Below, piece after piece: positions 1 through 64,000 of a stretch of DNA of 64,000 nucleotides (within the stretch, counting starts at the first letter, position 1; every line of letters starts with the position of its first letter). Position numbers and translations under genes: made by a program. The stretch spans positions 13,312-77,311 of the forward strand of contig JANQHR010000080.1 in NCBI GenBank assembly GCA_028282585.1. Direction: 5' to 3'. This stretch comes from Bacteroidales bacterium. Its GTDB lineage: Bacteria; Bacteroidota; Bacteroidia; Bacteroidales; UBA12077. The notes under the pieces are model-generated. The model saw nothing but the letters and a program-made list of their open reading frames with translations. It ran no database searches and had not been told where the DNA came from.

Positions 1-642
1 AAACATGTTGTTGATATTATTAATTCTACAAATCACTATATAGTAGAAAATATAAAAACAGCCCGTCGATATCTGATCAAAGCAGGTATTAAAACTAAAA
101 TTGATGATCTTACTTTTTATGAATTAAATAAACATTCAACACCTGAAGAATATGATTCTTATTTAAATGCTGTAAAAGAAAATCAAAATATCGGAATCGT
201 TTCCGAGGCTGGCACTCCCGGAGTTGCTGATCCGGGTGCTGATATTGTTGAAATTGCACATCGTAAAAATATACCGGTAGTTCCATTGGTTGGCCCATCT
301 TCAATCTTACTTTCCGTCATGGCTTCAGGGCTTAACGGACAAAATTTTGCTTTTGTAGGTTATTTACCCATTAAAAAACATGATAGGATTAAACGAATTA
401 AAGAATTGGAAAGGCGTTCCCAAACAGAAAATCAAACGCAATTATTTATTGAAGCACCTTACCGCAACCAGCATATGTTAGAAGATTTATTATCTGCTTG
501 CGCACAGGAAACAAAAATCTGCATTGCCACTGATATTACTCTGGGAAGTGAATTTATCAAAACTAAAACTGTTAAAGAATGGAAAAAGGGAGCTCCGAAT
601 TTACACAAACGTCCTACTATATTTTTAATTCACAAATATTAG
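1..642 (+). CDS. SAM-dependent methyltransferase, RsmI-like/tetrapyrrole methylase family (5' end outside window)
   Basis: Frame open from base 1 (KHVVDIINSTNHYIVENIKTARRYL...SEAGTPGVADPG...PLVGPSS...FIEAPYRN). The track ORF 286..642 is only the C-terminal part. Confidence 0.85.
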   Translation, partial: KHVVDIINSTNHYIVENIKTARRYLIKAGIKTKIDDLTFYELNKHSTPEEYDSYLNAVKENQNIGIVSEAGTPGVADPGADIVEIAHRKNIPVVPLVGPSSILLSVMASGLNGQNFAFVGYLPIKKHDRIKRIKELERRSQTENQTQLFIEAPYRNQHMLEDLLSACAQETKICIATDITLGSEFIKTKTVKEWKKGAPNLHKRPTIFLIHKY

Positions 643-688
643 AATTATACATTTAATCTGTCTGGTATAAAAAAGGGTTAATCTGAGT

Positions 689-1063
689 CTAAAATATATC
701 CACGCCTTCTATAAAATGGAATTTAACCCTATTTAATTCGTCTTCATAAATTGCACCTAAATCCTCCATTTCAAGATCATCAAATTCATAATACCAGTTA
801 ATATTTATTTCACTCGCATTCTCATTTTCATCAAGTGCTATTAAAAGATTCAATATTTTTTTGGTGGATGAAGTGTTAAGATATTCGAGTTTTAAATCAA
901 CTTTTACTTTATCAACATTTAATTGTTTAACCCAATCGATTAATGGATCATAAAATTTATGAACGTCTTCGGGTAAAGATCTTCCGGTAATTTTTAGTTC
1001 TCCTTTTTGTAAAAATGAAATTTCAGGTGTTGAGTCTGTTTTCTGAATTACAAGGCTATTCAT
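689..1063 (-). CDS. DUF1987 / SiaC-family protein
   Basis: TPEI...GRSLPED..FY.P...LEYLNTSSTK...WYY..DD motifs. Confidence 0.8.
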   Translation of the reverse strand: MNSLVIQKTDSTPEISFLQKGELKITGRSLPEDVHKFYDPLIDWVKQLNVDKVKVDLKLEYLNTSSTKKILNLLIALDENENASEININWYYEFDDLEMEDLGAIYEDELNRVKFHFIEGVDIF

Positions 1064-1146
1064 TTCAATTCTTTGGTTTCTGTTAAAAATTGAGCCTAAA
1101 GTTAACTAAAAAAGAAGTTCAAAAAAATTTTTTATTAACTAATTAC

Positions 1147-1776
1147 CTAGTTGTTAAAACTTTTAAGTACCTCAAGAGCATTGGGGCCTTCATTAAACAG
1201 TAAATCAATAATACTTAGATTGGGAATAAATCCGAATTTTTCTTGAAACACTTGAGCATATTTTTTAACCTGGAATCGATCATCATTGAGGTTTAATTTC
1301 GGATGGATTTTATATCTATAATCATCAACTTTAGTTCTATATTCAGTTATATAATCTTCAGTTTTATTTATCTTAACCTCATAGTCCATATGTTCCAGAA
1401 TAAGGATTTGTAAATCTGTATTTAAATCTATGAGGTACTTGTATTTCTTTTCATAAAATGGCATAAAATCATCCTGATAATATTCAAAAAACGGCGATGA
1501 TCTATAGGCCGATTCTATTGATTTCCAGTGCAATTTCCGCCAGTTTGTATCGTAATCGATTAAAATATCCTTTGTTTTAACCTTTATATTAATCTTCTTT
1601 ACAGGAATTGATAATGACAATTCTCCATTAGCTCCATAAATCTTACATCTGTTACGATAAGTTTGTTTTGGATAATTCTCATGCAGTTCAATATAAATTT
1701 CATCGTACAATAAAAACTTAGAGTAATATTGAATAGGTGCTAAATATGCCGTAGATAATAAAACTTGATTGTTCAT
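1147..1776 (-). CDS. WbqC-family protein
   Basis: KQTYRNRC, HWKSIESAYRSSPFFEYY, NLSIIDLLFNEGP; usual Bacteroidota position after lepB. Confidence 0.9.
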   Translation of the reverse strand: MNNQVLLSTAYLAPIQYYSKFLLYDEIYIELHENYPKQTYRNRCKIYGANGELSLSIPVKKINIKVKTKDILIDYDTNWRKLHWKSIESAYRSSPFFEYYQDDFMPFYEKKYKYLIDLNTDLQILILEHMDYEVKINKTEDYITEYRTKVDDYRYKIHPKLNLNDDRFQVKKYAQVFQEKFGFIPNLSIIDLLFNEGPNALEVLKSFNN

Positions 1777-1780
1777 AACT

Positions 1781-1810
1781 AAAAAATACCGGATAGAAGT
1801 CTACCCGGTA
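1781..1810 (-). terminator. Intrinsic terminator-like hairpin after lepB
   Basis: TACCGGGTAGA-CT-TCTATCCGGTA followed by T6 on the minus strand. Confidence 0.55.
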
Positions 1811-1830
1811 CAAAGATATATGCAAAAGAA

Positions 1831-3240
1831 TTAATGTATTAATGAAAACATTCTTTTCCAGCGAATTTTGCTTACAAATGATTTATCCTTATCTAAAGAC
1901 AACCAAATAAAAACAGCCTTACCAACAATATGATCTTCAGGCACAAACCCCCAGTATCTAGAATCGGCCGAATTATGACGATTATCACCCATCATAAAAT
2001 AATAATCCATTTTGAACGTATATGAATTTACTATTTCTCCATTGATAAAAATGTTTTTACCTTCCACCTTTATTTCATTACCCTCATATGTCTCAATAAC
2101 TCTTTTATAAAGCGGCAGGTTATCAATAGTTAAATCAACCGTTGCTCCTTTTTTTGGAACATATAAAGGTCCGAAGTTATCCTCTGTCCAAGGATAATTT
2201 GAACTAAAGGGAAAGATCGAAATGTTTGCAATATTAATATTGGTATTTTCATACTTTGTAACCGCAGATACATTAGAAAACTCTTTTAAATTATCAACAT
2301 TTTCAATAGTTAATGGTAATTCATACATGGCACTCGAAGCAATAAATCTTCTGTCATCTACAGCAATATTTAATCTTTCAAAATGTTTAGAATTAATTTG
2401 TTTCCCATTTGTTTTAACATAATAATCGTATTGCATTTTTTCAAAATGCTCCTGTTTTTCATTATTAATATAAACCTGTCCGCGATTAATTTTTATGCTA
2501 TCGCCCGGTAACGCAACACACCTTTTTATATAGTTCTCTCTTTTATCTACAGGACGAACTGTTATGTTAAACTGATCCCAAATATATTTTCTTGCAATTA
2601 CTTTATAATCTTCAAATGATTTAATAGGGTTGCCATACTGAATATCACGACGTTTTAATTCATCAGCATAATTACGCATAATAGCATAATAATCTTGCTC
2701 CTGCATTTCTAATACGACCGTATCGCCAGCTGGGAAATTAAATACTACAATATCATTCCTTTTAACATCACCAAATCCTGCAATTCTTTTGTATGGTCGC
2801 TTAATCCATTCAACATAGGATTTCTTATACTTTGTTAAGGGTAATGTATGATGTGCAAAAGGGAATGAAATCGGTGTGTTTGGCAACTTTGGGCCATAAC
2901 TTACTTTGCTAACAAACAGATAATCACCAACAAGCAAAGTTTTTTCCATTGAAGAGGTTGGTATAGTGTAAGCTTCAATTAAAAACATTCTTATTAATGT
3001 TGCAGCAATTACTGCAAAAATCAAAGCGTCAACCCATTCGACCAGGGTATTTTTCTGTTTTGTTTCACCGCGCTTTTTCCAAAATGTCCAGTTAACTAAT
3101 TTGGTTAGGTGCATATCAATAATTACAGGTATACCAAATAAAAACCAGAAGTTCTTGATCCATATTACCCATAAAATATAGATTGTTATGGCCAATCCAA
3201 ATCTAAAATACTTGTTTTTTAAAAATTCTTTTATTGTCAT
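1831..3240 (-). CDS. lepB: Signal peptidase I
   Basis: [14 protein letters not shown] (Ser), [11 protein letters not shown] (Lys), [14 protein letters not shown]; start placed at ATG 3240 (MTIKEF) rather than 3276, which overlaps dapB. Confidence 0.95.
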
Positions 3241-3256
3241 TGTATTTAGGTTGTTT

Positions 3257-3973
3257 TTATACTCTAAGTAATTCATCCATTGTAAAATATCCTTTTTTAT
3301 CTTTAATGAACTCCGCTGCCAAAACCGCTCCTAATGCAAATCCTTCACGACTTTTTGCATTATGTTCTATCATTATTTTATCAAAGGATGATTCATATAT
3401 TATTTTATGATTTCCAGGTACATTTCCTTCTCTATAAGATTTAACCGGAATTGAATCCTCAGAATCAGAAATTTCCTTTTCCCACTTTTTCTTTGAATCT
3501 AAATTATCTATTAGCCCATCAGCAAGCGTAATAGCAGTTCCACTGGGGGCATCCACCTTTTGTGTGTGGTGAGTTTCTTCGATTAGAACTTGATAATTTG
3601 GGTAATGATTTATCATTTGTGCCAAATGTTCACTCAATTTAAAAAACAGATTTACACCGATACTAAAATTTGAGGCATAAAAGAATGTAACACTTTCCTT
3701 TTCACATCTTTTCTTTACCAATTCCAGCTTATCAATCCATCCTGTAGTTCCGCTTACTGTTGGAACTTTATAATCAAGTAACATCATAATATTACTGAAT
3801 GCACTTTGAGGAGCAGAAAACTCTATAGCAACATCTACATCTTTAAAGTTATCAAGCGAAATTTCATTAATATTGTTTTCTTCAATTTTTAAAACTACCT
3901 GATGACCTCGATCTAAAGCTATTCGCTCGATCTCTTTTCCCATTTTACCGTATCCTACTATTGCTATTTTCAT
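3257..3973 (-). CDS. dapB: 4-hydroxy-tetrahydrodipicolinate reductase
   Basis: [33 protein letters not shown]. Confidence 0.97.
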
Positions 3974-4050
3974 TTCGATTAGTTAGTTCGCAAGATATTT
4001 AAATCCTTACAAATGCTTTTATAATAATTCTTAAAAAATGTTAATCTGAT

Positions 4051-4111
4051 TTTAACCTGATGTATTCATAAATATTAAAAAATGAAATATTTATGAACAG
4101 TACAGGTTAAA
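4051..4111. repeat. Long imperfect inverted repeat between rplT and dapB
   Basis: TTTAACCTG-N5-TTCATAAATATT ... AATATTTATGAA-N5-CAGGTTAAA. Confidence 0.75.
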
Positions 4112-4221
4112 CTTGACACGAAATAATCAATAATACAAAATCAATAAAACATTCATTATTTCTTTGTCACAAAACCAATTCATAAAATTTATGAACTAAT
4201 TAGGTTTAGAGGTGTAAATAT

Positions 4222-4249
4222 AAAAAAAGGGAAGCATTTTAGCTTCCCT
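4222..4249 (-). terminator. Intrinsic terminator of the thrS-infC-rpmI-rplT operon
   Basis: AGGGAAGC-TAAAAT-GCTTCCC followed by T7 on the minus strand. Confidence 0.85.
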
Positions 4250-4274
4250 AAAAAGATATATTCTTAGAAATTAA

Positions 4275-4622
4275 TTATTTCTTAACTGTTTTAATTACTT
4301 CAGCAAATGCTTTTGGGTGATTCATTGCTAAATCCGCTAATACTTTTCTGTTTAATGCAATACCCTTTTTATTTAATTTACCCATAAAATCAGAGTAAGA
4401 CATTCCATGTTCTCTAACTCCGGCATTGATTCTTTGAATCCATAATGCTCTAAAGTTTCTTTTCTTAGTTTTTCTATCTCTGTATGCGTATTGTAAACCT
4501 TTTTCGTACGCATTTTTAGCAACTGTCCAAACGTTGCTTCTTCTACCAAAATATCCTTTGGTATGTTTTAAGATTTTCTTTCTTCTAGCTCTTGAGGCTA
4601 CTGAGTTTACCGATCTTGGCAT
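4275..4622 (-). CDS. rplT: 50S ribosomal protein L20
   Basis: [16 protein letters not shown]...[21 protein letters not shown]. Confidence 0.99.
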
Positions 4623-4723
4623 AATTTCTTGTTTTGTGAACGATTAGCGGCCGACAACTTCTCGACTCTTATTTCGGCTAATTCATCCTGATTAAATACT
4701 AATTCATAATTTTAATTAAAAGA

Positions 4724-4921
4724 TTACTTCATTGCTAAACATTTTTTAATGTTTTGTTCGTCAGCTTTATGAACCTGACCTGTAGCAGTTAAATTTCTTT
4801 TCTGCTTAGTAGTCTTTTTAGTCAAAATGTGACTTTTAAACGCATGTTTTCTTTTAATCTTCCCTGTACCGGTTAAACTAAATCTTTTTTTAGCTCCGGC
4901 TTTAGTCTTCATCTTTGGCAT
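4724..4921 (-). CDS. rpmI: 50S ribosomal protein L35
   Basis: [34 protein letters not shown]. Confidence 0.99.
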
Positions 4922-4949
4922 TTTACTATCTAATTTATAATTAAAATAA

Positions 4950-5507
4950 TTATTTCTTCTTCAATGTTTTAGGAGAAATGAACATAATCATTCTTTTTCC
5001 TTCAAGTTTCGGCATTTGTTCAACTTTTCCGTGTTCTTCTAAATCCTGGGCTAATCTTAACAAAAGAATCTCTCCTTGCTCTTTGAACAAAATTGATCTT
5101 CCTTTGAAAAACACAAATGCTTTTACTTTAGCACCATCTTCTAAAAACTTAACAGCATGTTTAAGCTTAAACTGATAATCATGCTCATCGGTCTGTGGCC
5201 CAAACCTTATTTCTTTTAACACAACTTTTTGTGTTTTTGCTTTTAGCTCTTTTTGCTTCTTCTTTTGTTGATAAAGAAACTTCTGATAATCAATTATTTT
5301 ACATACCGGTGGATCGGCATTAGGTGATATTTCTACTAAATCTAACTCCAGCTCATCTGCTAGTTTTAATGCATCCTGAATTGAATAGATGTCTGATTTT
5401 TCAATATTGTCACCAACAAGGCGAACAGCTCTTGCACGTATATTATTATTGATCCTGTGTGCCGGCTCTTCTTTTTTAAAAGGCCTTCTTTGTCTTGGTC
5501 CTGCTAT
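4950..5507 (-). CDS. infC: Translation initiation factor IF-3 with non-canonical ATA start
   Basis: Frame extends 95 codons upstream of the track ORF ([16 protein letters not shown]...[25 protein letters not shown]) to ATA at 5507, preceded by AGGAGGA at 7 nt; thrS-infC-rpmI-rplT order. Confidence 0.93.
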
Positions 5508-5536
5508 GACTAAATCCTCCTAATTTTAATTAATAA

Positions 5537-7489
5537 TTAATTTATTTTGTAATTCTCAGTTTGAGCTTTAACTTCTTTATTTATAAACTCTGCAAATTCG
5601 TCCAGTTTCATGCTTCCTTTATCTCCTTCTCCCTGGATACGAACCGAAACTGTCTCATTTTCAAACTCTTTTTCACCTACAATTAGAAGATAAGGAATAC
5701 GTTTTAACTCATTGTCGCGTATCTTTTTGCCTATCTTCTCGTTACGGTCGTCAATCAAAGTGCGAATATCGTAATTATTTAGGAAATTCAAAACTTTTTT
5801 TGCATAATCGTTATATTTTTCGCTAATGGGAAGTATAACGGCTTGCTCCGGTGTTAACCACAATGGGAATTTTCCGGCAGTATGTTCAATTAATACTGCG
5901 ACGAAGCGTTCCATTGATCCAAACGGAGCTCGATGGATCATTACAGGTCTGTGCTTCTGATTATCCGAACCTACATACGTCAGATCAAAACGTTCTGGCA
6001 AATTGTAATCCACCTGAATTGTTCCTAATTGCCATTGACGGCCTAATGCATCCTTAACCATAAAGTCTAACTTAGGGCCATAGAATGCAGCTTCGTCGTA
6101 TTCAACTATATAGTTCAAATCTTTTTCTTTAACAGCCTCCAAAATTGCAGTTTCTGCTTTTTCCCAATTCTCTTCAGTTCCAATATATTTTGAATGATCA
6201 GTCTTATGTCTTAACGATACCTGGGCTACAAAATCTTTAAAATCTAACGCATTAAAAATGATAAAAATAATATCCATTACTTTTTTAAACTCATCTTTTA
6301 ACTGGTCAGGACGGCAGAAAATATGAGCGTCGTCTTGTGTAAATCCACGTACGCGAGTTAATCCATGTAACTCGCCACTTTGCTCATATCTATAAACTGT
6401 ACCAAACTCTGCGTAGCGGATTGGCAAATCCTTATAAGAATGTTGTTTAGCTTTATATATCTCACAATGATGCGGACAGTTCATTGGTTTCAACAAAAAC
6501 TCTTCTCCTTCAGCGGGAGTGTTAATGGGCTGGAAAGAATCTTTTCCGTACTTCTCATAATGTCCGGAAGTTATCCACAAATCTTTTAATCCAATATGGG
6601 GTGCAATTACCTGCTGGTAACCATAACGTTTTTGAATTTTTTTCAAAAAGTTTTCCAAACGCTCTCTAAGCTGAGCTCCTTTTGGTAACCATAATGGTAA
6701 ACCTTGACCAACTCTTTGAGAAAAGGCAAACAACTCTAATTCTTTACCTATTTTACGATGATCTCGTTTCTTTGCTTCTTCCAGTAATATTAAATATTCC
6801 TCCAGCATTTTTTGCTTAGGAAATGTAATACCATATAAGCGAGTTAATTGTTTTCTTGTTTCATCTCCTCTCCAATATGCTCCGGCCACACTAAGTATTT
6901 TTATTGCCTTAATTAAACCTGTATTTGGTAAATGTGGTCCTTTACACAAATCAGTAAAACTACCATGCTTGTAAAAAGTAATGGTTCCGTCTTCAAGTTC
7001 GTTAATTAACTCAACTTTATACTCATCTTCTTTTTGAGTATAGAAATCCAACGCTTCGGCTTTAGCCACTTCACTTCTTGCATAATCGTTCTTTTGTTGA
7101 GCTAACTCTTTCATTTTAGCTTCGATCTTACCAAAATCAGCATCTGTAATTACTTCTCCTTCAGGTAAATCTACATCATAATAAAAACCATTTTCAATAC
7201 TTGGTCCAATTCCAAATTTAATACCCGGATACATCGCTTCTAAGGCTTCAGCCATTAAGTGGGCCGATGAATGCCAAAATGCATGCTTACCTTCCTCGTC
7301 ATCCCATTTATGTAATTTAACATTAGAATCTGATTCAATTAGTCTTTGAAGGTCCCAAATCTCATCATTTACTGTAACTGATAAAACTTCCTTTGCTAAT
7401 CTTGGGCTTATATCGTTTGCTATATCTAAACCTGATACCGCATTATTAAATTTTCGTACTGATCCGTCTGGTAACGTAATTTTAACCAT
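5537..7489 (-). CDS. thrS: Threonine--tRNA ligase
   Basis: TGS domain, [45 protein letters not shown]. Confidence 0.99.
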
Positions 7490-7516
7490 TTTTACTTTTT
7501 TTCAATTTCAAGTCTG

Positions 7517-7524
7517 CAAAGATA
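7517..7524 (-). promoter_or_regulatory. Bacteroidota primary-sigma -7 element for thrS
   Basis: TATCTTTG matches TAnnTTTG, 28 nt upstream of the start codon. Confidence 0.6.
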
Positions 7525-7654
7525 TGAATTCTTTGCAGAAAATAGAGTGCAAATCTTTAATAAATATTGCTATTTTTAAAGCCTATTTTTATTATTAACA
7601 ATGTATTTAAACCTTCGGTTTAATTACATTGTCCAAACTAAAAAACTTTAAGCT

Positions 7655-9832
7655 ATGAAATACCCGAGATTAAGTTTAACAATCATTTTAATAGGTACTG
7701 CAATCACTAACATTTTTGCTCAACAGCCTCAAAAAGAAATTACTTTGGAAGATATTTACGTTAATAGTAAATTCTCAGAGAAAACTGTAAAAGGCATACG
7801 ATCGATGAACGATGGAGAACATTTCACAACTCTTGAGGAAAGCAGGAAAATTGTTAAGTACAGTTATAAAACCGGTGAGCTTGTTGATATACTGTTTAAT
7901 ACCATAGAAGCAAATTTTAAAATTGAAGCTTATGAATTTTCTTCTGATGAATCTAAGATTTTATTAGCGGTAAATGCAGAATATATCTACAGAAGATCTT
8001 ATACGGCAGATTATTACATTTATAATATTTTAAATCAAAAACTACAAAGATTAAGCGAAAATGGCAGGCAAAAATATGCACATTTCTCTCCAAATGCATT
8101 TAAAGTTGGGTTTGTTAGGGATAACAACATATTTATTAAGGATTTAGAATTAAATACTGAGAAAAAAATCACATTCGATGGTAAATTTAATCATATCATA
8201 AATGGTGGAACTGATTGGGTTTATGAAGAAGAATATTCGTTTACCAGAGCTTTTTTCTGGTCGCCTAATGGTGATAAAATTGCATATTACAAATTTGATG
8301 AAAGCGAGGTTAAAGTTTTCAATATGACTAAATACAATGAAGAGCTTTACCCGGAAAATTATGCTTTTAAATATCCAAAAGCCGGAGAAAAAAATTCAAT
8401 TGTAAGTATTCATGTTTATGATCTAAATACAGATAAAACAAAACTAATGGATATTGGTAAAGAAACAGACCAATACATTACAAGAATTAAATGGATATAT
8501 GAAAACAATAAACTAGCCATTATAAGATTAAACCGATTACAAAACCACATTGAAATTTTATTAGCAAATCCGGATAACGGAGAGTCCAAAGTAATTTATT
8601 CTGAAAAGAATAAATATTATATAAACCGGATTAAAGACTGGTACATGACAGCTACAGCAGATGGAAAACACTTTATCATTAATAGCGAGAAAGATGGTTG
8701 GAATCATTTATACTTATACAATATGGAAGGTCAGTTAATAAATCAAATTACAAAAGGAGATTGGGAAGTGACTGATTTTTATGGCATTGACGAAGAAAAC
8801 CAAACCATTTATTATCAATCGGCCGAAGAGTCCCCGTTAAAAAGAACAGTGTATTCGGTAAAATTAGATGGCTCTAATAAGAAGAAATTATCAGAAAAAA
8901 CCGGTACGAACAGTGCAAAATTCAGCGATGGTTTTAGATATCACATCAATACATATAGTAATATTAACACTCCAAAATACATTACACTGCATAATAAAAA
9001 GGGAAAAATAATCAGGGTATTGGAAGATAATGAAAAATTAAAACAAACAGCAAAAGAATACAATTTTAGTCCTGTTGAGTTTTTGTCAATTAAAACACCT
9101 TCGAGCAAATGGGATTTAAACGCATTAATGATTAAACCAACTAATTTTGATGCTAATAAAAAATATCCTCTGTTGGTATTCTTGTACGGAGGCCCGGGTT
9201 CTCAAGTAGTTCAGGATACCTGGATTCGCAGACTGGCCTGGCACCAAATGCTGGCGCAAAAAGGATATATCGTAGCTTATGTGGACAATAGAGGAACCGG
9301 AGGGCGTGGCGAAGAATTCAAAAAAATAACATATGGACAGTTAGGAAAATATGAAACCATTGATCAAATTGAAGCTGCAGAATACTTAAGTAGCCTTCCC
9401 TATATCGACGAAAAAAGAACCGGAATCTGGGGATGGAGTTACGGTGGTTATATGTCAACATCCTGTTTGTTTTTAGGTAGTTCGGTTTTTGAATTGGCTG
9501 TCGCGGTTGCTCCTGTAACAAGCTGGAGATATTATGATACTATATATACAGAACTTTATATGGGGCTACCACAGGATAATCCTGATGGTTACGATCAAAA
9601 CTCACCGTTAAACCATGTTGAAAAATTGCAGGGAAAATATTTGCTAATACATGGTACTGCAGACGATAATGTACATTTTCAGAATGCAATTGAATTATCA
9701 AGAAAACTTGTTGAGGCCAATAAACAATTTGATACGCATTTCTATGTGGATAAAGCGCACAGTATTAGAGGGGAAAAAACCCGCTTACATTTATTTACCC
9801 TTATAACTGATTTTATATTGGAAAACTTATAA
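7655..9832 (+). CDS. Dipeptidyl-peptidase IV (S9B), exported
   Basis: Signal peptide, DWVYEEE, GWSYGG, HGTADDNVH, catalytic His in KAHSI. Confidence 0.95.
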   Translation: MKYPRLSLTIILIGTAITNIFAQQPQKEITLEDIYVNSKFSEKTVKGIRSMNDGEHFTTLEESRKIVKYSYKTGELVDILFNTIEANFKIEAYEFSSDESKILLAVNAEYIYRRSYTADYYIYNILNQKLQRLSENGRQKYAHFSPNAFKVGFVRDNNIFIKDLELNTEKKITFDGKFNHIINGGTDWVYEEEYSFTRAFFWSPNGDKIAYYKFDESEVKVFNMTKYNEELYPENYAFKYPKAGEKNSIVSIHVYDLNTDKTKLMDIGKETDQYITRIKWIYENNKLAIIRLNRLQNHIEILLANPDNGESKVIYSEKNKYYINRIKDWYMTATADGKHFIINSEKDGWNHLYLYNMEGQLINQITKGDWEVTDFYGIDEENQTIYYQSAEESPLKRTVYSVKLDGSNKKKLSEKTGTNSAKFSDGFRYHINTYSNINTPKYITLHNKKGKIIRVLEDNEKLKQTAKEYNFSPVEFLSIKTPSSKWDLNALMIKPTNFDANKKYPLLVFLYGGPGSQVVQDTWIRRLAWHQMLAQKGYIVAYVDNRGTGGRGEEFKKITYGQLGKYETIDQIEAAEYLSSLPYIDEKRTGIWGWSYGGYMSTSCLFLGSSVFELAVAVAPVTSWRYYDTIYTELYMGLPQDNPDGYDQNSPLNHVEKLQGKYLLIHGTADDNVHFQNAIELSRKLVEANKQFDTHFYVDKAHSIRGEKTRLHLFTLITDFILENL

Positions 9833-10039
9833 AGAAATTAGATGTTAAAATAATTCTGTATTCCGAATTCAAAATTTTGTTTATTTTTGCAATCTAATGC
9901 CCAAATGGCAAAACCTGTCTGCCGGCAAGTTTTGTCGATGCTCGCCTTGCGACATTGAACATCAGCGAAAAATTGTTCATAGCAAAGCTTTGAGTTTTTT
10001 CGGGGTTAGGCACGCGTGGTTAAACGCTTTCTTACAATT

Positions 10040-10123
10040 GCCCAGGTGCTGAAATTGGTAGACAGGCATGGTTGAGGGCCATGTGTTCATTTGGACGTGC
10101 GGGTTCGATTCCCGCCCTGGGCA
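10040..10123 (+). tRNA. tRNA-Leu(GAG)
   Basis: Acceptor GCCCAGG/CCTGGGC-A, D loop TTGGTAGAC, anticodon arm CATGG-TTGAGGG-CCATG, long variable arm, T arm GCGGG-TTCGATT-CCCGC; CCA not encoded. Confidence 0.97.
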
Positions 10124-10131
10124 CAATAATT

Positions 10132-10159
10132 AAAGATCTCCTTATAGGTGGTCTTTTTT
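10132..10159 (+). terminator. Terminator after tRNA-Leu
   Basis: AAAGATCTCCT-TAT-AGGTGGTCTTT imperfect stem plus T run. Confidence 0.55.
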
Positions 10160-10211
10160 AATGTCGGTTGCTGAGCTTTGCGTCAGCGTTCGAATCTTGT
10201 TCTGGGCACTT

Positions 10212-10370
10212 TTAATCAACATTTTTCTTTAAGATAGATTTAACAGGAAAAATAATCCTTTCTATTAATCTTAAATCTTGAGTAATGATCTCTGCTTTAC
10301 CTTTCATATTTTGTGAAAAAGGAAGGTTATTTCCATAATTTGTTGTCAGTCCGTTTGGGAAGCTAACAAT
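10212..10370 (-). pseudogene. C-terminal remnant of a HlyD-family secretion adaptor
   Basis: Own translation: IVSFPNGLTTNYGNNLPFSQNMKGKAEIITQDLRLIERIIFPVKSILKKNVD*. Resembles the C-terminus of Bacteroidota HlyD proteins in peptide-export loci; no N-terminal part present. Confidence 0.75.
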
Positions 10371-10405
10371 GTTCTTCACTTATTATTAATCTCATTTTAT
10401 CGTAA

Positions 10406-11461
10406 TTAGAATTTATACCATTCAGGATGTTTAATAAAATTCTCTGGAAAATCTATTGTTTGCCATCCAAGAAGAAATTGCTCATATATTTTTTCATTTA
10501 CTTGCCGCTTTTTATCAAGAATTTTATTATATAAATCCATTAGAAGTTTATCTTGCTCTTCTGAAAAAGTCCATAGAAATGTTCCTTCAGAAGAATATTT
10601 GGAAAAAAACTTAGGAGATTTAATATCGCTTAAAATATAGGAATACAAACTAGATAAAGTGCAAATACGCATTTCGCCATTCAAAACAGCTTTTCTAAGT
10701 ATACTTATTAATGGATAATCTATTATACTATTGTTGTTACAATAACAAATTGCTTTTGAATATACATCAGGTCTATCTTCCATATAGCTGGGTATATAAT
10801 CAGGTTTGTGCTTAGCACACATCATTTGTTGCTGCAAAAAATGTAAAATCAGAAGACCTGCTACAGGTGAAACGTCTCGTGGGTCTTTAATATTCATTAA
10901 ATTTTCATCTGGTACTCCAAACGAATCAATTAATTCAAGATAATAACTCATATTATCTACTACTACATATTTAAAAGAATCAATATATTCAACTTCACTA
11001 ACGTTCATTTGTTTTCTATAATATTGATCTAAATCAATACGAGATTTTAATTCTTCTTTTATATCTGTTCTCTTTTTTTCATTAATACGTTTTAATTCTG
11101 AATCTAAATTACTTTTAAGAGTAATCCACTTTTTTTGATCTTTTATCAATGAATCATAATTCTCAATATAATAGCTTTTTGGAAGACCTTTTTCTAAAAG
11201 ACTATATAAATAAGTGTAGGTTTTATCAAATTCTTTACATAATATTGAAGCTATACATGCATTATGATAATCTATTGCCCATGGAATATCAACTTCGCTA
11301 AAAGCTTTTTCGTATGAACTTAAAGCTTCCTTATAATTAAATTCAAGTATATACAATTCGGCTTTACTTGTATTTAGGTAATATTTATAATAATCTACAC
11401 TAAAAACAGTGTTATTAAATCCAAAAAAGATCGTAATAAAAATTGCTATTTTTATTCTCAT
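10406..11461 (-). CDS. Exported hypothetical protein with N-terminal TPR-like helices
   Basis: 351-aa ORF, signal peptide, YY...KAEL.I...Y.EA...Y..AF pattern; directly downstream of the peptide precursor. Confidence 0.7.
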   Translation of the reverse strand: MRIKIAIFITIFFGFNNTVFSVDYYKYYLNTSKAELYILEFNYKEALSSYEKAFSEVDIPWAIDYHNACIASILCKEFDKTYTYLYSLLEKGLPKSYYIENYDSLIKDQKKWITLKSNLDSELKRINEKKRTDIKEELKSRIDLDQYYRKQMNVSEVEYIDSFKYVVVDNMSYYLELIDSFGVPDENLMNIKDPRDVSPVAGLLILHFLQQQMMCAKHKPDYIPSYMEDRPDVYSKAICYCNNNSIIDYPLISILRKAVLNGEMRICTLSSLYSYILSDIKSPKFFSKYSSEGTFLWTFSEEQDKLLMDLYNKILDKKRQVNEKIYEQFLLGWQTIDFPENFIKHPEWYKF

Positions 11462-11612
11462 TTATTCTGAAGTTTATAATGTGTTAAGTCTTTAAATGTT
11501 AAATGACCATATCTCATTAATTAGATGTTAAATAATATTTTATACTATACAAAAATACAATCCAGACAGAACTATACTTTCTGGATTGTAAAACTTGAAA
11601 ATTCGAGATTTA

Positions 11613-11819
11613 TTATTCTCTTTCGCAATCCCATGCTGCAATTAAATTGTCGTATTCATCAGTTGCATCACCACTACAGTTCCATACTTCAGTTGGTGAT
11701 ACCGAATGCGACCAAGAATTTGTACTATTAAGACCTCCTTTAAATAAGCGAAGGTCAGTTAATTCCTCATTTTCAAATTTTTGAAATAGACCATTGTCTA
11801 AATTTTCAAATTTACTCAT
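11613..11819 (-). CDS. Double-glycine leader peptide precursor (RiPP/bacteriocin-like)
   Basis: Leader MSKFENLDNGLFQKFENEELTDLRLFKGG plus 39-aa S/T/D/E/W-rich core with 2 Cys; A-rich initiation region; HlyD remnant nearby. Confidence 0.75.
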   Translation of the reverse strand: MSKFENLDNGLFQKFENEELTDLRLFKGGLNSTNSWSHSVSPTEVWNCSGDATDEYDNLIAAWDCERE

Positions 11820-12031
11820 AATAATTTTAGATTTAATTTCACCTACTCATTCCCTTTTCGGTATCCGGGACTAACTAAACTCAGAACACCTTATTCAATT
11901 AGCTATACTAAATTACTTTCTTGTATTCTTTTTTTTCTGGAGTAGGGAATATTTGTCTAAAATTAATTTAATATGTAAGGGAATAATTAAGTTATAGAAT
12001 TGATAAATTAGTCTTTGATTATACTATCCTC

Positions 12032-12268
12032 CTAAATTACATCTTGAAATTCAAAAACTAATTTAACAGGTTTAATATATTTATAAGATTGTAAACACTT
12101 TTTAAACTCAATTGGTGCTCCTAATTCTTTAAGCAGATTTAGTTCTTCTTAAAGCTTACTTTCAGATATACCTATTTTATCTGCAAACTCCTTTGGAGAT
12201 CCTGTAGCTTTCATCCTAATACATTTATCAATTCTTTTTAACCTTGCGATTCTATACAAAAGTGTCAT
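12032..12268 (-). pseudogene. Small HTH DNA-binding protein with in-frame TAA at codon 40
   Basis: MTLLYRIARLKRIDKCIRMKATGSPKEFADKIGISESKL*EELNLLKELGAPIEF... resembles the Bacteroidota TGSPxEFAxKLGIS..LY...LKxxGAPI HTH family. Confidence 0.75.
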
Positions 12269-12511
12269 AAGTTTTTCTCCTCATTTATATAAAATATACG
12301 TTCCCCTAACTATTCTATGAAAAGAACTGTTAAGGTTATCTAGAAATCATTTTCTATATATTAATTCCTTGATAAGTAAAAAGGTCACCCCTTAGCTGCT
12401 ATGTTTTATAACACATGTTGAAAATGTATGAATATTACAATATGTTATTCAAATCAGAATCTTCATTTTTTTAAATCTGTTTAATATTATTAATAATAAA
12501 TTACCATTGTT

Positions 12512-12799
12512 TTACAACTTGGCAAGCAAAAGTAGAACTTCCAAATTATCAATATGTATATTCAGCAATTCTAAATGATGTGTGAACCATGAATATTTTA
12601 CACGGTATTTTTTGGTTAATGGTGTTAGTACCTTTCGGAATTTAACAGGATATAGCCCTGCAGATATACGAGTTTCACCTTTTACTTTTATATCTCTTTT
12701 CTCATCTTCAATTACAAATGAGAACTTTTTACCATCTACAGTTAGCAATCCTAATGTACTTTCATTATCCCTTGCGATTCTTACGTTAACTAATTTCAT
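12512..12799 (-). pseudogene. DUF5675-like phage-associated protein, C-terminally damaged
   Basis: STLGLL.VDG.....IEDE....KVKGETRISAG.Y; the expected IHxGN...DTxGC motif is reduced to IHIDN and the ORF then ends. Confidence 0.6.
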
Positions 12800-12838
12800 T
12801 TTTTAGTTTGTTATTTAAGGTATATTTACTCCTTATAA

Positions 12839-13027
12839 TTGCCCGCAAAAAATCAACTACGTAACTTAATTTTCTATGAACTAAAAGATAATACATTAAA
12901 AATAACAATTTACGAATATTATAAAAAGCCGGAATACCCGATTGAACAATACGAAGAATTTAGAGACGTAGTAAACGCAGCTGCTGATTTTACAAAAATT
13001 GTTTTGGTTTTAAAACCAAACTCATAA
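12839..13027 (+). pseudogene. C-terminal fragment of a larger protein (DUF3857/transglutaminase-associated type)
   Basis: EYY....YP...YEEFRDVVNAAADF.K.VLVL ending; weak TTG start; followed by a terminator. Confidence 0.55.
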
Positions 13028-13032
13028 AATCA

Positions 13033-13060
13033 AAAACAGGCCTAAAACGGCCTGTTTTTT
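13033..13060. terminator. Bidirectional terminator
   Basis: AAAAACAGGCC-TAAAAC-GGCCTGTTTTTT between convergent ORFs. Confidence 0.85.
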
Positions 13061-13087
13061 CATCACCAAGTACAACTTGAGCTTTGT

Positions 13088-13861
13088 TTATTTTAAAGCT
13101 TTATCCATAATCTTATCAAACCGATTATCCATACAAACACTAACATCGGTAGTTGTAAATTTTCCCTTATAGAATAAACTAAAAATTGTTGCTGGTGTTG
13201 GTAAAGATTGAGCTTGCTCCATGGTTTCCACCTTAATTATTTCCAGTGGCAAATTTCTTTTTTGGGCTGTTTCGCTAAGTACTTTATTAACGTAGTAATC
13301 TGTAAATGGGCAACGATTAGAATAATATACCACCAATCCTTCCTTATTTTCAACTTCTCCTTTTAAAACAGACTCCTTAAATTTAGGATCCTTAGCATTC
13401 TTCTTTATTTTCATCGTTATTAAACTAAAACCAGAAGAAATTTCCTGAACAGTTTCAAATCCCTGACGTAATAACCATTTAGTATCGCTCATAAAGTGAA
13501 ACTTTTTAGTACCCACAACCGTTACTAAACCATTTTTACCCTGTGATTTTGCATCTTCGAGGGCAAGCCTCAATAATTCTTTACCATACCCATTGCCTTT
13601 ATACTTTCCCGAAACCCAAAAACAATTTAAAAGCAAATAATTCGGAGCCTCAACCGGAGCCCACCCTTTTTCAGCAGGACCATATTCGATAAATACTTTT
13701 GCCCTGGCATCGATTCTTCGAAAAACATACCCATTTTTAAATTCTTTTTTTAACCAACTTTTTTTGAACATATAACCTTCATGGCATTTCTTGTCTGAGA
13801 TAGCACAACAGATATGTTCATTATCAATATTCGATTCATTCAATGTGATGATTTTCTCCAT
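13088..13861 (-). CDS. GNAT acetyltransferase with YoaP domain
   Basis: EHICCAISDKK, CFWVSGKYKGNGYG, RCPF, AQSLPTPATIFSLFY.GKF. Confidence 0.9.
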   Translation of the reverse strand: MEKIITLNESNIDNEHICCAISDKKCHEGYMFKKSWLKKEFKNGYVFRRIDARAKVFIEYGPAEKGWAPVEAPNYLLLNCFWVSGKYKGNGYGKELLRLALEDAKSQGKNGLVTVVGTKKFHFMSDTKWLLRQGFETVQEISSGFSLITMKIKKNAKDPKFKESVLKGEVENKEGLVVYYSNRCPFTDYYVNKVLSETAQKRNLPLEIIKVETMEQAQSLPTPATIFSLFYKGKFTTTDVSVCMDNRFDKIMDKALK

Positions 13862-13896
13862 ATTCTTCTTTTTTTATCAAATTTAATAACAGCAAG

Positions 13897-13912
13897 TGAC
13901 AACCTTATGTCA
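13897..13912. promoter_or_regulatory. Palindromic operator TGACA-N6-TGTCA upstream of the YoaP gene
   Basis: Perfect 5-bp arms just upstream of the -7 element TAAATTTG on the minus strand. Confidence 0.5.
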
Positions 13913-13940
13913 ACAGGTTAATAATTAATTATGTTACATG

Positions 13941-14270
13941 TTATATGTTTCTCGTTCTTTTAATAACTAATATAGTTAAAACCAATACCGAGATTGTTAC
14001 CCATAAAATAATGGTTAATAAAGCGATAGAAACTTCAATGTCAAATTTATTTTTAAGAAAATGAGATATTAATAAAAAAAACGGTGCAAGAGCCAATTTG
14101 ATCAGAAAAAATAAAAAAGGTATAGAAATAGTAAACAATACAGGATACTTCCTAAAAATAGGATATTTTTCTCTGATTTTAACCATATACTTCTTAAGAT
14201 AAAAACTCCTTTTTATATCCCCTCTTTTTGTTCTCATATAATTACCTATTTCATAAAATCTAAAATTCAA
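13941..14270 (-). CDS. Small hypothetical membrane protein (start uncertain, possibly 14237)
   Basis: Two hydrophobic segments; no family recognised. Confidence 0.4.
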   Translation of the reverse strand: MNFRFYEIGNYMRTKRGDIKRSFYLKKYMVKIREKYPIFRKYPVLFTISIPFLFFLIKLALAPFFLLISHFLKNKFDIEVSIALLTIILWVTISVLVLTILVIKRTRNI

Positions 14271-14505
14271 TTAATAAGTAATAAAACATTTCAATCTAAA
14301 GTGAAGAGTTCTAAAGTAAAATTTTACGCTTTTATAACGAATTATACAATTTACATATTTTGTTCGATATGGAAATTAGAAAATCATTATTTTTTATAAA
14401 GTTGGTAATCAAAGAATAAAAAACTTCTTTCCAATCTGTAAAAAATTTTATAATTTGTGTACCTTAAAAATGAAATTTAATCAACTTTACTAAAACCATT
14501 ATCGC

Positions 14506-14883
14506 ATGAAAACTATAAAATCGTTATTCATACTTGGTTTAATTTTAATTGCTAACCAAGGTTTTGGACAGAAATTACCTGATAATTACGAGGCTATTTT
14601 TAATGAATTGATCGATAATATGGAATTGATCCGCAGTGGAAATTCTGTTAAAAAAGGAAAAAGTACCCTGACCGTTTTTAATGAGAAAAAGATTGTTCTT
14701 CGTATGACTTATAACAAGCAAGTTAAAAATCTGACTTTTATTAAAGAAGCTGATGATGAGAATAAAATGGTTTGGAAAGCTTCAAACCAACTTACTGCAG
14801 ATATGGTTGACAGACACGAAGAGGACCTTACTGAAGAGTTAATGAAAATGCTCGAAGAAACTCGGGAAAAAGCTAAAGAGTAG
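14506..14883 (+). CDS. Exported hypothetical protein
   Basis: Signal peptide ending GFG/Q, typical of Bacteroidota. Confidence 0.75.
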   Translation: MKTIKSLFILGLILIANQGFGQKLPDNYEAIFNELIDNMELIRSGNSVKKGKSTLTVFNEKKIVLRMTYNKQVKNLTFIKEADDENKMVWKASNQLTADMVDRHEEDLTEELMKMLEETREKAKE

Positions 14884-15271
14884 ATCATTATAGGATTTAT
14901 CCAAATTATGAATATTCAATTGTTTGCATTATAAATTACAAAACTAATATCATAACCTCGAAACAAACACCTTCTGATTAAAATACAATGATTGGAAATA
15001 TTTCGGAATTGATATGATAATAATAAATATTAGGGATTAATTCTAAGTTGGTATTCATTTTGATCCAATACAAATTGAGATAACATTTTTTAATTTTAAT
15101 AAGTTTATGCTATTTATTAGTTATTATTTAACCCCTTTTTACACTAAAATAATTATAAATTAATATTTTTATATACAACATTTTCTATTTTGGCATAGTT
15201 TTAGTATTTACGAGTCTGTTCAAAAATATCATTAATAATCCTATTCATTACTAACATAAAAATCAAAACAA

Positions 15272-15976
15272 ATGGTTAAAAAAATTTTACTCGCAACTAT
15301 TTTCTTTATTTCATGCGGATCTTTAATTGCACAAACATCAGATCTTGACTTCTTTACCGAAGGTGGTGAAAATTTCACACTTTATGTGAATGGAGAGAAA
15401 ATAAATGAACAACCCAAAAGTAAAGTTATAGCTGAAAATATCTCCGGTGATATGGCAGCTGTAAAAATTATATTTGAACAAGAAGGTTTGAGAGAAATCA
15501 AGTCTTCAATGCTAATCGATATGGGAAACTATATGGTTACGGTTATAAAGAAAAACAAAAAAGGAAAATATGTTTTTAGACCTGTTTCTTCTGAGCCTAA
15601 AGGTAATTATGAAATGGTTGAAGAAACAACCATGGTAGAAGTTCAACCAGAAGTTAAAGACTTAAAAGGTACTATAACCGCTAAAGTTGAAGGTAAGCAA
15701 ATTATTCTTGAAGATGGTAGAGTTTTGAAATTCAAGCACATACCTCTAAATGGCACAACTCGGGTTTCGCTTGAAATGAAAGCTCCCGTTGATGCCCAGG
15801 TAACTTTATCATATGATGGTGAAGTTGTTAAATCTACCGAAGTACCATTTAATTATATTGAAATGGATTACAAAAAAAATAATGCTTACATTAAATTGGA
15901 AGTAACTGAATCAGACAAAAACTGGTCAGTTAAGCTTAAAAACATGAACGGTTATAGAATTGAAGTATATCAATAA
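15272..15976 (+). CDS. Exported hypothetical protein
   Basis: Signal peptide ending LIA/Q, FTEGGENFTLYVNG.KIN..P beta-rich domain, followed by a terminator. Confidence 0.8.
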   Translation: MVKKILLATIFFISCGSLIAQTSDLDFFTEGGENFTLYVNGEKINEQPKSKVIAENISGDMAAVKIIFEQEGLREIKSSMLIDMGNYMVTVIKKNKKGKYVFRPVSSEPKGNYEMVEETTMVEVQPEVKDLKGTITAKVEGKQIILEDGRVLKFKHIPLNGTTRVSLEMKAPVDAQVTLSYDGEVVKSTEVPFNYIEMDYKKNNAYIKLEVTESDKNWSVKLKNMNGYRIEVYQ

Positions 15977-15996
15977 GCGTTAAAATAATTATAGAG

Positions 15997-16025
15997 ATAG
16001 GCTGTCTTGTCAGACAGCCTATTTT
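15997..16025. terminator. Terminator between convergent genes
   Basis: ATAGGCTGTCT-TGTC-AGACAGCCTAT-TTT. Confidence 0.85.
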
Positions 16026-16086
16026 ATTGGGAATTCCTTGGATTATCCTCAACCATTTTGTGTTTTGGAAATTTAACCATTAAAAT

Positions 16087-17565
16087 TTATTGTTTTAGAT
16101 ATACGGTAGAGTTTTGGTATTGAGTTAAAATTAACTTATCGTTTTCAAAACGAATATTCATATTAAGATTCCTGTTTCGAAATTCGCCTGATTCAGTTTT
16201 AAACAACTCAATGGGGTCTTGATTTTCATAACTTAGAAAAACTTTATCATTTGAGACTTTAATTACTAATTCATTATTATCGGAATCAGCATATATTCCA
16301 ATATAAGACCTTACTTCGTCCATATCAGTCTCTATGTAAACAGCAGGCATAGAAGTAAAATCAGGGTATTCATATTCAACCGCTATTGCTCTCATTATTT
16401 CACGTAAAAGTGAGTTACCTTCATTTGAATTAACCATAATTACAGCTCCGTATTCAATATTTTTATATGCTGTTGCTTGGGAAACAAAACCTTTATTCCA
16501 ACCGCTATGGCCGAATCTAAGAGAATCTCCTTCGCTTCCAAGAAAAAAACCTATCCCCATAAAATCAGCAGCTTTCTGGGGCGATAGCATTTCATCAATG
16601 GTTTCTTTTTTAAATTGTGATGATTTACCTTTTACAGCCTTCTGAACTTCAATAAGTATGGTTGCTAATTCTGTGGGATTTGTCCATAAACCGGCTGCTG
16701 CCGATTCCGGGTATATATTATTTCCTCCTATTGCTTCGTTTGCAAAATACGGATATGCTATGGAGGTAATATTTGATAAGCTTTCCGGAAGTGGTTGTTG
16801 ATAAGTACTATATTTAAGCCCAAGAGGACGGAAAAGTTCTTCTTCCATAATAAGCGATAAAGGTTTACTAAGGATATCCTCAATGGCTAATTGAGCCACC
16901 GTATATCCACCGCCACTATATTTAAACCCTTTCCCCGGTAAAGCAGCAACCCTTACTTTATTAGAGTTTGCAGGATGTTCACCATTTAAGATTTGTGGCA
17001 CAGTTGGAATCTCATCTGTTTTTGTATAACCTTTAAATCCATGCACGGTCATCCCTGCAGTATGACTTAACAGTTGGCGCAAAGAAACTTTAGGTTGCCA
17101 ATCATCGTTCTTAGGAACTTTCCAGGACTCAAGGTACTCATTAATATCTCTATCCAGATTCACTAGACCTCTCTCTTTCAGCCGCATTACCGTAAGAGCA
17201 AAAATTGGTTTACTAATTGAAGCAGCCTGGAATAATGTGTTAATATCAACTTGTTCATTATTCAACAAATCGCTCTTTCCAAAACCTCTGGCCCATTCAA
17301 TTTCTCCATTATTAATTACTGCAACACTTACGCCTGGTGTATTATAATACTCCATTCTTTCGGAGAGAGTCATTCCAATATATTCATTTTCAATATCAGT
17401 ATTTACCTGTAGGTTACTTATAATTCTTTCTATCCTGGCTTCAATCTCATCTGAATATACCGGGTTATTTGCAGCACTTAATTCCTGTTGTACCTTGTTT
17501 TCTGCATTACAACCTGACAAAATAACAATAAGAATAACAAATCCTTTTAAATGTTTAGTAATCAT
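16087..17565 (-). CDS. Serine hydrolase, beta-lactamase/AmpC-like family, lipoprotein
   Basis: FQAASISK (SxxK), LLSHTAG, FKYSGGGY, HSG; start moved to MITKHL (17565), which gives lipobox LSGC. Confidence 0.88.
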   Translation of the reverse strand: MITKHLKGFVILIVILSGCNAENKVQQELSAANNPVYSDEIEARIERIISNLQVNTDIENEYIGMTLSERMEYYNTPGVSVAVINNGEIEWARGFGKSDLLNNEQVDINTLFQAASISKPIFALTVMRLKERGLVNLDRDINEYLESWKVPKNDDWQPKVSLRQLLSHTAGMTVHGFKGYTKTDEIPTVPQILNGEHPANSNKVRVAALPGKGFKYSGGGYTVAQLAIEDILSKPLSLIMEEELFRPLGLKYSTYQQPLPESLSNITSIAYPYFANEAIGGNNIYPESAAAGLWTNPTELATILIEVQKAVKGKSSQFKKETIDEMLSPQKAADFMGIGFFLGSEGDSLRFGHSGWNKGFVSQATAYKNIEYGAVIMVNSNEGNSLLREIMRAIAVEYEYPDFTSMPAVYIETDMDEVRSYIGIYADSDNNELVIKVSNDKVFLSYENQDPIELFKTESGEFRNRNLNMNIRFENDKLILTQYQNSTVYLKQ

Positions 17566-17783
17566 TTTAGTTTGTTTATTAGTTAATAATCTTTTATATA
17601 ATAACATATTTATAATTTGATTAAAGACTATAAAAAAATTAGGTTGTTGCATTACATGATCATTTCTCAAAATACAACAAATAAAAATCCTTACAATCAA
17701 AATTTTAGCATATTGCACATTAAAATCCCGTCTTGATATTTTCAATAAATAATGGTAATTTAACAATATTATTTGATCTTGAA

Positions 17784-19724
17784 ATGAAAGGGAAAAAGAT
17801 TCACGTACTACTCTACTTTTTGATTATTCAATGTTTGTTTATTTCTGTAAAAGCTCAAATTACCGAAATTGATAGCCTTGAAAATTGTCTAAGAAATTAT
17901 CATACCGAAGATACAATCAGAATTAACCTGCTAAATGAAATTGCTTACAAATTATACCAAATTAATATAGAGTCTATGCACAAATATGCGAATGAAGCCC
18001 TGGAAATAGCCGATAAGTTGGAATTCGCAAAGGGGAAAGCTGAAAGTTTACGTATTATGGGCATATATTATAGAATTAAAGGTGATTATCCTCTAGCACT
18101 TGAATTTTATCAAAGCTCTTTAAAATTGTTTGAACAACTTGGTAACAATTATGGTATAGGTGCTTGCCTGAATAATATAGGAAACATTTACCGTTGGCAA
18201 GAAATTTATACACAAGCTCATCAATACTATCAAAAATCACTGGAAATAAAAAAGGAAATTGGTGATGAAAGAGGTATTTCACTAACCCTAAATAACATTG
18301 GGGTTTGTTTAATGAATGAGGGAGAATATGAAGAATCCCTGGATTATTTGCAAAGATCATTAGTTATTAAACAAGGAATAGGTGATATAAAATCAATTAG
18401 CAACACCCAGTATAATATTGGAAATACTTACGTAAAATTAGGTAATTATGCTAAAGCGTTGGAGTTTTATCAAAGTGCATTAAAAGTAAAAGAACTGGTA
18501 GGCGAGCGTTATGTATATCTGGGAACACTTAAAGGTATGGGTTTTATTTATTATCAACAGGGAAACTATGCGCTTGCTTTAAAAAAAACTACCAAAGCCC
18601 TGGAAATGGAAAAGGACTATGGTTTTTTAGAAGATCAAAAGGACTTATATAAGCAAGTGTCAGATATTTACACTGCTTTAAATAATCCCGCAAAGGCATT
18701 GGAGAATTATATTCTTCATAAAGAAATAAGTGATAGTATTCATAAGACTGAAACTATAAAAAAAATAACGGCCCTGGAACATGATTATAAACATGAAAAA
18801 GAAAAACAAGCGCTTGAATTGGAACAACAAAAACAGGAAGCAATATTTGCAGCTGAAATAAAGCATCAAAAGATAATAAGCATTGCATGGATAGTAGGAT
18901 TTGTAATGATGACAGCTCTTGCGTTAGCTATATTATTTAATTTTATACAAAAACGTAAAGCAAATAGGACACTTACCAAACAAAAAGAAGAAATTGCTGA
19001 AAAAAATACCGAGTTATTAGAACTTAATGCAACAAAAGATAAATTATTTTCTCTTGTAGCACATGATCTGAAAAGCCCGTTTAGTTCACTACTAGGTATT
19101 TTGGAAGAATTATCAGAAAATTTTTCCGAATACGATGATGATAAGAAAGAAGAATATATCAGATATATTAATAATGTTGCCGAAAAAGTATACAAACTAT
19201 TGGAGAATTTACTAACCTGGGCTCAATCTCAAATAGGCAGAACTACATTTATGCCGGAAAAAATTAATCTGGAATCGTTAATTAACGAAATAATTTTATT
19301 ATTTGAGGAAAGTAGCAATAATAAAGAGATAAGTTTAATAACAGGCATCAATAAGGGGTTAACGGTAAGTGCAGACAGAAATATGATTGATACGGTTTTA
19401 AGAAATTTAATACTGAATGCCATAAAATTTACCTCGAAAGGTGGGCTTATAACTATTAAATCGCGCAAAGTAACCGATGAAAACAATAAAAAATTTGTTG
19501 AAATATCAGTAAAAGATAATGGAGTTGGAATTTCTTCTGAAATTCAATCTAAATTATTTAAAGTAACCGAAAATATAACTACTAAAGGAACCGAAAATGA
19601 AAAAGGAAGTGGTTTAGGGCTTTTAATATGTCAGGAATTTATCGAAAAACACGGAGGTAAAATCTGGGTCGAAAGTAAATTAAATAAGGGCAGCAAGTTC
19701 TTTTTTACCATTCCCATGGCATAA
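17784..19724 (+). CDS. TPR-containing sensor histidine kinase
   Basis: Signal peptide, TPR repeats (LNNIG..Y), TM helix, AHDLKSP H-box, NLILNAIKF, DNGVG, GSGLGL; start moved to MKGKK. Confidence 0.92.
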   Translation: MKGKKIHVLLYFLIIQCLFISVKAQITEIDSLENCLRNYHTEDTIRINLLNEIAYKLYQINIESMHKYANEALEIADKLEFAKGKAESLRIMGIYYRIKGDYPLALEFYQSSLKLFEQLGNNYGIGACLNNIGNIYRWQEIYTQAHQYYQKSLEIKKEIGDERGISLTLNNIGVCLMNEGEYEESLDYLQRSLVIKQGIGDIKSISNTQYNIGNTYVKLGNYAKALEFYQSALKVKELVGERYVYLGTLKGMGFIYYQQGNYALALKKTTKALEMEKDYGFLEDQKDLYKQVSDIYTALNNPAKALENYILHKEISDSIHKTETIKKITALEHDYKHEKEKQALELEQQKQEAIFAAEIKHQKIISIAWIVGFVMMTALALAILFNFIQKRKANRTLTKQKEEIAEKNTELLELNATKDKLFSLVAHDLKSPFSSLLGILEELSENFSEYDDDKKEEYIRYINNVAEKVYKLLENLLTWAQSQIGRTTFMPEKINLESLINEIILLFEESSNNKEISLITGINKGLTVSADRNMIDTVLRNLILNAIKFTSKGGLITIKSRKVTDENNKKFVEISVKDNGVGISSEIQSKLFKVTENITTKGTENEKGSGLGLLICQEFIEKHGGKIWVESKLNKGSKFFFTIPMA

Positions 19725-20058
19725 TAAATTTGTAGTATTTATGATTTATAAAAATGACTACTATTTAACAGAGTAACGTTCTTCGGAACCTAATAAACTG
19801 ATATCATTAAACTTTCTTGAGCTTTATAAAAAATGTATTTCAAACGAACTCAATACGGATTTATAGCAAAAGGTTATTTTTCTAATTATCAGAATTTTAA
19901 GCCAATAAGTTGTTAAAAGAACTACAACTTAAAAAACTTAATGCCACTATGTTACATGAAACAAAGCTAATAATCATATGAATTAATTTTGATCAATTAA
20001 AACAATTGGCATTTACTTTTGTTTTAATTTATACAGAATAAGTTAAACAAGCAATATT

Positions 20059-20604
20059 ATGTTAGCTCAAATTATATTGATAATGAATATTTTAATGAAC
20101 AACGGAGAATTAACACTTTACGATTTTGAATCTAATGAAACTATGGGTAAATGGTACATCATAAATGATGAGGTAATGGGAGGAATTTCGACAAGTCGTT
20201 ATATTCTAAATGAAAATGGTACAGCTACATTTAGTGGCGTTTTATCGTTGGAAAATAATGGAGGTTTCGCTTCGGTTCGTTCCATTATGAATAAAAAAGT
20301 TTCAAATGACTATCGCGGAATTATTGTTCGCCTTAAAGGCGATGGAAATATATACAGTATAAGGTTCCGTACCAATCAGAATTTTGACGGATACGCATAT
20401 CAAACCAAGATTCAAAGCATACAAAACACCTGGAAAGAGTTTAAAATTCCCTTTGAAAATTTTAAACCAACTTACCGGGGTATGACCTTAACGGGTTTAC
20501 CTGAGTTGGAATCAGCAGATATTGAACAATTTGGTTTATTAATTGCAGATAAACAGTATGGCGAATTTACGGTGGATATTGATTGGATTAAATTCTATAA
20601 ATGA
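20059..20604 (+). CDS. CIA30/NDUFAF1-family protein
   Basis: W.IIND.VMGG.S, LSLENNGGFASVR, KGDG..Y, GLLIADKQ.G.F. Confidence 0.9.
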   Translation: MLAQIILIMNILMNNGELTLYDFESNETMGKWYIINDEVMGGISTSRYILNENGTATFSGVLSLENNGGFASVRSIMNKKVSNDYRGIIVRLKGDGNIYSIRFRTNQNFDGYAYQTKIQSIQNTWKEFKIPFENFKPTYRGMTLTGLPELESADIEQFGLLIADKQYGEFTVDIDWIKFYK

Positions 20605-20955
20605 GAACCAAACATTATTCTTATCGCATTAAAAGATTATGTCAACTCTTTCCAAAAACAATAACATGTTTACGAGTTAAAAAATTAAAGAATCTTAAAC
20701 TTCTGTTTTTACCTAAATTCCGTTTTCAATAAGCTATTTTGTTTTATGAATTGCTAATGAAACAGCCTTCAGTTTCAAAGCACTGCTATTACAGCGTTTC
20801 GGTTTTTTTGTGTGGCAGGTAAAGAAAAAGAAAATCAATTAACTGCGCTAAAGGAAGGACAAGCTTCTCTTTAATCTTTTACTCCTTTCAACAACACATA
20901 TTAAAAATTCATTTTAAAATTATACTTCATATTTTGCATTTTAAATTCTATCCGC

Positions 20956-20963
20956 TACATTTG
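20956..20963 (+). promoter_or_regulatory. -7 promoter element of the B12 operon
   Basis: TACATTTG immediately before the riboswitch. Confidence 0.65.
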
Positions 20964-20967
20964 CATC

Positions 20968-21126
20968 ATGGTTAAGGTTCTTAGTTTAAGCTAAGAGGGA
21001 ATTGGGTGAAAATCCCAAACAGTTACCGCTGCTGTAAGCTCCAAACCAAACTTTTTGCTCTTGAACAGCCACTTAAAGGGAAGGCCGGCAAAAAGGGAGT
21101 AAGTCAGAAGACCTGCCGTTAACCAA
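20968..21126 (+). promoter_or_regulatory. Cobalamin riboswitch
   Basis: AAGAGGGAA-TTGGG-TGAAAAT-CCCAA-ACAGTTACCGCTGCTGTAA, GCCACT..GGGAAGGC, B12 box AGTCAGAAGACCTGCC, P1 GGTTAA/TTAACC; upstream of btuB. Confidence 0.95.
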
Positions 21127-21250
21127 TTTACATTTGTAGCTTTCGGATAAAAAGCAAAGGTGTAGTCCAAAACCACACCGGAAAAAATCCTTTTATATCC
21201 TGTTAGTTATGAATGATTAAACCGACTATCGGATTTAATTATTTGTACTA

Positions 21251-23191
21251 ATGAAATTTTTGAAATACATATTTATTCTTCTGCTTTTATGGGTAAATTA
21301 TACGCTAGTTTCAGCTTCAGATCCTGATAATGAAATACCATCTGATACAATTGCATTGGATGAAGTAGAGATCACCGCAAACAGGTTAGTTCATTTTACT
21401 GCCGGTTCAAAAGTTCATAAAATTAAATCAGCAGAGATCAGTAATTACTATAATAATAATCTTTCTGATCTGCTGGCAGAGATCACCGGAATTTCGGTTA
21501 AATCTTATGGAGTTGCCGGCTTAAGTACTATAGCACTTCGCGGAATGAGTTCAAAACATACCGCCGTACTATGGAATGGAATAAACCTCCAAAGTAATAT
21601 GAACGGAGGAGTAGATCTGAATTCGATTCCGTCTTTTTTGATAGACGAAATTGATATTCAGCATGGAGGATCAAGTGCATTGTTTGGAAGCGGTGCTGTT
21701 GGCGGTACCGTTCATTTAAATAACAACCTGAAATTTGACAATACTATAAGTTTACAATACAATCAAAGTATTGGAAGTTTTGATAATTATTTCGAAGGAC
21801 TCAAGTTAAAGATGAGTTCACAGAAATTTGCCAATAAAACTCGTATTTATCATAAGTATAGTAGAAACGATTATGAATTTAAAAACACTCAACAATTTGG
21901 TCATCCTAAGGATACCTTAAAAAATTCTGCATCCCGACAGCATGGAGTTTTGCAATCGAATGCCTTTCGAATAAATAATAAAAACCAGGTTCATACTAAT
22001 ATTTGGGTTCAACGTCATTTTATTCAAATCCCGGGTATTATGACCGATTTAGATCCCAGCCTTCAGAACCAGGATACAGATAATGTAAGAGTGTCAGCAG
22101 TATGGAATTACAACCGAGAAATAAGCACATGGTTTACAAGGTTTTATTACAACTACCAATCGCAGGTTTACAGGGATCCTAATATCAGTCTTGTTTCTGA
22201 AATGGATAATTCTGTATGGGTAGGCGAAATCGAAAATAAAACATCATTGGGAGATCATTTTCTGCTCAATGCAGGCTTAAATAATACCTACGATTTAGCT
22301 AAAACATCTAACTACGGAACGAATAAAGAAAGAAACAGAACAGCTTTGTATTCATCCGTAAAGTATTTTAATGGTCCAAAGACATTATCAGCTATATTAA
22401 GTGTTCGTGAAGAATTAGTGGATGGTAAGCTATCTCCTTTTACTTTCTCGATAAGTTCAAGGTATTTTATTACCAATTACTTAAATATAAATGCCAACTT
22501 ATCCAGGATTTACAACATGCCAACATTTAATGATCTTTATTGGATTCCAGGCGGAAACCCGGATCTGAAAACCGAAACAGGCTGGAGCGAAGATCTGGGA
22601 ATTACTTTTCAAAATGTATTTAATAATCATTCGCTATTAATTGAATTATCTGGTTTTAATATCCATTTAAATAATCATGTTATATGGTTACCAACCGGAT
22701 CATCAGGAAATTGGGGAGCAGAAAATATAGAGAATTTATGGTCGAGAGGAATTGAAACAGGTCTGGCCTATGGACTAAAAGTTTCGAACTTTACCATAAA
22801 AACCAATCTTCAATATAATTTCACAAAATCAACGTACGAAGAATCTGAAAATGCTGATCCGAACAGTATTGGCAAACAATTAATGTATATTCCTAAACAC
22901 AAAGGATTAGGTGAAATCAGATTAACTTACAAGTGGTTCAATATGAGATACATTCACAATTATGTTGGGAAAAGGTATATTACAAAAGACAACTCCGATT
23001 TGGTGGATGGTTATCAGATTGCAGATGCATCTATAGGCAGTTTAATTAAACTAAAAACCTCCGAGATCCTGGTTAATTTCAAAATAAATAATATTTGGAA
23101 TGACACTTACGAGGTAATGGCTAATTACGCTATGCCTTTAAGATATTATACATTGAGTATAACATATAACTTTAATAAACAACTAAATTAA
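21251..23191 (+). CDS. btuB: TonB-dependent receptor for cobalamin
   Basis: TonB box LDEVEITA, plug (LRGMSSKHTAVLWNGI, GSGAVGG), PTFNDLYW.PGGNPDLK.E; downstream of the riboswitch. Confidence 0.88.
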   Translation: MKFLKYIFILLLLWVNYTLVSASDPDNEIPSDTIALDEVEITANRLVHFTAGSKVHKIKSAEISNYYNNNLSDLLAEITGISVKSYGVAGLSTIALRGMSSKHTAVLWNGINLQSNMNGGVDLNSIPSFLIDEIDIQHGGSSALFGSGAVGGTVHLNNNLKFDNTISLQYNQSIGSFDNYFEGLKLKMSSQKFANKTRIYHKYSRNDYEFKNTQQFGHPKDTLKNSASRQHGVLQSNAFRINNKNQVHTNIWVQRHFIQIPGIMTDLDPSLQNQDTDNVRVSAVWNYNREISTWFTRFYYNYQSQVYRDPNISLVSEMDNSVWVGEIENKTSLGDHFLLNAGLNNTYDLAKTSNYGTNKERNRTALYSSVKYFNGPKTLSAILSVREELVDGKLSPFTFSISSRYFITNYLNINANLSRIYNMPTFNDLYWIPGGNPDLKTETGWSEDLGITFQNVFNNHSLLIELSGFNIHLNNHVIWLPTGSSGNWGAENIENLWSRGIETGLAYGLKVSNFTIKTNLQYNFTKSTYEESENADPNSIGKQLMYIPKHKGLGEIRLTYKWFNMRYIHNYVGKRYITKDNSDLVDGYQIADASIGSLIKLKTSEILVNFKINNIWNDTYEVMANYAMPLRYYTLSITYNFNKQLN

Positions 23192-23203
23192 ACTTTAATC
23201 AAA

Positions 23204-24307
23204 ATGAAAAAACTAATTTTCAAACAATGGTTTATCCTGTTTTTATCAATCGCTGTTTTTATAACTGCTTGTGATGATGACGATGATTCAATCTCCGGAA
23301 TATTTTCCGATGGAGTTTTTATTACAAACGAAGGTAATTTTGGTGCAGGAAATGGTTCCGTAAGTTACTATTCATTTGGTGGTGATACAGTTTCCAATGA
23401 TATTTTTAAAATGGTCAATTCAAGATCTTTGGGCGATGTAGTTCAATCTTTAACCTTGCATAACAATAAAGCATACATCGTTGTAAATGGTTCGGGTAAA
23501 ATTGAGGTAGTTACAAATCATGACTTTGAAGAATACGGTGTTATTTCCGGTTTAACTTCACCAAGATATTTTGTTGGAATCAATAACGATAAAGGATATG
23601 CAACAGATTGGGGTACAGGTTCAGGTACCGATGTTAAAGTAATCGATCTTAATACGCTTTCTGTTACAAAAACTATTACTGTTGGTATGGGCCCTGAAAG
23701 AATGTTATATCATAACAATCGTGTATATGTTGCAAATAGTGGTGGATTTGGAAATGACAATACGGTTAGCGTAATCGATCCTTCTACTGATGAAGTTGTT
23801 AAAACCATAACTTTAGATGGCGATAGCCCAAGAGATTTTGCAGTTGACGCAAATGGCGACCTTTGGGTTTTATGCTATGGGGCAATTACATACAATCCTG
23901 ATTTTAGCATTGCTTCAGAAACAGCTTCTAAGCTAATTAGAATTGACCCATCGACAAATGAAGTTGCTCAAACCATTACGATTAGTGAAACAACTCACCC
24001 TGCTTGTTTAGAAGTTAGTAAAAATGGTAACAACTTATTTTATGGTGGCGGATTCGGATTCCAGGGAATATACAAGATGGATATTACGGATACCAGTGCA
24101 CCAACTACTCCTTTAATTGATAAATCGTTTTATGGATTTAATGTAAATTCAGAAACAGGAAACATTTTTGCTTGCGATGCCGGATTCTTTACAGCGAATG
24201 GTACTTTATACAGATATAAAGAAGATGGAACTGAGTTAGGAAATTACGAGGTTGGAATTGGCCCAAATGGAACTGGAACGAGTGCAAAACGTAAAATAGA
24301 ATTTTAA
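23204..24307 (+). CDS. btuG: BtuG-like YncE beta-propeller surface lipoprotein
   Basis: Lipobox ITAC plus acidic export signal DDDDD, NEGNFG.GNGS, LGDVVQS, SPRY; directly after btuB. Confidence 0.8.
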   Translation: MKKLIFKQWFILFLSIAVFITACDDDDDSISGIFSDGVFITNEGNFGAGNGSVSYYSFGGDTVSNDIFKMVNSRSLGDVVQSLTLHNNKAYIVVNGSGKIEVVTNHDFEEYGVISGLTSPRYFVGINNDKGYATDWGTGSGTDVKVIDLNTLSVTKTITVGMGPERMLYHNNRVYVANSGGFGNDNTVSVIDPSTDEVVKTITLDGDSPRDFAVDANGDLWVLCYGAITYNPDFSIASETASKLIRIDPSTNEVAQTITISETTHPACLEVSKNGNNLFYGGGFGFQGIYKMDITDTSAPTTPLIDKSFYGFNVNSETGNIFACDAGFFTANGTLYRYKEDGTELGNYEVGIGPNGTGTSAKRKIEF

Positions 24308-24336
24308 ATTCTAAAAACTTATAAAAAGCATTTAAA

Positions 24337-25050
24337 GTGCTAACTCTTAAACATAAGTCATTATTTAATTGGAGCGGAGGCAAGGATTCTTCTCTTTGCC
24401 TCTATCACGCTCTTAGCGATGAACGTTTCGATATTCAGTATTTATTAACTACAGTTAACGGTAAATACAAAAGAGTTTCCATGCATGGTGTTTCGGAAAA
24501 CTTTTTGGATGATCAAGCTGCATCTATTGGCCTACCATTAAGAAAGATATATCTTCCGGAATTTCCAACTATGGACGAATACGAAACCATTATCTCAAAA
24601 GAACTGGAAGAAGCTAAGAATAATGGTATTAACATTTCCATTTTTGGAGATATCTTTTTGGAAGATTTGAGAAAATACCGCGAAAAACAATTGGAAAAGA
24701 AAGGATTTAAAGCAATGTTTCCTCTTTGGAAACGTGATACCATGGATGTTGCAAAAGAATTCATCGAATTAGGATTTAAAGCCATTATTGTTTCGGTTGA
24801 TGGAAGATATTTAGATAAATCATTTGCCGGAAGAATGTATGACAAATCATTTATCGATGATTTACCTGTAAGTGTTGATCCATGTGGTGAGAATGGAGAA
24901 TTTCACAGCTTTGTTTTTGACGGGCCGATTTTTAGCAAACCTATACAATTTGAAAAAGGAAAAACAGTTTACAAAGAATATAAATCGCATAACAAGGAAG
25001 AGCCAAATAAAAACATTGGTTTTTGGTATTGTGATTTGATTAGAAGTTAG
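24337..25050 (+). CDS. Dph6-related PP-loop ATP pyrophosphatase (diphthine--ammonia ligase family)
   Basis: WSGGKDS, SMHGV, FGDIFLEDLR, DPCGENGEFHSFV.DGP.F. Confidence 0.9.
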   Translation: MLTLKHKSLFNWSGGKDSSLCLYHALSDERFDIQYLLTTVNGKYKRVSMHGVSENFLDDQAASIGLPLRKIYLPEFPTMDEYETIISKELEEAKNNGINISIFGDIFLEDLRKYREKQLEKKGFKAMFPLWKRDTMDVAKEFIELGFKAIIVSVDGRYLDKSFAGRMYDKSFIDDLPVSVDPCGENGEFHSFVFDGPIFSKPIQFEKGKTVYKEYKSHNKEEPNKNIGFWYCDLIRS

Positions 25051-25175
25051 GATTTAGAATTCAGGAACCAGGAGTCGGAATACGAAAGCCAGAATACAGA
25101 ATTTGAAGTTTGAAACTTGTAATTAAATATCACCAAACTCAAAACCAATAACGCAAAATTTACAACTTAAAATAT

Positions 25176-25685
25176 ATGGCAAAAGTAATATTCATAACAG
25201 GTGGGCAACGTTCAGGAAAAAGTAATTATGCGCAAAGTAAGGCTCTGGAACTATCAAGGAATCCTGTTTATTTGGCTACATCAAGAATTTGGGATGAGGA
25301 TTTTAAGAATCGTGTAGAAAGACATCAAAACGATCGCTCGGATAACTGGATCAATATCGAAGAAGAAAAAGAAATCAGCAAGTTAAAACTAAAAGATAAA
25401 GTGGTTGTTTTAGACTGTATCACACTATGGCTAACAAATTATTTTTCGGATAGTAATTACCATGTTGATGAAAGCCTGGAAAAAGCTAAAAAAGAATGGG
25501 ATAAATTCATCAAAGAAGATTTTACTGTTTTTGTTACAACGAATGAACTGGGTATGGGAGTTCATGCTCAAACGGAAGGTGCGCGAAAATTCACAGATTT
25601 GCAAGGCTGGATGAACCAACACATAGCAAAAAAGGCAGATGAAGTGATACTAATGGTGGCTGGAATACCAATGAGGATCAAATAA
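25176..25685 (+). CDS. cobU: Adenosylcobinamide kinase / phosphate guanylyltransferase
   Basis: GGQRSGKS, RVERHQ, LDCITLWLTN, NELGMG, MVAGIP. Confidence 0.96.
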   Translation: MAKVIFITGGQRSGKSNYAQSKALELSRNPVYLATSRIWDEDFKNRVERHQNDRSDNWINIEEEKEISKLKLKDKVVVLDCITLWLTNYFSDSNYHVDESLEKAKKEWDKFIKEDFTVFVTTNELGMGVHAQTEGARKFTDLQGWMNQHIAKKADEVILMVAGIPMRIK

Positions 25686-25852
25686 AAGATAAAAGTAATA
25701 AGGAAATGGCAGGAAATTATTTGTAATGTATTGTAAATAAGAACATAGAATACAGAGGCCAGTTTTTTATTTTACCAATCTAAATTCTGACTCCTGAATT
25801 CCTGTAACCAAAAAAATAATTATCAACTAGCATTTACAATAATTTAGAACAA

Positions 25853-26860
25853 ATGACTATTCAAGAACAATTACTAAATAAAATAAATAATAAGACCAAA
25901 CCATTAGGTTCATTAGGTAAATTAGAAGAAATTGCCTTACAAGTGGGGCAAATCCAAAATACAACCTCACCAAAATTAAAGGAACCAACCATACTTGTTT
26001 TTGCTGCCGACCATGGATTAGCAGATTCAGGAGTAAGTCCTTTTCCAAAGGAAGTTACTCAACAAATGGTTTTAAACTTTTTGAATGGCGGAGCAGCTAT
26101 AAATATATTTAGTAAGCAAAACGGAATTAACTTAAAAGTGATTGATGCCGGAGTTGATGCTGATTTTCAAAACCATCCAAACCTTATTCATGCAAAAATT
26201 GCTAGCGGAACCAAGAACATTCTCGAACGTGCTGCCATGACAATTAAAGAATGTAAGGAAGCCCTGAATAAAGGATCTGAAATTGTTGAGGAACAATTCA
26301 ACAATGGATGCAATATCATCGGATTTGGTGAAATGGGAATCGGAAATACTTCTTCGGCATCCCTTATAATGAGCAAAGTTACAGGTCTTAGTATTGAAGA
26401 GTGTACAGGTAAAGGAACAGGCCATAGTGAAAATGGACTAAAACGTAAAAAGGAAATCCTTAAAAAGGCCGTTGAAAAATACCAATTAAATGGAGACCCG
26501 CTTGAGATCCTTGCAACTTTTGGAGGACTAGAAATCGCTATGATAACAGGAGCCTTTCTAAAAGCTGCTGAATTGAATATGATCATTATGGTTGATGGGT
26601 TTATTGTAACTTCCGCCTTGTTAATCGCTCGAATGATAAATCCTGAAATCCTTTCTAATTGTATCTTTACGCATGTTTCTAACGAACAGGGACATACTAA
26701 AATGCTGGACTATCTAAAAGTTCAACCTGTTTTAAATTTGGGAATGAGATTAGGTGAAGGAACAGGAGCAGCAATTGCATATCCAATTATCCAATCGGCT
26801 GTTAATTTCTTAAATGAAATGGCTAGCTTTGAGGATGCAGGAGTATCTAATAAAGAATAA
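25853..26860 (+). CDS. cobT: Nicotinate-nucleotide--dimethylbenzimidazole phosphoribosyltransferase
   Basis: TKPLGSLGKLE, FAADHG, GEMGIGNT, LGMRLGEGTGA. Confidence 0.97.
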   Translation: MTIQEQLLNKINNKTKPLGSLGKLEEIALQVGQIQNTTSPKLKEPTILVFAADHGLADSGVSPFPKEVTQQMVLNFLNGGAAINIFSKQNGINLKVIDAGVDADFQNHPNLIHAKIASGTKNILERAAMTIKECKEALNKGSEIVEEQFNNGCNIIGFGEMGIGNTSSASLIMSKVTGLSIEECTGKGTGHSENGLKRKKEILKKAVEKYQLNGDPLEILATFGGLEIAMITGAFLKAAELNMIIMVDGFIVTSALLIARMINPEILSNCIFTHVSNEQGHTKMLDYLKVQPVLNLGMRLGEGTGAAIAYPIIQSAVNFLNEMASFEDAGVSNKE

Positions 26861-26943
26861 CTTTCTGGCTACTGGCTTCTTGTTGTCAGTTAACCAGCGA
26901 CTTGTAATCAATAACGGCAAAATAGAATTACAAAACCATTCAT

Positions 26944-27714
26944 ATGAGGAAACAATGGAAGTTAATATTAACAGCAATCATGTTTTATACCAGGATTCCT
27001 GTTCCCAAAAATATTGGTTATTCTGATGAAATATTAAATCAGAGTACAAAATACTTTTCATTTGTTGGTTGGATTGTCGGTGGGTTTGGAGCTCTGATAT
27101 TTTATCTTAGCATATTTATTTTTCCGTTGACAATTTCTATACTATTGAGTATGGTCACCACCATCATGCTTACAGGAGCATTTCATGAAGATGGTTTTGC
27201 CGACTCATGCGATGCATTTGGCGGAGGATGGACCAAGGAAAAGATTCTTGAAATTATGAAAGATTCAAGAATTGGTACGTATGGTACGGTAGGATTAATA
27301 TTTATTCTTGTTACAAAATATTTTACCTTATTCAATGTTGATGCTGCACAAATCCCCTTTGTTTTGTTTGCGTCTCATGCCTTTAGCCGATATACTGCAA
27401 CAGGTATAATCTTCTTTTCTGAGTATGCCCGGGAAAATGCCTCAAGTAAATCAAAACCCGTTGGAAAAAAATTGAATTCCACAGAATATCTGATATCATT
27501 TATTTTTGGTAGTGCTCCTCTCCTTCTGATATCTTATCAGTATTCATATTGGTACCTGTTAATATTTATTACCGCCATACCTGTTATTTTCTTTTTAAAA
27601 AGGTATTTCGAAAAATGGATTGGAGGCTATACAGGCGATGCATTAGGAGCTACCCAACAAATATCAGAAGTCGTTTTTTACCTTACTTTTATTATCATAA
27701 CAAGATTCATCTAA
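26944..27714 (+). CDS. cobS: Adenosylcobinamide-GDP ribazoletransferase
   Basis: TRIP, TGAFHEDGFADSCD, IMKDSRIGTYG, GGYTGDALGA. Confidence 0.97.
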   Translation: MRKQWKLILTAIMFYTRIPVPKNIGYSDEILNQSTKYFSFVGWIVGGFGALIFYLSIFIFPLTISILLSMVTTIMLTGAFHEDGFADSCDAFGGGWTKEKILEIMKDSRIGTYGTVGLIFILVTKYFTLFNVDAAQIPFVLFASHAFSRYTATGIIFFSEYARENASSKSKPVGKKLNSTEYLISFIFGSAPLLLISYQYSYWYLLIFITAIPVIFFLKRYFEKWIGGYTGDALGATQQISEVVFYLTFIIITRFI

Positions 27715-28241
27715 TGAAGCTTTATTTAATTAGACATACCAAAGTAGATGTAGAACACGGCATATGTTACGGGCAATCAGATGTTGGTATAGCAGAATCT
27801 TTTAAGGAAGAAGCTAAAGTAATAAAAAAGCAAATATCAGATATTAAATTTGACAAAATATATTCGAGCCCTCTTTCTCGTTGCAAAAAGCTTTCTGAAT
27901 ACCTTTTTGGCTCCGGAATAAAATACGATGATCGATTAATGGAACTTAATTTTGGCGATTGGGAACTTCAAAAATGGAACAACCTTAGAAATCCAACCAT
28001 TGATGAATGGATGAAAGATTTTGTAAATACTCCTTGCCCTAATGGAGAATCATTTATAGAAATGTACTACCGGGTAAAAGCATTTGTTAATGAAACTAAA
28101 GCCCAAAGCATTGATAACATAGCAATTGTAACTCATGGAGGAGTTATCAGGTGCATTTTAGCATATCTTTTAAATGAAGATTTAAAAGACGCCTTTAAGA
28201 GAGAAATAGGATATGGAGAGGTTGCTGAGTTAAATTTCTAG
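27714..28241 (+). CDS. cobC: Alpha-ribazole phosphatase
   Basis: MKLYLIRH, SSPLSRC, ELNFGDWE, THGGVIR; TAATG overlap with cobS fixes the start at 27714. Confidence 0.92.
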   Translation: MKLYLIRHTKVDVEHGICYGQSDVGIAESFKEEAKVIKKQISDIKFDKIYSSPLSRCKKLSEYLFGSGIKYDDRLMELNFGDWELQKWNNLRNPTIDEWMKDFVNTPCPNGESFIEMYYRVKAFVNETKAQSIDNIAIVTHGGVIRCILAYLLNEDLKDAFKREIGYGEVAELNF

Positions 28242-28315
28242 CAAACTACAACTATCTGTTTTTTAACATACTTTAAATTAATTTGAATCTTTTTTTATAA
28301 TTTTTATCTAAAATT

Positions 28316-28340
28316 TGAACCAATTATTTTTTAGGTGTAC
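28316..28340 (+). promoter_or_regulatory. ECF-sigma-type promoter TGAACC-N13-GTGTAC for the sigma operon
   Basis: TGAACC aattattttttag GTGTAC, 12 nt before ATG 28353; same boxes and spacing recur at 32556-32580. Confidence 0.8.
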
Positions 28341-28352
28341 AGTTGTTAAAAA

Positions 28353-28553
28353 ATGATGAACCGATACCCAAAATACAAATTAAGCTCATTCAATTCTAAA
28401 TTAATTTTAGGGTCATTTATATTTATAACCTTTAGCTATATACTTATGTATATGGGTTCAAAAAACGGTTTTGAAATATTATCTTTAACAATTTCTCCAA
28501 TTATGCAGGTAATTGGTTATATAACAATTGTAGTTGCAATAATTAAAAACTAA
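28353..28553 (+). CDS. Small two-TM membrane protein, DUF3098-like
   Basis: N..L......I...YILM...SLTISPI..VIGY....AI pattern; first gene of the ECF operon. Confidence 0.65.
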   Translation: MMNRYPKYKLSSFNSKLILGSFIFITFSYILMYMGSKNGFEILSLTISPIMQVIGYITIVVAIIKN

Positions 28554-28554
28554 C

Positions 28555-29145
28555 TTGAGTTTTAGTTTTATTAAACATAAAGGTAGCGATGAAGAGTTGC
28601 TTATTTCCATTGGCAATGGGAATAATAATGCCTTCAATGAGTTATATTCCAGGTATAAGGATAGGTTGTTGTATTTCTTCTATAGAATGCTTTCCCAGGA
28701 CAAGGAGTTAGCAAAGGATTTCTTACAAGAAATATTTATTAAAATCATTAATAAGACACATTTGTTTGACCCTAAAATGAAATTCTCAACATGGATTTTC
28801 AGCATAGCAAATAATATGTGTAAAAATGAATATAGAAAGCAAAATGTCAGAAAGAATACAATAAATCATGAAAATCCTGATTTTATAGATGATAGGCAAG
28901 ATCAGCAAACAAACCATGAACCGGTTCTGAAATTAATTTTTAATCAACTGGAAAATTTTGATGATACTCATAAGTCGGCTTTCTTATTAAAATATAGAGA
29001 AGGCTTTAAAGTTGAAGAAATTAGCGAAATACTTGATTTACCTGTTGGTACAGTTAAATCACGATTATTTTATACAAGAAAAAAAATACAGGAAAACATA
29101 AAAAATCAACACCCTGAATTAATTGAACAATATAATTTATATTAA
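28555..29145 (+). CDS. ECF sigma-70 factor
   Basis: SDEELL...G...AF.ELY.RY, DFLQEIFIKI, FSTWIFSIANN.C.N, EISEIL.LPVGTVKSRL. Confidence 0.95.
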   Translation: MSFSFIKHKGSDEELLISIGNGNNNAFNELYSRYKDRLLYFFYRMLSQDKELAKDFLQEIFIKIINKTHLFDPKMKFSTWIFSIANNMCKNEYRKQNVRKNTINHENPDFIDDRQDQQTNHEPVLKLIFNQLENFDDTHKSAFLLKYREGFKVEEISEILDLPVGTVKSRLFYTRKKIQENIKNQHPELIEQYNLY

Positions 29146-29147
29146 CT

Positions 29148-29498
29148 ATGGATACCTTTGATGACTTTTTAACACAAAAACTAAAAAATGACAAGACTGG
29201 TATTGATATTGATAATTCTTCATTCAAACACCTTCATTATATAGTAAACCTGAATGCTACAAAATCTAGTGTAAAAAGAAACTCAATGTTTAGTTTTATT
29301 TCTGATTTTTTAAGCCCAAGGTTCATTATTGCTAAAGTTGCAATTGTAAGCATATTGTTGGTTCTTTTTATTGAAAATAAAGAAAACAGGCAGCATGATA
29401 GTTTTATTTACCATGCTGACTCTACAGTTACTCATAAAAATTCGTTTGATTCAATATCAGGTTACAGTAGCCCAATCAGCGATACATTATACCGTTAA
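29148..29498 (+). CDS. Putative single-pass anti-sigma factor
   Basis: Starts 2 nt after the sigma stop; soluble N-terminus, one TM (FIIAKVAIVSILLVLFI), 41-aa tail with four D-S/T-x motifs. Confidence 0.7.
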   Translation: MDTFDDFLTQKLKNDKTGIDIDNSSFKHLHYIVNLNATKSSVKRNSMFSFISDFLSPRFIIAKVAIVSILLVLFIENKENRQHDSFIYHADSTVTHKNSFDSISGYSSPISDTLYR

Positions 29499-32400
29499 TT
29501 TAATACCTTATAAAAATATCCATAGTAAGTATTTAAATCATTTAAAACACTATTTCCATTATCGCTGATTACATATTTAATACTTTCAAGTTGTTGCAAT
29601 AAATAAAGATTCATTCTAATATTATTAGCCAATCCCGGTAATAAATTTTCATCAAACCTTTTGTAATAATCCAATTCATTTTTAACATCATTTCTAAAAT
29701 CATTAAATAGTTGAATTGCTTTACTTTCTTGGCCCGCTAAAAAATATGATTCAATAATTGTTACAAAACTAAACCTGTAAGGCACTTTTTCTTTTGGGAA
29801 CAACTCTAAACATTTATTTAGCAACTTAACAGCTCTTTCGTTCTCGCCCTCTTTTATAAGGTTTCGAGCAACATTATTAAACTGTTCTCTAATTTGCATG
29901 GTTGATACAATTCTCACATTTGTCCAATCCAACATAACATTATCATTATTAACTCCTCCCCAATTAAATTCATTCATAAACTTATTATACTGATAACCTG
30001 AATTTGATAATATAGTTGTGCTTATTAAGCTGTCTTTACTAAATGGCATTAAACGATAAGCAAATCCTTCCCTATATAAATACTTTTCTAATCCGGTTCC
30101 TGATAATTTTGCTGGATTCAAAAAATATACCGGGCGTTTCCAATCATTATTTAAAATAATATCTAAAACTAAAAGTTCTGTTCTAAATAAATGGTTGTCA
30201 TTTAATTGAAAATAAATATTATCGGGTATCTCATCAACGTCATATTTAAAGCTCGTACACGATTTTATGAAATTTTCCTTATTTACAGAAATAGTAAATT
30301 TTCTTGCAGGAATATAATCCAACATACTTGCTTCATGTGCGGTTAATTTAGTTTTCGGGTTATCACTACGAATAAAATCAACTAGCTCTTTAAAACCCAC
30401 ATAATCTTTCACTCTTTCATATACAGGTAAATACATTCTTTTACTTCCATGAAAATCTTTATCTTCAAATGAAATTGGAATTGCCCCCATGCCAGGATAA
30501 TCATTTTCTAACTGGCTTATATACCAATCAACAGGAAGAAACTCAATAAGAACTGCCCTTATATCCCTTCTGTATTTTTCTACTTCTTGCGCATACCATA
30601 GAGGGTACGTGTCATTATCTGCTGATGTAAACAAGATTGCATTTTTCTCGCAAGAATTTAAAATATTAAAAGAAAAATCCCGTGCAGTATACCTGTCAGA
30701 CCTGTCATTACCATCCCAGTTTTCACTAATTAAATTTATAGGCAATAGAAAGAACAATAGTATTAGAAAAGATATGTTCAGATACTTACTTTTTCTTTTT
30801 AATATATGAATTAACGCAATAACAGACAATCCTATCCATATTGAAAAAGCATAAAACGAACCAACAAAAACATAATCTCGTTCACGTGGTGTTATTGGAA
30901 CCTCATTTAAGTATATTACTATAGCAATTCCCGTTAAAAAGAATAATAAAAATGTTATTATGAAATTTCTCTGGTCTTTTTTATAATGAAATACCATACC
31001 AATCAAACCAAATAATAGCGGCAGCATAAAATATTTATTCCTTGCAGGATTATTTTCATATTTATCGGGCAGATTATCCTGAGGGCCTAACCTTAGTTCA
31101 TCCAAAGGTTTTATACCTGAAATCCAGTTTCCATGCATAATTTCTCCAAAACTTTGAATGTTATTTTGCCTGCCTGAAAAATTCCACATGAAATACCTGA
31201 AATACATATGGCCAAGTTGATATTTAATAAAAAAAGCCATGTTATCGCGAAATGTTGGAGTTATAATAATTTCTTCATTTCCATTTCTTCCTGCCTTGAT
31301 TTTCTTTCCCTTTATTTTTATCCATCGTTCATATTCTGGTGCGTGTTCATCAACTAAACTAGCCATTCTTGGAAATAAAGTGAGTGTTCTTTCGTCAAAA
31401 ACATAATCCGGATTTAATTCTTTTTTAATATATCTTCCGTTAAAAGGTTTGTAGCTACCTCGACCAACAGATTTCAGAATCGGTGAGTTATAATTATTTC
31501 CATAAATTAAAGGGCGCTTACCATATTGCTCGCGGTTTAAATAATCAACAAGCCCAAAAATGTTTTCCACATTATTAATATCAACATAAGGATTTGAAAT
31601 GGAACGAATAACTAATGTTGTGTAAGATGAGTAACCAATCAAAAAAACAGTAACGGATAAAACAATTGTTCTTAATATGTTCTTATTATATTTTGCAGAA
31701 TACCAAAGCAAATACGTTATAGTTGAAATAATTATTATAATATAAAAAATCACCCCGGTATAAAAAGGCAGTTTAAAAACATTAACAAAAAGTAAATCAG
31801 TATAAGCAGCAGTTTGAACGATTCCTGGAATTAATACAAACATCAGAAAAAAGAGAATAAGAAAAGAAAATAACAATGCTTTAATGGTATCTTTATTATT
31901 AACATTATAACGTTTAAAATAATAAAGTAACACGATTGGAGGAATTGCAAGAAGGTTCAATAAATGAACCCCAATTGACAAGCCCATTAAAAAGAAAATT
32001 AATAATATCCATTTGTCACTATTGGGGTTGCCGACTTGTGATTCCCACTTAAGCATTAACCAAAAAACCAATGCGGTAAAAAAAGAAGATGTTGCATACA
32101 CTTCCCCTTCAACGGCCGAAAACCAAAATGTGTCGGTAAAGGCGAAACTTAAAGAACCAATAAATGCTGCAGTTAATACATAAACTGAATAAGTTAACGA
32201 ATCATTTTTAAAATTACCTACTAGTTTCCTACCAAACCATTCAATTGTCCAAAACAAAAACATAATGGTAAATGCACTTGCTATTGCCGATAATAAATTA
32301 ATCATATATGCCACCTTCGAAACATCATTACCGGCAAATAAACTAACGATACGGCCAATTATCATAAATACCGGTGCTCCCGGGGCATGCCCAACCTGTA

Positions 32401-32530
32401 GCTTATTAGCACAGGTAATAAACTCACTACAGTCCCAATAGCTTATCGTTGGTTCTAAGGTTAAAATATATACTGCTAAGGCGATTAGAAATGTGGACCA
32501 TCCTAGTATAATTGATAACTTCTTTTCCAT
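29495..32530 (-). CDS. DUF2723 / TMEM260-like GT-C membrane glycosyltransferase
   Basis: PTISYWDCSEF, VGHAPGAP, FWFSAVEGEVYA, GVHLLNLL, YLNREQYG, RYFMWNF.GRQ, PRERDY.FVGSF, DNDTYPLWYAQEVE. Confidence 0.92.
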   Translation of the reverse strand: MEKKLSIILGWSTFLIALAVYILTLEPTISYWDCSEFITCANKLQVGHAPGAPVFMIIGRIVSLFAGNDVSKVAYMINLLSAIASAFTIMFLFWTIEWFGRKLVGNFKNDSLTYSVYVLTAAFIGSLSFAFTDTFWFSAVEGEVYATSSFFTALVFWLMLKWESQVGNPNSDKWILLIFFLMGLSIGVHLLNLLAIPPIVLLYYFKRYNVNNKDTIKALLFSFLILFFLMFVLIPGIVQTAAYTDLLFVNVFKLPFYTGVIFYIIIIISTITYLLWYSAKYNKNILRTIVLSVTVFLIGYSSYTTLVIRSISNPYVDINNVENIFGLVDYLNREQYGKRPLIYGNNYNSPILKSVGRGSYKPFNGRYIKKELNPDYVFDERTLTLFPRMASLVDEHAPEYERWIKIKGKKIKAGRNGNEEIIITPTFRDNMAFFIKYQLGHMYFRYFMWNFSGRQNNIQSFGEIMHGNWISGIKPLDELRLGPQDNLPDKYENNPARNKYFMLPLLFGLIGMVFHYKKDQRNFIITFLLFFLTGIAIVIYLNEVPITPRERDYVFVGSFYAFSIWIGLSVIALIHILKRKSKYLNISFLILLFFLLPINLISENWDGNDRSDRYTARDFSFNILNSCEKNAILFTSADNDTYPLWYAQEVEKYRRDIRAVLIEFLPVDWYISQLENDYPGMGAIPISFEDKDFHGSKRMYLPVYERVKDYVGFKELVDFIRSDNPKTKLTAHEASMLDYIPARKFTISVNKENFIKSCTSFKYDVDEIPDNIYFQLNDNHLFRTELLVLDIILNNDWKRPVYFLNPAKLSGTGLEKYLYREGFAYRLMPFSKDSLISTTILSNSGYQYNKFMNEFNWGGVNNDNVMLDWTNVRIVSTMQIREQFNNVARNLIKEGENERAVKLLNKCLELFPKEKVPYRFSFVTIIESYFLAGQESKAIQLFNDFRNDVKNELDYYKRFDENLLPGLANNIRMNLYLLQQLESIKYVISDNGNSVLNDLNTYYGYFYKVLN

Positions 32531-32555
32531 AATTTTATACTTTTTTAATTTAATG

Positions 32556-32580
32556 GTACACTCAAAAAAAATAAGGTTCA
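32556..32580 (-). promoter_or_regulatory. ECF-sigma-type promoter TGAACC-N13-GTGTAC for the DUF2723 gene
   Basis: Minus strand TGAACC ttattttttttga GTGTAC, 25 nt before ATG 32530 and just downstream of the dcp terminator. Confidence 0.8.
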
Positions 32581-32590
32581 GTTTGAAAAT

Positions 32591-32618
32591 AAAAAAAGCG
32601 CAACCAATTGGCTGCGCT
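32591..32618 (-). terminator. Intrinsic terminator of dcp
   Basis: AGCGCAGCCAATTGGTTGCGC followed by T7. Confidence 0.85.
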
Positions 32619-32639
32619 AATGTTTTATAATACTAACCT

Positions 32640-34751
32640 CTATTTTAATCCTCTATTTTCTAATAAAGCATCAATAGTAGGTTCCTGACCTCGGAATTTT
32701 AAATATTGAACCATTCCATCGCCCATGCCATTTTCTGCCAGACAATGTTTTCTGAATTTAGCAGCTAGTTCCTGGTTAAATAAATCACCACTTTCTTTAA
32801 ATGCGTTAAATGCATCGGAATCTAACTGTTCTGCCCACATATAAACATAATACCCTGCTGAATAACTACTTCCGCCAAAAATATGAGAGAAATAAGTGCT
32901 TTTATATCTAGGAATAATTTCGTCAATTAAACCAATTTTATTCATTGCTTCTTCTTCGAATTTATTCACATCAATATTTTCGGTTTCCTGTGTTGTATGA
33001 TAATCCAGATCAAGTAACGAAGCTGCAACATACTCCACTGTTGCAAATCCCTGATTAAAATGACCGCTATTCTCAATCTTTTTGATTAACTCATCCGGCA
33101 TTGCTTCTCCCGTTTCATAATGTTTCGCATATTCTTTAATAATTGAAGGTGCAGCCGCCCAGTGTTCCATAATTTGCGAAGGTAACTCAACATAATCTCT
33201 AGGAACATCACGCGAAGTTCTTCTGTAATGACCATCTGCAAAGAAATTGTGTAATGCATGACCAAATTCGTGGAAATAAGTTAAGGTTTCATCCCAACTC
33301 AATAAAGCAGGTTTATCACCTGTTGGTCGAGTAAAATTACATACAATATAAACTACAGGAGTAATCTTCTTTCCGTCTTCATAAGCTCCACTTCTCATAG
33401 CACCACACCAAGCACCACCTCTTTTACCCGGACGTGGGTGGTTATCAATATAAAGAATTGCCAAATGGTCACCATTAGCTTCTTTTACTTCAAATGTTTG
33501 AACCTCTTCATGATAAACCGGAATATCAGTTCTTTCTTCGAAAGTTAAACCATACAACTGGTTAGAAACATAAAAAATTCCTTCACGAACATTATCCATA
33601 GATAAGTAAGGTTTAATTTCTTCTTCATCCAAATCAAATTTTTGTTTACGCAATTTTTCGGCATAATACCACCAATCCCAAGATTCCAGATCAAAGTTCC
33701 CTCCTTCAGTATCAATGATTTTTTGCATTTCATCGCGCTCCTGCTTAGCAACTTTTAAAGCTGGTTTCCAAACTTGATGTAAGAAATTATAAACGTTTTC
33801 AGGAGTTTTAGCCATATTGTTATCAATAACATATTCAGCATAATTATTGAATCCTAATAGCTCAGCTCTCCGGTCACGTAGTTTTACTAATTTGGCAATA
33901 TTAGCTTTGTTATCTTTATTATTATCATTATTACCTCTTTGATACATGGCTTTATATAACTTTTCTCTTAAATCGCGCTTTGGCGAATAAGTCAAAAATG
34001 GGATCCAGCTTGGTTTTTGAAGTGTAAATACCCATTTACCTTCCATTCCGTTTTGTTGTGCAGCTTCGACTGCAGCAGAAATAACACCTGCAGGTAATCC
34101 AACAAGATCCTCTTCATTATCAATAACTAATTTAAAATCATTGGTTTCGGCCAATAGGTTTTGTCCAAACTCTAAAGTAAGCATTGAAATTTCCTGGTTT
34201 ATACCTTTTAATTCCTCTCGTTGCTCTTCCGGAAGTGCAGCCCCATTTCTTTCGAAATCTCTATAATACTTTTCAACTACTCTCATTTGCTCCTGGTCTA
34301 ACCCGAATGTTTCCCTCTTGTCATAAACAGCCTTAATTCTTTGGAAAAGATCCTGATTTAATCCAATCTCATTTCTATAAGCTGACATGATCGGACTCAA
34401 CTCACGCGCTATTTTTTGTAAGGTTGGGGTTGTATTTGCACTATTTAGTGCATAAAAAACATATGCTCTTCTTAGTATATCTTCTCCCTGATCAAATGGA
34501 ACAATTGTGTTTTCAAAAGTAGGTTCTTCAGTATTTGATATTATAACCTTAATTTTTGCTTTTGATGCTTCAATACCAGCTTCGAATGCAGGAATAAAAT
34601 GAGATGTGTCAATTAAATCGAATGGTGGAACCTGAAATGGTGTATCGAATTCCGATAATAATGGATTTTCGTTTGATTTCATTTCATTTTTGTTAGTGCA
34701 ACTATAAAAAAGCATAGTTGCGAGAATAAAAAGTAATGTAAGTTTTTTCAT
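32640..34751 (-). CDS. dcp: M3-family metallopeptidase (peptidyl-dipeptidase Dcp-like), lipoprotein
   Basis: Lipobox FYSC, NPLL, KRGGAW, FHEFGHALH, VELPSQIME, YSAGYY.Y.WAE.LD.D. Confidence 0.9.
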   Translation of the reverse strand: MKKLTLLFILATMLFYSCTNKNEMKSNENPLLSEFDTPFQVPPFDLIDTSHFIPAFEAGIEASKAKIKVIISNTEEPTFENTIVPFDQGEDILRRAYVFYALNSANTTPTLQKIARELSPIMSAYRNEIGLNQDLFQRIKAVYDKRETFGLDQEQMRVVEKYYRDFERNGAALPEEQREELKGINQEISMLTLEFGQNLLAETNDFKLVIDNEEDLVGLPAGVISAAVEAAQQNGMEGKWVFTLQKPSWIPFLTYSPKRDLREKLYKAMYQRGNNDNNKDNKANIAKLVKLRDRRAELLGFNNYAEYVIDNNMAKTPENVYNFLHQVWKPALKVAKQERDEMQKIIDTEGGNFDLESWDWWYYAEKLRKQKFDLDEEEIKPYLSMDNVREGIFYVSNQLYGLTFEERTDIPVYHEEVQTFEVKEANGDHLAILYIDNHPRPGKRGGAWCGAMRSGAYEDGKKITPVVYIVCNFTRPTGDKPALLSWDETLTYFHEFGHALHNFFADGHYRRTSRDVPRDYVELPSQIMEHWAAAPSIIKEYAKHYETGEAMPDELIKKIENSGHFNQGFATVEYVAASLLDLDYHTTQETENIDVNKFEEEAMNKIGLIDEIIPRYKSTYFSHIFGGSSYSAGYYVYMWAEQLDSDAFNAFKESGDLFNQELAAKFRKHCLAENGMGDGMVQYLKFRGQEPTIDALLENRGLK

Positions 34752-34880
34752 GGTTTATTTAATTAATAGTAAGAAAAATAAGCTTAAAGATAACAAATCA
34801 AAATTAAGTATGAAATTCTCCTTGATTTACATAATGGTTTTTAGATGAAAATAAGATAAAATGGTTTAAATAAAGGGTAT

Positions 34881-34969
34881 AAAAAAACATCCCGGCCCCC
34901 CGGGATGCTAACACTCTAATTTATTAACCTTGCTATTATGATGAAGTGGAATAATAGCCTTATTCATAC
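34881..34969 (-). ncRNA. Candidate ~90-nt small RNA
   Basis: -7 element TATATTTG (34981-34974), 8-bp hairpin GCTATTAT/ATAATAGC, terminator CATCCCGG-GGGG-CCGGGATG-T7. Confidence 0.55.
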
Positions 34970-35089
34970 ATTGCAAATATACAACATATTTTGCAATTCA
35001 AAGTTTAAAACGCAAAAAAATAAAAATTGTTGCTTCTTTTCTAAAAAACTTGAAAAAAAGTTACATTTTACCTCCCTCAATGACAAAAA

Positions 35090-35545
35090 TCAATAACCTA
35101 TTACCCAAAGTACCTTTTGTTCTTCAAGGCATTTATCAGTAATCTCAATTAATCCTTTATTAACTTCTATTAATTGATCAAGATAGTGCTTCCACTTCTC
35201 TTTCCAGTTTTGATCTTCAAGGGTAAGTTCATCAATAAACCCCTGTCCCAGAAAAACCTGATCCATATGTTGATTGAAATCATCCAGGCTTTTAATATTC
35301 TGTAATGACTCTAACTTATCGGATAACTCATTACGAAGTGGAACAATATTTCTTACATTATATTTCGTAGCTCCAAAAAATTCGTATAATTTATTCGCGT
35401 TTTCAAAACATTTAGTAAACAAGTTAAACACTTCACTTTCAACATATCTAGACTCTGAATCGCCTTTTATATAGTTTTCATTATCGCCTGTTGTGTTTAA
35501 CTCAACAATATTTAAATATTCTGAACTAAATAATTCAATTCTCAT
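35090..35545 (-). CDS. Hypothetical protein
   Basis: 151-aa ORF ending LWVIGY; no family recognised. Confidence 0.7.
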   Translation of the reverse strand: MRIELFSSEYLNIVELNTTGDNENYIKGDSESRYVESEVFNLFTKCFENANKLYEFFGATKYNVRNIVPLRNELSDKLESLQNIKSLDDFNQHMDQVFLGQGFIDELTLEDQNWKEKWKHYLDQLIEVNKGLIEITDKCLEEQKVLWVIGY

Positions 35546-35677
35546 GACAAATATCTATATGTTACATGTTATACGTTTTTAAATTTATTAATAATAACGG
35601 ATATCAACAAAATTAATTTTAAACAAATGTTAAACATTAAGTTTTCATCTTACTATCTTTATCCAAAATTTAATGAA

Positions 35678-36355
35678 ATGACAGGAACGATTATAAATGC
35701 AGTTGCAATAATTATTGGAAGTGTAATCGGGTTATCTTTAAACGCTAAACTTCCTGAAAGATTTATTAAAATAGTTTTTCAAGGAATTGGATTGTTTACA
35801 ATATCTATTGGTGTTTATATGTCGGTTAAAACCAATAATTTATTTTTAATGATTATTAGTATTGTTACAGGTGGTATTATAGGAGAAGGAATAAATATTG
35901 AAAAATACATTGACAAATTTGGCGAAACGGTTAAAAATAAGTTTAAGTCTAACAACTCCAAATTTTCTGAAGGATTAACAACTGCTTTTTTGTTATTTTG
36001 TATGGGCTCCGTATCAATTCTTGGCGCTATTGAAGAAGGTTTAGGCAATGAACCAAATCTATTGTTGGCAAAAGCTGTTATGGATGGAGTCTCTTCAATT
36101 GCCTTGGCTGCAGCATTTGGTTTAGGAGTAACTTTCTCTGTTGTACCTTTGATAATATATCAGGGTGGATTAACTTTATTAGCAGCCAGTTTTGGAAATT
36201 ACTTTTCAGAAACAATAATTACAGAATTAACTGCAGTTGGAGGCCTAATGTTAATAGGTTTAGGAATTAACGTTTTAGGCATTAAACAGTTAAAAATATT
36301 AAATATGATACCAGCTTTAATTGTAATTGTTGTATTGGTTTATTTCTTTGGTTAA
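35678..36355 (+). CDS. DUF554 (YqgA-like) membrane protein
   Basis: MTGTIINAVAII.G, LLFCMGSVSILG..EEG, KAVMDG, YQG; start moved to MTGT. Confidence 0.9.
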   Translation: MTGTIINAVAIIIGSVIGLSLNAKLPERFIKIVFQGIGLFTISIGVYMSVKTNNLFLMIISIVTGGIIGEGINIEKYIDKFGETVKNKFKSNNSKFSEGLTTAFLLFCMGSVSILGAIEEGLGNEPNLLLAKAVMDGVSSIALAAAFGLGVTFSVVPLIIYQGGLTLLAASFGNYFSETIITELTAVGGLMLIGLGINVLGIKQLKILNMIPALIVIVVLVYFFG

Positions 36356-37377
36356 TGATTCATAGTGAAAATATAGAACCCAAGTTACGTAAACTGTTCG
36401 AGAAATGGTCAGGTGTAAAACCTTTTAGCATTAATAGGCTCCCGCATTCAGGATCAAATCGTATATATTATAGATTAAAATATAGTGATCAATCAGCAAT
36501 TGGAGTTTTTAATGTAAATAAGAAAGAAAATACTGCTTTTCTTGATTTTACACAACAATTTTTAAATTGTAGATTAAATGTTCCGGATATTTACGCTTTG
36601 GATTTAGATGACAATATTTATTTAATTGAAGATTTTGAAGATAATCAGCTTCTATCATGGATTTTATCAAAAAAAGTAAACAATAAATTTACTATAGAAA
36701 TTATTGAAATATATAAGAAAGTAATTCGTGAATTAATAAGGTTCCAAATCATTGCAGGTCTCCATTTTAATTATTCAAAATGTCATCAACATCCGGAATT
36801 TAATGATGAATCAATATTATTTGATTTAAACTATTTTGCAACCAATTACGTTGAGGCTTTAAGTTTGAATTACGATAAAAATAAGCTAAATAAAGAGTTT
36901 GATATATTTTCTAAATACTTACTTAAAGCAGATAATTGTTTTTTTATGTATCGTGATTTTCAGGCTCGAAATATCCTTTTAGTAAACAAAGAACCTTACT
37001 TTATTGATTACCAAGGAGGAAGAAGAGGCCCATTGCAGTATGACCTTGCTTCGCTACTTTTTCAGGCTAAGGCACAAATCCCCGAAGATATAAAAGATCA
37101 GCTTTTAAAGTATTATATAGATCTGGCCAAATTATTTGTACCTGTTTGTAATGATGAATTTACGGAATTTTATTTTGCTTTTGCATTAATCAGGGTATTA
37201 CAGACTCTTGGTGCTTATGGTTTACGCGGATTAATAGAAAAGAAAACGCATTTTATTGAAAGTATTCCATTAGCCAAAAAGAATCTGGTCTATTTAAAAG
37301 ATAAAACGGGTATTTTAAATCAAATGCCCGAATTAAAGCAACTTATAAATCAAATAGTAAATACGAATGAAAAATAA
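36355..37377 (+). CDS. APH-fold sugar phosphotransferase (AmgK-like)
   Basis: [46 protein letters not shown]. Confidence 0.85.
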
Positions 37378-37783
37378 GCTTATAGTTACCATAAATAGTT
37401 TCTCTTATAAACGAGCATTACCTGAAGATAAAACAGAAAATGGCGGTGGTTTCATATTTGATTGCAGAGCTATTCATAATCCTGGAAGATACGAAGAATA
37501 CAAAGCTTTAACAGGAAAAGATGAGGCTGTAATTCAATTTCTTGAGAATGAACCGGAAATGTCGGAGTTTTTAGGTCATGTATTTGCACTCGTTAAACAA
37601 TCTGTAAAGAAATATGTTGAGAGGGGTTTTACGCATTTAATGGTAAATTTCGGATGTACTGGAGGTCAGCATCGTTCTGTTTATTGTGCTGAAAAACTGG
37701 CTACAGAACTTAAAACTACATTTGATATCAATATTAATTTAAATCATATTGAGCAAGAAATATCAAAAAAAGAACACTCATGA
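37367..37783 (+). CDS. RapZ C-terminal-domain-like protein
   Basis: [14 protein letters not shown]...[19 protein letters not shown]. Confidence 0.85.
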
Positions 37784-38508
37784 AAGCAATGATTTTTGCT
37801 GCCGGTAAAGGTACAAGATTAAAACCGTTAACCGATTATACTCCCAAAGCATTGATTAAATTTAATGGAACACCATTAATTGAGTTGATTATAAAAAAGC
37901 TAATATCATCAGGAGTTAAAGAAATTATCATAAATGTTCATTATTTGGCGGATCAAATCACTGGTTTTTTAAAAAGAAATAACAACTTTGGTATTAGAAT
38001 AGAAATTTCAGATGAATCGAATCATTTGTTAGATACCGGAGGAGGATTAAAAAAAGCATCATGGTTTTTTGATGACAATCAATCATTTATTTTACATAAT
38101 ACGGATGTAATTAGTAACATCAGTTTAAATCATATGATTGATTATCATAAATCTAAAAATGCTCTGGCAACTTTGGCAATAAGAAATAGGATTTCGAGCC
38201 GGTACTTTTTATTTAACGACGATTACGAATTATGTGGTTGGAAAAATATTAAAACAAGAAAGGAAGTTATAACCAAAACATCAAATCAATCAAAAGAATA
38301 TGCTTTTAGTGGAATACATATTATAAATCCGGAGATTTTTAGATATTTCCAGAACGAAGAATGCTTTTCTATTATTAATACTTACCTGAACCTGACTAAA
38401 ATAAAAACCATATCAGGTTATCAACACAACAAAGATTATTGGTTTGATATAGGTACTCAAAAAAAACTCTCAGAAGCCGAGGGTTACCTAAATTCTATAA
38501 AAAAGTGA
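37780..38508 (+). CDS. Sugar-phosphate nucleotidyltransferase (MurU-like)
   Basis: [18 protein letters not shown]...[17 protein letters not shown]. Confidence 0.88.
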
Positions 38509-38594
38509 TATAAATCAATTTTTTTTATTAAACAATTCTTTATTTAAAACGTATTCACTACCTGTTAGTATTTTTTATTTAAAGTATCGGATAA

Positions 38595-39977
38595 ATGACG
38601 TATAGAGATGATTACTTGAACGATAAAATTCAAGACCCGTTTGATAGAATTAGGCAACCATTTAAAAGATTTTTACATATCGAATCTTCAGGAGGAATTT
38701 TGTTGATAATTGCTACAATTTTAGCTCTTATCGTTGCAAATTCGGAATGGGGAAATCATTACGAGACTTTTTTTAAGCAAGAGTTCAGGATAGGAACAGA
38801 AGACTTTTATTTGTCTGAATCAATTATACATTGGATTAATGATGGATTAATGGCTATTTTCTTTTTCCTTGTTGGGTTAGAAATTAAAAGAGAACTTCTG
38901 GTTGGTGAACTATCATCACCAAAAAAAGCTGCACTTCCCATAATAGCTGCAATTGGAGGTATGGTTATTCCCGCAATGATTTTTGTATTTACGTTAGGTG
39001 ATGGTTTAGGAAAAGAAGGTTGGGGAATTCCAATGGCTACTGATATAGCTTTCTCTCTTGGAATATTAAGTTTATTAGGTAAACGAGTCCCTCTTCCATT
39101 AAAGGTATTTCTTGTTGCATTTGCTATTGTTGATGATATTGGTGCCATTGTAGTAATTGCATTATTCTATAGTCATGAAATTCATTGGACATTTTTAATA
39201 ATTGCATTAACATTAATCGCATTTCTGTTTGTACTTAACAAATTAAACATAAGATATATACCATTCTATATGGTAACAGGCTGGATTGTTTGGTTTTTAT
39301 TTTTACATTCTGGTATTCATGCAACTATTGCAGGTGTTCTGCTAGCTTTTACAATACCATCTGCGCGTAAAATTGAATTGAAAGATTTTAGTTTCAGGAT
39401 TAAAAGAAACCTAAAAGATTTTGAGGATAATCCACATACAGACAATGTTGCATTACAACATTCACAATTAGCTGCTATTGATAATATGCAATCTCAAATT
39501 TATAAAATACAAAGCCCTTTGCAGCAATTGGAACATAACCTTCATGGGTTTGTAACTTATTTGGTAATGCCACTGTTTGCATTTGCTAATGCTGGAGTTG
39601 TTCTAAAAAGTTCCGGAGTAGATACTTTCAATATACTAACTCTAACCATTAGTAGCAGTTTAGTTTTTGGTAAAATAGTTGGAATATTCCTGTTCTCTTA
39701 CCTAACAGTTAGACTAGGTTTTTCAGCATTACCTGACAACGTTAACTGGGAACATATATTCGGAGCAGGAATTTTAGGAGGTATAGGTTTTACCATGTCT
39801 CTGTTTATAAGCAATCTGGCATATGAAAATATCGGTCTGTTACGCGGTGTGGTTGAAAATCAGGCAAAACTAGGTATATTGATGGGGTCGTTGATTGCTG
39901 CTCTGTTTGGATATTTGTACTTAAGGTTTGTATTTTCCCGAAACACGGTTAAAGTTAAAATTAAAGTTAAATCTTAA
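38595..39977 (+). CDS. nhaA: Na+/H+ antiporter NhaA
   Basis: WINDGLMAIFF..VGLEIKRE, GWGIPMATDIAF, AIVDD, SGIHATIAGV, GIGFTMSLF. Confidence 0.97.
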   Translation: MTYRDDYLNDKIQDPFDRIRQPFKRFLHIESSGGILLIIATILALIVANSEWGNHYETFFKQEFRIGTEDFYLSESIIHWINDGLMAIFFFLVGLEIKRELLVGELSSPKKAALPIIAAIGGMVIPAMIFVFTLGDGLGKEGWGIPMATDIAFSLGILSLLGKRVPLPLKVFLVAFAIVDDIGAIVVIALFYSHEIHWTFLIIALTLIAFLFVLNKLNIRYIPFYMVTGWIVWFLFLHSGIHATIAGVLLAFTIPSARKIELKDFSFRIKRNLKDFEDNPHTDNVALQHSQLAAIDNMQSQIYKIQSPLQQLEHNLHGFVTYLVMPLFAFANAGVVLKSSGVDTFNILTLTISSSLVFGKIVGIFLFSYLTVRLGFSALPDNVNWEHIFGAGILGGIGFTMSLFISNLAYENIGLLRGVVENQAKLGILMGSLIAALFGYLYLRFVFSRNTVKVKIKVKS

Positions 39978-39992
39978 CCTAATAATTCATGG

Positions 39993-40017
39993 GCCTTGAT
40001 CAATCAAGGCTTTTTTT
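39993..40017 (+). terminator. Terminator after nhaA
   Basis: GCCTTGAT-CA-ATCAAGGC followed by T run. Confidence 0.75.
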
Positions 40018-40223
40018 GTAGCTTAATTAATCAGGCTAAATCGATGTTTTATTAGACTCACTAATGGTAGTATTATTAGATTATTTTTGGTTACTATTTG
40101 TTCAGGTAAAAAAACAAATAAGAAAGTTAAACTACTCTGACTAAAATCAAGAGTATTTTTTTTGCTTAAGTATTTTGTTAATCATTCATTTATAATATCT
40201 TTATTGCTAATAACTCATTTTAC

Positions 40224-40952
40224 ATGGTTAGTTTTTTAAATATTGCTGCTTATGATATTAGAGTCTCATTTGAATTCTTGGTTATTTTAGTACTTTTTGC
40301 TTATATCACTTACCTTCATCTTAAATTATCCAAAAAGAACTTCATTATAAAAAACTATATCGACAAGTTTGGTAAGGATAAAAATAATATTGACAAAAAT
40401 GATGTTATAAGCTTTCTTGAGAACCTAAAAAATCCTGATTATAAGGGAATTGTCACAAAAGACAAATTACTTGATCATAAGTTTAGTAAGTTTCTTTTCG
40501 AAGACGACGATAAAGTAAAACTGTTTTTACATTATACAGCCAAACTTAATGTTGCAAAAAAAATCCTTACCAATGGTTTTAAATTTTTAAATTCATTTTA
40601 TAAAACAGCTGAATACATCTATAATGATGAACTATATCTTGTTCACAGACATCATGAGCATAAACAATATGGAAAGTATGTAATTGTAATTTGCATCTCC
40701 AAAGAGATTTACGATCATTATTCCGAAGAATTGAATAAACTTCATGCTAAGAATATTGCCGTGGAGCAAATACTAACAGAACAAGCTCCTGTTAAAGATG
40801 ATGAAGGTGATGAAACTTATATTTTACCGAAACAATTTATTAAAGGATACTTTAACTATTTGGATGGAACAATTGTAAAAAATCCGGATTATGATTATAA
40901 TTATCATTCAGATATTTTTGGAGAAAACGTAAAAAATCTGAATATAGAATAA
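40224..40952 (+). CDS. Hypothetical protein with N-terminal membrane anchor
   Basis: 242-aa ORF with one hydrophobic helix; family not recognised. Confidence 0.7.
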   Translation: MVSFLNIAAYDIRVSFEFLVILVLFAYITYLHLKLSKKNFIIKNYIDKFGKDKNNIDKNDVISFLENLKNPDYKGIVTKDKLLDHKFSKFLFEDDDKVKLFLHYTAKLNVAKKILTNGFKFLNSFYKTAEYIYNDELYLVHRHHEHKQYGKYVIVICISKEIYDHYSEELNKLHAKNIAVEQILTEQAPVKDDEGDETYILPKQFIKGYFNYLDGTIVKNPDYDYNYHSDIFGENVKNLNIE

Positions 40953-41019
40953 TTCATTAGTAGTTTCAAAATAATTTAAATTCCTTAATTTTAATCTTCC
41001 ATAAAATTTTAATCTATTT

Positions 41020-41562
41020 ATGAATTTTAGCAAAAGAGAAATAGCTAAAATGCTTGGTGATAGCTCTAGATTACAAGCTGATATGGTTGCAGAAACTATA
41101 CTAGATAATCAGGAATCATTTCAAAATCTTGTTGATTTGATGCTTGACGATGATGGTCAAATGGCAATGCGAGTATCAAGGGTTGTTGAAATATGCGAAT
41201 CATACAAGCCAAGGTTGTTTGAACCATTCTCAAGAAAAATACTTAATAGATTACCTCAATGTAAAACTCCCGGAGTTAAAAGAAATATTTTAAAAATATA
41301 TACGCGTAGGGATATGCCTAAGGATGAGGAATTAAAAGGTAATATTATTGAGCTTTGTTTTGATTGGATGAGATCTCCTTTGCAACCTGTTGCGGTAAGA
41401 GTGTTGTCAATGATGGTATTGGAAAGAATCGCATTAAAAGAACAATGGTTAATTCCGGAATTATTGTATTCTGTCGAAGATTTATTAGAAAAAGAAAATG
41501 TTTACGCAATTCAGCATCATGGGAAAAAAACTGCACAAAACCTACGCAAATTCATGTTATAA
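41020..41562 (+). CDS. Hypothetical alpha-helical (HEAT/ARM-like) protein
   Basis: LCFDW......VAVRV.SM.VL.....EP/QW...EL pattern common in Bacteroidota. Confidence 0.7.
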   Translation: MNFSKREIAKMLGDSSRLQADMVAETILDNQESFQNLVDLMLDDDGQMAMRVSRVVEICESYKPRLFEPFSRKILNRLPQCKTPGVKRNILKIYTRRDMPKDEELKGNIIELCFDWMRSPLQPVAVRVLSMMVLERIALKEQWLIPELLYSVEDLLEKENVYAIQHHGKKTAQNLRKFML

Positions 41563-42080
41563 TGACTGATTTTACTAACATAGCATATTTACAAAAAGGT
41601 AATATTAAACAACAAAAAGCTTATGGTACTTTAATAGATTTAGATATTTTTGAAAAGTTAAAAGAGTTTTCTCCGGTTCTAACCGGTACAATCCCAATTG
41701 ATATTGATATTGATGGTAGCGATTTGGATATTGTTTGTTTTTGTAAAGACTTAAAACTGTTTCAGGAAAAAGTTACCAAATATTATCAAAATTTTAATGG
41801 TTTTGTGCTACAACAAAAATTAATACGCAACCATAACACGATTGTTGTAAGGTTTTATCATAATGATTTTTTAATTGAGCTTTTTGGGCAAAACAGGCCA
41901 ATCGAAGAACAAGAAGCATACAGGCATATGCTTATAGAGCATAAAGTGTTAATTGAAAAAGGTGAATGTTTCAGGCAACAAGTCATTGAATTAAAGAAAC
42001 TGGGATATAAAACGGAACCTGCCTTTGCTAAATTGCTTGGATTAAAGGGAAACCCATATGATGAACTTCTAAAAATCTAA
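41562..42080 (+). CDS. DUF4269-family protein
   Basis: YLQKGN..Q, P.LTGTIPIDIDI.GSDLDI.C, AYRHM.IE, KTEPAFA.LLGL.GNPY; TAATG overlap fixes the start. Confidence 0.88.
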   Translation: MTDFTNIAYLQKGNIKQQKAYGTLIDLDIFEKLKEFSPVLTGTIPIDIDIDGSDLDIVCFCKDLKLFQEKVTKYYQNFNGFVLQQKLIRNHNTIVVRFYHNDFLIELFGQNRPIEEQEAYRHMLIEHKVLIEKGECFRQQVIELKKLGYKTEPAFAKLLGLKGNPYDELLKI

Positions 42081-42112
42081 AATTAGCATTGCTATTTTAA
42101 AATTCAAGCCAT

Positions 42113-42571
42113 TCATTCGCAACAAGAAACTTTTTCTTTTCTAAAAAGGTTAATAAACAGGGCAACAAAACAAACCTGGGTAAGAGCTGCAATACTTGCA
42201 ACTGTTATCATAAGCCCTCCTGCAATAATTGCCGAAAGATTATCTCCGATATATAAAAAATATCCACTACACGATAGTACAATGGCCCCAATCCCACATC
42301 CTATACTTCGGGCTATACCCATCGGTGGCACCTTTGTTTTTGCCAACAAATTATAAACACGATCATAAAGGCTGTTTTTTGAAAAAGCACCAACTAAAGT
42401 AGTTGCTGCTACAATAAACATGATAATATGCGATTGTAATATTAACCCTATTAAGGTAAATACAATGCAACTGATTGGAGTAACTCGCATAATACCCGCC
42501 AATTCAGTTGATTCCTTTTCAGAAACCGGAAATAAAAGCTGATCATTAATCCTACTTGCTACTTTATTCAT
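42113..42571 (-). CDS. Membrane protein, DUF4395-like
   Basis: Four hydrophobic segments, R..GC.IG, ..VCF. motif, C-terminal SCCE. Confidence 0.55.
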   Translation of the reverse strand: MNKVASRINDQLLFPVSEKESTELAGIMRVTPISCIVFTLIGLILQSHIIMFIVAATTLVGAFSKNSLYDRVYNLLAKTKVPPMGIARSIGCGIGAIVLSCSGYFLYIGDNLSAIIAGGLMITVASIAALTQVCFVALFINLFRKEKVSCCE

Positions 42572-42670
42572 ATTTCTTAGTCTTTGGCTTCAAGCCCAAA
42601 TGTACCAATAATCAACCTAAATAAATGATTTTAAATCTTAATATTTGTTAATAAAAACCTTAAAAGAGAA

Positions 42671-43333
42671 TTAATCTTGGGTCAATTTTCTACCTAACTC
42701 ACCACATTCCTCTAAAAGTTTTTGATTTCTGTTATAATCATCCCTAACAAGTTTCCGGTTTAATTTTAATTTGGGGTACAACTCTTTTAGCTCTTCCTCC
42801 GTTTTCTGAACCTGTTTAATTACTGCCAACCTGGTTCCCTTAATAACATGTAAGCGGTTATTATCGCCCAACACCTCTTTCATATATTTGAATAAATCAA
42901 TAACTGGTTGGGCGTCGGAATCATCGGACGAACCCATAGAAAGGAGCAAAACAAAATCTTTGTTCCAATTTTTCCATGGTGTATGTATTAATCCGGCTTC
43001 AGTTATTTGAACATGGACAAACGACCGAAACCTGTCAATTATATTTTTTAAAGGAGCTGTAACATAATGAAAATAAATCGGAGATGAGAAAACCAAAATA
43101 TCAGCTTCGTTAATTTTTTGGCTTAACTCTTCCCAATCGTCTCCTCTTATTGCACAGCGTTTAACCAAATTACACCGCAAACAGCCATTACAGTATTTAA
43201 TATCCAAATCCTTTGCAACTATATGCTCAATTTGATTTGTATTATGCTCTGCCCCTTCAATAAAATGCTGTAATAAAATGGATGTGTTGCCCATTTTACG
43301 TGTACTGCCATCAAGCACTAAAACTTTTTTCAT
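42671..43333 (-). CDS. Flavodoxin-fold / iron-sulfur flavoprotein-like FMN reductase
   Basis: GSTRKMGNT, CNGCLRC....RC...DD, SPIYF......KNIIDR. Confidence 0.85.
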   Translation of the reverse strand: MKKVLVLDGSTRKMGNTSILLQHFIEGAEHNTNQIEHIVAKDLDIKYCNGCLRCNLVKRCAIRGDDWEELSQKINEADILVFSSPIYFHYVTAPLKNIIDRFRSFVHVQITEAGLIHTPWKNWNKDFVLLLSMGSSDDSDAQPVIDLFKYMKEVLGDNNRLHVIKGTRLAVIKQVQKTEEELKELYPKLKLNRKLVRDDYNRNQKLLEECGELGRKLTQD

Positions 43334-43338
43334 ACTAC

Positions 43339-43716
43339 TTATTTAGGGTTCGCAAATGATGTATTTTTAAAATAGTCGCTGATAAATGAAATTCTATCGC
43401 CAGAAAAATAAAATAAGGTAATTCCACTATTCTCATACAAACTTCCATCGAGGTATTCGCCCTTATTTGTCCAAACAACGCACGCTTTTTTATCTCCTAC
43501 AACTACATCATTAACATTGAATTTTAAGTTCTTATATTTTCTCAATAGAACCTTAAAAAACAAAATTACACGTTTAGCCCCTTCAATTCTATCTGTTCCC
43601 GGAAAATCAAAAGATATATCTTCTAATGCATTATCTTGAAACTTCGAAAATTCACCCGTATTCATTGCATCAAATATACTAACTGCAATTCTCTTATAAT
43701 CAATCTCGTGATTCAT
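43339..43716 (-). CDS. SnoaL/NTF2-like protein
   Basis: F.FPG...IEG, W.N.G...DG..YEN.G......I..ISDYF. Confidence 0.85.
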   Translation of the reverse strand: MNHEIDYKRIAVSIFDAMNTGEFSKFQDNALEDISFDFPGTDRIEGAKRVILFFKVLLRKYKNLKFNVNDVVVGDKKACVVWTNKGEYLDGSLYENSGITLFYFSGDRISFISDYFKNTSFANPK

Positions 43717-43823
43717 TTATAATAAAGTTTAAATTTTGAAATTAATTTTAATTAATACTTATATGCCCTAATTAATCTGGTGAGTTTGATTAATTTTGCT
43801 AAAATTAACAATTAAAAATTAAA

Positions 43824-44759
43824 ATGTATAAACATCTGTTTGGTCCGGTTCCATCAAGAAGGCTAGGTATGTCATTGGGAGTAGATTTAGTTCCTCATAA
43901 AGTTTGTACGCTAAATTGTATTTATTGTGAATGCGGAGCCTCTACAAATCTTACAACGGAAAGAAAGGAATATGTTTCGTATTATGAAATTATCAAAGAA
44001 CTAAATGACTTTTTTTCAGAAAATGAAAAGCCCGATTATATAACCTTTTCCGGGGCAGGTGAACCTACGTTAAATATCAATATTGGCAAGGTAATAGATT
44101 ACATAAAAAATAACTATCCCGAAGTTCCTATTGCCGTATTAACCAATGGCAGCTTATTTAATGACAAAAAAGTCAGACAAGAATTATTAAAGGCCGATTT
44201 GATATTACCTTCACTAGATGCCTCTACAGAAAAAGCATTCAAGAAAATTGACCGCCCAAGTAAAAAACTAAACATTGAAGAATACATTCAGGGTTTGATA
44301 AATTTCAGAAACGAATTTAATGGGACAATTTGGTTAGAAATAATGATTCTGCCAGGGATTAATGATGATTTGGAAAATCTTGAAGGTTTAAAAGACGCAA
44401 TTCTAAAAATAAATCCCGATAAAATTCAATTGAATACCTTAGACCGTCCGGGAGTTATTGATAAAATAAGGGCTGCAAACCGTTTAGAACTTCAAATTAT
44501 TATTGATTTATGGAATATCGAAAATATTGATATTATTGCATCTTCTGCTAGAAAAAAGGATAAGCATGGATTTAGAAAAGATACCGAAAATGCAATTTTG
44601 GAAACAATCTCCAGGCGCCCGTGCACATTAGAGGATTTGGAAAGCATGTTAGGAATTCATGTTCATGAAATAAATAAATACCTTGATATTCTTGATCAGG
44701 AAGGAAGAATTGAAACATACAGGCAAGAACGGGGAATATTTTACCGTTTAAAGCAATAA
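43824..44759 (+). CDS. Radical SAM protein (Tyw1-like uncharacterised clade) with C-terminal HTH-like region
   Basis: FGPVPSRRLG.SLGVD, CTLNCIYC, TFSGAGEPTL, SLDA, NTLDRP, RRPCT. Confidence 0.92.
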   Translation: MYKHLFGPVPSRRLGMSLGVDLVPHKVCTLNCIYCECGASTNLTTERKEYVSYYEIIKELNDFFSENEKPDYITFSGAGEPTLNINIGKVIDYIKNNYPEVPIAVLTNGSLFNDKKVRQELLKADLILPSLDASTEKAFKKIDRPSKKLNIEEYIQGLINFRNEFNGTIWLEIMILPGINDDLENLEGLKDAILKINPDKIQLNTLDRPGVIDKIRAANRLELQIIIDLWNIENIDIIASSARKKDKHGFRKDTENAILETISRRPCTLEDLESMLGIHVHEINKYLDILDQEGRIETYRQERGIFYRLKQ

Positions 44760-45557
44760 ATGGGTAGTATGGATAATACCGTATATACTATATCGGCCAG
44801 GGGAAAAAAATTGAAGCAGCCCATTGAGAAATATTTAAAGGCTTATTTTCCAAATATCCCATTCAATAAGATTGATAGTGTTTTTGGATTTGTTGAAAAA
44901 TCTTCCCTTTATAGCGGAAGGCCATTTTTTCGCCCGCAAATTTCTGAAAAAGATTATCAATTTCTTCAAAATCATCATATTGGGATAAGAATTCCTTTTA
45001 CAAACCATTATGTTTCCGATATAGAATATAAAAAATATAAAACTTTGCTGGAAAAATACCATAAAGAAGGAAACTCATTAATAATAACCAATAATACTTT
45101 TGCGAGTTGGATAAAGAGAGATTTTCCTTATTATAAAATTGAAGCCAGCATATTAAAAGAAATAGATTCGTTGGAAAAAATCAACGAGGCATTAAAATTA
45201 TATGATACGGTAGTACTTCCAATGAATGTGAATAATAACACCCGGTTATTAGAATCAATAGAACAAAAAGACAGAATTACATTGTTTGGAAATGCTGGTT
45301 GCGCTTTAACCTGCCCTAACCGAATTTGCTATAATTACATTTCAAAGCGAAATAAAATCTTGGGAAACAGTAATTATATTTTAAGAAGTATATACTATTT
45401 CTATTCGTTTTTTGTAATAAGAAAATGGTGTATGCACAAAATAAAGCCGCGTAAGTTGCATGGCGTTAGTGATTTTGATATTGATAAATACCACCAGATG
45501 GGATTTCGGAGGTTTAAAATGTTAAGGGAACATTCAGGCAGAAAAACAGGATATTAG
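44760..45557 (+). CDS. Hypothetical protein, U32-like Cys-containing TIM barrel
   Basis: NSLII.N...A.WI..DFP...IEAS, NAGCALTCPNRICY, WC, GF.RFK; ATG directly abuts the radical SAM stop. Confidence 0.6.
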   Translation: MGSMDNTVYTISARGKKLKQPIEKYLKAYFPNIPFNKIDSVFGFVEKSSLYSGRPFFRPQISEKDYQFLQNHHIGIRIPFTNHYVSDIEYKKYKTLLEKYHKEGNSLIITNNTFASWIKRDFPYYKIEASILKEIDSLEKINEALKLYDTVVLPMNVNNNTRLLESIEQKDRITLFGNAGCALTCPNRICYNYISKRNKILGNSNYILRSIYYFYSFFVIRKWCMHKIKPRKLHGVSDFDIDKYHQMGFRRFKMLREHSGRKTGY

Positions 45558-45705
45558 ATCTCTAATTCTATCCAAACAGCTAGTAATCTTTGCATTAACA
45601 AATTTATTAAAAAACTTAACATTAATTTAATGTTAATTATTGCTATAAATTTAAATGTTATGTTAATTTTGTGTTAATTATTTATTAATCTAATATTATC
45701 TTGTC

Positions 45706-46410
45706 ATGGAAGACAATAAAAATGTAAATTCTAATTTAACAGAAAACGATAAAAACTCTCAAGAAAAAAGCGCAAAGGAAGTTTCTCCTGAAAAGAAACC
45801 TGTAAGAAAAACAGGAACTACAAGAAGTACTAACACAAGAAGAACTACTAAAACCTCTACTTCTGCAACAAGAACTGCAAAGACTGCATCTGGAAATCCA
45901 GCCACCAGGGCTAAAACAACTACAACCAGAAAACCAGCTACTACTGCAAAATCTGGTACAATAAGAAGTGCCAATACAAGCACAAGCACAAGTACAAAAA
46001 CTATAGCAGCTTCTAAAAAGGCAGTAGCTGAACCCAAAAAGGAATTGGAAGAATTTAAATCTACAAGCCCTACAGTAGCTCAAAAAGAGAAAAAAGAAAT
46101 TTTAAATAAGATTGAAGGAGCTATTGAAAAGCCGGAAGTAAAGAGCACAGAACCGGAAATTGCTCCTGAAGCAATCAAACCAAATAAAACAAATAAAATG
46201 ACTAAAAAGCAAAAGGAAAAAATCAAAGATGCTAAAAAGAAAGTTGGAAAAATCGAAAAACAGGCCAACGGTATCGAAAAAAAATTAAAAAAAGCCAAGA
46301 AGAAAAAAGCTGGTAAGAAAAAACTAAAAAAACTTAGAACCAACTTTAAGGATATAATTAAAAAGCTTAAATCAAGCAGGAAAAAACTTAAAAAAGCTAA
46401 GAAATCTTAG
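45706..46410 (+). CDS. Low-complexity T/S/K-rich basic protein (histone-H1-like)
   Basis: 234-aa ORF; 33 of the last 70 residues are Lys; followed by a terminator. Confidence 0.7.
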   Translation: MEDNKNVNSNLTENDKNSQEKSAKEVSPEKKPVRKTGTTRSTNTRRTTKTSTSATRTAKTASGNPATRAKTTTTRKPATTAKSGTIRSANTSTSTSTKTIAASKKAVAEPKKELEEFKSTSPTVAQKEKKEILNKIEGAIEKPEVKSTEPEIAPEAIKPNKTNKMTKKQKEKIKDAKKKVGKIEKQANGIEKKLKKAKKKKAGKKKLKKLRTNFKDIIKKLKSSRKKLKKAKKS

Positions 46411-46443
46411 TTTTGGTTTGGGAAATTGTTTTTTCATGTGAAT

Positions 46444-46473
46444 GGCACAAACGTTAAAGTTTGTGCCTTTTTT
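46444..46473 (+). terminator. Intrinsic terminator
   Basis: GGCACAAAC-GTTAAA-GTTTGTGCC-T6. Confidence 0.85.
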
Positions 46474-46714
46474 AGTTTTAGAATTAACGCAATTATTAAT
46501 AATGTTTCTGTAAATACTACATTATTTTGTTTGCTTTAATTATATTTAATGGAATAAGAAGCTCTGATTTAATCTTTTTTAGTATGATTACAGAAGTTTT
46601 ACAACAACCTAAACTTAAACAATATATCAAAAGAATTATTAGGAGTTATAGTTTCGTTTTAAACAAGCTGGGCTAATACAAATAAGCGGGTCTTTTTTAC
46701 TAAAACTTTAAGCC

Positions 46715-47431
46715 ATGAATGCTCAAGAATTACATCAAGATATTATAATGTTCTGTGAACAACATGCAGACGAAGAAAATGTTAAAAAATATTCCAGATA
46801 TTTTAAGGAAGGATTTGTTGGGTTTGGTATTGAAAATAAACTAATTCCGGTTAAAGTTAAAGAATACAAAAAATTTGAATGGTGCACCATAAATGTTGTT
46901 TACGAAGTTTCAAGGTTACTTGTACCCGATAAGAGGCATGAACTTCCAAATTTTGCATTATTATTACTTAATGAATTTAAAAATAAATTTGATATTAATA
47001 CCTTTCACGAAGTCGAGTCGTGGTTTACGATTGGCATTACTAACTGGGCACATACCGATGGAATAGTCCAATATTTCTTTCCTGTATTTTGGAAAAAGGA
47101 AATTATAAAACTCAATGATTTATCCAAATGGAGAAAAGCAAAAAATAAATTTCAACGACGTTGTGTTCCTGTTGGAATGATCAAACTTTTAAAACATAGC
47201 GAAGACTTTGGTAAGATGTTTAAGTTTATTGATCCGTTGATGATGGATCCTGAACGCGAAGTTCACCAGGGACTGGGTTGGTTTCTCCGAGAATGTTGGA
47301 AAAGAAACCGATATAAGACAGAAAGTTTCTTAATGAAGTGGAAAAATGATTGTGCAAGATTAATTATTCAATATGCTACCGAAAAAATGACCAAAGAAGA
47401 GCGTTTAAAGTTTCGAAAAGGTAAAAAGTAA
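46715..47431 (+). CDS. DNA alkylation repair protein (AlkD-like HEAT repeat)
   Basis: NWAHTD, W....NKFQRR, DPEREVHQGLGWFLRE, YATEKM. Confidence 0.85.
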   Translation: MNAQELHQDIIMFCEQHADEENVKKYSRYFKEGFVGFGIENKLIPVKVKEYKKFEWCTINVVYEVSRLLVPDKRHELPNFALLLLNEFKNKFDINTFHEVESWFTIGITNWAHTDGIVQYFFPVFWKKEIIKLNDLSKWRKAKNKFQRRCVPVGMIKLLKHSEDFGKMFKFIDPLMMDPEREVHQGLGWFLRECWKRNRYKTESFLMKWKNDCARLIIQYATEKMTKEERLKFRKGKK

Positions 47432-47487
47432 AATCGCAAGTTAGAAAGAACAATATTTTTGAAATATTATTCTTTCCAATGATTTAA

Positions 47488-47700
47488 TTAAACATGCACT
47501 GAAATCTTTAAAACAACCGTTTTTACCAAGTTGGCGTAATCAGCATAAGACATTTTTAATAATTCGGAATGAGTGCCTGCAGCGAATGAAATTTCTTTTT
47601 GAGTTGTAAGTGATTTCACAACAAATACTTCCAACTTATATAAATTACCAAATGGAGGTATTGCGCCTACCTCGCAGTTTGGGAAAATACTCGTAAATTC
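47488..47700 (-). pseudogene. C-terminal half of a YbaK/ProX aminoacyl-tRNA deacylase
   Basis: Own translation: EFTSIFPNCEVGAIPPFGNLYKLEVFV..SL....EISFAAGTHSELLKMSYADYANLVK...*; in-frame stop two codons upstream; no N-terminal half. Confidence 0.8.
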
Positions 47701-48410
47701 TAACTATTTAAACTCTTAAGTACCTTGTTTTTATAATTTCTTCCAATTGTAAAACGTTTATCCCTAATTTCTACTGAAGAAGAAGTAAATAAGTCAACTT
47801 TATCAGTGTTTACGATATAAGACCTGTGAATCCTTAAAAAATTATTAGGTAATGCTTTCTCAATGAAAGATAAGCTTTCGTAACAAATAATGGAAAGATC
47901 TTCAGTATGAACTTTTATATAATTATCAAGGCTTTCAATAAACAATATATGATTAAATCTTATCTTATAATTCTTTTTATCTGATTTTAGTATAATATAA
48001 TCCTTATAATCACGGGTTTCTTTACTTAATTCAATATTGCCTGGCTCTAGGGCTAAAAATTTATTCACCGCTTTTAAAAACCTCTCAAAAGAAATAGGTT
48101 TTACTAAGTAATCAATTGCTTCTAATTCAAATGCATCAACAGCAAAGCTTCTATAAGCAGTTGTAAATATAACCTTTGGAGGATTTGAAAGAGATTTCAA
48201 AAAACTAATACCGGAAATTCCAGGCATATTAATATCAAGAAATAATAAATCAATCTTATGCGTGTTGAGAGCATCAATTGCATGTAAAGCTTTAGTAAAG
48301 GTCTGAACACATTCAATGCAATCAATTTCCTTCAAATGCTGCTCAATAACTTTAATTGCTATAGGTTCGTCATCTATAATAATGCAACGGTACTTTACTT
48401 TATTATCCAT
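47700..48410 (-). CDS. LytTR-family response regulator
   Basis: IDDEP, FLDINMP, FTTAY, DYLVKP, FLRIHRSYIVN. Confidence 0.95.
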   Translation of the reverse strand: MDNKVKYRCIIIDDEPIAIKVIEQHLKEIDCIECVQTFTKALHAIDALNTHKIDLLFLDINMPGISGISFLKSLSNPPKVIFTTAYRSFAVDAFELEAIDYLVKPISFERFLKAVNKFLALEPGNIELSKETRDYKDYIILKSDKKNYKIRFNHILFIESLDNYIKVHTEDLSIICYESLSFIEKALPNNFLRIHRSYIVNTDKVDLFTSSSVEIRDKRFTIGRNYKNKVLKSLNS

Positions 48411-48411
48411 G

Positions 48412-49485
48412 CTAACTAGTTTGAATTTCTAAATGAACTTTGAAAACTCCATTCTCATTAATAATTTTAAGATTATATTTTCCTTTATAAATATAATTTA
48501 AACGTTCTTTTATATTTTGTAAACCAATTCCCTTTCCTTCTTGATTTAAATATTTATCATTACCTATGTCAGAAATACTATTTTCTGCATTAAAAATGAT
48601 TAAGTTATCACGCTCTAAAAGCTGTAATTCAATAAAATTATCTTTTACATCCTGTAATCCATGTTTAAATGCGTTTTCAATAAAAGGGAACAATATTAGT
48701 GGTGCTATGGTATATTTTGTTTGTTCAGGAAAACTATACGTAACATTGAAATCCTCATCATGCCTGATTTTTTCTAACGAAATATAATTCTTTATAAAAT
48801 CAATTTCTTTGTTTAGATCAACCAACTCATCATTACATTCGTAAAGCATATAATCTAAAAGTTCCGATAATTTAATAATCGTCTCTTTAGATTGTTCCGG
48901 ATTATCATTAATTAATCCATACAAGTTATTAAGCATATTAAAAATAAAATGAGGATGAATTTGTCCTTGAAGCAATTTTAATTTAGCTTCCTTTAGTTTT
49001 AATTCGGTTATTTGTTTTTGCTTTTTTATATTATCTTTTTCGTTAAGCCTTCTATACGATTCTTTTATAAAATGAATAACCGCCGCCATTATTACTATTA
49101 AATAATTACCTGCCACTAATATAACAATATCGTGCCTTTGCGGAATAATCATATTTGGTAAGTTAAATGCACTATAAGCTAAAATAACTATAATAGAAAA
49201 TGAAATTAACCATAAGGTAAAAATGAATATGGCAAAAATAAAATATGTAAAAACCAATATCTTACCTGTAAAAAGATATTTAGGAATAATTAAATTATTG
49301 ATTATTAAGGTAATAAAATAACTAAAAACAATTAATAAACTTACCAGAGTGATTCTAATTTGTAAATCGTAACTTTTATTACTAAAAATAAAAAACATTA
49401 ATAAGGCTGCGATTGTCCAATATATTAAATGAGATAACCAACTGCTTTTTTTAAAGAATAGATCGTATAATCGTTGCTCGTTCAT
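48412..49485 (-). CDS. LytS/YehU-type sensor histidine kinase
   Basis: Four TMs, QIHPHFIFNMLNNLY, FIENAFKHG, GIGLQNIKERL. Confidence 0.93.
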   Translation of the reverse strand: MNEQRLYDLFFKKSSWLSHLIYWTIAALLMFFIFSNKSYDLQIRITLVSLLIVFSYFITLIINNLIIPKYLFTGKILVFTYFIFAIFIFTLWLISFSIIVILAYSAFNLPNMIIPQRHDIVILVAGNYLIVIMAAVIHFIKESYRRLNEKDNIKKQKQITELKLKEAKLKLLQGQIHPHFIFNMLNNLYGLINDNPEQSKETIIKLSELLDYMLYECNDELVDLNKEIDFIKNYISLEKIRHDEDFNVTYSFPEQTKYTIAPLILFPFIENAFKHGLQDVKDNFIELQLLERDNLIIFNAENSISDIGNDKYLNQEGKGIGLQNIKERLNYIYKGKYNLKIINENGVFKVHLEIQTS

Positions 49486-49698
49486 ATAGATTCAAAGATA
49501 TAACATTAATTACGTTGTATTTAAGTAAAAAAAGAATTTTAAGCGAACTACACATATTCACCCCTAAATAGTTAGTTTGCTTTTGGGAACGTTAATCTTG
49601 CAACCCGGTAATTAAAAGTTTACATTGGCATAAAACTTTTTGTGTTAATTATTGAAGTAACTAAAATTGTTTTAGTATTAACCAAAAAACAATATGAT

Positions 49699-50079
49699 AT
49701 GATTTTTGAACATCTAATTATCGGAGGAATTTATTTTATGTTACCTATCTACATAATGTGGATTATTGTAATATTTTTAGGTATTAAGTTTTTAATTAAA
49801 TTCAATGTAGAAAATACTGACATTAAAAAACTTACCAAAACAAATTCCTTAATTATTTTCCTTGGGAGTTTTACGTTTCTTTTTGGGTTATTAGGTCAGA
49901 TTTTAGGTATTTATAATGCCTTACAAGCTGTTCAGCAAGCAGGAGATATATCTCCTGCATTAATTGCCGGTGGACTGAGAGTTTCTTTGTTGGCTCCTTT
50001 ATACGGATTTTTTCTTTTCCTAATTTCATTTATTACGTGGTTTATATTCAAGAATTTGTTAAAGCAGCAAATTAATTAG
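49699..50079 (+). CDS. Small MotA/TolQ/ExbB-family membrane protein
   Basis: GG..FM.P, GLLGQILGIY.A...V...GDISP.LIAGGL.VSL...LYG; start moved to MIFEH. Confidence 0.8.
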   Translation: MIFEHLIIGGIYFMLPIYIMWIIVIFLGIKFLIKFNVENTDIKKLTKTNSLIIFLGSFTFLFGLLGQILGIYNALQAVQQAGDISPALIAGGLRVSLLAPLYGFFLFLISFITWFIFKNLLKQQIN

Positions 50080-50087
50080 AAAATTTT

Positions 50088-50155
50088 GAAGCTGTTTAAA
50101 AGTTATAAATATTTATAATTATGAAAATCAACATATTAGATTTTTGAACAGCTTC
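50088..50155. repeat. 68-bp element with 14-bp terminal inverted repeats (terminator or MITE relic)
   Basis: GAAGCTGTTTAAAA ... TTTTGAACAGCTTC (13/14 match), followed by a T run. Confidence 0.55.
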
Positions 50156-50323
50156 TTTTTATATTTTTATTATTCCAAACTGATTTTACTTTTAGTCAAG
50201 CAATCTTAAAGCATATTAGATAAAAGGCTAAAATTAATAAGTAAGACTTGATTTTAATAAGGTCTTTTTTGTATCTTGAAAATTTAAACAGAAACACTTT
50301 TCTCGTTTTATATTAAAAAAGAC

Positions 50324-51031
50324 ATGACTTCACAAGAAATTTTGGAACAACTTAAGGAATTTGGGAACGAGCAAACTAAAAAAGTTTTAATCAGGCATGG
50401 AGCGCAAGAACCTTTTTATGGTGTTAAAGTTCAAGATTTAAAAAAAATTCAAAAGAAAATTAAGAAAAACCACCATTTAGCACTTGAACTTTTTGATACC
50501 GGCAATTCAGATGCCATGTACCTGGCTGGTTTAATATCCGAACCTCAAAAAATGTCTAAAGAACAATTACAAGGCTGGGCTGAAAAAGCATATTGGTATT
50601 ATTTAAGTGAATATCCTGTTGCCTGGACCGTTGCAGAAAGTAACTATGGCTGGGAACTTGCTTTGGAATGGATAAAATCCGATAAAGAAAATATTGCTTC
50701 GGCAGGTTGGGCAACTCTTTCATCTATCCTTGCAACTAAAAATGATGAGGAAATAGACCTAAAAAAAATTGAGGAATTACTAGTGCTTATTGCCGAAACT
50801 ATCCATAATTGCCAAAACCGGGTAAAATATACAATGAATGGCTTTGTAATTTCGGCCGGTTCGTATGTAAAGGGCTTAAATGATAAATCTAAATCTGTAG
50901 CCGAAAAAATTGGTAAAGTAGACGTTGAAATGGGTGGTACAGCTTGTAAAGTCCCTCTGGCAAAAGAATATATAGAAAAAGTAGAAGCAAAAAATAAAAT
51001 CGGAATAAAACGTAAAACTGCATTTTGTTAA
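50324..51031 (+). CDS. DNA alkylation repair protein (AlkD-like)
   Basis: RHGA.EP.YGVK..DLK, LALELF.TGN.DAMYLAG, V.V.MG.T.CKVP.A..YI.K. Confidence 0.85.
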   Translation: MTSQEILEQLKEFGNEQTKKVLIRHGAQEPFYGVKVQDLKKIQKKIKKNHHLALELFDTGNSDAMYLAGLISEPQKMSKEQLQGWAEKAYWYYLSEYPVAWTVAESNYGWELALEWIKSDKENIASAGWATLSSILATKNDEEIDLKKIEELLVLIAETIHNCQNRVKYTMNGFVISAGSYVKGLNDKSKSVAEKIGKVDVEMGGTACKVPLAKEYIEKVEAKNKIGIKRKTAFC

Positions 51032-51089
51032 AATTATTTTACTGGTTATTAGCAGTTGTTAATAAAATAGTGTTAATTTAAAAAGCATC

Positions 51090-51956
51090 GTGATGAAAAA
51101 TAAGTTCCTTCAATTCTACAAACTATTTTTTTTAAGTATTTTGTTTTTAAGTTTTGGTTGCTCTAGTAATAATGATGCAAATCCAAATGATACCAACGAA
51201 GAATTACCTAAATTATATTCATTTAAATTTAACGAATTCTATACAAAAGGAATAATCGACAATACTTTAAATAAAGTAGATATTTTCGGACCCTTTACAG
51301 ATGAAAATATAAAGGCGTTGACACCAATTATGATTATACCCGAAAATACCTCAGTTATTCCTCCTTCAGGAGTTTCAAATGACTTTTCTAGTATAGAACA
51401 AATCGAAGTTAGATCTGAAAACATATCCCGGACCTATCAATTAAACATGACAGCTAAAAGCAATTCAGGACTGATAATTCTTGATGCTCAAAACGCAAAT
51501 TTTCCTGCTTATAATGATAAAGAGGTATTGGATAATATTAATACTCTAAGAGAAAAGGCTAAAGATGCTGATCAACCCGTAATTTATATTCAACATACTG
51601 GTTCTGGTTTATGGAGAATAAATTCGGCGTCCTGGCAAATTCATGAGGCAATTCAGCCTGCTTCAGGAGATTATGTCGTTCAAAAATCTGCTATAAATGC
51701 CTTCGGTTCAAAAGATTTTATAGATTTAATTGATAGTCTGGAAATTTATAGATTGATTTTTGTTGGAACCAGAACAGAATTATGCATATGGGAAACAATG
51801 GTAACTGGGAGTTTACGAGGCTATCATATTGTTTTAATAAGTGATGCTCATACAACTAATGTCGATAACGCAGAAGAGATAATAGAGACTCATCATTCAA
51901 GATTTATTAGTGAAAAATATGGAGAATTAATATCAACCGATAATTTTATATATTAA
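51090..51956 (+). CDS. Lipoprotein with N-terminal beta-rich domain and isochorismatase/cysteine-hydrolase domain
   Basis: Lipobox SFGC; ILDAQN (Asp), QKSAINAF (Lys), GTRTELCI (Cys), SDAHTT. Confidence 0.8.
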   Translation: MMKNKFLQFYKLFFLSILFLSFGCSSNNDANPNDTNEELPKLYSFKFNEFYTKGIIDNTLNKVDIFGPFTDENIKALTPIMIIPENTSVIPPSGVSNDFSSIEQIEVRSENISRTYQLNMTAKSNSGLIILDAQNANFPAYNDKEVLDNINTLREKAKDADQPVIYIQHTGSGLWRINSASWQIHEAIQPASGDYVVQKSAINAFGSKDFIDLIDSLEIYRLIFVGTRTELCIWETMVTGSLRGYHIVLISDAHTTNVDNAEEIIETHHSRFISEKYGELISTDNFIY

Positions 51957-51961
51957 AGATT

Positions 51962-52462
51962 ATGAAGCTGACTTTACAAAAACTATTTACCATTCTTCTG
52001 CTGGGACTATGTTATTGGTCTTGCACTTCAGTACCAAATGAACCAAAAAAAATATCCCAGAAACACGAAACAGTATTTGATTCTGTTTTAGCACAAAAGT
52101 ATGGTGCTGATCAATATGGAATGAAGCCATTTGTTATTGCCTTTCTAAAGAGAGGACCTAAAAGGAGCAAGGATTCTACTGAGATTGCCAGACTGCAAAA
52201 AGCACATCTGGAAAATATTAACCGTTTGGCAGAAGAAGGAAAATTAGTTCTTGCAGGACCCTTTTACGGTGACGGTGATTTACGTGGAATTTATGTATTT
52301 GATGTCAGTTCAATCGAAGAAGCTAAAAAGCTTACTGAAACTGATCCAGCAATTCAATCCGGAAGTTTAATAATGGAACTTCATAAATGGTATGGAAGCG
52401 CAGCAGTTGCAGCAATACCTGATTTACATAAAAAACTTGAACAAGTAAATGTTGCAGAATAA
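51962..52462 (+). CDS. YciI-family exported protein
   Basis: GADQYGMK, AHLENI.RLA..GKLVLAGPF, TDPAI..G, WYGSAA. Confidence 0.85.
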   Translation: MKLTLQKLFTILLLGLCYWSCTSVPNEPKKISQKHETVFDSVLAQKYGADQYGMKPFVIAFLKRGPKRSKDSTEIARLQKAHLENINRLAEEGKLVLAGPFYGDGDLRGIYVFDVSSIEEAKKLTETDPAIQSGSLIMELHKWYGSAAVAAIPDLHKKLEQVNVAE

Positions 52463-52473
52463 AAATATAAATT

Positions 52474-52536
52474 ATGAAATATAACATTGTTGGTTGGTTC
52501 GAAATTCCGGTAACAAACATGGAAAGATTATTATGA
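52474..52536 (+). pseudogene. N-terminal stub of a VOC/glyoxalase-family protein
   Basis: MKYNIVGWFEIPVTNMER then a stop; WFEIPV..MERA is the usual VOC N-terminus. Confidence 0.7.
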
Positions 52537-53112
52537 TGATCCGGCTTTGGTAGAATATCTATCAACTTTAGGATTATTAAACTATGACGGTACTGAAAAG
52601 TATGTATGGAATCAGTTAAAAGAAGAATTTAAAGATAGTTTATGATGTTCAAATTAGTAATAATATCTAGATTTTATCGATTCTTTTATTATTTTTACGG
52701 CTTTTGGAGGTAATTCAATTTTGAAGCAGCCTATTTCCATAACTTATTGATTTATAAAAAAATAAGTCATTATAATTTAAAGATTGAATTGCTACTTGCC
52801 TTAATCAATTTCAATAAAAACTATTAAATTCTTGTCTTAACGACTTTTTTTTTATATTTTCTGAACAAACTAGCATTATTAAATAGGGAAAATGGTTTTT
52901 TAGTAATCTAATATTAACCTTGGTATTAAAATAGTACGCACACTGTATCAGAATTGTACAGTATTTCTAATTTTAAGGACAACTACAATATATATCAAAC
53001 TAGTAATTAATTAACAAAAAGGCGTAGAATATGTTTTATACTTTAGATTTTTCTTGACTTTGCTTTAGTCAAGCTTTTATTAATATTATTTATGAACCTA
53101 AAATTTTAGTCT

Positions 53113-56070
53113 ATGAAAAAATTATCAATCTTTCTGGCATTTTTGCTGTTTATAAGCTTTCAAGCTGCAGCACAAATGCAGATTACGGGTACTGTTACAG
53201 GTGCAGACGACGGTCTATCGATACCTGGTGTATCTATCTTTGTTAAGGATAATTCAGTAATTGGTACAACAACAGATTTTGATGGAAATTATACCTTAAC
53301 TGTTCCTAGCGATGCTGAAGCATTAATATTCAGCTTTGTTGGAATGAAAACTACTGAAGTATTAATTGAAGGGAGAACTGAAATTAATGTGCAGTTAGAA
53401 TCTGATGTTCTGGCAATGGATGAAGTAATTGTTGTAGGTTACGGTACACAAAGTAAAAGATTAATTACCGGATCCGTTGCTTCTGTAGGCGCTGCAGAGC
53501 TGGAAAATGAAGTTATACAAAGTGTTGACAATGCCCTGCAGGGTAGAATGACCGGTGTTAGAGTATTCTCAAATTCAGGTACTCCCGGAGGAGGAATATC
53601 AGTGCGGATAAGAGGTGCATCCTCAATTTTAGCAGGTAATGAACCCTTATACATTATTGATGGTGTTCCGATTAATACAGGTGATTATTCTCAAGAAGCC
53701 TTTGGGGGACAGGATTTAAATGCTACTACCTCTATTAATCCTAGTGATATCGAGGATATTCAAGTATTAAAAGATGCTTCTTATGCTGCTATTTATGGTG
53801 CCAGAGCCGCAAACGGAGTTGTTTTAATTACAACCAAGACAGGGAAATCTGGTAAAGCTAAGATTAATTTTAGTTTATCGACCGGAACACAACAAATGAT
53901 CAAGAAAAGGGATCTTTTAAATGCTGAACAGTATGTTTTAGCTATGAACGAAGCTTTATTTAATAGTTTTGGCTTTGTCGATTTTCTGGGAAGCCCTGAT
54001 GATTACGAAGCAGATACTGATTGGCAGGATGAGGTTACACAAGTGGCTCCCATATCAGAATATCAGTTATCGATAAGTGGAGGTAATGAAATGATTAACT
54101 ACTACGTTTCGGGTGGATATATGAATCAGGATGGTATTGTAATTGGTTCTGATTATGAAAGGATTTCTGGAAGAGTAAATATGGATGTTAAAGCAACAGA
54201 CAAATTAAAACTAGGAACCAGAATTCAAATGTCAAAGGAAAACATAAATCGTATTTATGGCGATAATAATGTTTATGCACCTTTGGCAAATGCTTATGCT
54301 GTAGAACCAATTGAACCTGTTTATAATGATGATGGAAGTTATAATACAGGTACTTTGTATGCCAATCCGGTTGCTATGGCAAAAGAACCGAAGCACTATA
54401 CTCAAATTTACAGAACGATTGGAAACTTATTCTTTGAATATGATATTATTGAAAATCTAACGTTTAAATCATCTGTTAATACCGATATCTTAAATTTAAG
54501 AGAAGATAGTTTTTTACCAACAGATATAGGACTTGCGGTTGGTAGTAACGGAGATGGTGTGTCAGGTAATTCAAATATTCAGCGTATTGGTTTGGAAGAA
54601 ACTTTAACTTATAGCTTGAATGTAAATTCGCACAATATGAAGGTAATGGCAGGTTTTAGTTATGAAGACAATAAAGAATTCTATACGCAAGTGCAAGCTA
54701 TTCAATTCCCATCTAATGATTTTAAATGGATTACTTCTGCAGCTGAAATTGACGGCGGTGATGCATTTACAACTTCTTATAAATTATCATCATTTTTTGG
54801 TAGAGTTCAATATGATTTTGATAAAAAGTATCTACTTCAGTTTATTTTAAGAGCGGATGGATCATCACGTTTCGGAACTAATAACAAATATGGATATTTC
54901 CCATCTGCTTCTGTAGCTTACAGATTATCTGAAGAAAATTTCATTAAAGATATTTCAGTAATAAGCGACCTAAAAGTTCGTTTCAGTTATGGTACAACAG
55001 GTAACCAAAATATTGGTAATTTCGCTTCTTATGGTTTATGGTCGTCAGGTAACAACTATCTTGGATTACCAGGAGTTGCACCAAATCAATTAGCAAATCC
55101 TGATTTAAGATGGGAAAAAACAACTACCATCGAAGGAGGTCTTAATGTTGGATTATTTAAAGATAGAATAAGCTTAGATCTTTCAGTTTATCAGAAAAAC
55201 ACTACGGATCTATTGTTAGAAAGACCACTTACAGGTGTTAGCGGATATACCGAAATTACAGAAAATATTGGAAAACTAGAGAATAATGGTGTTGAATTAG
55301 CAATAAATTCAATTAATTTTGAGACAACTTCAGGATTTAAATGGACCACAAACTTTAATATCTCATTTAACAGAAGTGAGATCACTGAACTGTATAATGA
55401 TGAACCAATAGATGCTGGTTTTGCAAATAGATATGCGGTTGGTCGTGCTTTTGGTGAGTTTTACGGATATAAATTCTTAGAAGTGAACTCAGAAACAGGA
55501 GATATGGTTTTTGAAGATCTGGATGGTGAACCCGGCATTACTGATGCGGATAGAACATTTATCGGAGATCCTAATCCTGACTATGAAGGTGGTATAACAA
55601 ACGTATTCTCGTTTAAAGGATTAGAATTATCTGCATTCTTCCAGTTTGTTCAGGGAAATGATGTTTATAATGCCGTTAGAACCTATTCAGAGGCTTACTT
55701 TTTCGATAACATGGAAACCAGAGTTTTGGATAGATGGCAACAACCTGGAGATATAACTGATGTTCCAAGAGCTGTTTATGCTAATCCGGATATTCAAAGA
55801 GTATCATCATATAAAATTGAAGACGGATCATTTGTAAGATTAAAGTCTGTTCGTATTGCATATAATTTACCTTCAAATTGGCTGGAAAGAGTAAAAATAA
55901 GAAGTTTCCAGATCTTTGCTACTGGACAAAACTTAGTTACCTGGACTGATTATAGTGGACCAGATCCGGAAGTAAACTATGCAGGTACAAATAATACAAT
56001 TATTGGAACAGATTTTTATACTTATCCTGTTGCAAAAACTTATATGTTCGGATTTAATTTAGGTTTATAA
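53113..56070 (+). CDS. SusC/RagA-family TonB-dependent transporter
   Basis: GTTTDFDGNY, EVIVVGYG, PLYIIDGVP, VLKDASYAAIYGARAANGVVLITTK, RADGSSRFG, NPDLRWEKT. Confidence 0.97.
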   Translation: MKKLSIFLAFLLFISFQAAAQMQITGTVTGADDGLSIPGVSIFVKDNSVIGTTTDFDGNYTLTVPSDAEALIFSFVGMKTTEVLIEGRTEINVQLESDVLAMDEVIVVGYGTQSKRLITGSVASVGAAELENEVIQSVDNALQGRMTGVRVFSNSGTPGGGISVRIRGASSILAGNEPLYIIDGVPINTGDYSQEAFGGQDLNATTSINPSDIEDIQVLKDASYAAIYGARAANGVVLITTKTGKSGKAKINFSLSTGTQQMIKKRDLLNAEQYVLAMNEALFNSFGFVDFLGSPDDYEADTDWQDEVTQVAPISEYQLSISGGNEMINYYVSGGYMNQDGIVIGSDYERISGRVNMDVKATDKLKLGTRIQMSKENINRIYGDNNVYAPLANAYAVEPIEPVYNDDGSYNTGTLYANPVAMAKEPKHYTQIYRTIGNLFFEYDIIENLTFKSSVNTDILNLREDSFLPTDIGLAVGSNGDGVSGNSNIQRIGLEETLTYSLNVNSHNMKVMAGFSYEDNKEFYTQVQAIQFPSNDFKWITSAAEIDGGDAFTTSYKLSSFFGRVQYDFDKKYLLQFILRADGSSRFGTNNKYGYFPSASVAYRLSEENFIKDISVISDLKVRFSYGTTGNQNIGNFASYGLWSSGNNYLGLPGVAPNQLANPDLRWEKTTTIEGGLNVGLFKDRISLDLSVYQKNTTDLLLERPLTGVSGYTEITENIGKLENNGVELAINSINFETTSGFKWTTNFNISFNRSEITELYNDEPIDAGFANRYAVGRAFGEFYGYKFLEVNSETGDMVFEDLDGEPGITDADRTFIGDPNPDYEGGITNVFSFKGLELSAFFQFVQGNDVYNAVRTYSEAYFFDNMETRVLDRWQQPGDITDVPRAVYANPDIQRVSSYKIEDGSFVRLKSVRIAYNLPSNWLERVKIRSFQIFATGQNLVTWTDYSGPDPEVNYAGTNNTIIGTDFYTYPVAKTYMFGFNLGL

Positions 56071-56075
56071 AAAAT

Positions 56076-57416
56076 ATGATTATGAAAAAAATAGTATATA
56101 TATTATTATCTTTTACGCTGGTATTTGCTAGTTGTGAGGATATTATAGAAGTAGAACCCACTGCTTCGTTCGATGCAGAGCAAGGGGTAATAACTACGGA
56201 AAGTAGAGCTGAATTAGCATTAAGCGGAATGTACGATGGACTTCAAAGTGCTGATTACTATGGAAACTATATTATTACTTATGGTGACCTACATACTGAT
56301 AATATGGATCATACTGGTACATTTGTTGCTAGTAAACAAGTCGATTTAAATGAAATACTTACTGACAACATCCTAATTTCGCAAATCTGGGATCAAATTT
56401 ATTATGTTATAAACATTGCTAATACTATTTATGCCGAGGTTCCAAACATAGATAATATTGAGCAAGAAACATCAGATAGAATGCAGGGTGAGGCATTATT
56501 TGTTCGTGCTCTTTCTTACCTTAACCTGGTAAAAAATTGGGGAGGTGTACCTCTTCAAATATTACCTGTTGTAACTACAGAAGACATTGAAAGATATACA
56601 AGAGCAACAGAAGCTGAGGTTTATACTCAAATTGAAAATGACCTGATGGAAGCCATCACCAAACTTGGAGATTATAACGCAAATGGACGTGCCAATGCTT
56701 GGGCTGCTAGAGCAATTTTATCAAGAGCTTACTTATACCAAGGTGAATATCAAAATGCTTATGATTATGCTGATGAAGTAATTGAGAATGGTCCATATAC
56801 CATTACAACTTCATATGCCGATATTTTTGATTTTACTACACCTTATTCATCAGAAAGCATTTTTGAGGTTGATAACACATCACAAGATGGTAACAGCCTT
56901 GCTTTTTGGTATTGGCCGGATGATTTAGGAGGAAGATACGAGTATGGAGTTTCTGCAGATTTAGAAGCTGCGTATGATCCTGCTGATCTAAGATATGCTG
57001 CTTCTATTGGTTTTTATTCTCCAACAGGTGAGTATTACATAACTAAATTTCAAGATGTAGCAAGCGGATCTGATAATATTATGGTAGTTAGGCTATCTGA
57101 AATGTATCTGACCAGAGCAGAAGCACTTGTTATGGGAGCTTCACCAACTGGTGCTGATACTAGATTGAGTGATTTTAATGTTACATATACAAGGGCAGGA
57201 TTGACAGCTTTTGCTGGTACCCTAACTCAAGACATGATTTTAGATGAAAGAAGATTTGAGTTTGCTTTCGAAGGTCATAGATGGTATGATTTAAAAAGAA
57301 CCGGAAATGCAATTTCTGTAATCCCAAGTGTAATATCAACTGACGATTATTTATGGCCCATACCGCAAGATGAAAGAGACGTTAATCCTAATTTAGAACA
57401 AAACGACGGATATTAA
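56076..57416 (+). CDS. SusD/RagB-family lipoprotein
   Basis: Lipobox FASC, GEALFVRA..Y..LV..WGGVP, RLSEMYL.RAEA, ERRFEFAFEGHRWYDLKR, WPIP..E...NPNL.QN.GY. Confidence 0.96.
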   Translation: MIMKKIVYILLSFTLVFASCEDIIEVEPTASFDAEQGVITTESRAELALSGMYDGLQSADYYGNYIITYGDLHTDNMDHTGTFVASKQVDLNEILTDNILISQIWDQIYYVINIANTIYAEVPNIDNIEQETSDRMQGEALFVRALSYLNLVKNWGGVPLQILPVVTTEDIERYTRATEAEVYTQIENDLMEAITKLGDYNANGRANAWAARAILSRAYLYQGEYQNAYDYADEVIENGPYTITTSYADIFDFTTPYSSESIFEVDNTSQDGNSLAFWYWPDDLGGRYEYGVSADLEAAYDPADLRYAASIGFYSPTGEYYITKFQDVASGSDNIMVVRLSEMYLTRAEALVMGASPTGADTRLSDFNVTYTRAGLTAFAGTLTQDMILDERRFEFAFEGHRWYDLKRTGNAISVIPSVISTDDYLWPIPQDERDVNPNLEQNDGY

Positions 57417-57438
57417 ACATGGTATAAATCATTAAATG

Positions 57439-57466
57439 AGGGCTGTCTAATTTGACAGCTCTCTTT
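57439..57466. terminator. Terminator between convergent susD and mnmA
   Basis: AGGGCTGTC-TAATTT-GACAGCTCT. Confidence 0.7.
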
Positions 57467-58631
57467 AATTTATAACACCTGATCCAAGTAGCTCTTCGCC
57501 ATCATACCAGGCTGCAAATTGCCCCGGAGCGATTCCTCTTTGAGGTTTATCAAATTTAATATATAAACCTTCCGGTTTTGAAATTAAAGTTCCATTTTGA
57601 AGGGGTTGGCGGTACCTGATTCTAACTAAAAAATCCTTAGAGTCTTCAGGCTCCAATTTTAAATCCGGACGTACCCAATGAGATTCTTCATTGGAAATAA
57701 ACAATGCTTTTCTATACAATCCAGGATGATCGTCTCCCCTGCCAACGAATACAATGTTCTCCACAACATCAACAGCAATTACATACATAGGTTTTCCAGT
57801 ACCGCCTATATTTAATCCTTTGCGTTGCCCAATGGTATAAAAGTGCGCTCCGCGATGTTCAGCAATTTTTTTACCTTCTTCCCTATTATATTTAAATGCT
57901 TTCGAAATTACTTCCAAATCACCCGTTAAATTTTTTCCTTCGTAATAGCTTTCCGGAATTTCAATGATATCACCTTTTTTTGCAGTTAGTTTTTGTTGTA
58001 AAAAAGTTGGCAGATCTACTTTTCCAACAAAACAGATACCCTGAGAATCTTTACGTGTTGCTGTTGCTAACTCTTTTTGTTCCGCTATTTCCCTGACTTC
58101 AGATTTTAAAAGTTCACCTATTGGAAATAAAGCTTTTGATATCTGCTCCTGGTTTAACTGGCACAAAAAATAACTTTGATCCTTATTGGGGTCTTTACCG
58201 GCTAGCAAACGGTAAATCTTCTTTCCATCAATAGTGACCGTTTCTTTTCTGCAGTAATGACCGGTTGCAACATAATCTGCTCCAAGCTTTAAACATTCAT
58301 CAATAAATATATCAAATTTGATTTCACGATTGCATAAAACATCCGGATTTGGGGTCCTTCCTTTTTCATATTCCGAGAACATATAATCTACAACCCTTTT
58401 TCTGTATTGATCACTTAAATCAACAGTATGCAAAGAAATATCCAGTTTCTTAGAAACCATTTCAGCAAAAAGTAAATCATCTTCCCACGTGCAATTACTG
58501 GTTAAAGTAACCGAAGCATTATCCCAGTTTTTCATAAATAGGCCAACAACCTCGTATCCTTGTTGTTTTAAAAGATATGCAGCAACACTTGAATCAACAC
58601 CCCCTGACATGCCTATTACTACCTTTTTCAT
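57465..58631 (-). CDS. mnmA: tRNA 2-thiouridylase
   Basis: GMSGGVDSSV, TPNPDVLCNREIKF, ATGHY, KDQSYFL, DSQGICF, PGQ. Confidence 0.98.
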   Translation of the reverse strand: MKKVVIGMSGGVDSSVAAYLLKQQGYEVVGLFMKNWDNASVTLTSNCTWEDDLLFAEMVSKKLDISLHTVDLSDQYRKRVVDYMFSEYEKGRTPNPDVLCNREIKFDIFIDECLKLGADYVATGHYCRKETVTIDGKKIYRLLAGKDPNKDQSYFLCQLNQEQISKALFPIGELLKSEVREIAEQKELATATRKDSQGICFVGKVDLPTFLQQKLTAKKGDIIEIPESYYEGKNLTGDLEVISKAFKYNREEGKKIAEHRGAHFYTIGQRKGLNIGGTGKPMYVIAVDVVENIVFVGRGDDHPGLYRKALFISNEESHWVRPDLKLEPEDSKDFLVRIRYRQPLQNGTLISKPEGLYIKFDKPQRGIAPGQFAAWYDGEELLGSGVIN

Positions 58632-58852
58632 CTATCTGATCCTCTCATAAATATTGGCTGCAAAGTTATTTATTTTTAAACAAAGTGTACAAGTATTTTA
58701 TCTAAATGATTCTCTTCAAACTCCCGGTTTCTGTCAAGCAAACTTTGGAAGTATAGACAAACAAATTAATTTTCGTTTTTTTAACTGTTGATAACATTAT
58801 TATTCAATCGATCTAAAAATCACTAATTTTATAAAACCGATTAAGTTAAAAA

Positions 58853-61800
58853 ATGTCTCAACTAACAATATATAAAGCATCAGCCGGATCAGGAAAGACT
58901 TTCCGGCTAACACAGGAATTTTTACATTTAATATTCAAATATCCGGAAAACTACCGCCGAATCCTAGCTGTAACCTTTACTAATAAGGCAACGGCTGAGA
59001 TGAAAAACCGAATTTTAAGTGAACTAAACAAGCTTTCAAAGGGGACTGAATCGGATTATTTAGAAAGACTAAAAAAAGAATTTGATTTATCGAATAAAGA
59101 AATCCAGGTAAAAGCCGGTAGAATTTTAAGCTCGTTATTACACGATTTTTCTAAATTCTCCGTAAGTACGATTGATAAATTCTTCCAAAAAATAATCAGG
59201 TCCTTTACTCGTGAAATTGGTATTCAACCTGGTTATTCTATTGAATTAAAACAAGATGAAGTCCTGTTAAAAGTTATTGATGAATTATTACTGGATTTAG
59301 ATGAAAACAAAGAATTAAAAGAATGGCTTTCAACAATAGCATCTGAAAAAATAGAACAGGGAAACAAGTGGGACTTTAAAGAAGACATTCAGAAACTTGC
59401 ACGCGAAATATTTAAAGAAGAATTTAAAGCCTTTGATAAGCAGCTAATTAAAAAGTTAAGTGACAAAGATTTTCTAAAAAAGTATATCCAGGAATTACAG
59501 CAGATTAAATCAAAATTTGAAAATAAATTAAACGATATCGCTTCCGGAGCTTTAGAAATAATAAAAACCAATGGGCTTGAAGTTATTGATTTTAAATGGG
59601 GAAAATCCAGTGTACCCAATTACTTCAATAAAATCATAGCTAACAGGGATTATGAACCAACATCACGAACCATAAAAGGAACAGAAAGCCATTCCGAATG
59701 GATTAATCAAAAATCTGATAAAAAGGATTTAATTAAGAATGTTCTTAATCAAGGTTTGTTCGAAATGCTGATTCAAGCTCTGGAGTATTTTGATAAGAAT
59801 AAAATATCATACTATTCTTCAATTGAGATCTTAAAATTTATTCATACGCTTGGAATACTAACTGATATTTCAGCTAAACTCAGGAAATTTACAGAAGACC
59901 AAAATATTTTTCTGATATCTGATGCCGCGCAGTTAATCCGGATTATTATTGATAATAATGAGTCACCGTTTATTTACGAAAAAACAGGTAATATCTATAA
60001 ACATTTCATGATAGATGAATTCCAGGACACTTCAAAAATTCAGTGGCATAACTTTAAACCATTAATTGGCAATAGCCTTTCTCAGGGAAGTAAAAACCTG
60101 GTAGTTGGTGATGTTAAACAATCAATCTACAGGTGGCGAAACAGTGATTGGGAAATTCTTTCGGATCAAATACAAAACGAATTTGCTCAGTACAATCCAA
60201 AAGCTGAAGCCTTAAAAATTAATTGGAGGAGTAAAAAAAACATCATACATTTTAATAATGCTGTTTTCTCATATTCCTCCCAAATTCTTCAACAACAATT
60301 TAATACAGAGTATAGTGATAACACTAATAATCCATACGAATTAAAAATAACAGATGCTTACAAAGATGTACTTCAAACTGTTTCTGGTAATGAAAAAGAA
60401 GGTGGATATATCAACCACACATTTTTAGATGAAAAGGAATATAGTTCGTGGAAAGATGAGGTTAAACTCAGGCTTCCGAAAATAATTGAAGAATTACAGA
60501 ACAAAGATTATCTGCTAAATGATATAGCCATACTGGTTCGGACAGCCAAAGAAGGTCAGGAAATTGCCAATACATTGATTGATTATAAAAATCAAAATAA
60601 CTCAAATTATAAATTCGATTTTATCTCGAATGATTCTTTATTTTTACAAAATTCATCCTTGGTAAAGTTTATATTGGCAGTGTTAGAATACATTTTAAAT
60701 CCTGAGGATGAAATAAATCTGTCCTTTATTGCATACGAATTTAATTGTTATTTGAAGAATGAAAATATATCCGGTTCGGAACTTCATAATAATTTAAAGA
60801 ATAAAAAGGAAGACACCGATTGGCATCGAAAAATATTTCCACGGGAATTTATCGATTCTCTGGATCAAATCAAACAACTCCCGATCTACGAATTAATAGA
60901 AAGAATAGTTAAAGTTTTTAAGCTGAATGAAATTCAAAAGGAATTGCCTTATTTAAAAGCCTTTTTAGACATCATACTTGATTTCAGTAAAAAATCAGCC
61001 TCGGACATTCATACATTCGTTAACTGGTGGAACGAGGAGGGCTATAATAAAACATTAACCGTATCGGAAAACCAGGATGCAATCCGTATTTTGACTATAC
61101 ATAGTTCCAAAGGGTTGGAATTTAAAAACGTAATCATTCCATTCTGTAATTGGGAAATTGATCATAAACCAACACAAACCAATATCTTGTGGTGTAAAAC
61201 AAATGAAGAACCATTCAATCAATTAGAGTTAATTCCTGTGAAATATTCTAAGAAACTTCAGAAAACCATATTTAATACTGATTATTTGAGCGAGAAATTT
61301 CATGCCTATGTTGATAACCTGAATTTATTATACGTTGCTTTTACCCGAGCAGAAAACAATTTATATTGTTTTTCTCCCATAAAAGAAAAGAAAAATGGTA
61401 TATCCAAAGTAAATGAATTGCTTTATTTTACGTATCAGAATTACAAGAATTTTGTCAGTAAAAATGACCTTATCGGTTTTGAAGATAATTGGAACAATGA
61501 AACGAAAACCTTTGAATTAGGAAACCTCAAAAAAATAGCTAAACAAGTAAAAGATTTACCCGGTGAAATAGAAATTAACCGATTTGAATCTTTTGATATA
61601 AAAAATAAACTAAGGTTAAAATTACATGATAATTCTTTCTTCACAGGGCAGGAAAATGCTCCATTCGAGAAAATAAATCATGGAAAAATGATGCATGAGG
61701 TGTTCGAAAATGTTAAAACGGAAGATGACATTTCAGACGCCATTGATAAACTCATCTTCGAAGGAAAAATCTCTCCAAATGAAAGAACTGAACTAATAAA

Positions 61801-62101
61801 AAGAATAGAAGAAGCTTTTAGTAATGACCAAATAAAAAATTGGTTCAGTAAAGACTGGGAAGTAAAAACAGAAGCAGAAATTATTTTACCCAATGGAAAA
61901 ACCGCTCGTCCCGACCGGGTAATTAGCAACAACGAAAAAACTATTGTAATTGATTATAAATTCGGAGAACAAGAAAAAGATAAACATCATAAACAAGTAA
62001 CATCATATATGGAAATTTTAAGTAAAATAGAAGACAAGAAAATAGAAGGGTATCTTTGGTACGTAGATTTAGGCCATGTAGTTACCGTTTCTAATTCCTA
62101 G
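58853..62101 (+). CDS. UvrD-type helicase-nuclease (AddA/RecB-like)
   Basis: ASAGSGKT, TFTNKATAEMK.RI, IDEFQDTS, VGDVKQSIYRWR, TIHSSKGLE, YVAFTRA, C-terminal RPDR...IDYK nuclease. Confidence 0.93.
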   Translation: MSQLTIYKASAGSGKTFRLTQEFLHLIFKYPENYRRILAVTFTNKATAEMKNRILSELNKLSKGTESDYLERLKKEFDLSNKEIQVKAGRILSSLLHDFSKFSVSTIDKFFQKIIRSFTREIGIQPGYSIELKQDEVLLKVIDELLLDLDENKELKEWLSTIASEKIEQGNKWDFKEDIQKLAREIFKEEFKAFDKQLIKKLSDKDFLKKYIQELQQIKSKFENKLNDIASGALEIIKTNGLEVIDFKWGKSSVPNYFNKIIANRDYEPTSRTIKGTESHSEWINQKSDKKDLIKNVLNQGLFEMLIQALEYFDKNKISYYSSIEILKFIHTLGILTDISAKLRKFTEDQNIFLISDAAQLIRIIIDNNESPFIYEKTGNIYKHFMIDEFQDTSKIQWHNFKPLIGNSLSQGSKNLVVGDVKQSIYRWRNSDWEILSDQIQNEFAQYNPKAEALKINWRSKKNIIHFNNAVFSYSSQILQQQFNTEYSDNTNNPYELKITDAYKDVLQTVSGNEKEGGYINHTFLDEKEYSSWKDEVKLRLPKIIEELQNKDYLLNDIAILVRTAKEGQEIANTLIDYKNQNNSNYKFDFISNDSLFLQNSSLVKFILAVLEYILNPEDEINLSFIAYEFNCYLKNENISGSELHNNLKNKKEDTDWHRKIFPREFIDSLDQIKQLPIYELIERIVKVFKLNEIQKELPYLKAFLDIILDFSKKSASDIHTFVNWWNEEGYNKTLTVSENQDAIRILTIHSSKGLEFKNVIIPFCNWEIDHKPTQTNILWCKTNEEPFNQLELIPVKYSKKLQKTIFNTDYLSEKFHAYVDNLNLLYVAFTRAENNLYCFSPIKEKKNGISKVNELLYFTYQNYKNFVSKNDLIGFEDNWNNETKTFELGNLKKIAKQVKDLPGEIEINRFESFDIKNKLRLKLHDNSFFTGQENAPFEKINHGKMMHEVFENVKTEDDISDAIDKLIFEGKISPNERTELIKRIEEAFSNDQIKNWFSKDWEVKTEAEIILPNGKTARPDRVISNNEKTIVIDYKFGEQEKDKHHKQVTSYMEILSKIEDKKIEGYLWYVDLGHVVTVSNS

Positions 62102-62110
62102 TTACTTACT

Positions 62111-62145
62111 AACCCGAAACCCGAAACCTGAAACCCGAAACCTGA
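62111..62145 (+). repeat. Heptamer tandem repeat (AACCYGA)x5
   Basis: aacccga aacccga aacctga aacccga aacctga, then degenerate units. Confidence 0.9.
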
Positions 62146-62204
62146 ACTCGCAACAATAAGAACTAGCCTGTAAATTAAATACAAAGAACCTAGAATGAAA
62201 AGAT

Positions 62205-63191
62205 ATGAGTAAATACGTGTGGGGACATAACAGAAGATTTAACGCATACAGCAATTATTTTAAAAAAACATTTGGTGAGCGGGTTCAAAAAGTAACTATA
62301 GATGCCGGGTTTACGTGCCCAAACCGCGATGGTTCAAAAGGAAATGGTGGTTGTACTTATTGTAATAATGATGCTTTTAATCCTTCATATTGCGTTCCGG
62401 ATAAAACCATTACACAACAAATAAATGAAGGTATTCAATTCCACGAAAAACGTTATAGAAGAGCTAATAAATTTCTGGCATATTTTCAGGCATATTCAAA
62501 CACCTATGCTCCATTAGAGAAACTAAAAACAATATACGATGAAGCGTTAAGTATTCCTGGAATTACAGGTTTGGTTATCGGAACACGTCCGGATTGTATC
62601 GATGATGAAAAACTGGAATATTTTCGGGAACTATCTAATAAATACTATGTTATACTCGAATATGGGATTGAATCTACCAATAATGAAACCTTAAAAAACA
62701 TTAATCGTCAACATACATTTGAAGAAGCGGTAGAAGCCCTGGAGAAAACAAAACAATACGGAATAAAAACAGGCGCACATTTTATTTTCGGGCTACCCGG
62801 CGAATCCAAAAAATATATTTTAAATGAAGCAAAAACCATATCCTCTCTCCCACTCGATACGGTAAAGTTTCATCAATTACAAATCATAAAGGAAACAGCC
62901 ATGGAAAAAGAATACAAAGAACACCCCGGGAAATTTACATTTTTTGAACTTCCTGAGTATATCGATTTTTTCATTCAGTTCATTGAAAGATTAAATCCTA
63001 AATTTGTTGTTGAACGTTTTGCAGGAGAAGTACCTCCAAGGTTTTTGGCAGGACCCGGTTGGGGATTAATACGAAATGATCAGATATTAAATAAATTTGA
63101 AAAAAGACTCGAAGAATTAGATACTTACCAAGGGAGATTGTTTGAAAAACCTGACAGCAATAGTACCAATAATCTGAAACCTGAAACCTGA
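62205..63191 (+). CDS. TIGR01212/YhcC-family radical SAM protein
   Basis: DAGFTCPNRDG....GGCTYC, YFQAYSNTY, IGTRPDC, K.HQL. Confidence 0.93.
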   Translation: MSKYVWGHNRRFNAYSNYFKKTFGERVQKVTIDAGFTCPNRDGSKGNGGCTYCNNDAFNPSYCVPDKTITQQINEGIQFHEKRYRRANKFLAYFQAYSNTYAPLEKLKTIYDEALSIPGITGLVIGTRPDCIDDEKLEYFRELSNKYYVILEYGIESTNNETLKNINRQHTFEEAVEALEKTKQYGIKTGAHFIFGLPGESKKYILNEAKTISSLPLDTVKFHQLQIIKETAMEKEYKEHPGKFTFFELPEYIDFFIQFIERLNPKFVVERFAGEVPPRFLAGPGWGLIRNDQILNKFEKRLEELDTYQGRLFEKPDSNSTNNLKPET

Positions 63192-63317
63192 AACCTGAAA
63201 CCCGAAATCTGAAACCTGAAACCCGAAATCTGAAACCTGAAACCCAAAATCTGAAACCTGAAACCCAAAATCTGAAACTGAGAACTATGAACTATGAACT
63301 ATGAACTTTAAACCATG
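63171..63317 (+). repeat. 21-unit heptamer tandem array
   Basis: 15 units AAYCYRA with a 21-bp super-period, then AACTGAG, AACTATG x3, AACTTTA, AACCATG. Confidence 0.95.
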
Positions 63318-64000
63318 AGCACTTTCCTTCAACATACAGCAACAGACCTCTATTCTAGGTACGAAGATAAAATCTCCCAACTCTGTATTGTGTTTCCCAA
63401 CCGCAGAGCAAGTTTATATTTCAAAAAATACTTGTCAGAATTAACCGATAAACCTATATGGTCACCTAATACAACCACCATCAATGAATTGATGCAGGAA
63501 ATTTCAGGTTTAACTATTGCCGACAATATCAAGCTGCTTTTCGAACTATATACCATTTATAAACAAGTAAAAAAATCGGAAGAAAGTTTCGACGATTTCT
63601 ACTTTTGGGGCGAAATGATGCTTAATGACTTCGATGATATCGATAAATACCTTGTTAATCCTGAAGATTTATTTAAAAACCTGAAATCCTTAAAAGCTAT
63701 TCAGGATCAGTTTACATATTTATCAGATGAACAAGTTGAAGCCATAAAGCAATTTTGGCAAAGCTTTGAACCAGAGAAATATTCTGAGCAACAAGAAGAT
63801 TTTATAAGTATATGGAATATTTTACTTACTATTTACCAGAATTTTAATACCTGGTTAAAAGAACTTGGAATTGCTTACGAAGGAATGATATACCGCTTTG
63901 TAGCTGATAAAATTGCAGGAACAGAAAAAATAGTAATGCCCCATAAAAAATACGTTTTTGCAGGTTTCAATGCATTAAATACTTGTGAAAAAAGACTTTT
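63315..64000 (+). CDS. AddB-like PD-(D/E)XK nuclease family protein (3' end outside window)
   Basis: Own translation: MSTFLQHTATDL...IVFPNRRASLYF...PIWSP...LLFELY...FDDFYFWGEMMLNDFDDIDKYL; open to the window end; nuclease domain not visible here. Confidence 0.85.
   Translation, partial: MSTFLQHTATDLYSRYEDKISQLCIVFPNRRASLYFKKYLSELTDKPIWSPNTTTINELMQEISGLTIADNIKLLFELYTIYKQVKKSEESFDDFYFWGEMMLNDFDDIDKYLVNPEDLFKNLKSLKAIQDQFTYLSDEQVEAIKQFWQSFEPEKYSEQQEDFISIWNILLTIYQNFNTWLKELGIAYEGMIYRFVADKIAGTEKIVMPHKKYVFAGFNALNTCEKRL

Follow-up and report, generated by a model that had tools for sequence, protein, structure and literature searches.

Several described systems resemble parts of the locus reported here. 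Sigma/anti-sigma modules of the RpoE–RseA and SigW–RsiW type belong to general knowledge (see also PMC7826278), and the locus shares with them a group 4 sigma factor consisting of regions 2 and 4 only, a co-transcribed single-pass membrane protein (here predicted to clamp both sigma regions), an AAC-containing −35 block upstream of its own operon and a small regulon. It differs from them in the membrane protein, which matches no Pfam family, has no Pfam anti-sigma match in its N-terminus (22 members scanned), lacks the HxxxCxxC zinc motif there and carries a periplasmic part of about 41 residues made of O-glycosylation sequons. Further differences are the DUF3098 gene at the head of the operon and a GT-C glycosyltransferase as the sole other target; the main text of the ECF re-classification paper contains no Bacteroidetes group with such neighbours. 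The EcfO-like sigma/anti-sigma systems of Bacteroidales come from the same phylum and also alter glycans upon activation (longer O-antigen, induction of an LPS glycosyltransferase). According to the accessible text of PMC9308784, however, their anti-sigma is very large, spanning the outer membrane with a beta-barrel, unlike the 116-aa candidate, their larger regulon (15 genes with altered expression in the mutant) responds to envelope damage, and neither a DUF2723 gene nor a sequon tail is reported in that text.

Two further comparisons concern protein glycosylation. General O-glycosylation in Bacteroidota takes place at the sequon D-(S/T)-(A/I/L/V/M/T) (PMC12871550; PMC8550257), with mannose as the reducing-end sugar in most species; in the accessible part of the 2025 review (PMC12871550), the OTase, ligase and core-glycan machinery are given as undiscovered, and no regulator, sensor or initiating transferase is described. 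The locus touches this system in that the exact sequon recurs three to five times in the periplasmic anti-sigma tail, and in that the DUF2723 family (PF11028) has members in 300 of the 301 Bacteroidota genomes sampled and in 144 of 144 genera. This distribution fits a phylum-wide O-glycosylation system, to which DUF2723 may be tied. The human protein TMEM260 (PDB 9rql; PMC10214176; bioRxiv 10.64898/2026.03.17.711096) belongs to the same family. The accessible text of the bioRxiv paper describes D441 as the catalytic base, assigns roles to D52 and H67, and reports a luminal Rossmann-like domain holding the catalytic Asp and a peptide-binding TPR. Both proteins proceed from a GT-C membrane core to an alpha/beta domain and then helical repeats (on the bacterial side, in an AF2 model), but the bacterial protein exceeds TMEM260 by some 300 residues and has a beta-rich insertion at about 351–424, and its donor would be a bacterial polyprenyl-phosphate sugar. 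TMEM260 acts on IPT domains, not on D-S/T-x sequons. Literature searches returned no description of a circuit joining an ECF sigma to DUF2723, in line with a preliminary description of this DNA, which knew of none.

The operon and its promoter pair

The window, meaning the whole stretch of DNA analysed, comprises 64,000 nt from a Bacteroidales bacterium (UBA12077; GCA_028282585.1, contig JANQHR010000080.1, positions 13,312–77,311, forward strand). The operon begins with a gene for a small membrane protein of 66 aa that has two hydrophobic segments (28353..28553, +), followed by an ECF (group 4) sigma-70 factor with a TTG start (28555..29145, +) and the 116-aa single-pass anti-sigma candidate (29148..29498, +). 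The sigma factor matches Pfam Sigma70_r2 (2.5e-14), r4_2 (4.7e-10) and Sigma70_ECF, and scores 101.5 bits against TIGR02937 (cut-off 42.9). Convergent with the operon, and overlapping the anti-sigma gene tail to tail by 4 bases, lies the gene for a 1011-aa TMEM260-like (DUF2723) putative GT-C glycosyltransferase (29495..32530, −). Pfam matches and open reading frames bear out this gene order, which is that of the preliminary description. Its label of DUF3098-like for the first gene holds in part: 18 of 20 aligned positional homologs match PF11297, pointing to a divergent DUF3098 homolog, but the 66-aa protein of the window itself has no Pfam DUF3098 match at E <= 0.01.

Promoters recognized by ECF sigma factors consist of two blocks, with AAC in the upstream block. 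The non-palindromic sequence TGAACC-N13-GTGTAC has such an ECF-type −35/−10 layout and, as had been claimed, precedes both units in identical form: box 1 (28316..28340, +) is separated by 12 nt from the operon's first ATG, and box 2 (32556..32580, −) by 25 nt from the DUF2723 ATG. The window holds these two matches only, even at one mismatch (shuffle mean 0.08; two or more matches in 0 of 100 shuffles). The genome scan that the preliminary description had proposed finds the same two sites, and no other exact match, in 4,888,182 bases (4.89 Mb); allowing one mismatch adds 7 sites genome-wide, and a reversed control pattern yields 2. Scored with a weight matrix made from 54 sites of relatives, boxes 1 and 2 are the two best matches in the genome (24.3 and 22.3 bits).

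The anti-sigma candidate and its periplasmic tail

The 116-aa protein comprises a cytoplasmic part (residues 1–56), a membrane segment (about 57–75) and a periplasmic tail (76–116; 29373..29495, +). It is predicted to bind the sigma factor through its cytoplasmic N-terminus, with contacts on sigma residues 19–66 and 122–196, a contact agreement between runs of at least 96% and a partner pLDDT of at least 69. The predicted complex has an ipSAE of 0.81, compared with 0.00 for the best of three controls. Among solved complexes, 58 of 80 attained this ipSAE mark, and among mismatched pairs 2 of 110, counts that are valid only roughly here because our own alignments were used; the score may also reflect likeness to solved ECF/anti-sigma complexes.

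The tail contains three sequons, D91-S-T, D101-S-I and D112-T-L, and may be glycosylated. Three to five sequons are present in 36 of 40 type-A tails (shuffle expectation 0.13–0.58), the observed number being reached by at most 3 of 1000 shuffles. At least three sequons within 25 residues occur in 21 of the 3802 ORFs (>=110 aa) of this genome, and just two of these 21 are 200 aa or shorter, one being the anti-sigma candidate.

The combination of a genome-unique shared promoter with a sequon-rich inhibitor tail suggests a feedback sensor for protein glycosylation. The module would be an autoregulated ECF sigma/anti-sigma pair, encoded together with the DUF3098-like membrane protein, in which free sigma reads TGAACC-N13-GTGTAC at its own operon and at the gene for an extra DUF2723 transferase, the only other recognizable sigma target in the genome. 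The cytoplasmic N-terminus of the anti-sigma would hold sigma, and the periplasmic tail would serve as a sentinel substrate. While glycosylation capacity is adequate, the tail would be glycosylated, the anti-sigma stable and sigma sequestered; a shortfall would leave the tail bare, to be degraded or altered in state, freeing sigma to induce the extra transferase and its own operon until capacity is restored by this negative feedback. The sign of the signal, with a bare tail causing sigma release, is what we infer. An anti-sigma that senses glycosylation and controls an inducible glycosyltransferase by feedback is, by a slight balance of probability, the best explanation overall; that the sequon tail itself is the sensing input is a tentative reading, to which we give somewhat less than even chances.

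Sequons are carried by many periplasmic proteins of Bacteroidota, and glycosylation of the tail may therefore have nothing to do with sensing. On this alternative, the two-promoter regulon is real, it responds to an envelope signal of a generic or unknown kind (arriving, for example, through the DUF3098 protein or regulated proteolysis) and glycosylation of the sequons serves stability. DUF3098, a domain of unknown function, indeed keeps its place at the head of the operon in relatives, and the envelope response and altered glycan synthesis of the other Bacteroidales ECF systems, as far as the text of PMC9308784 goes, offer a precedent. Genome G005, whose sigma comes closest (79%), has the operon and a three-sequon tail and no regulated DUF2723 copy; the module can therefore exist without a DUF2723 target. 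Some orthologs carry fewer sequons: two each in L073 and in L032, the locus of the cultured carrier Tangfeifania diversioriginum DSM 27063, and none in L071, where D-S-S stands in their place and the transferase gene lies inside the operon. Against a generic input, the sequons are nearly the sole conserved residues of the tails: among 22 non-redundant tails, Asp is followed by S/T in 78 of 88 cases (and in 68 of those 78 then by A/I/L/V/M/T), as opposed to 9 of 89, with one full sequon, in the cytoplasmic parts of the same set. Tails of type-B operons, which have no DUF2723 target, are unenriched in 33 of 33 cases, and the one target besides the operon itself is a member of a family of protein glycosyltransferases. 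We consider a generic envelope input unlikely, if still the strongest competitor to glycosylation sensing.

The DUF2723 protein and its possible acceptor

The 1011-aa protein matches PF11028 with 236.6 bits (2.1e-70; cut-off 24.2). Two other PF11028 genes in this genome, 45% identical and without the motif, bring the total to three and supply the housekeeping paralogs that the preliminary description had thought worth seeking. In a 29-row DUF2723 tree, a branch with SH-aLRT 99 separates the 23 promoter-bearing copies from the promoterless paralogs; the tree comes from a quick IQ-TREE search and is unrooted, so that it does not establish that the regulated copies arose only once. We propose that the regulated gene is an extra, inducible paralog of a transferase carried by nearly all sampled Bacteroidota.

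The enzyme is probably a protein O-glycosyl(mannosyl)transferase, judging from sequence and fold comparisons. A profile of 29 homologs, searched against PDB sequences, has human TMEM260 (9rql) as its sole match (E 3.8e-25, in two stretches, including the luminal Rossmann-like domain), and D33, H48 and D638 align with D52, H67 and D441, equivalents that are invariant in 29 of 29 homologs. The AF2 model (pLDDT 77.9) has GT-C helices, an alpha/beta domain and a helical-repeat C-terminus; its best Foldseek matches are PglB, STT3, Pmt1/2, Pmt4 and ArnT, at TM-scores against solved GT-C enzymes that are low (0.25–0.42). O-mannosyltransferase activity is suggested by homology to human TMEM260 only, and the acceptors would be proteins bearing D-(S/T)-(A/I/L/V/M/T) sequons.

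The regulated paralog could instead act on a lipid or polysaccharide, as ArnT does on lipid A or in the style of LPS and capsule synthesis, in which case the module would be one of inducible envelope remodelling. The GT-C fold is common to ArnT and arabinosyltransferases, non-protein transferases of this kind are among the Foldseek matches, and the literature searched contains no bacterial DUF2723 protein with a demonstrated substrate. Such an acceptor is nevertheless improbable given that the single sequence match among solved structures is TMEM260 with its catalytic Asp, that the helical repeats of the model resemble the peptide-binding TPR, that protein glycosyltransferases (PglB, STT3 and Pmt) provide the best fold matches, and that the partner anti-sigma bears protein-glycosylation sequons.

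Promoter and linkage among relatives

Relatives at identities down to about 45% keep the motif ahead of the sigma operon, the comparison yielding 54 sites. Of 19 complete DUF2723 genes adjacent to the operon, 18 have it as well, at 41–76 nt upstream and with scores of 9.6 (in L015) to 31.1 bits; the nineteenth, in L071, is co-directional inside the operon and has no motif. Scores of 18 bits or more are reached at just 42 positions in the 663,534 nt scanned, essentially the collected promoter sites. The comparison also took in nine genomes with no adjacent DUF2723 gene (G001–G004 and G011–G015); in these, the sigma operon and the DUF2723 unit are 9–23 kb apart or on separate contigs. Each has two to five exact TGAACY-N13-14-GTGTAC sites, which in 9 of 9 include a site at the sigma operon and a second one immediately ahead of a DUF2723 gene. 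The neighbourhood and upstream comparison suggested in the preliminary description thus finds both linkage and motif conserved, and its claim that the sigma factor transcribes itself and the transferase gains in silico support. A two-promoter ECF regulon of the sigma operon and the DUF2723 transferase gene is very probable, with the ECF sigma as the factor that would read TGAACC-N13-GTGTAC. That another regulator (using the motif as an operator) or another sigma reads it, the pairing reflecting common descent of neighbouring DNA, is highly improbable: the genome does encode several other ECF sigmas, but the motif has the two-block ECF layout, is non-palindromic, stands in a fixed orientation and at a fixed distance before both start codons, follows the DUF2723 gene after linkage is lost, disappears where that gene joins the operon and heads the sigma operon even in distant type-B relatives.

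Upstream of box 2, the M3 peptidase gene dcp (32640–34751, −) is followed by a terminator-like hairpin with a T-run (32597..32618, −). The hairpin claimed to insulate the DUF2723 gene is thus present; the two terminator-like sites observed in the region equal the shuffle mean of 2.0. The second, a candidate only, is a hairpin at 77 nt beyond the stop codon of the DUF2723 gene, antisense within the anti-sigma gene (29391..29418, −).

Two convergent units headed by one motif

The locus consists of two units that converge tail to tail. On the forward strand, an operon with gaps of 1–2 nt runs from a 66-aa ORF (28353–28553) through a 196-aa ECF sigma factor gene with a TTG start (28555–29145) to a 116-aa ORF encoding the candidate anti-sigma (29148–29498). 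On the opposite strand lies the gene for P0004, a 1011-aa TMEM260-like DUF2723 protein (29495–32530), the stop of which overlaps that of the 116-aa ORF by 4 bases. Each unit is headed by TGAACC-N13-GTGTAC. Box 1 (28316–28340, forward strand) ends 12 nt before the ATG of the 66-aa ORF, and box 2 (32556–32580, reverse strand) ends 25 nt before the ATG of the 1011-aa gene; the two agree at 12/12 box positions, with equal spacing and T-rich spacers. The preliminary description of the operon, the boxes and the convergent gene is accurate in its boxes, ORFs and Pfam families, and a hairpin with a T-run lies where it had placed a terminator, between box 2 and the M3 peptidase gene dcp (32640–34751, reverse strand). 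Its label 'DUF3098-like' for the 66-aa protein holds by homology, PF11297 being matched by 18 of 20 aligned positional homologs (best E 3.6e-24), and fails for the window copy itself, which has a shorter loop and no Pfam match to DUF3098 at E ≤ 0.01.

The peptidase gene is the next after the PF11028 gene; past it lie a family-less 151-aa ORF (35090–35545) and a DUF554 gene (35627–36355). Directly upstream of the module are cobT-like (DBI_PRT), cobS and cobC-like (His_Phos_1) genes (25853–28241, forward strand). The tail-to-tail overlap of the anti-sigma and DUF2723 genes at 29495–29498, which recurs in the related loci L014 and L015, means that transcripts from both boxes must collide; a hairpin resembling a terminator of the DUF2723 transcript is found antisense within the anti-sigma gene (29418–29391). 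The same two genes are about 100 nt apart in Prolixibacteraceae.

The motif is rare. With up to one mismatch allowed, the window holds two sites in total (mean of shuffles 0.08), a number that none of 100 shuffles reached. Two exact sites are also the total for the organism's own genome (4,888,182 bases in 173 contigs), where seven further sites carry one mismatch and a reversed control pattern yields two. When this genome was scanned with a weight matrix built from 54 operon-heading sites of relatives (consensus TGAACCTTT-N9-11-CGTGTACAG), the two boxes ranked first and second, at 24.3 and 22.3 bits, and the scan gave no convincing candidate for a third target. The next matrix hits (20.4, 20.4, 19.3, 17.9 and 17.5 bits) were rejected, as all are without the full -10 block and four of the five lie within, or antisense to, ORFs. 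One of them, an intergenic TGAACCTTT-N10-GGTGTTC at C61:51234 (forward strand, 20.4 bits; near position 1501 of locus L004), is not followed by any ORF, and some 500 nt further downstream comes a SAM riboswitch (RF00162, 66.2 bits).

A search with the sigma protein, taking one genome per species, returned 381 relatives, from which the best 80 of 381 loci were kept. Forty-two of these are of type A, with the order ~70-aa DUF3098 gene, sigma, ~120-aa single-pass protein, and come from Bacteroidales metagenome-assembled genomes (73–79% sigma identity) and Prolixibacteraceae (~50%). Thirty-seven are of type B, from Flavobacteriales and others (~45%), with the order 350–450-aa protein, sigma, 230–420-aa protein; L035 is neither. 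The window's organism is itself known as a metagenome-assembled genome, and a cultured relative, Tangfeifania diversioriginum DSM 27063 (L032), carries the module, with operon, convergent DUF2723 gene and two boxes. Among listed sequencing runs one contains the stretch, a DNA metagenome from which the assembly may derive, and no RNA run does. The motif stands upstream of the operon in both types, and over 663,534 scanned bases the matrix reaches at least 18 bits at 42 positions in total. A complete DUF2723 gene adjoins the operon in 19 type-A loci. It is convergent in 18 of the 19 and has the motif 41–76 nt upstream of the protein match, at 9.6–31.1 bits (at least 17 bits in 16 of 18); in the nineteenth, L071, it lies behind the operon in the same orientation and is not itself preceded by a motif. 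The motif also precedes a partly recovered DUF2723 gene in L019. Many Prolixibacteraceae loci have, in addition, a loosely box-like TAACCA-N9-10-ATCGTGTAAATGT on the minus strand, some 470 nt ahead of the sigma promoter (for example near 5260 in L028 and near 5253 in L034).

Fifteen type-A loci are without a DUF2723 gene in the fetched flank, and ten of these genomes were searched whole. Exact matches to TGAACY-N13-14-GTGTAC number 2–5 per genome in nine of the ten (G001–G004 and G011–G015), and 9/9 of these have a site at the sigma operon and a second one immediately before a DUF2723 gene, which is 9–23 kb away or on a different contig. Other exact hits in relatives' genomes are mostly intragenic, one recurring in a 563-aa frame of G001, G002 and G015. 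The tenth genome, G005, which has the closest sigma (79%), has two promoterless DUF2723 genes and no regulated copy. Taken with L071, these genomes indicate that the motif travels with the DUF2723 gene, is dispensable once the gene joins the operon, and marks one particular paralog. G005 also holds an intergenic TTGAACC-N14-GTGTACAG (L102:1501–1526, forward strand) about 40 nt before the gene for a MacB/FtsX-like ABC permease (MacB_PCD 2.2e-13), possibly a rewired target.

A look for a second, housekeeping DUF2723 paralog, which had been proposed as a check, found two promoterless copies in the organism's own genome. Its three PF11028 genes include two, 45% identical to the window protein, for which neither the genome matrix scan nor the upstream sequence gave a motif, and each of G001–G004 has two copies, one with the promoter and one lacking it. 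In a quick, unrooted maximum-likelihood tree of 29 proteins, 23 promoter-bearing copies fall on one side of a branch (SH-aLRT 99), and five promoterless copies and that of L071 fall on the other. The tree omits L143–L145 (missed by the filter or truncated), the DUF2723 genes of L019 and L073, which are partial, and six that run off the end of their locus (L025, L030, L050, L051, L059 and L069).

The best-supported reading of these comparisons is a two-promoter ECF regulon, in which the sigma factor would transcribe its own operon and an inducible DUF2723 paralog. The preliminary description had read the locus in the same way, as a sigma transcribing itself and the transferase, and comparative genomics lends this support; the motif, the conservation of which it had named as a test together with that of the linkage, recurs at relatives' operons, at 18 of 19 adjacent DUF2723 genes and before a DUF2723 gene in nine genomes where the two units are unlinked. 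Autoregulating ECF sigmas are expected to have a two-block promoter with AAC in its -35 block ahead of their own operon, and the conserved motif is a candidate for one.

The TMEM260-like protein

The 1011-aa protein matches PF11028 at 236.6 bits (cut-off 24.2; E 2.1e-70). When a profile of 29 homologs was compared with all PDB sequences, one protein was matched, human TMEM260 (9rql, E 3.8e-25), in two stretches, one over the initial GT-C helices and one over the final membrane helix and the beginning of the luminal domain. In this profile alignment to 9rql_A, which excludes the regions of the TMEM260 donor-binding residues R264, Y267 and R355, D33, H48 and D638 of P0004 fall at TMEM260 D52, H67 and D441, and none of the three varies among the 29 homologs. 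In TMEM260, according to the available text of a preprint, D52 and H67 belong to the donor site and are essential, the Rossmann-like domain contributes D441 as the catalytic base, and the TPR domain binds the acceptor peptide (bioRxiv 10.64898/2026.03.17.711096).

An AlphaFold (AF2) model of P0004 (pLDDT 77.9, pTM 0.79) has membrane helices, a beta-rich insertion (~351–424), an alpha/beta domain (~632–830) and helical repeats (844–1010), and thus predicts a GT-C fold in the membrane, then a Rossmann-like domain, then TPR-like repeats. Foldseek searches with the model returned PglB (2.3e-4), STT3, Pmt1/2, Pmt4 and ArnT as best hits, at low TM-scores of 0.25–0.42, and TPR proteins for the C-terminus; 9rql was absent from the hits. 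The family is close to universal in the phylum: of 301 sampled Bacteroidota genomes with a completeness of 90% or more, 300 carry PF11028, as do 144/144 genera, and among 14 control genomes it was found in Bacteroides thetaiotaomicron only. NCBIfam has no specific name for any of the module's four proteins.

The available text of a 2025 review describes the OTase, flippase, ligase and core-glycan machinery of Bacteroidota O-glycosylation as undiscovered, gives mannose as the reducing-end sugar of these O-glycans in most species, and suggests that homologs of eukaryotic O-mannosylation be sought (PMC12871550). The TMEM260 discovery paper says of bacteria only that there are 'distant homologs in bacteria'. 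Among papers open without subscription, none was found that describes this circuit, that connects Bacteroidota O-glycosylation with DUF2723/TMEM260 homologs, DUF3098, ECF sigmas or anti-sigmas, or that treats TMEM260 together with Bacteroidetes; DUF3098 was mentioned in an unrelated context only.

The sigma factor, its candidate anti-sigma and a sequon-rich tail

The sigma factor consists of regions 2 and 4 only (Sigma70_r2 2.5e-14, Sigma70_r4_2 4.7e-10, Sigma70_ECF 2.7e-07). It matches TIGR02937 at 101.5 bits (cut-off 42.9), and no specific equivalog model reached its cut-off. The 116-aa protein belongs to no Pfam family, and none of the anti-sigma Pfam families was matched among 22 members of its own family at E ≤ 0.1; its residues 1–56 contain no Cys, and neither a ZAS family match nor HxxxCxxC was found there. 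Co-folding of residues 1–58 with the sigma, using our own alignments of 22 rows each, gave an ipSAE of 0.81 (runs 0.82, 0.81 and 0.81), compared with 0.00 for the best of three controls. Of 80 solved complexes 58 attain the mark for this score, as do 2 of 110 mismatched pairs; these counts apply only roughly here, owing to the alignments chosen. At least 96% of contacts are shared between runs, partner pLDDT is at least 69, and the predicted contacts fall on sigma residues 19–66 and 122–196, that is, on both sigma domains. As solved ECF/anti-sigma complexes exist, the score may partly mirror likeness to these.

Because the N-terminus is predicted to bind the cytoplasmic sigma, the ~41 residues C-terminal to the single membrane segment are expected to be periplasmic. 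Three Asp residues (D91, D101 and D112) are the sole invariant or near-invariant positions of this tail, and each is followed by Ser or Thr and then by Thr or an aliphatic residue. The pattern is that of D-(S/T)-(A/I/L/V/M/T), which the available text of two sources (PMC8550257, PMC12871550) gives for O-glycosylation in Bacteroidota, and three such sequons stand within residues 91–114. Three to five sequons occur in 36 of 40 type-A tails, where shuffling leads one to expect 0.13–0.58 and no more than 3 in 1000 shuffled tails match the number seen; the exceptions are L032 (Tangfeifania diversioriginum DSM 27063) and L073, with two each, L071, with none, and L036, a mis-called ORF. None of 33 type-B tails is enriched. 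Among 22 non-redundant tails, a set in which the truncated type-B L060 and L086 lower the enrichment, 78 of 88 Asp residues are followed by Ser or Thr, and 68 of those then by A/I/L/V/M/T; in the cytoplasmic parts of the same set the corresponding figures are 9/89 and, for the full sequon, 1/89. Across the organism's own genome, sequons occur at 0.0027 per residue and 21 of 3802 ORFs of at least 110 aa have three within 25 residues; two of these 21 are of 200 aa or less, and one of the two is the anti-sigma candidate.

These features suggest a possible input to the circuit. The tail would be a sentinel substrate of protein O-glycosylation, and a shortfall in glycosylation would free the sigma and raise the supply of transferase. 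This is favoured because the sequon cluster is compartment-specific and absent from type B, which has no DUF2723 target, and by the family to which the single target belongs. It is disfavoured because G005 has the operon and the sequon tail yet no regulated copy, because a few orthologs have fewer sequons, and because sequons are common in periplasmic proteins. The joint proposal, that DUF2723 enzymes start the phylum-wide D-S/T-x O-glycosylation and that the ECF module senses glycosylation capacity through the tail, with under-glycosylation of this decoy releasing the sigma to induce an extra transferase, is in our judgement tentative and rather doubtful.

Were the sentinel model true, no feedback control of general protein glycosylation in bacteria would have been described before it, and the anti-sigma would take its signal from how it is itself modified after translation; the model would add a new input principle to ECF signalling and offer a handle on glycosylation control in a phylum important in gut and marine settings. 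Should the regulon alone hold, the ECF group would still be new, with its promoter defined and one target known. What would be new in this ECF sigma/anti-sigma circuit is its target and, possibly, the principle by which it senses. The module differs from a known Bacteroidales ECF system, described in the available text of PMC9308784, in which the anti-sigma is large and reaches the outer membrane and the regulon is one of envelope stress, an LPS glycosyltransferase included. No Bacteroidetes group with neighbours of this kind appears in the main text of the ECF re-classification paper, and the group descriptions in its supplements may bear on novelty. The locus genetically joins a near-universal TMEM260-like family to a membrane protein with a tail made mostly of sequons, and supplies a candidate enzyme, a 41-residue candidate natural acceptor peptide and a promoter that might serve as a reporter of limiting O-glycosylation.

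Type-B operons and DUF2723-like segments

Outside type A, a looser pattern tried in five type-B genomes was uninformative (9–18 hits each, control 3–9). No matrix hit above 8.6 bits lies near the single DUF2723 genes of type-B genomes, and so no link between the motif and DUF2723 genes is seen there. The first gene of the 37 type-B loci (for example L054:4621–5967, forward strand, and L047:4851–5957) encodes a secreted protein of 350–450 aa with no Pfam family, about 60 residues of which are homologous to the start of the DUF2723 Rossmann-like domain, the position of the catalytic Asp included (BLASTP E 8e-06; hhalign probability 91.6%). As the type-B operon is itself headed by the motif, this segment suggests that the sigma lineage is tied to the TMEM260-like luminal domain in both architectures. 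The organism's own genome also encodes, at C81:38–1207 (forward strand), a signal-peptide protein of ~385 aa; no sigma gene occurs within the first 4 kb of that contig, and the protein carries the same DUF2723 segment, matching P0004 residues 618–660 at 49% identity (E 3e-07).

Follow-up and report, generated by a model that had tools for sequence, protein, structure and literature searches.

Why does a small membrane protein encoded directly behind an ECF sigma factor end in a tail that reads as a string of O-glycosylation sequons, and why does a glycosyltransferase gene run up against it from the other side? The locus lies in a 64-kb window (the whole stretch of DNA that was analyzed) from an uncultured Bacteroidales bacterium, a member of the Bacteroidota, the phylum of the sequon in question. 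One DNA sequencing run, X1, contains the stretch and may be its source, whereas no RNA run is listed for it. Our analysis points to a previously undescribed circuit that would sense protein glycosylation.

Organization of the locus

The features of the locus are listed in Table 1. The operon has the order DUF3098 protein, sigma factor, anti-sigma factor; the sigma/anti-sigma pair had been recognized in the first-pass annotation, but the third operon gene, coding for the DUF3098 protein, had been missed. The anti-sigma ORF (29148-29498, 116 aa) begins 2 nt past the stop of the sigma ORF (28555-29145), and positions 29373-29498 translate to ENKENRQHDSFIYHADSTVTHKNSFDSISGYSSPISDTLYR plus stop. 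The transferase gene is convergent with the anti-sigma gene, with an overlap of 4 bp, and 25 nt separate the 3' end of P2 from the transferase ATG. The module is small, with a 196-aa sigma factor, a putative sensor of 116 aa and two predicted promoters of 25 bp each.

Table 1. Features of the locus, with positions in the window.
Feature	Position	Strand	Basis
Promoter P1 of the DUF3098-sigma-anti-sigma operon, predicted ECF-type (TGAACC-N13-GTGTAC)	28316..28340	+	Motif match
Divergent DUF3098 (PF11297) protein, 66 aa, two TM; operon gene 1	28353..28553	+	PF11297 match below cut-off
ECF sigma factor, 196 aa, TTG start as listed	28555..29145	+	Sigma70_r2, Sigma70_r4_2, TIGR02937
Anti-sigma cytoplasmic part, residues 1-56, three predicted helices	29148..29315	+	AlphaFold2 and complex model
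Anti-sigma single TM helix, residues 57-75	29316..29372	+	Kyte-Doolittle, AlphaFold2
Anti-sigma unstructured tail, 41 aa plus stop, inferred periplasmic side	29373..29498	+	Sequence, alignment, AlphaFold2
Tail motifs DSF (private), DST, DSI, DTL	29397-29405, 29418-29426, 29448-29456, 29481-29489	+	
TMEM260-like GT-C glycosyltransferase, 1011 aa, accessory "module" paralogue	29495..32530	-	PF11028
Transferase promoter P2, predicted ECF-type (TGAACC-N13-GTGTAC)	32556..32580	-	Motif match

The sigma factor matched Sigma70_r2 (E = 2.5e-14), Sigma70_r4_2 (E = 4.7e-10) and TIGR02937 (101.5 bits, cut-off 42.9), and with regions 2 and 4 only and a length of about 190 aa it belongs to the ECF type (group 4); no equivalog model matched it at its cut-off. 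Orthologues with 42-79% identity were found in 11 other genome loci. The DUF3098 copy of the window reached only E = 0.015 and 15.3 bits against PF11297, under the 25-bit cut-off, while equivalent ORFs are present in 10 of the 12 genome loci and all ten match the family at E-values up to 0.1 (best 1.2e-21).

A membrane protein with anti-sigma features

An anti-sigma role had been proposed for the 116-aa protein. The gene order fits this role, and a model of the complex of sigma and anti-sigma favors binding, with a score of 0.81 against 0.00 for the best of three controls. In the model, residues 3-40 of the putative anti-sigma factor touch sigma regions 19-68 and 122-196; across the runs, contact agreement was at least 89% and partner pLDDT at least 67. 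Among solved complexes 58 of 80 attained this mark, as did 2 of 110 mismatched pairs, counts that hold only roughly here because our own alignments were used. Since sigma/anti-sigma complexes have already been solved, the pass may reflect likeness to these.

Profile searches with the protein retrieved no Pfam family at E-values up to 0.1 and no NCBIfam model over its cut-off. In the ESM Atlas all clusters retrieved were unnamed ones of the "hypothetical protein" kind; the closest with a name, DUF3619 (carried by 41% of members, score 0.88), fell below the lead threshold. No cysteine occurs anywhere in the 116 residues and, the cytoplasmic part being without cysteine, there is no zinc motif (HxxxCxxC). 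Judged by these searches, the protein lies outside ZAS/zf-HC2 and the other described anti-sigma families, though it is anti-sigma-like.

AlphaFold2 predicted helices at residues 2-13, 23-39 and 46-54, followed by a helix at 57-79 (pLDDT above 85) that covers the TM segment (Kyte-Doolittle 19-aa mean 2.36). Residues 80-116 were modeled from the 52-row alignment as coil, with block pLDDT of 53-63, which supports the initial impression that no folded sensor domain is present. From the modeled sigma-binding N-terminus and the single TM helix we infer that the tail is periplasmic; the K/R bias is modest, with 75 such residues before the TM helix and 48 after it, summed over 51 proteins.

The sequon tail and its conservation

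All four Asp residues of the tail precede S or T (DSF, DST, DSI and DTL), as the translation confirmed, and S/T follows one of the seven Asp in the N-terminal part, as had been claimed. The assignment of DST, DSI and DTL to the strict sequon D-(S/T)-(A/I/L/V/M/T), with DSF fitting only the broad version, also stands. In ORFs of at least 200 aa in this genome, S/T follows 10.7% of Asp and the strict sequon occurs at 5.0% of Asp. Among 200,000 shuffles of the tail residues, at least four D[ST] were obtained at a frequency of 0.003 and at least three strict sequons at 0.0004. We rejected the view that the string is a chance product of an S-rich tail, since both the shuffles and the conservation across the family speak against it; conservation is, on these sequence data, the stronger argument of the two. 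Across this genome the enrichment of the strict sequon is 1.28-fold among proteins crudely predicted to be secreted, compared with 1.02 in cytoplasmic ones and 0.90 in an E-for-D control.

The family alignment of 52 rows (identity about 24%) consists of the window protein and the 51 of 56 library representatives that remained after removal of three long forms, a form of 146 aa and a fragment of 55 aa. Only two columns are invariant, D91 and D101, while D112 is kept in 48 of 52 rows; the tail has no other column that is invariant or nearly so. At +1, S or T stands in 52/52 (D91), 52/52 (D101) and 50/52 rows (D112), both letters being frequent, and the +2 residue is mostly T/A/I at the first site, L/A/T/I/V at the second and L/I/V at the third, in agreement with the order of preference given in a review (PMC12871550). 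The three strict sites of the window protein, DST, DSI and DTL, are these three family-conserved sites. DSF (residues 84-86), which had been counted along with them, is not conserved even in the seven closest relatives and is private to the window protein.

In the 51 short representatives S/T follows 156 of 172 tail Asp, against 18 of 163 Asp in the head. At least three D[ST] occur in 49 of them and exactly three in 44; both inter-sequon spacings have a median of 9, and in 41 the last motif begins 4-7 residues from the C-terminus. Sampling a second time, now via the sigma gene, gave 80 metagenome loci, 41 of them with a family member (34 distinct and complete). Thirty-three of these 34 carry at least three D[ST], and of their 131 tail Asp 114 precede S/T. 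All these figures may include some selection for D-S/T, because the profile used for collecting homologues includes the tail columns, and the downstream ORF of the sigma-drawn sample was named by that same profile. The prediction that sequons would persist in otherwise divergent tails was thus borne out by both the alignment and the metagenome sample, and the sequon observation is confirmed, at the level of sequence, as real and as holding across the family.

Must these motifs have anything to do with glycans? They could instead serve e.g. metal binding or protease recognition, with the neighboring enzyme modifying a lipid or a polysaccharide, a reading that we regard as very improbable. Other GT-C enzymes do modify lipid A or polysaccharides, we found no assigned substrate for a bacterial PF11028 member in the literature, and the +2 residue lies outside A/I/L/V/M/T in 37 of the 156 tail D[ST], this minority being mostly C, S or N at the three conserved sites. 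Such functions sit poorly with a motif that fits the phylum sequon at all three positions, with S/T following cytoplasmic-half Asp at background frequency, and with the account in PMC12871550 that engineered motifs become glycosylated in this phylum.

An accessory TMEM260-like transferase

The convergent gene encodes a member of PF11028 (formerly DUF2723), with E = 2.1e-70 and 236.6 bits against a cut-off of 24.2, and phmmer matched it to human TMEM260 (PDB 9rql, chain 9rql_A) at E = 1.2e-14. Human D52 and D441, which a preprint describes as catalytic (10.64898/2026.03.17.711096), have D33 and D638 as their counterparts in the alignment (positions counted by hand). TPR matches were sub-threshold only (residues 885-914, E = 0.011-0.093), alongside alpha-solenoid PDB matches at 884-980.

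The gene is not the sole copy in the genome: two further PF11028 genes, the core copies, are present, and this one is an accessory third paralogue. In the tree, module-type copies are split from core copies on one branch with an SH-aLRT of 100. Each of 61 related genomes searched has at least one PF11028 gene, and most have two core copies. Within the same genus a full-length third paralogue was found only in three genomes, all of which have the sigma/anti-sigma pair; one further, partial third paralogue lies at a contig edge. In 9 of 12 genome loci, and in 8 of the 14 metagenome loci whose downstream sequence extends at least 3.5 kb, the transferase gene lies next to the pair or is separated from it by one gene; it is not adjacent in the other three genome loci and six metagenome loci. 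At least two genomes keep the pair although no module-type transferase was found in them: G016 has just a 28-position transferase fragment with a stop, and G184 only two PF11028 paralogues, with all three tail sequons kept in both. Hence either some enzyme besides this transferase must matter as well, or those copies are undergoing decay.

Shared promoters of the operon and the transferase gene

TGAACC-N13-GTGTAC has exactly two matches in the window, P1 and P2, and none of 100 shuffles gave any; searched strictly over the whole genome, the motif again occurs at P1 and P2 only. Ten further genome loci have a P1-type motif at the same position before the operon (a variant in one of them), as do most metagenome loci, and a P2-type motif precedes all ten module-type transferase genes examined in genomes (one variant) and all eight transferase genes in metagenome loci. 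Both sites occur together in 9 of 12 genome loci (two with one variant site), and in the three loci lacking an adjacent transferase the sigma-operon site is present wherever sequence is available. The motif was not found before any of 11 core PF11028 paralogues, and the two core copies of this genome lack it. We rejected a reading of the adjacency as mere inherited synteny, because the unlinked third paralogue of genome G318 retains its own promoter site and core paralogues have none.

The sigma factor thus appears, from these promoter matches, to turn on the neighboring TMEM260-like gene. The first-pass annotation had proposed that it induces the transferase, and the occurrence of the same ECF-type motif before both units, here and in distant loci, lends this partial support; since the two sigma-dependent units are convergent and overlapping, interference is possible rather than simple co-induction. 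A degenerate form of the motif gave 10 genome-wide matches against about 7.3 expected and was uninformative for further regulon members. One degenerate match, preceding a 117-aa lipoprotein-like ORF, is probably a chance occurrence.

The same promoter motif was also seen in sister sigma loci such as L084, where the first gene codes for a secreted paralogue of the periplasmic domain of the enzyme, which replaces the small-tail design. The L084 protein aligns to the transferase over residues 618-670 (BLASTP, E = 2e-9), with E at the position of D638.

A possible feedback circuit

How might these parts work together? We consider it an evenly balanced proposition that they form a four-gene feedback circuit, in which the occupancy of the tail sequons would set the stability of the anti-sigma factor and hence the expression of the transferase. 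One ECF sigma factor would read the two promoters, that of its own operon and that of the accessory convergent GT-C gene. The N-terminal helices of the anti-sigma factor would hold sigma in the cytoplasm, one helix would span the membrane, and a short tail, essentially three D-(S/T)-(L/I/V/T/A) sequons about 9 residues apart, would hang in the periplasm, where each fresh tail may act as a test substrate for glycosylation. Once glycosylated, the tail would resist periplasmic proteases and sigma would stay bound; when glycosylation capacity is short, bare tails would be cut and the anti-sigma factor removed by intramembrane proteolysis. Freed sigma would then give more transferase, together with fresh sigma and anti-sigma, until the tails are re-occupied, making the loop one of negative feedback. 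Much of this agrees with the first-pass interpretation, whose sequence-testable predictions (the anti-sigma role, the persistence of the sequons and the shared promoter) held up; the points to correct are DSF, the paralogy of the transferase and the additional DUF3098 gene.

Sensing could also take place by titration, with no covalent modification at all. The D-(S/T)-hydrophobic motifs would then dock to the periplasmic/TPR domain of the enzyme, so that idle enzyme protects the tail, and clients that occupy the enzyme cause the tail to be released and cut. According to the preprint on human TMEM260 (10.64898/2026.03.17.711096), the TPR domain grips the acceptors as extended peptides and is sufficient for recruiting such a peptide, and the sister loci with their secreted enzyme-domain paralogue fit domain-peptide sensing. 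Free exchange of S and T at +1 next to an invariant D is, on the other hand, the signature of a modified sequon and not of a binding epitope, and the sigma/anti-sigma pair persists where the module-type enzyme was not found; titration is, in our estimate, quite improbable.

A rather better, if still unlikely, alternative is that the protein is an ordinary anti-sigma factor whose sequons form a housekeeping shield for a floppy tail, with the signal coming from elsewhere (the DUF3098 protein or the membrane). The real signal might then be e.g. the undecaprenyl-phosphate carrier or envelope stress, and the transferase merely one output. This would fit the report in PMC12871550 that the motif is present in roughly half of the non-cytoplasmic Bacteroidota proteins, with nearly full occupancy of the sites, and the finding that the strict promoter motif precedes MacB/FtsX-type permease genes in G016 and G184, both of them genomes that yielded no module-type transferase. 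Operon gene 1 is moreover a paralogue of a canonical DUF3098 gene that in this genome sits between ftsX and bacA/uppP, but the link from DUF3098 to the lipid carrier comes from the gene neighborhood of this one genome. A lipid-carrier-linked ECF precedent with a small membrane partner exists in B. subtilis SigM-YhdL-YhdK (PMC11081497). What shielding alone leaves unexplained is why no tail column outside the three D-(S/T) sites, which keep a fixed spacing, is invariant or nearly so, and why the single output that is conserved should be an enzyme resembling protein glycosyltransferases.

Relation to known systems

ECF sigma factors paired with single-pass anti-sigma factors, from which they are freed by regulated proteolysis, are exemplified by E. 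coli RpoE-RseA and B. subtilis SigW-RsiW. Shared with these are the co-transcription of sigma with a downstream single-pass membrane protein, whose N-terminus is modeled here between sigma regions 2 and 4, and an autoregulated ECF-type promoter, both of them predicted here. Unlike in those pairs, the present protein has no folded periplasmic sensor domain, no family match and no cysteine in its cytoplasmic part, and its input, as proposed, would be whether the tail itself has been modified.

SigM-YhdL-YhdK resembles the present operon in combining an ECF sigma factor, an anti-sigma factor and a small membrane partner, tied in that case to the lipid carrier for envelope glycans (PMC11081497). 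Gene order differs, however, the proteins are unrelated and only the present system has a sequon tail; where SigM has a large regulon, the output here is a single GT-C gene, with two strict sites in the genome. Like the Bacteroidota O-glycosylation substrates covered in PMC12871550, the tail carries this three-residue motif, here in a part of a membrane protein that is soluble and probably faces the periplasm. It differs from the usual substrates in that the sequons are its defining conserved feature, three in number at about 9-residue spacing, and in that it belongs to a putative regulator. A literature search for a regulatory substrate of Bacteroidota O-glycosylation found none, and searches for glycosylated or glycosylation-sensing anti-sigma factors, and for DUF2723 together with a sigma factor, DUF3098 or an identified Bacteroidota transferase, returned nothing on this module; the anti-sigma factor of PMC9308784 is, as that source presents it, a different, beta-barrel one.

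Human TMEM260 is a protein O-mannosyltransferase with extended peptides as acceptors (PDB 9rql; PMC10214176; preprint 10.64898/2026.03.17.711096). The bacterial enzyme shares with it the PF11028 match and both aligned catalytic-site aspartates but is longer (1011 residues, against 729 in the solved chain), and D-S/T-x bears no relation to the human sequon, which is an IPT signature rich in P/G. PMC12871550 describes the Bacteroidota oligosaccharyltransferase and ligase as ones that "remain undiscovered" as of April 2025. We put forward, tentatively and with more doubt than the circuit as such, that enzyme and sequon are a natural pair, the three-sequon reporter gauging glycosylation capacity and the cell answering with the TMEM260-like GT-C enzyme. 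If so, TMEM260-like enzymes would be the long-missing transferases that add the first sugar to Bacteroidota D-(S/T)-x sites, the regulatory logic tying the sequon of the phylum to a specific enzyme family, and this candidate is directly testable because the sensor of the sigma factor consists of sequons and its one conserved target is such an enzyme. In that case the protein would be the first known example of a regulator that reads the state of a protein modification by serving as its substrate, and the circuit a new principle of ECF sensing, with the glycosylation of the sensor's own tail as input in place of a ligand or an unfolded protein. The small module could also serve as a ready-made reporter of Bacteroidota O-glycosylation activity.

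Distribution of the family

In a phylum-wide sample of 400 further genomes no match was obtained at E-values up to 1e-6, a result to be read as "not found" and not as "absent" because only 11 candidates per genome were scored. When genome contigs were searched with the single anti-sigma protein, none of 173 pattern matches was confirmed, and the same type of search with an 8-row alignment yielded two loci. Within the order of the window, the family was present in 9 of the 392 good genomes sampled.

Gene layout

The ORF under study encodes a putative anti-sigma protein of 116 aa, for which no family was matched in Pfam or NCBIfam, and it lies between an ECF sigma factor gene and a TMEM260-like transferase gene on the opposite strand. 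The 3' ends of the anti-sigma gene and of the convergent transferase gene overlap by 4 bp. Since the two stop codons share the TTAA at 29495-29498, the two predicted sigma-dependent transcription units collide head-on with zero spacer; a like overlap is found in the related genomes G015 and G023. Immediately upstream of the transferase gene, on the same strand, is a 703-aa ORF with the zinc-peptidase motif HEFGH (32640-34751, minus strand). By position, it corresponds to a 703-aa ORF in G016 and G023 and to a 691-aa ORF nearby in G015, with an additional ORF of 204 aa (G016) or 207 aa (G015) between the 703-/691-aa ORF and the module.

Features of the sigma/anti-sigma and transferase locus, with nucleotide positions in the window unless residues are indicated
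Feature	Position	Strand	Remarks
P1, predicted ECF-type promoter motif	28316-28340	+	upstream of the 66-aa ORF
66-aa two-TM ORF (divergent DUF3098, PF11297)	28353-28553		first gene after P1; E 0.015
ECF sigma gene	28555-29145	+	Sigma70_r2 E 2.5e-14; Sigma70_r4_2 E 4.7e-10; TIGR02937 over cut-off
Putative anti-sigma ORF	29148-29498	+	116 aa; start 2 nt past the sigma gene stop
Hydrophobic stretch of the 116-aa ORF	residues 57-75		single, strongly hydrophobic
Anti-sigma tail, coding part	29373-29495	+	last 41 residues
TMEM260-like transferase gene	29495-32530	-	1011 aa; PF11028 'TMEM260-like protein O-mannosyltransferase' E 2.1e-70
P2, the same motif	32556-32580	-	before the transferase start codon

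A conserved string of sequons in the tail

The tail reads as the first-pass annotation gave it: all four of its Asp precede Ser or Thr, compared with just one of seven in the N-terminal 75 residues, as had also been counted. Genome-wide, in ORFs of at least 200 aa, Ser or Thr comes after 10.7% of Asp, and 5.0% of Asp belong to the strict sequon D-[ST]-[AILVMT]. In 200,000 shuffles of the tail's own residues, at least four D-[ST] motifs arose at a frequency of 0.003 and at least three strict sequons at 0.0004. As judged from the sequences, conservation is the stronger argument that the string exceeds chance.

A word-indexed search returned only seven relatives (53-60% identity), in all of which D91 with its Ser, D101 and D112 are invariant; the DSF at residues 84-86, previously counted as a tail motif, is unconserved in them. 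A profile searched against 1.84 billion representatives gave 56 proteins at E <=0.001, nearly all of 105-127 aa. Of these, 51 were aligned with the window protein (52 rows), the others being three long forms (191-197 aa), one 146-aa form and a 55-aa fragment. The motifs did persist in divergent homologs (about 24% identity), with D91 and D101 being the sole invariant columns of the whole alignment and D112 conserved in 48 rows. Ser or Thr follows these three Asp in 52, 52 and 50 of the 52 rows, and both letters are common (S:T of 31:21, 28:24 and 38:12), while the second residue after Asp is mostly T/A/I, L/A/T/I/V and L/I/V at sites 1, 2 and 3, with some C, S and N. Among the 51 relatives, 156 out of 172 tail Asp are in D-[ST] motifs versus 18 out of 163 Asp on the cytoplasmic side of the same proteins. 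At least three motifs are present in 49 proteins and exactly three in 44, at median spacings of 9 and 9 residues, and in 41 the final motif starts 4-7 residues before the C-terminus. A second sample was chosen via the sigma gene and not the tail. Out of 80 such metagenome loci, 41 had a family member, and of the 34 kept after removal of four incomplete ORFs, two duplicates and one truncated form, 33 carry at least three motifs, with 114 of 131 tail Asp preceding Ser or Thr, although in both samples the tail columns are part of the family profile used. The family is sparse: sampling of the window's order showed it in nine out of 392 good genomes, and it was not found at E <=1e-6 in 400 further genomes across the phylum, with 11 candidates scored per genome.

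According to an April 2025 review on Bacteroidota O-glycosylation (PMC12871550), the glycosylated Ser or Thr is almost always preceded by Asp and most commonly followed by L, I, V, T, A, S or M, occasionally by G, F or C. The review also has the sites in soluble, non-cytoplasmic regions with near full occupancy, and reports that motifs engineered into Bacteroidota proteins get glycosylated. At the level of sequence, the three sites of the family match this preference at every position, and 'sequon' is consequently the right word. Across the window genome, the observed-to-expected ratio of the strict sequon is 1.28 for proteins crudely predicted to be secreted and 1.02 for cytoplasmic ones, with 0.90 for a control with Glu for Asp.

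Some tails deviate in form. A sub-family (L079, L082, L083, L085, L086, L089, L093, L099, L104 and L137) ends in D-S-[LI]-[RH]-x-D-S-L-[NY] and has three to five D-[ST] motifs versus the usual three; no transferase is adjacent in L086, L093 or L104, its three loci with some 6 kb of downstream sequence. The long forms P0050, P0053 and P0058 (191-197 aa) have about 75 additional C-terminal residues beyond the three motifs, and the metagenome copy L080 terminates 4 residues past the predicted TM helix.

Sigma binding and topology

In an AlphaFold2 model (52 rows), helices span residues 2-13, 23-39 and 46-54, followed by a TM helix at 57-79. The tail appears to be without a folded sensor domain, as had been noticed earlier, residues 80-116 being modelled as coil (block pLDDT 53-63). 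The sigma factor was also modelled together with anti-sigma residues 1-58, each with a 12-row alignment of our own. This complex scored 0.81 and the best of three controls 0.00; in the benchmark, 58 out of 80 solved complexes and 2 out of 110 mismatched pairs attain the mark for the run, counts that are rough for runs on own alignments. Contact agreement between runs was at least 89% and partner pLDDT at least 67, with anti-sigma residues 3-40 contacting sigma residues 19-68 (region 2) and 122-196 (region 4). Because the alignments were our own and structures of sigma/anti-sigma pairs have been solved, the model supports sigma binding by the N-terminus rather than demonstrating it. If the N-terminus does bind a cytoplasmic protein, the single TM helix would make the tail periplasmic, with which the distribution of Lys and Arg in the 51 proteins agrees weakly (75 before the TM helix vs 48 after). 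The module would work like other ECF sigma/anti-sigma pairs, but its anti-sigma falls outside the described families and lacks a zinc motif.

A shared promoter motif

Upstream regions were compared over 12 genome loci: besides the window, three come from genomes of its genus and eight from other families of the order. The motif TGAACC-N13/14-GTGTAC was found both before the transferase start codon and before the sigma operon. Its predicted layout, in which the -35 element ends in AAC and the -10 element is short, is presumably that of an ECF promoter. There are exactly two matches in the window (none in any of 100 shuffles), and these are also the only strict matches in the whole 4.9-Mb genome. 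Wherever the sequence upstream of the sigma operon is available (11 loci), the motif is present (once as the variant GTGTAA). It also precedes all ten module-type transferase genes examined, i.e. the accessory paralogues (once as TGAACT...GGGTAC), and the transferase in 8/8 metagenome loci with the region present, while none of the 11 other TMEM260-like genes of the same genomes has it. In G318 the module-type transferase is on another contig than the sigma pair, yet the motif is kept. Although the genes converge, the predicted ECF-type motif before both units supports the earlier proposal that the sigma factor induces the transferase.

The strict motif also occurs just before a MacB_PCD/FtsX-type ABC permease gene in G184 (L051, G184:C272:247-271) and G016 (L057, G016:C125:8365-8390), which may reflect an alternative target, or chance.

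An accessory transferase paralogue

PF11028 was found in 61/61 related genomes searched, usually as two copies of about 265-275 bits. The window genome has three. Of the genomes in its genus, only G000 (the window genome), G015 and G023 were seen to have a third copy at full length (242-248 bits), and all of these have the sigma/anti-sigma pair; G028 has part of one at the edge of a contig. A tree built by a quick method from 518 columns of 20 N-terminal regions (split G046 copy omitted) places the nine module-type and the 11 core copies on either side of one branch with SH-aLRT 100. The convergent transferase is an accessory paralogue. It aligns with human TMEM260 (PDB 9rql, E 1.2e-14), with D33 and D638 opposite human D52 and D441. 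A preprint (10.64898/2026.03.17.711096) describes these human residues as donor-aligning and catalytic, and also shows the human enzyme to modify extended peptides that its TPR domain holds.

The transferase is directly convergent with the pair at seven of the 12 genome loci, one gene away at two and non-adjacent at three (G016, G184 and G318). It was also found in 8 out of the 14 metagenome loci that have a family member and extend 3.5 kb or more downstream (two of the 8 being mutual duplicates), and two more loci with shorter flanks carry it as well. G016 has the pair, and its transferase is reduced to a 28-position PF11028 fragment with a TGA stop on another contig; in both G016 and G184 all three sequons are kept and the module-type enzyme was not found in either genome. 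Gene order at L010 (G016:C219) equals that at L011 (G015:C9), minus the transferase between the anti-sigma gene and the 204-aa ORF, which corresponds by position to the 207-aa ORF of G015. The module-type transferase of G046 is in two ORFs of 772 and 256 aa (L013 4541-7541, G046:C111), with a PF11028 match in the 256-aa piece only; either the gene is frameshifted or a pseudogene, or the assembly is in error.

A possible glycosylation homeostat

With a floppy three-sequon peptide as sensor and a glycosyltransferase-like enzyme as the one conserved output, the parts fit a homeostat, a reading to which we give even chances. The sensor would be the short, probably periplasmic peptide with its three glycosylation sites, and the output one conserved target, the putative protein glycosyltransferase. 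Glycans on the sites, attached by the module enzyme, a core paralogue or some other enzyme, would shield the tail; alternatively, the sensed event may be binding and not modification. Tail-specific and PDZ proteases read free C-termini, and a glycan on the last site, close to the C-terminus, could block such enzymes. Bare tails would be cut and the anti-sigma cleared, and the freed sigma factor would raise both transferase and sensor until occupancy is restored. The closest functional analogue may be SigM-YhdL-YhdK of Bacillus subtilis, an ECF system reportedly tied to the lipid carrier. The first-pass observation on the tail has hereby been confirmed and extended to the family, the promoters and the operon; the interpretation attached to it came through all sequence-level tests applied, its biochemical steps being ones that we infer. 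Neither a glycosylated nor a glycosylation-sensing anti-sigma turned up in the literature searches, nor did a paper joining DUF2723, the former name of PF11028, with 'sigma factor'. The circuit would be a variant of ECF signaling with a plausible new input, and the regulatory evidence connects the sequon, whose Bacteroidota oligosaccharyltransferase 'remains undiscovered' according to the April 2025 review (PMC12871550), with a candidate enzyme family.

The DUF3098 gene and sister sigma loci

Ten of the 12 genome loci have an equivalent of the 66-aa ORF, each matching PF11297 at E <=0.1 (best E 1.2e-21). As P1 precedes the 66-aa ORF and its equivalents recur, the operon would comprise a DUF3098 protein, sigma and anti-sigma. 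The canonical DUF3098 gene of the window genome (102 bits; L142, G000:C6:29701-32901) lies in the order ftsX, DUF3098, bacA/uppP, truB, where bacA/uppP encodes undecaprenyl-diphosphatase (PF02673, E 4e-75). These neighbors hint at a tie of the DUF3098 family to the lipid carrier or FtsX.

At sister sigma loci (L084, L098, L111, L125, L128, L130 and L133), the same promoter motif as at P1 and P2 lies some 1.2-1.35 kb before the sigma gene. At L084 (4731-7500), the one sister locus where genes were read, the genes after it encode, in order, a 400-aa secreted protein, a sigma factor and a 308-aa anti-sigma with few D-[ST] motifs and without the three-sequon tail. The 400-aa protein is a paralogue of the transferase periplasmic domain (BLASTP E 2e-9 to residues 618-670), with Glu at the position of the enzyme's D638. 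From this architecture and the shared motif, one sigma clade seems to be devoted to TMEM260-like genes, with at least two sensor designs.
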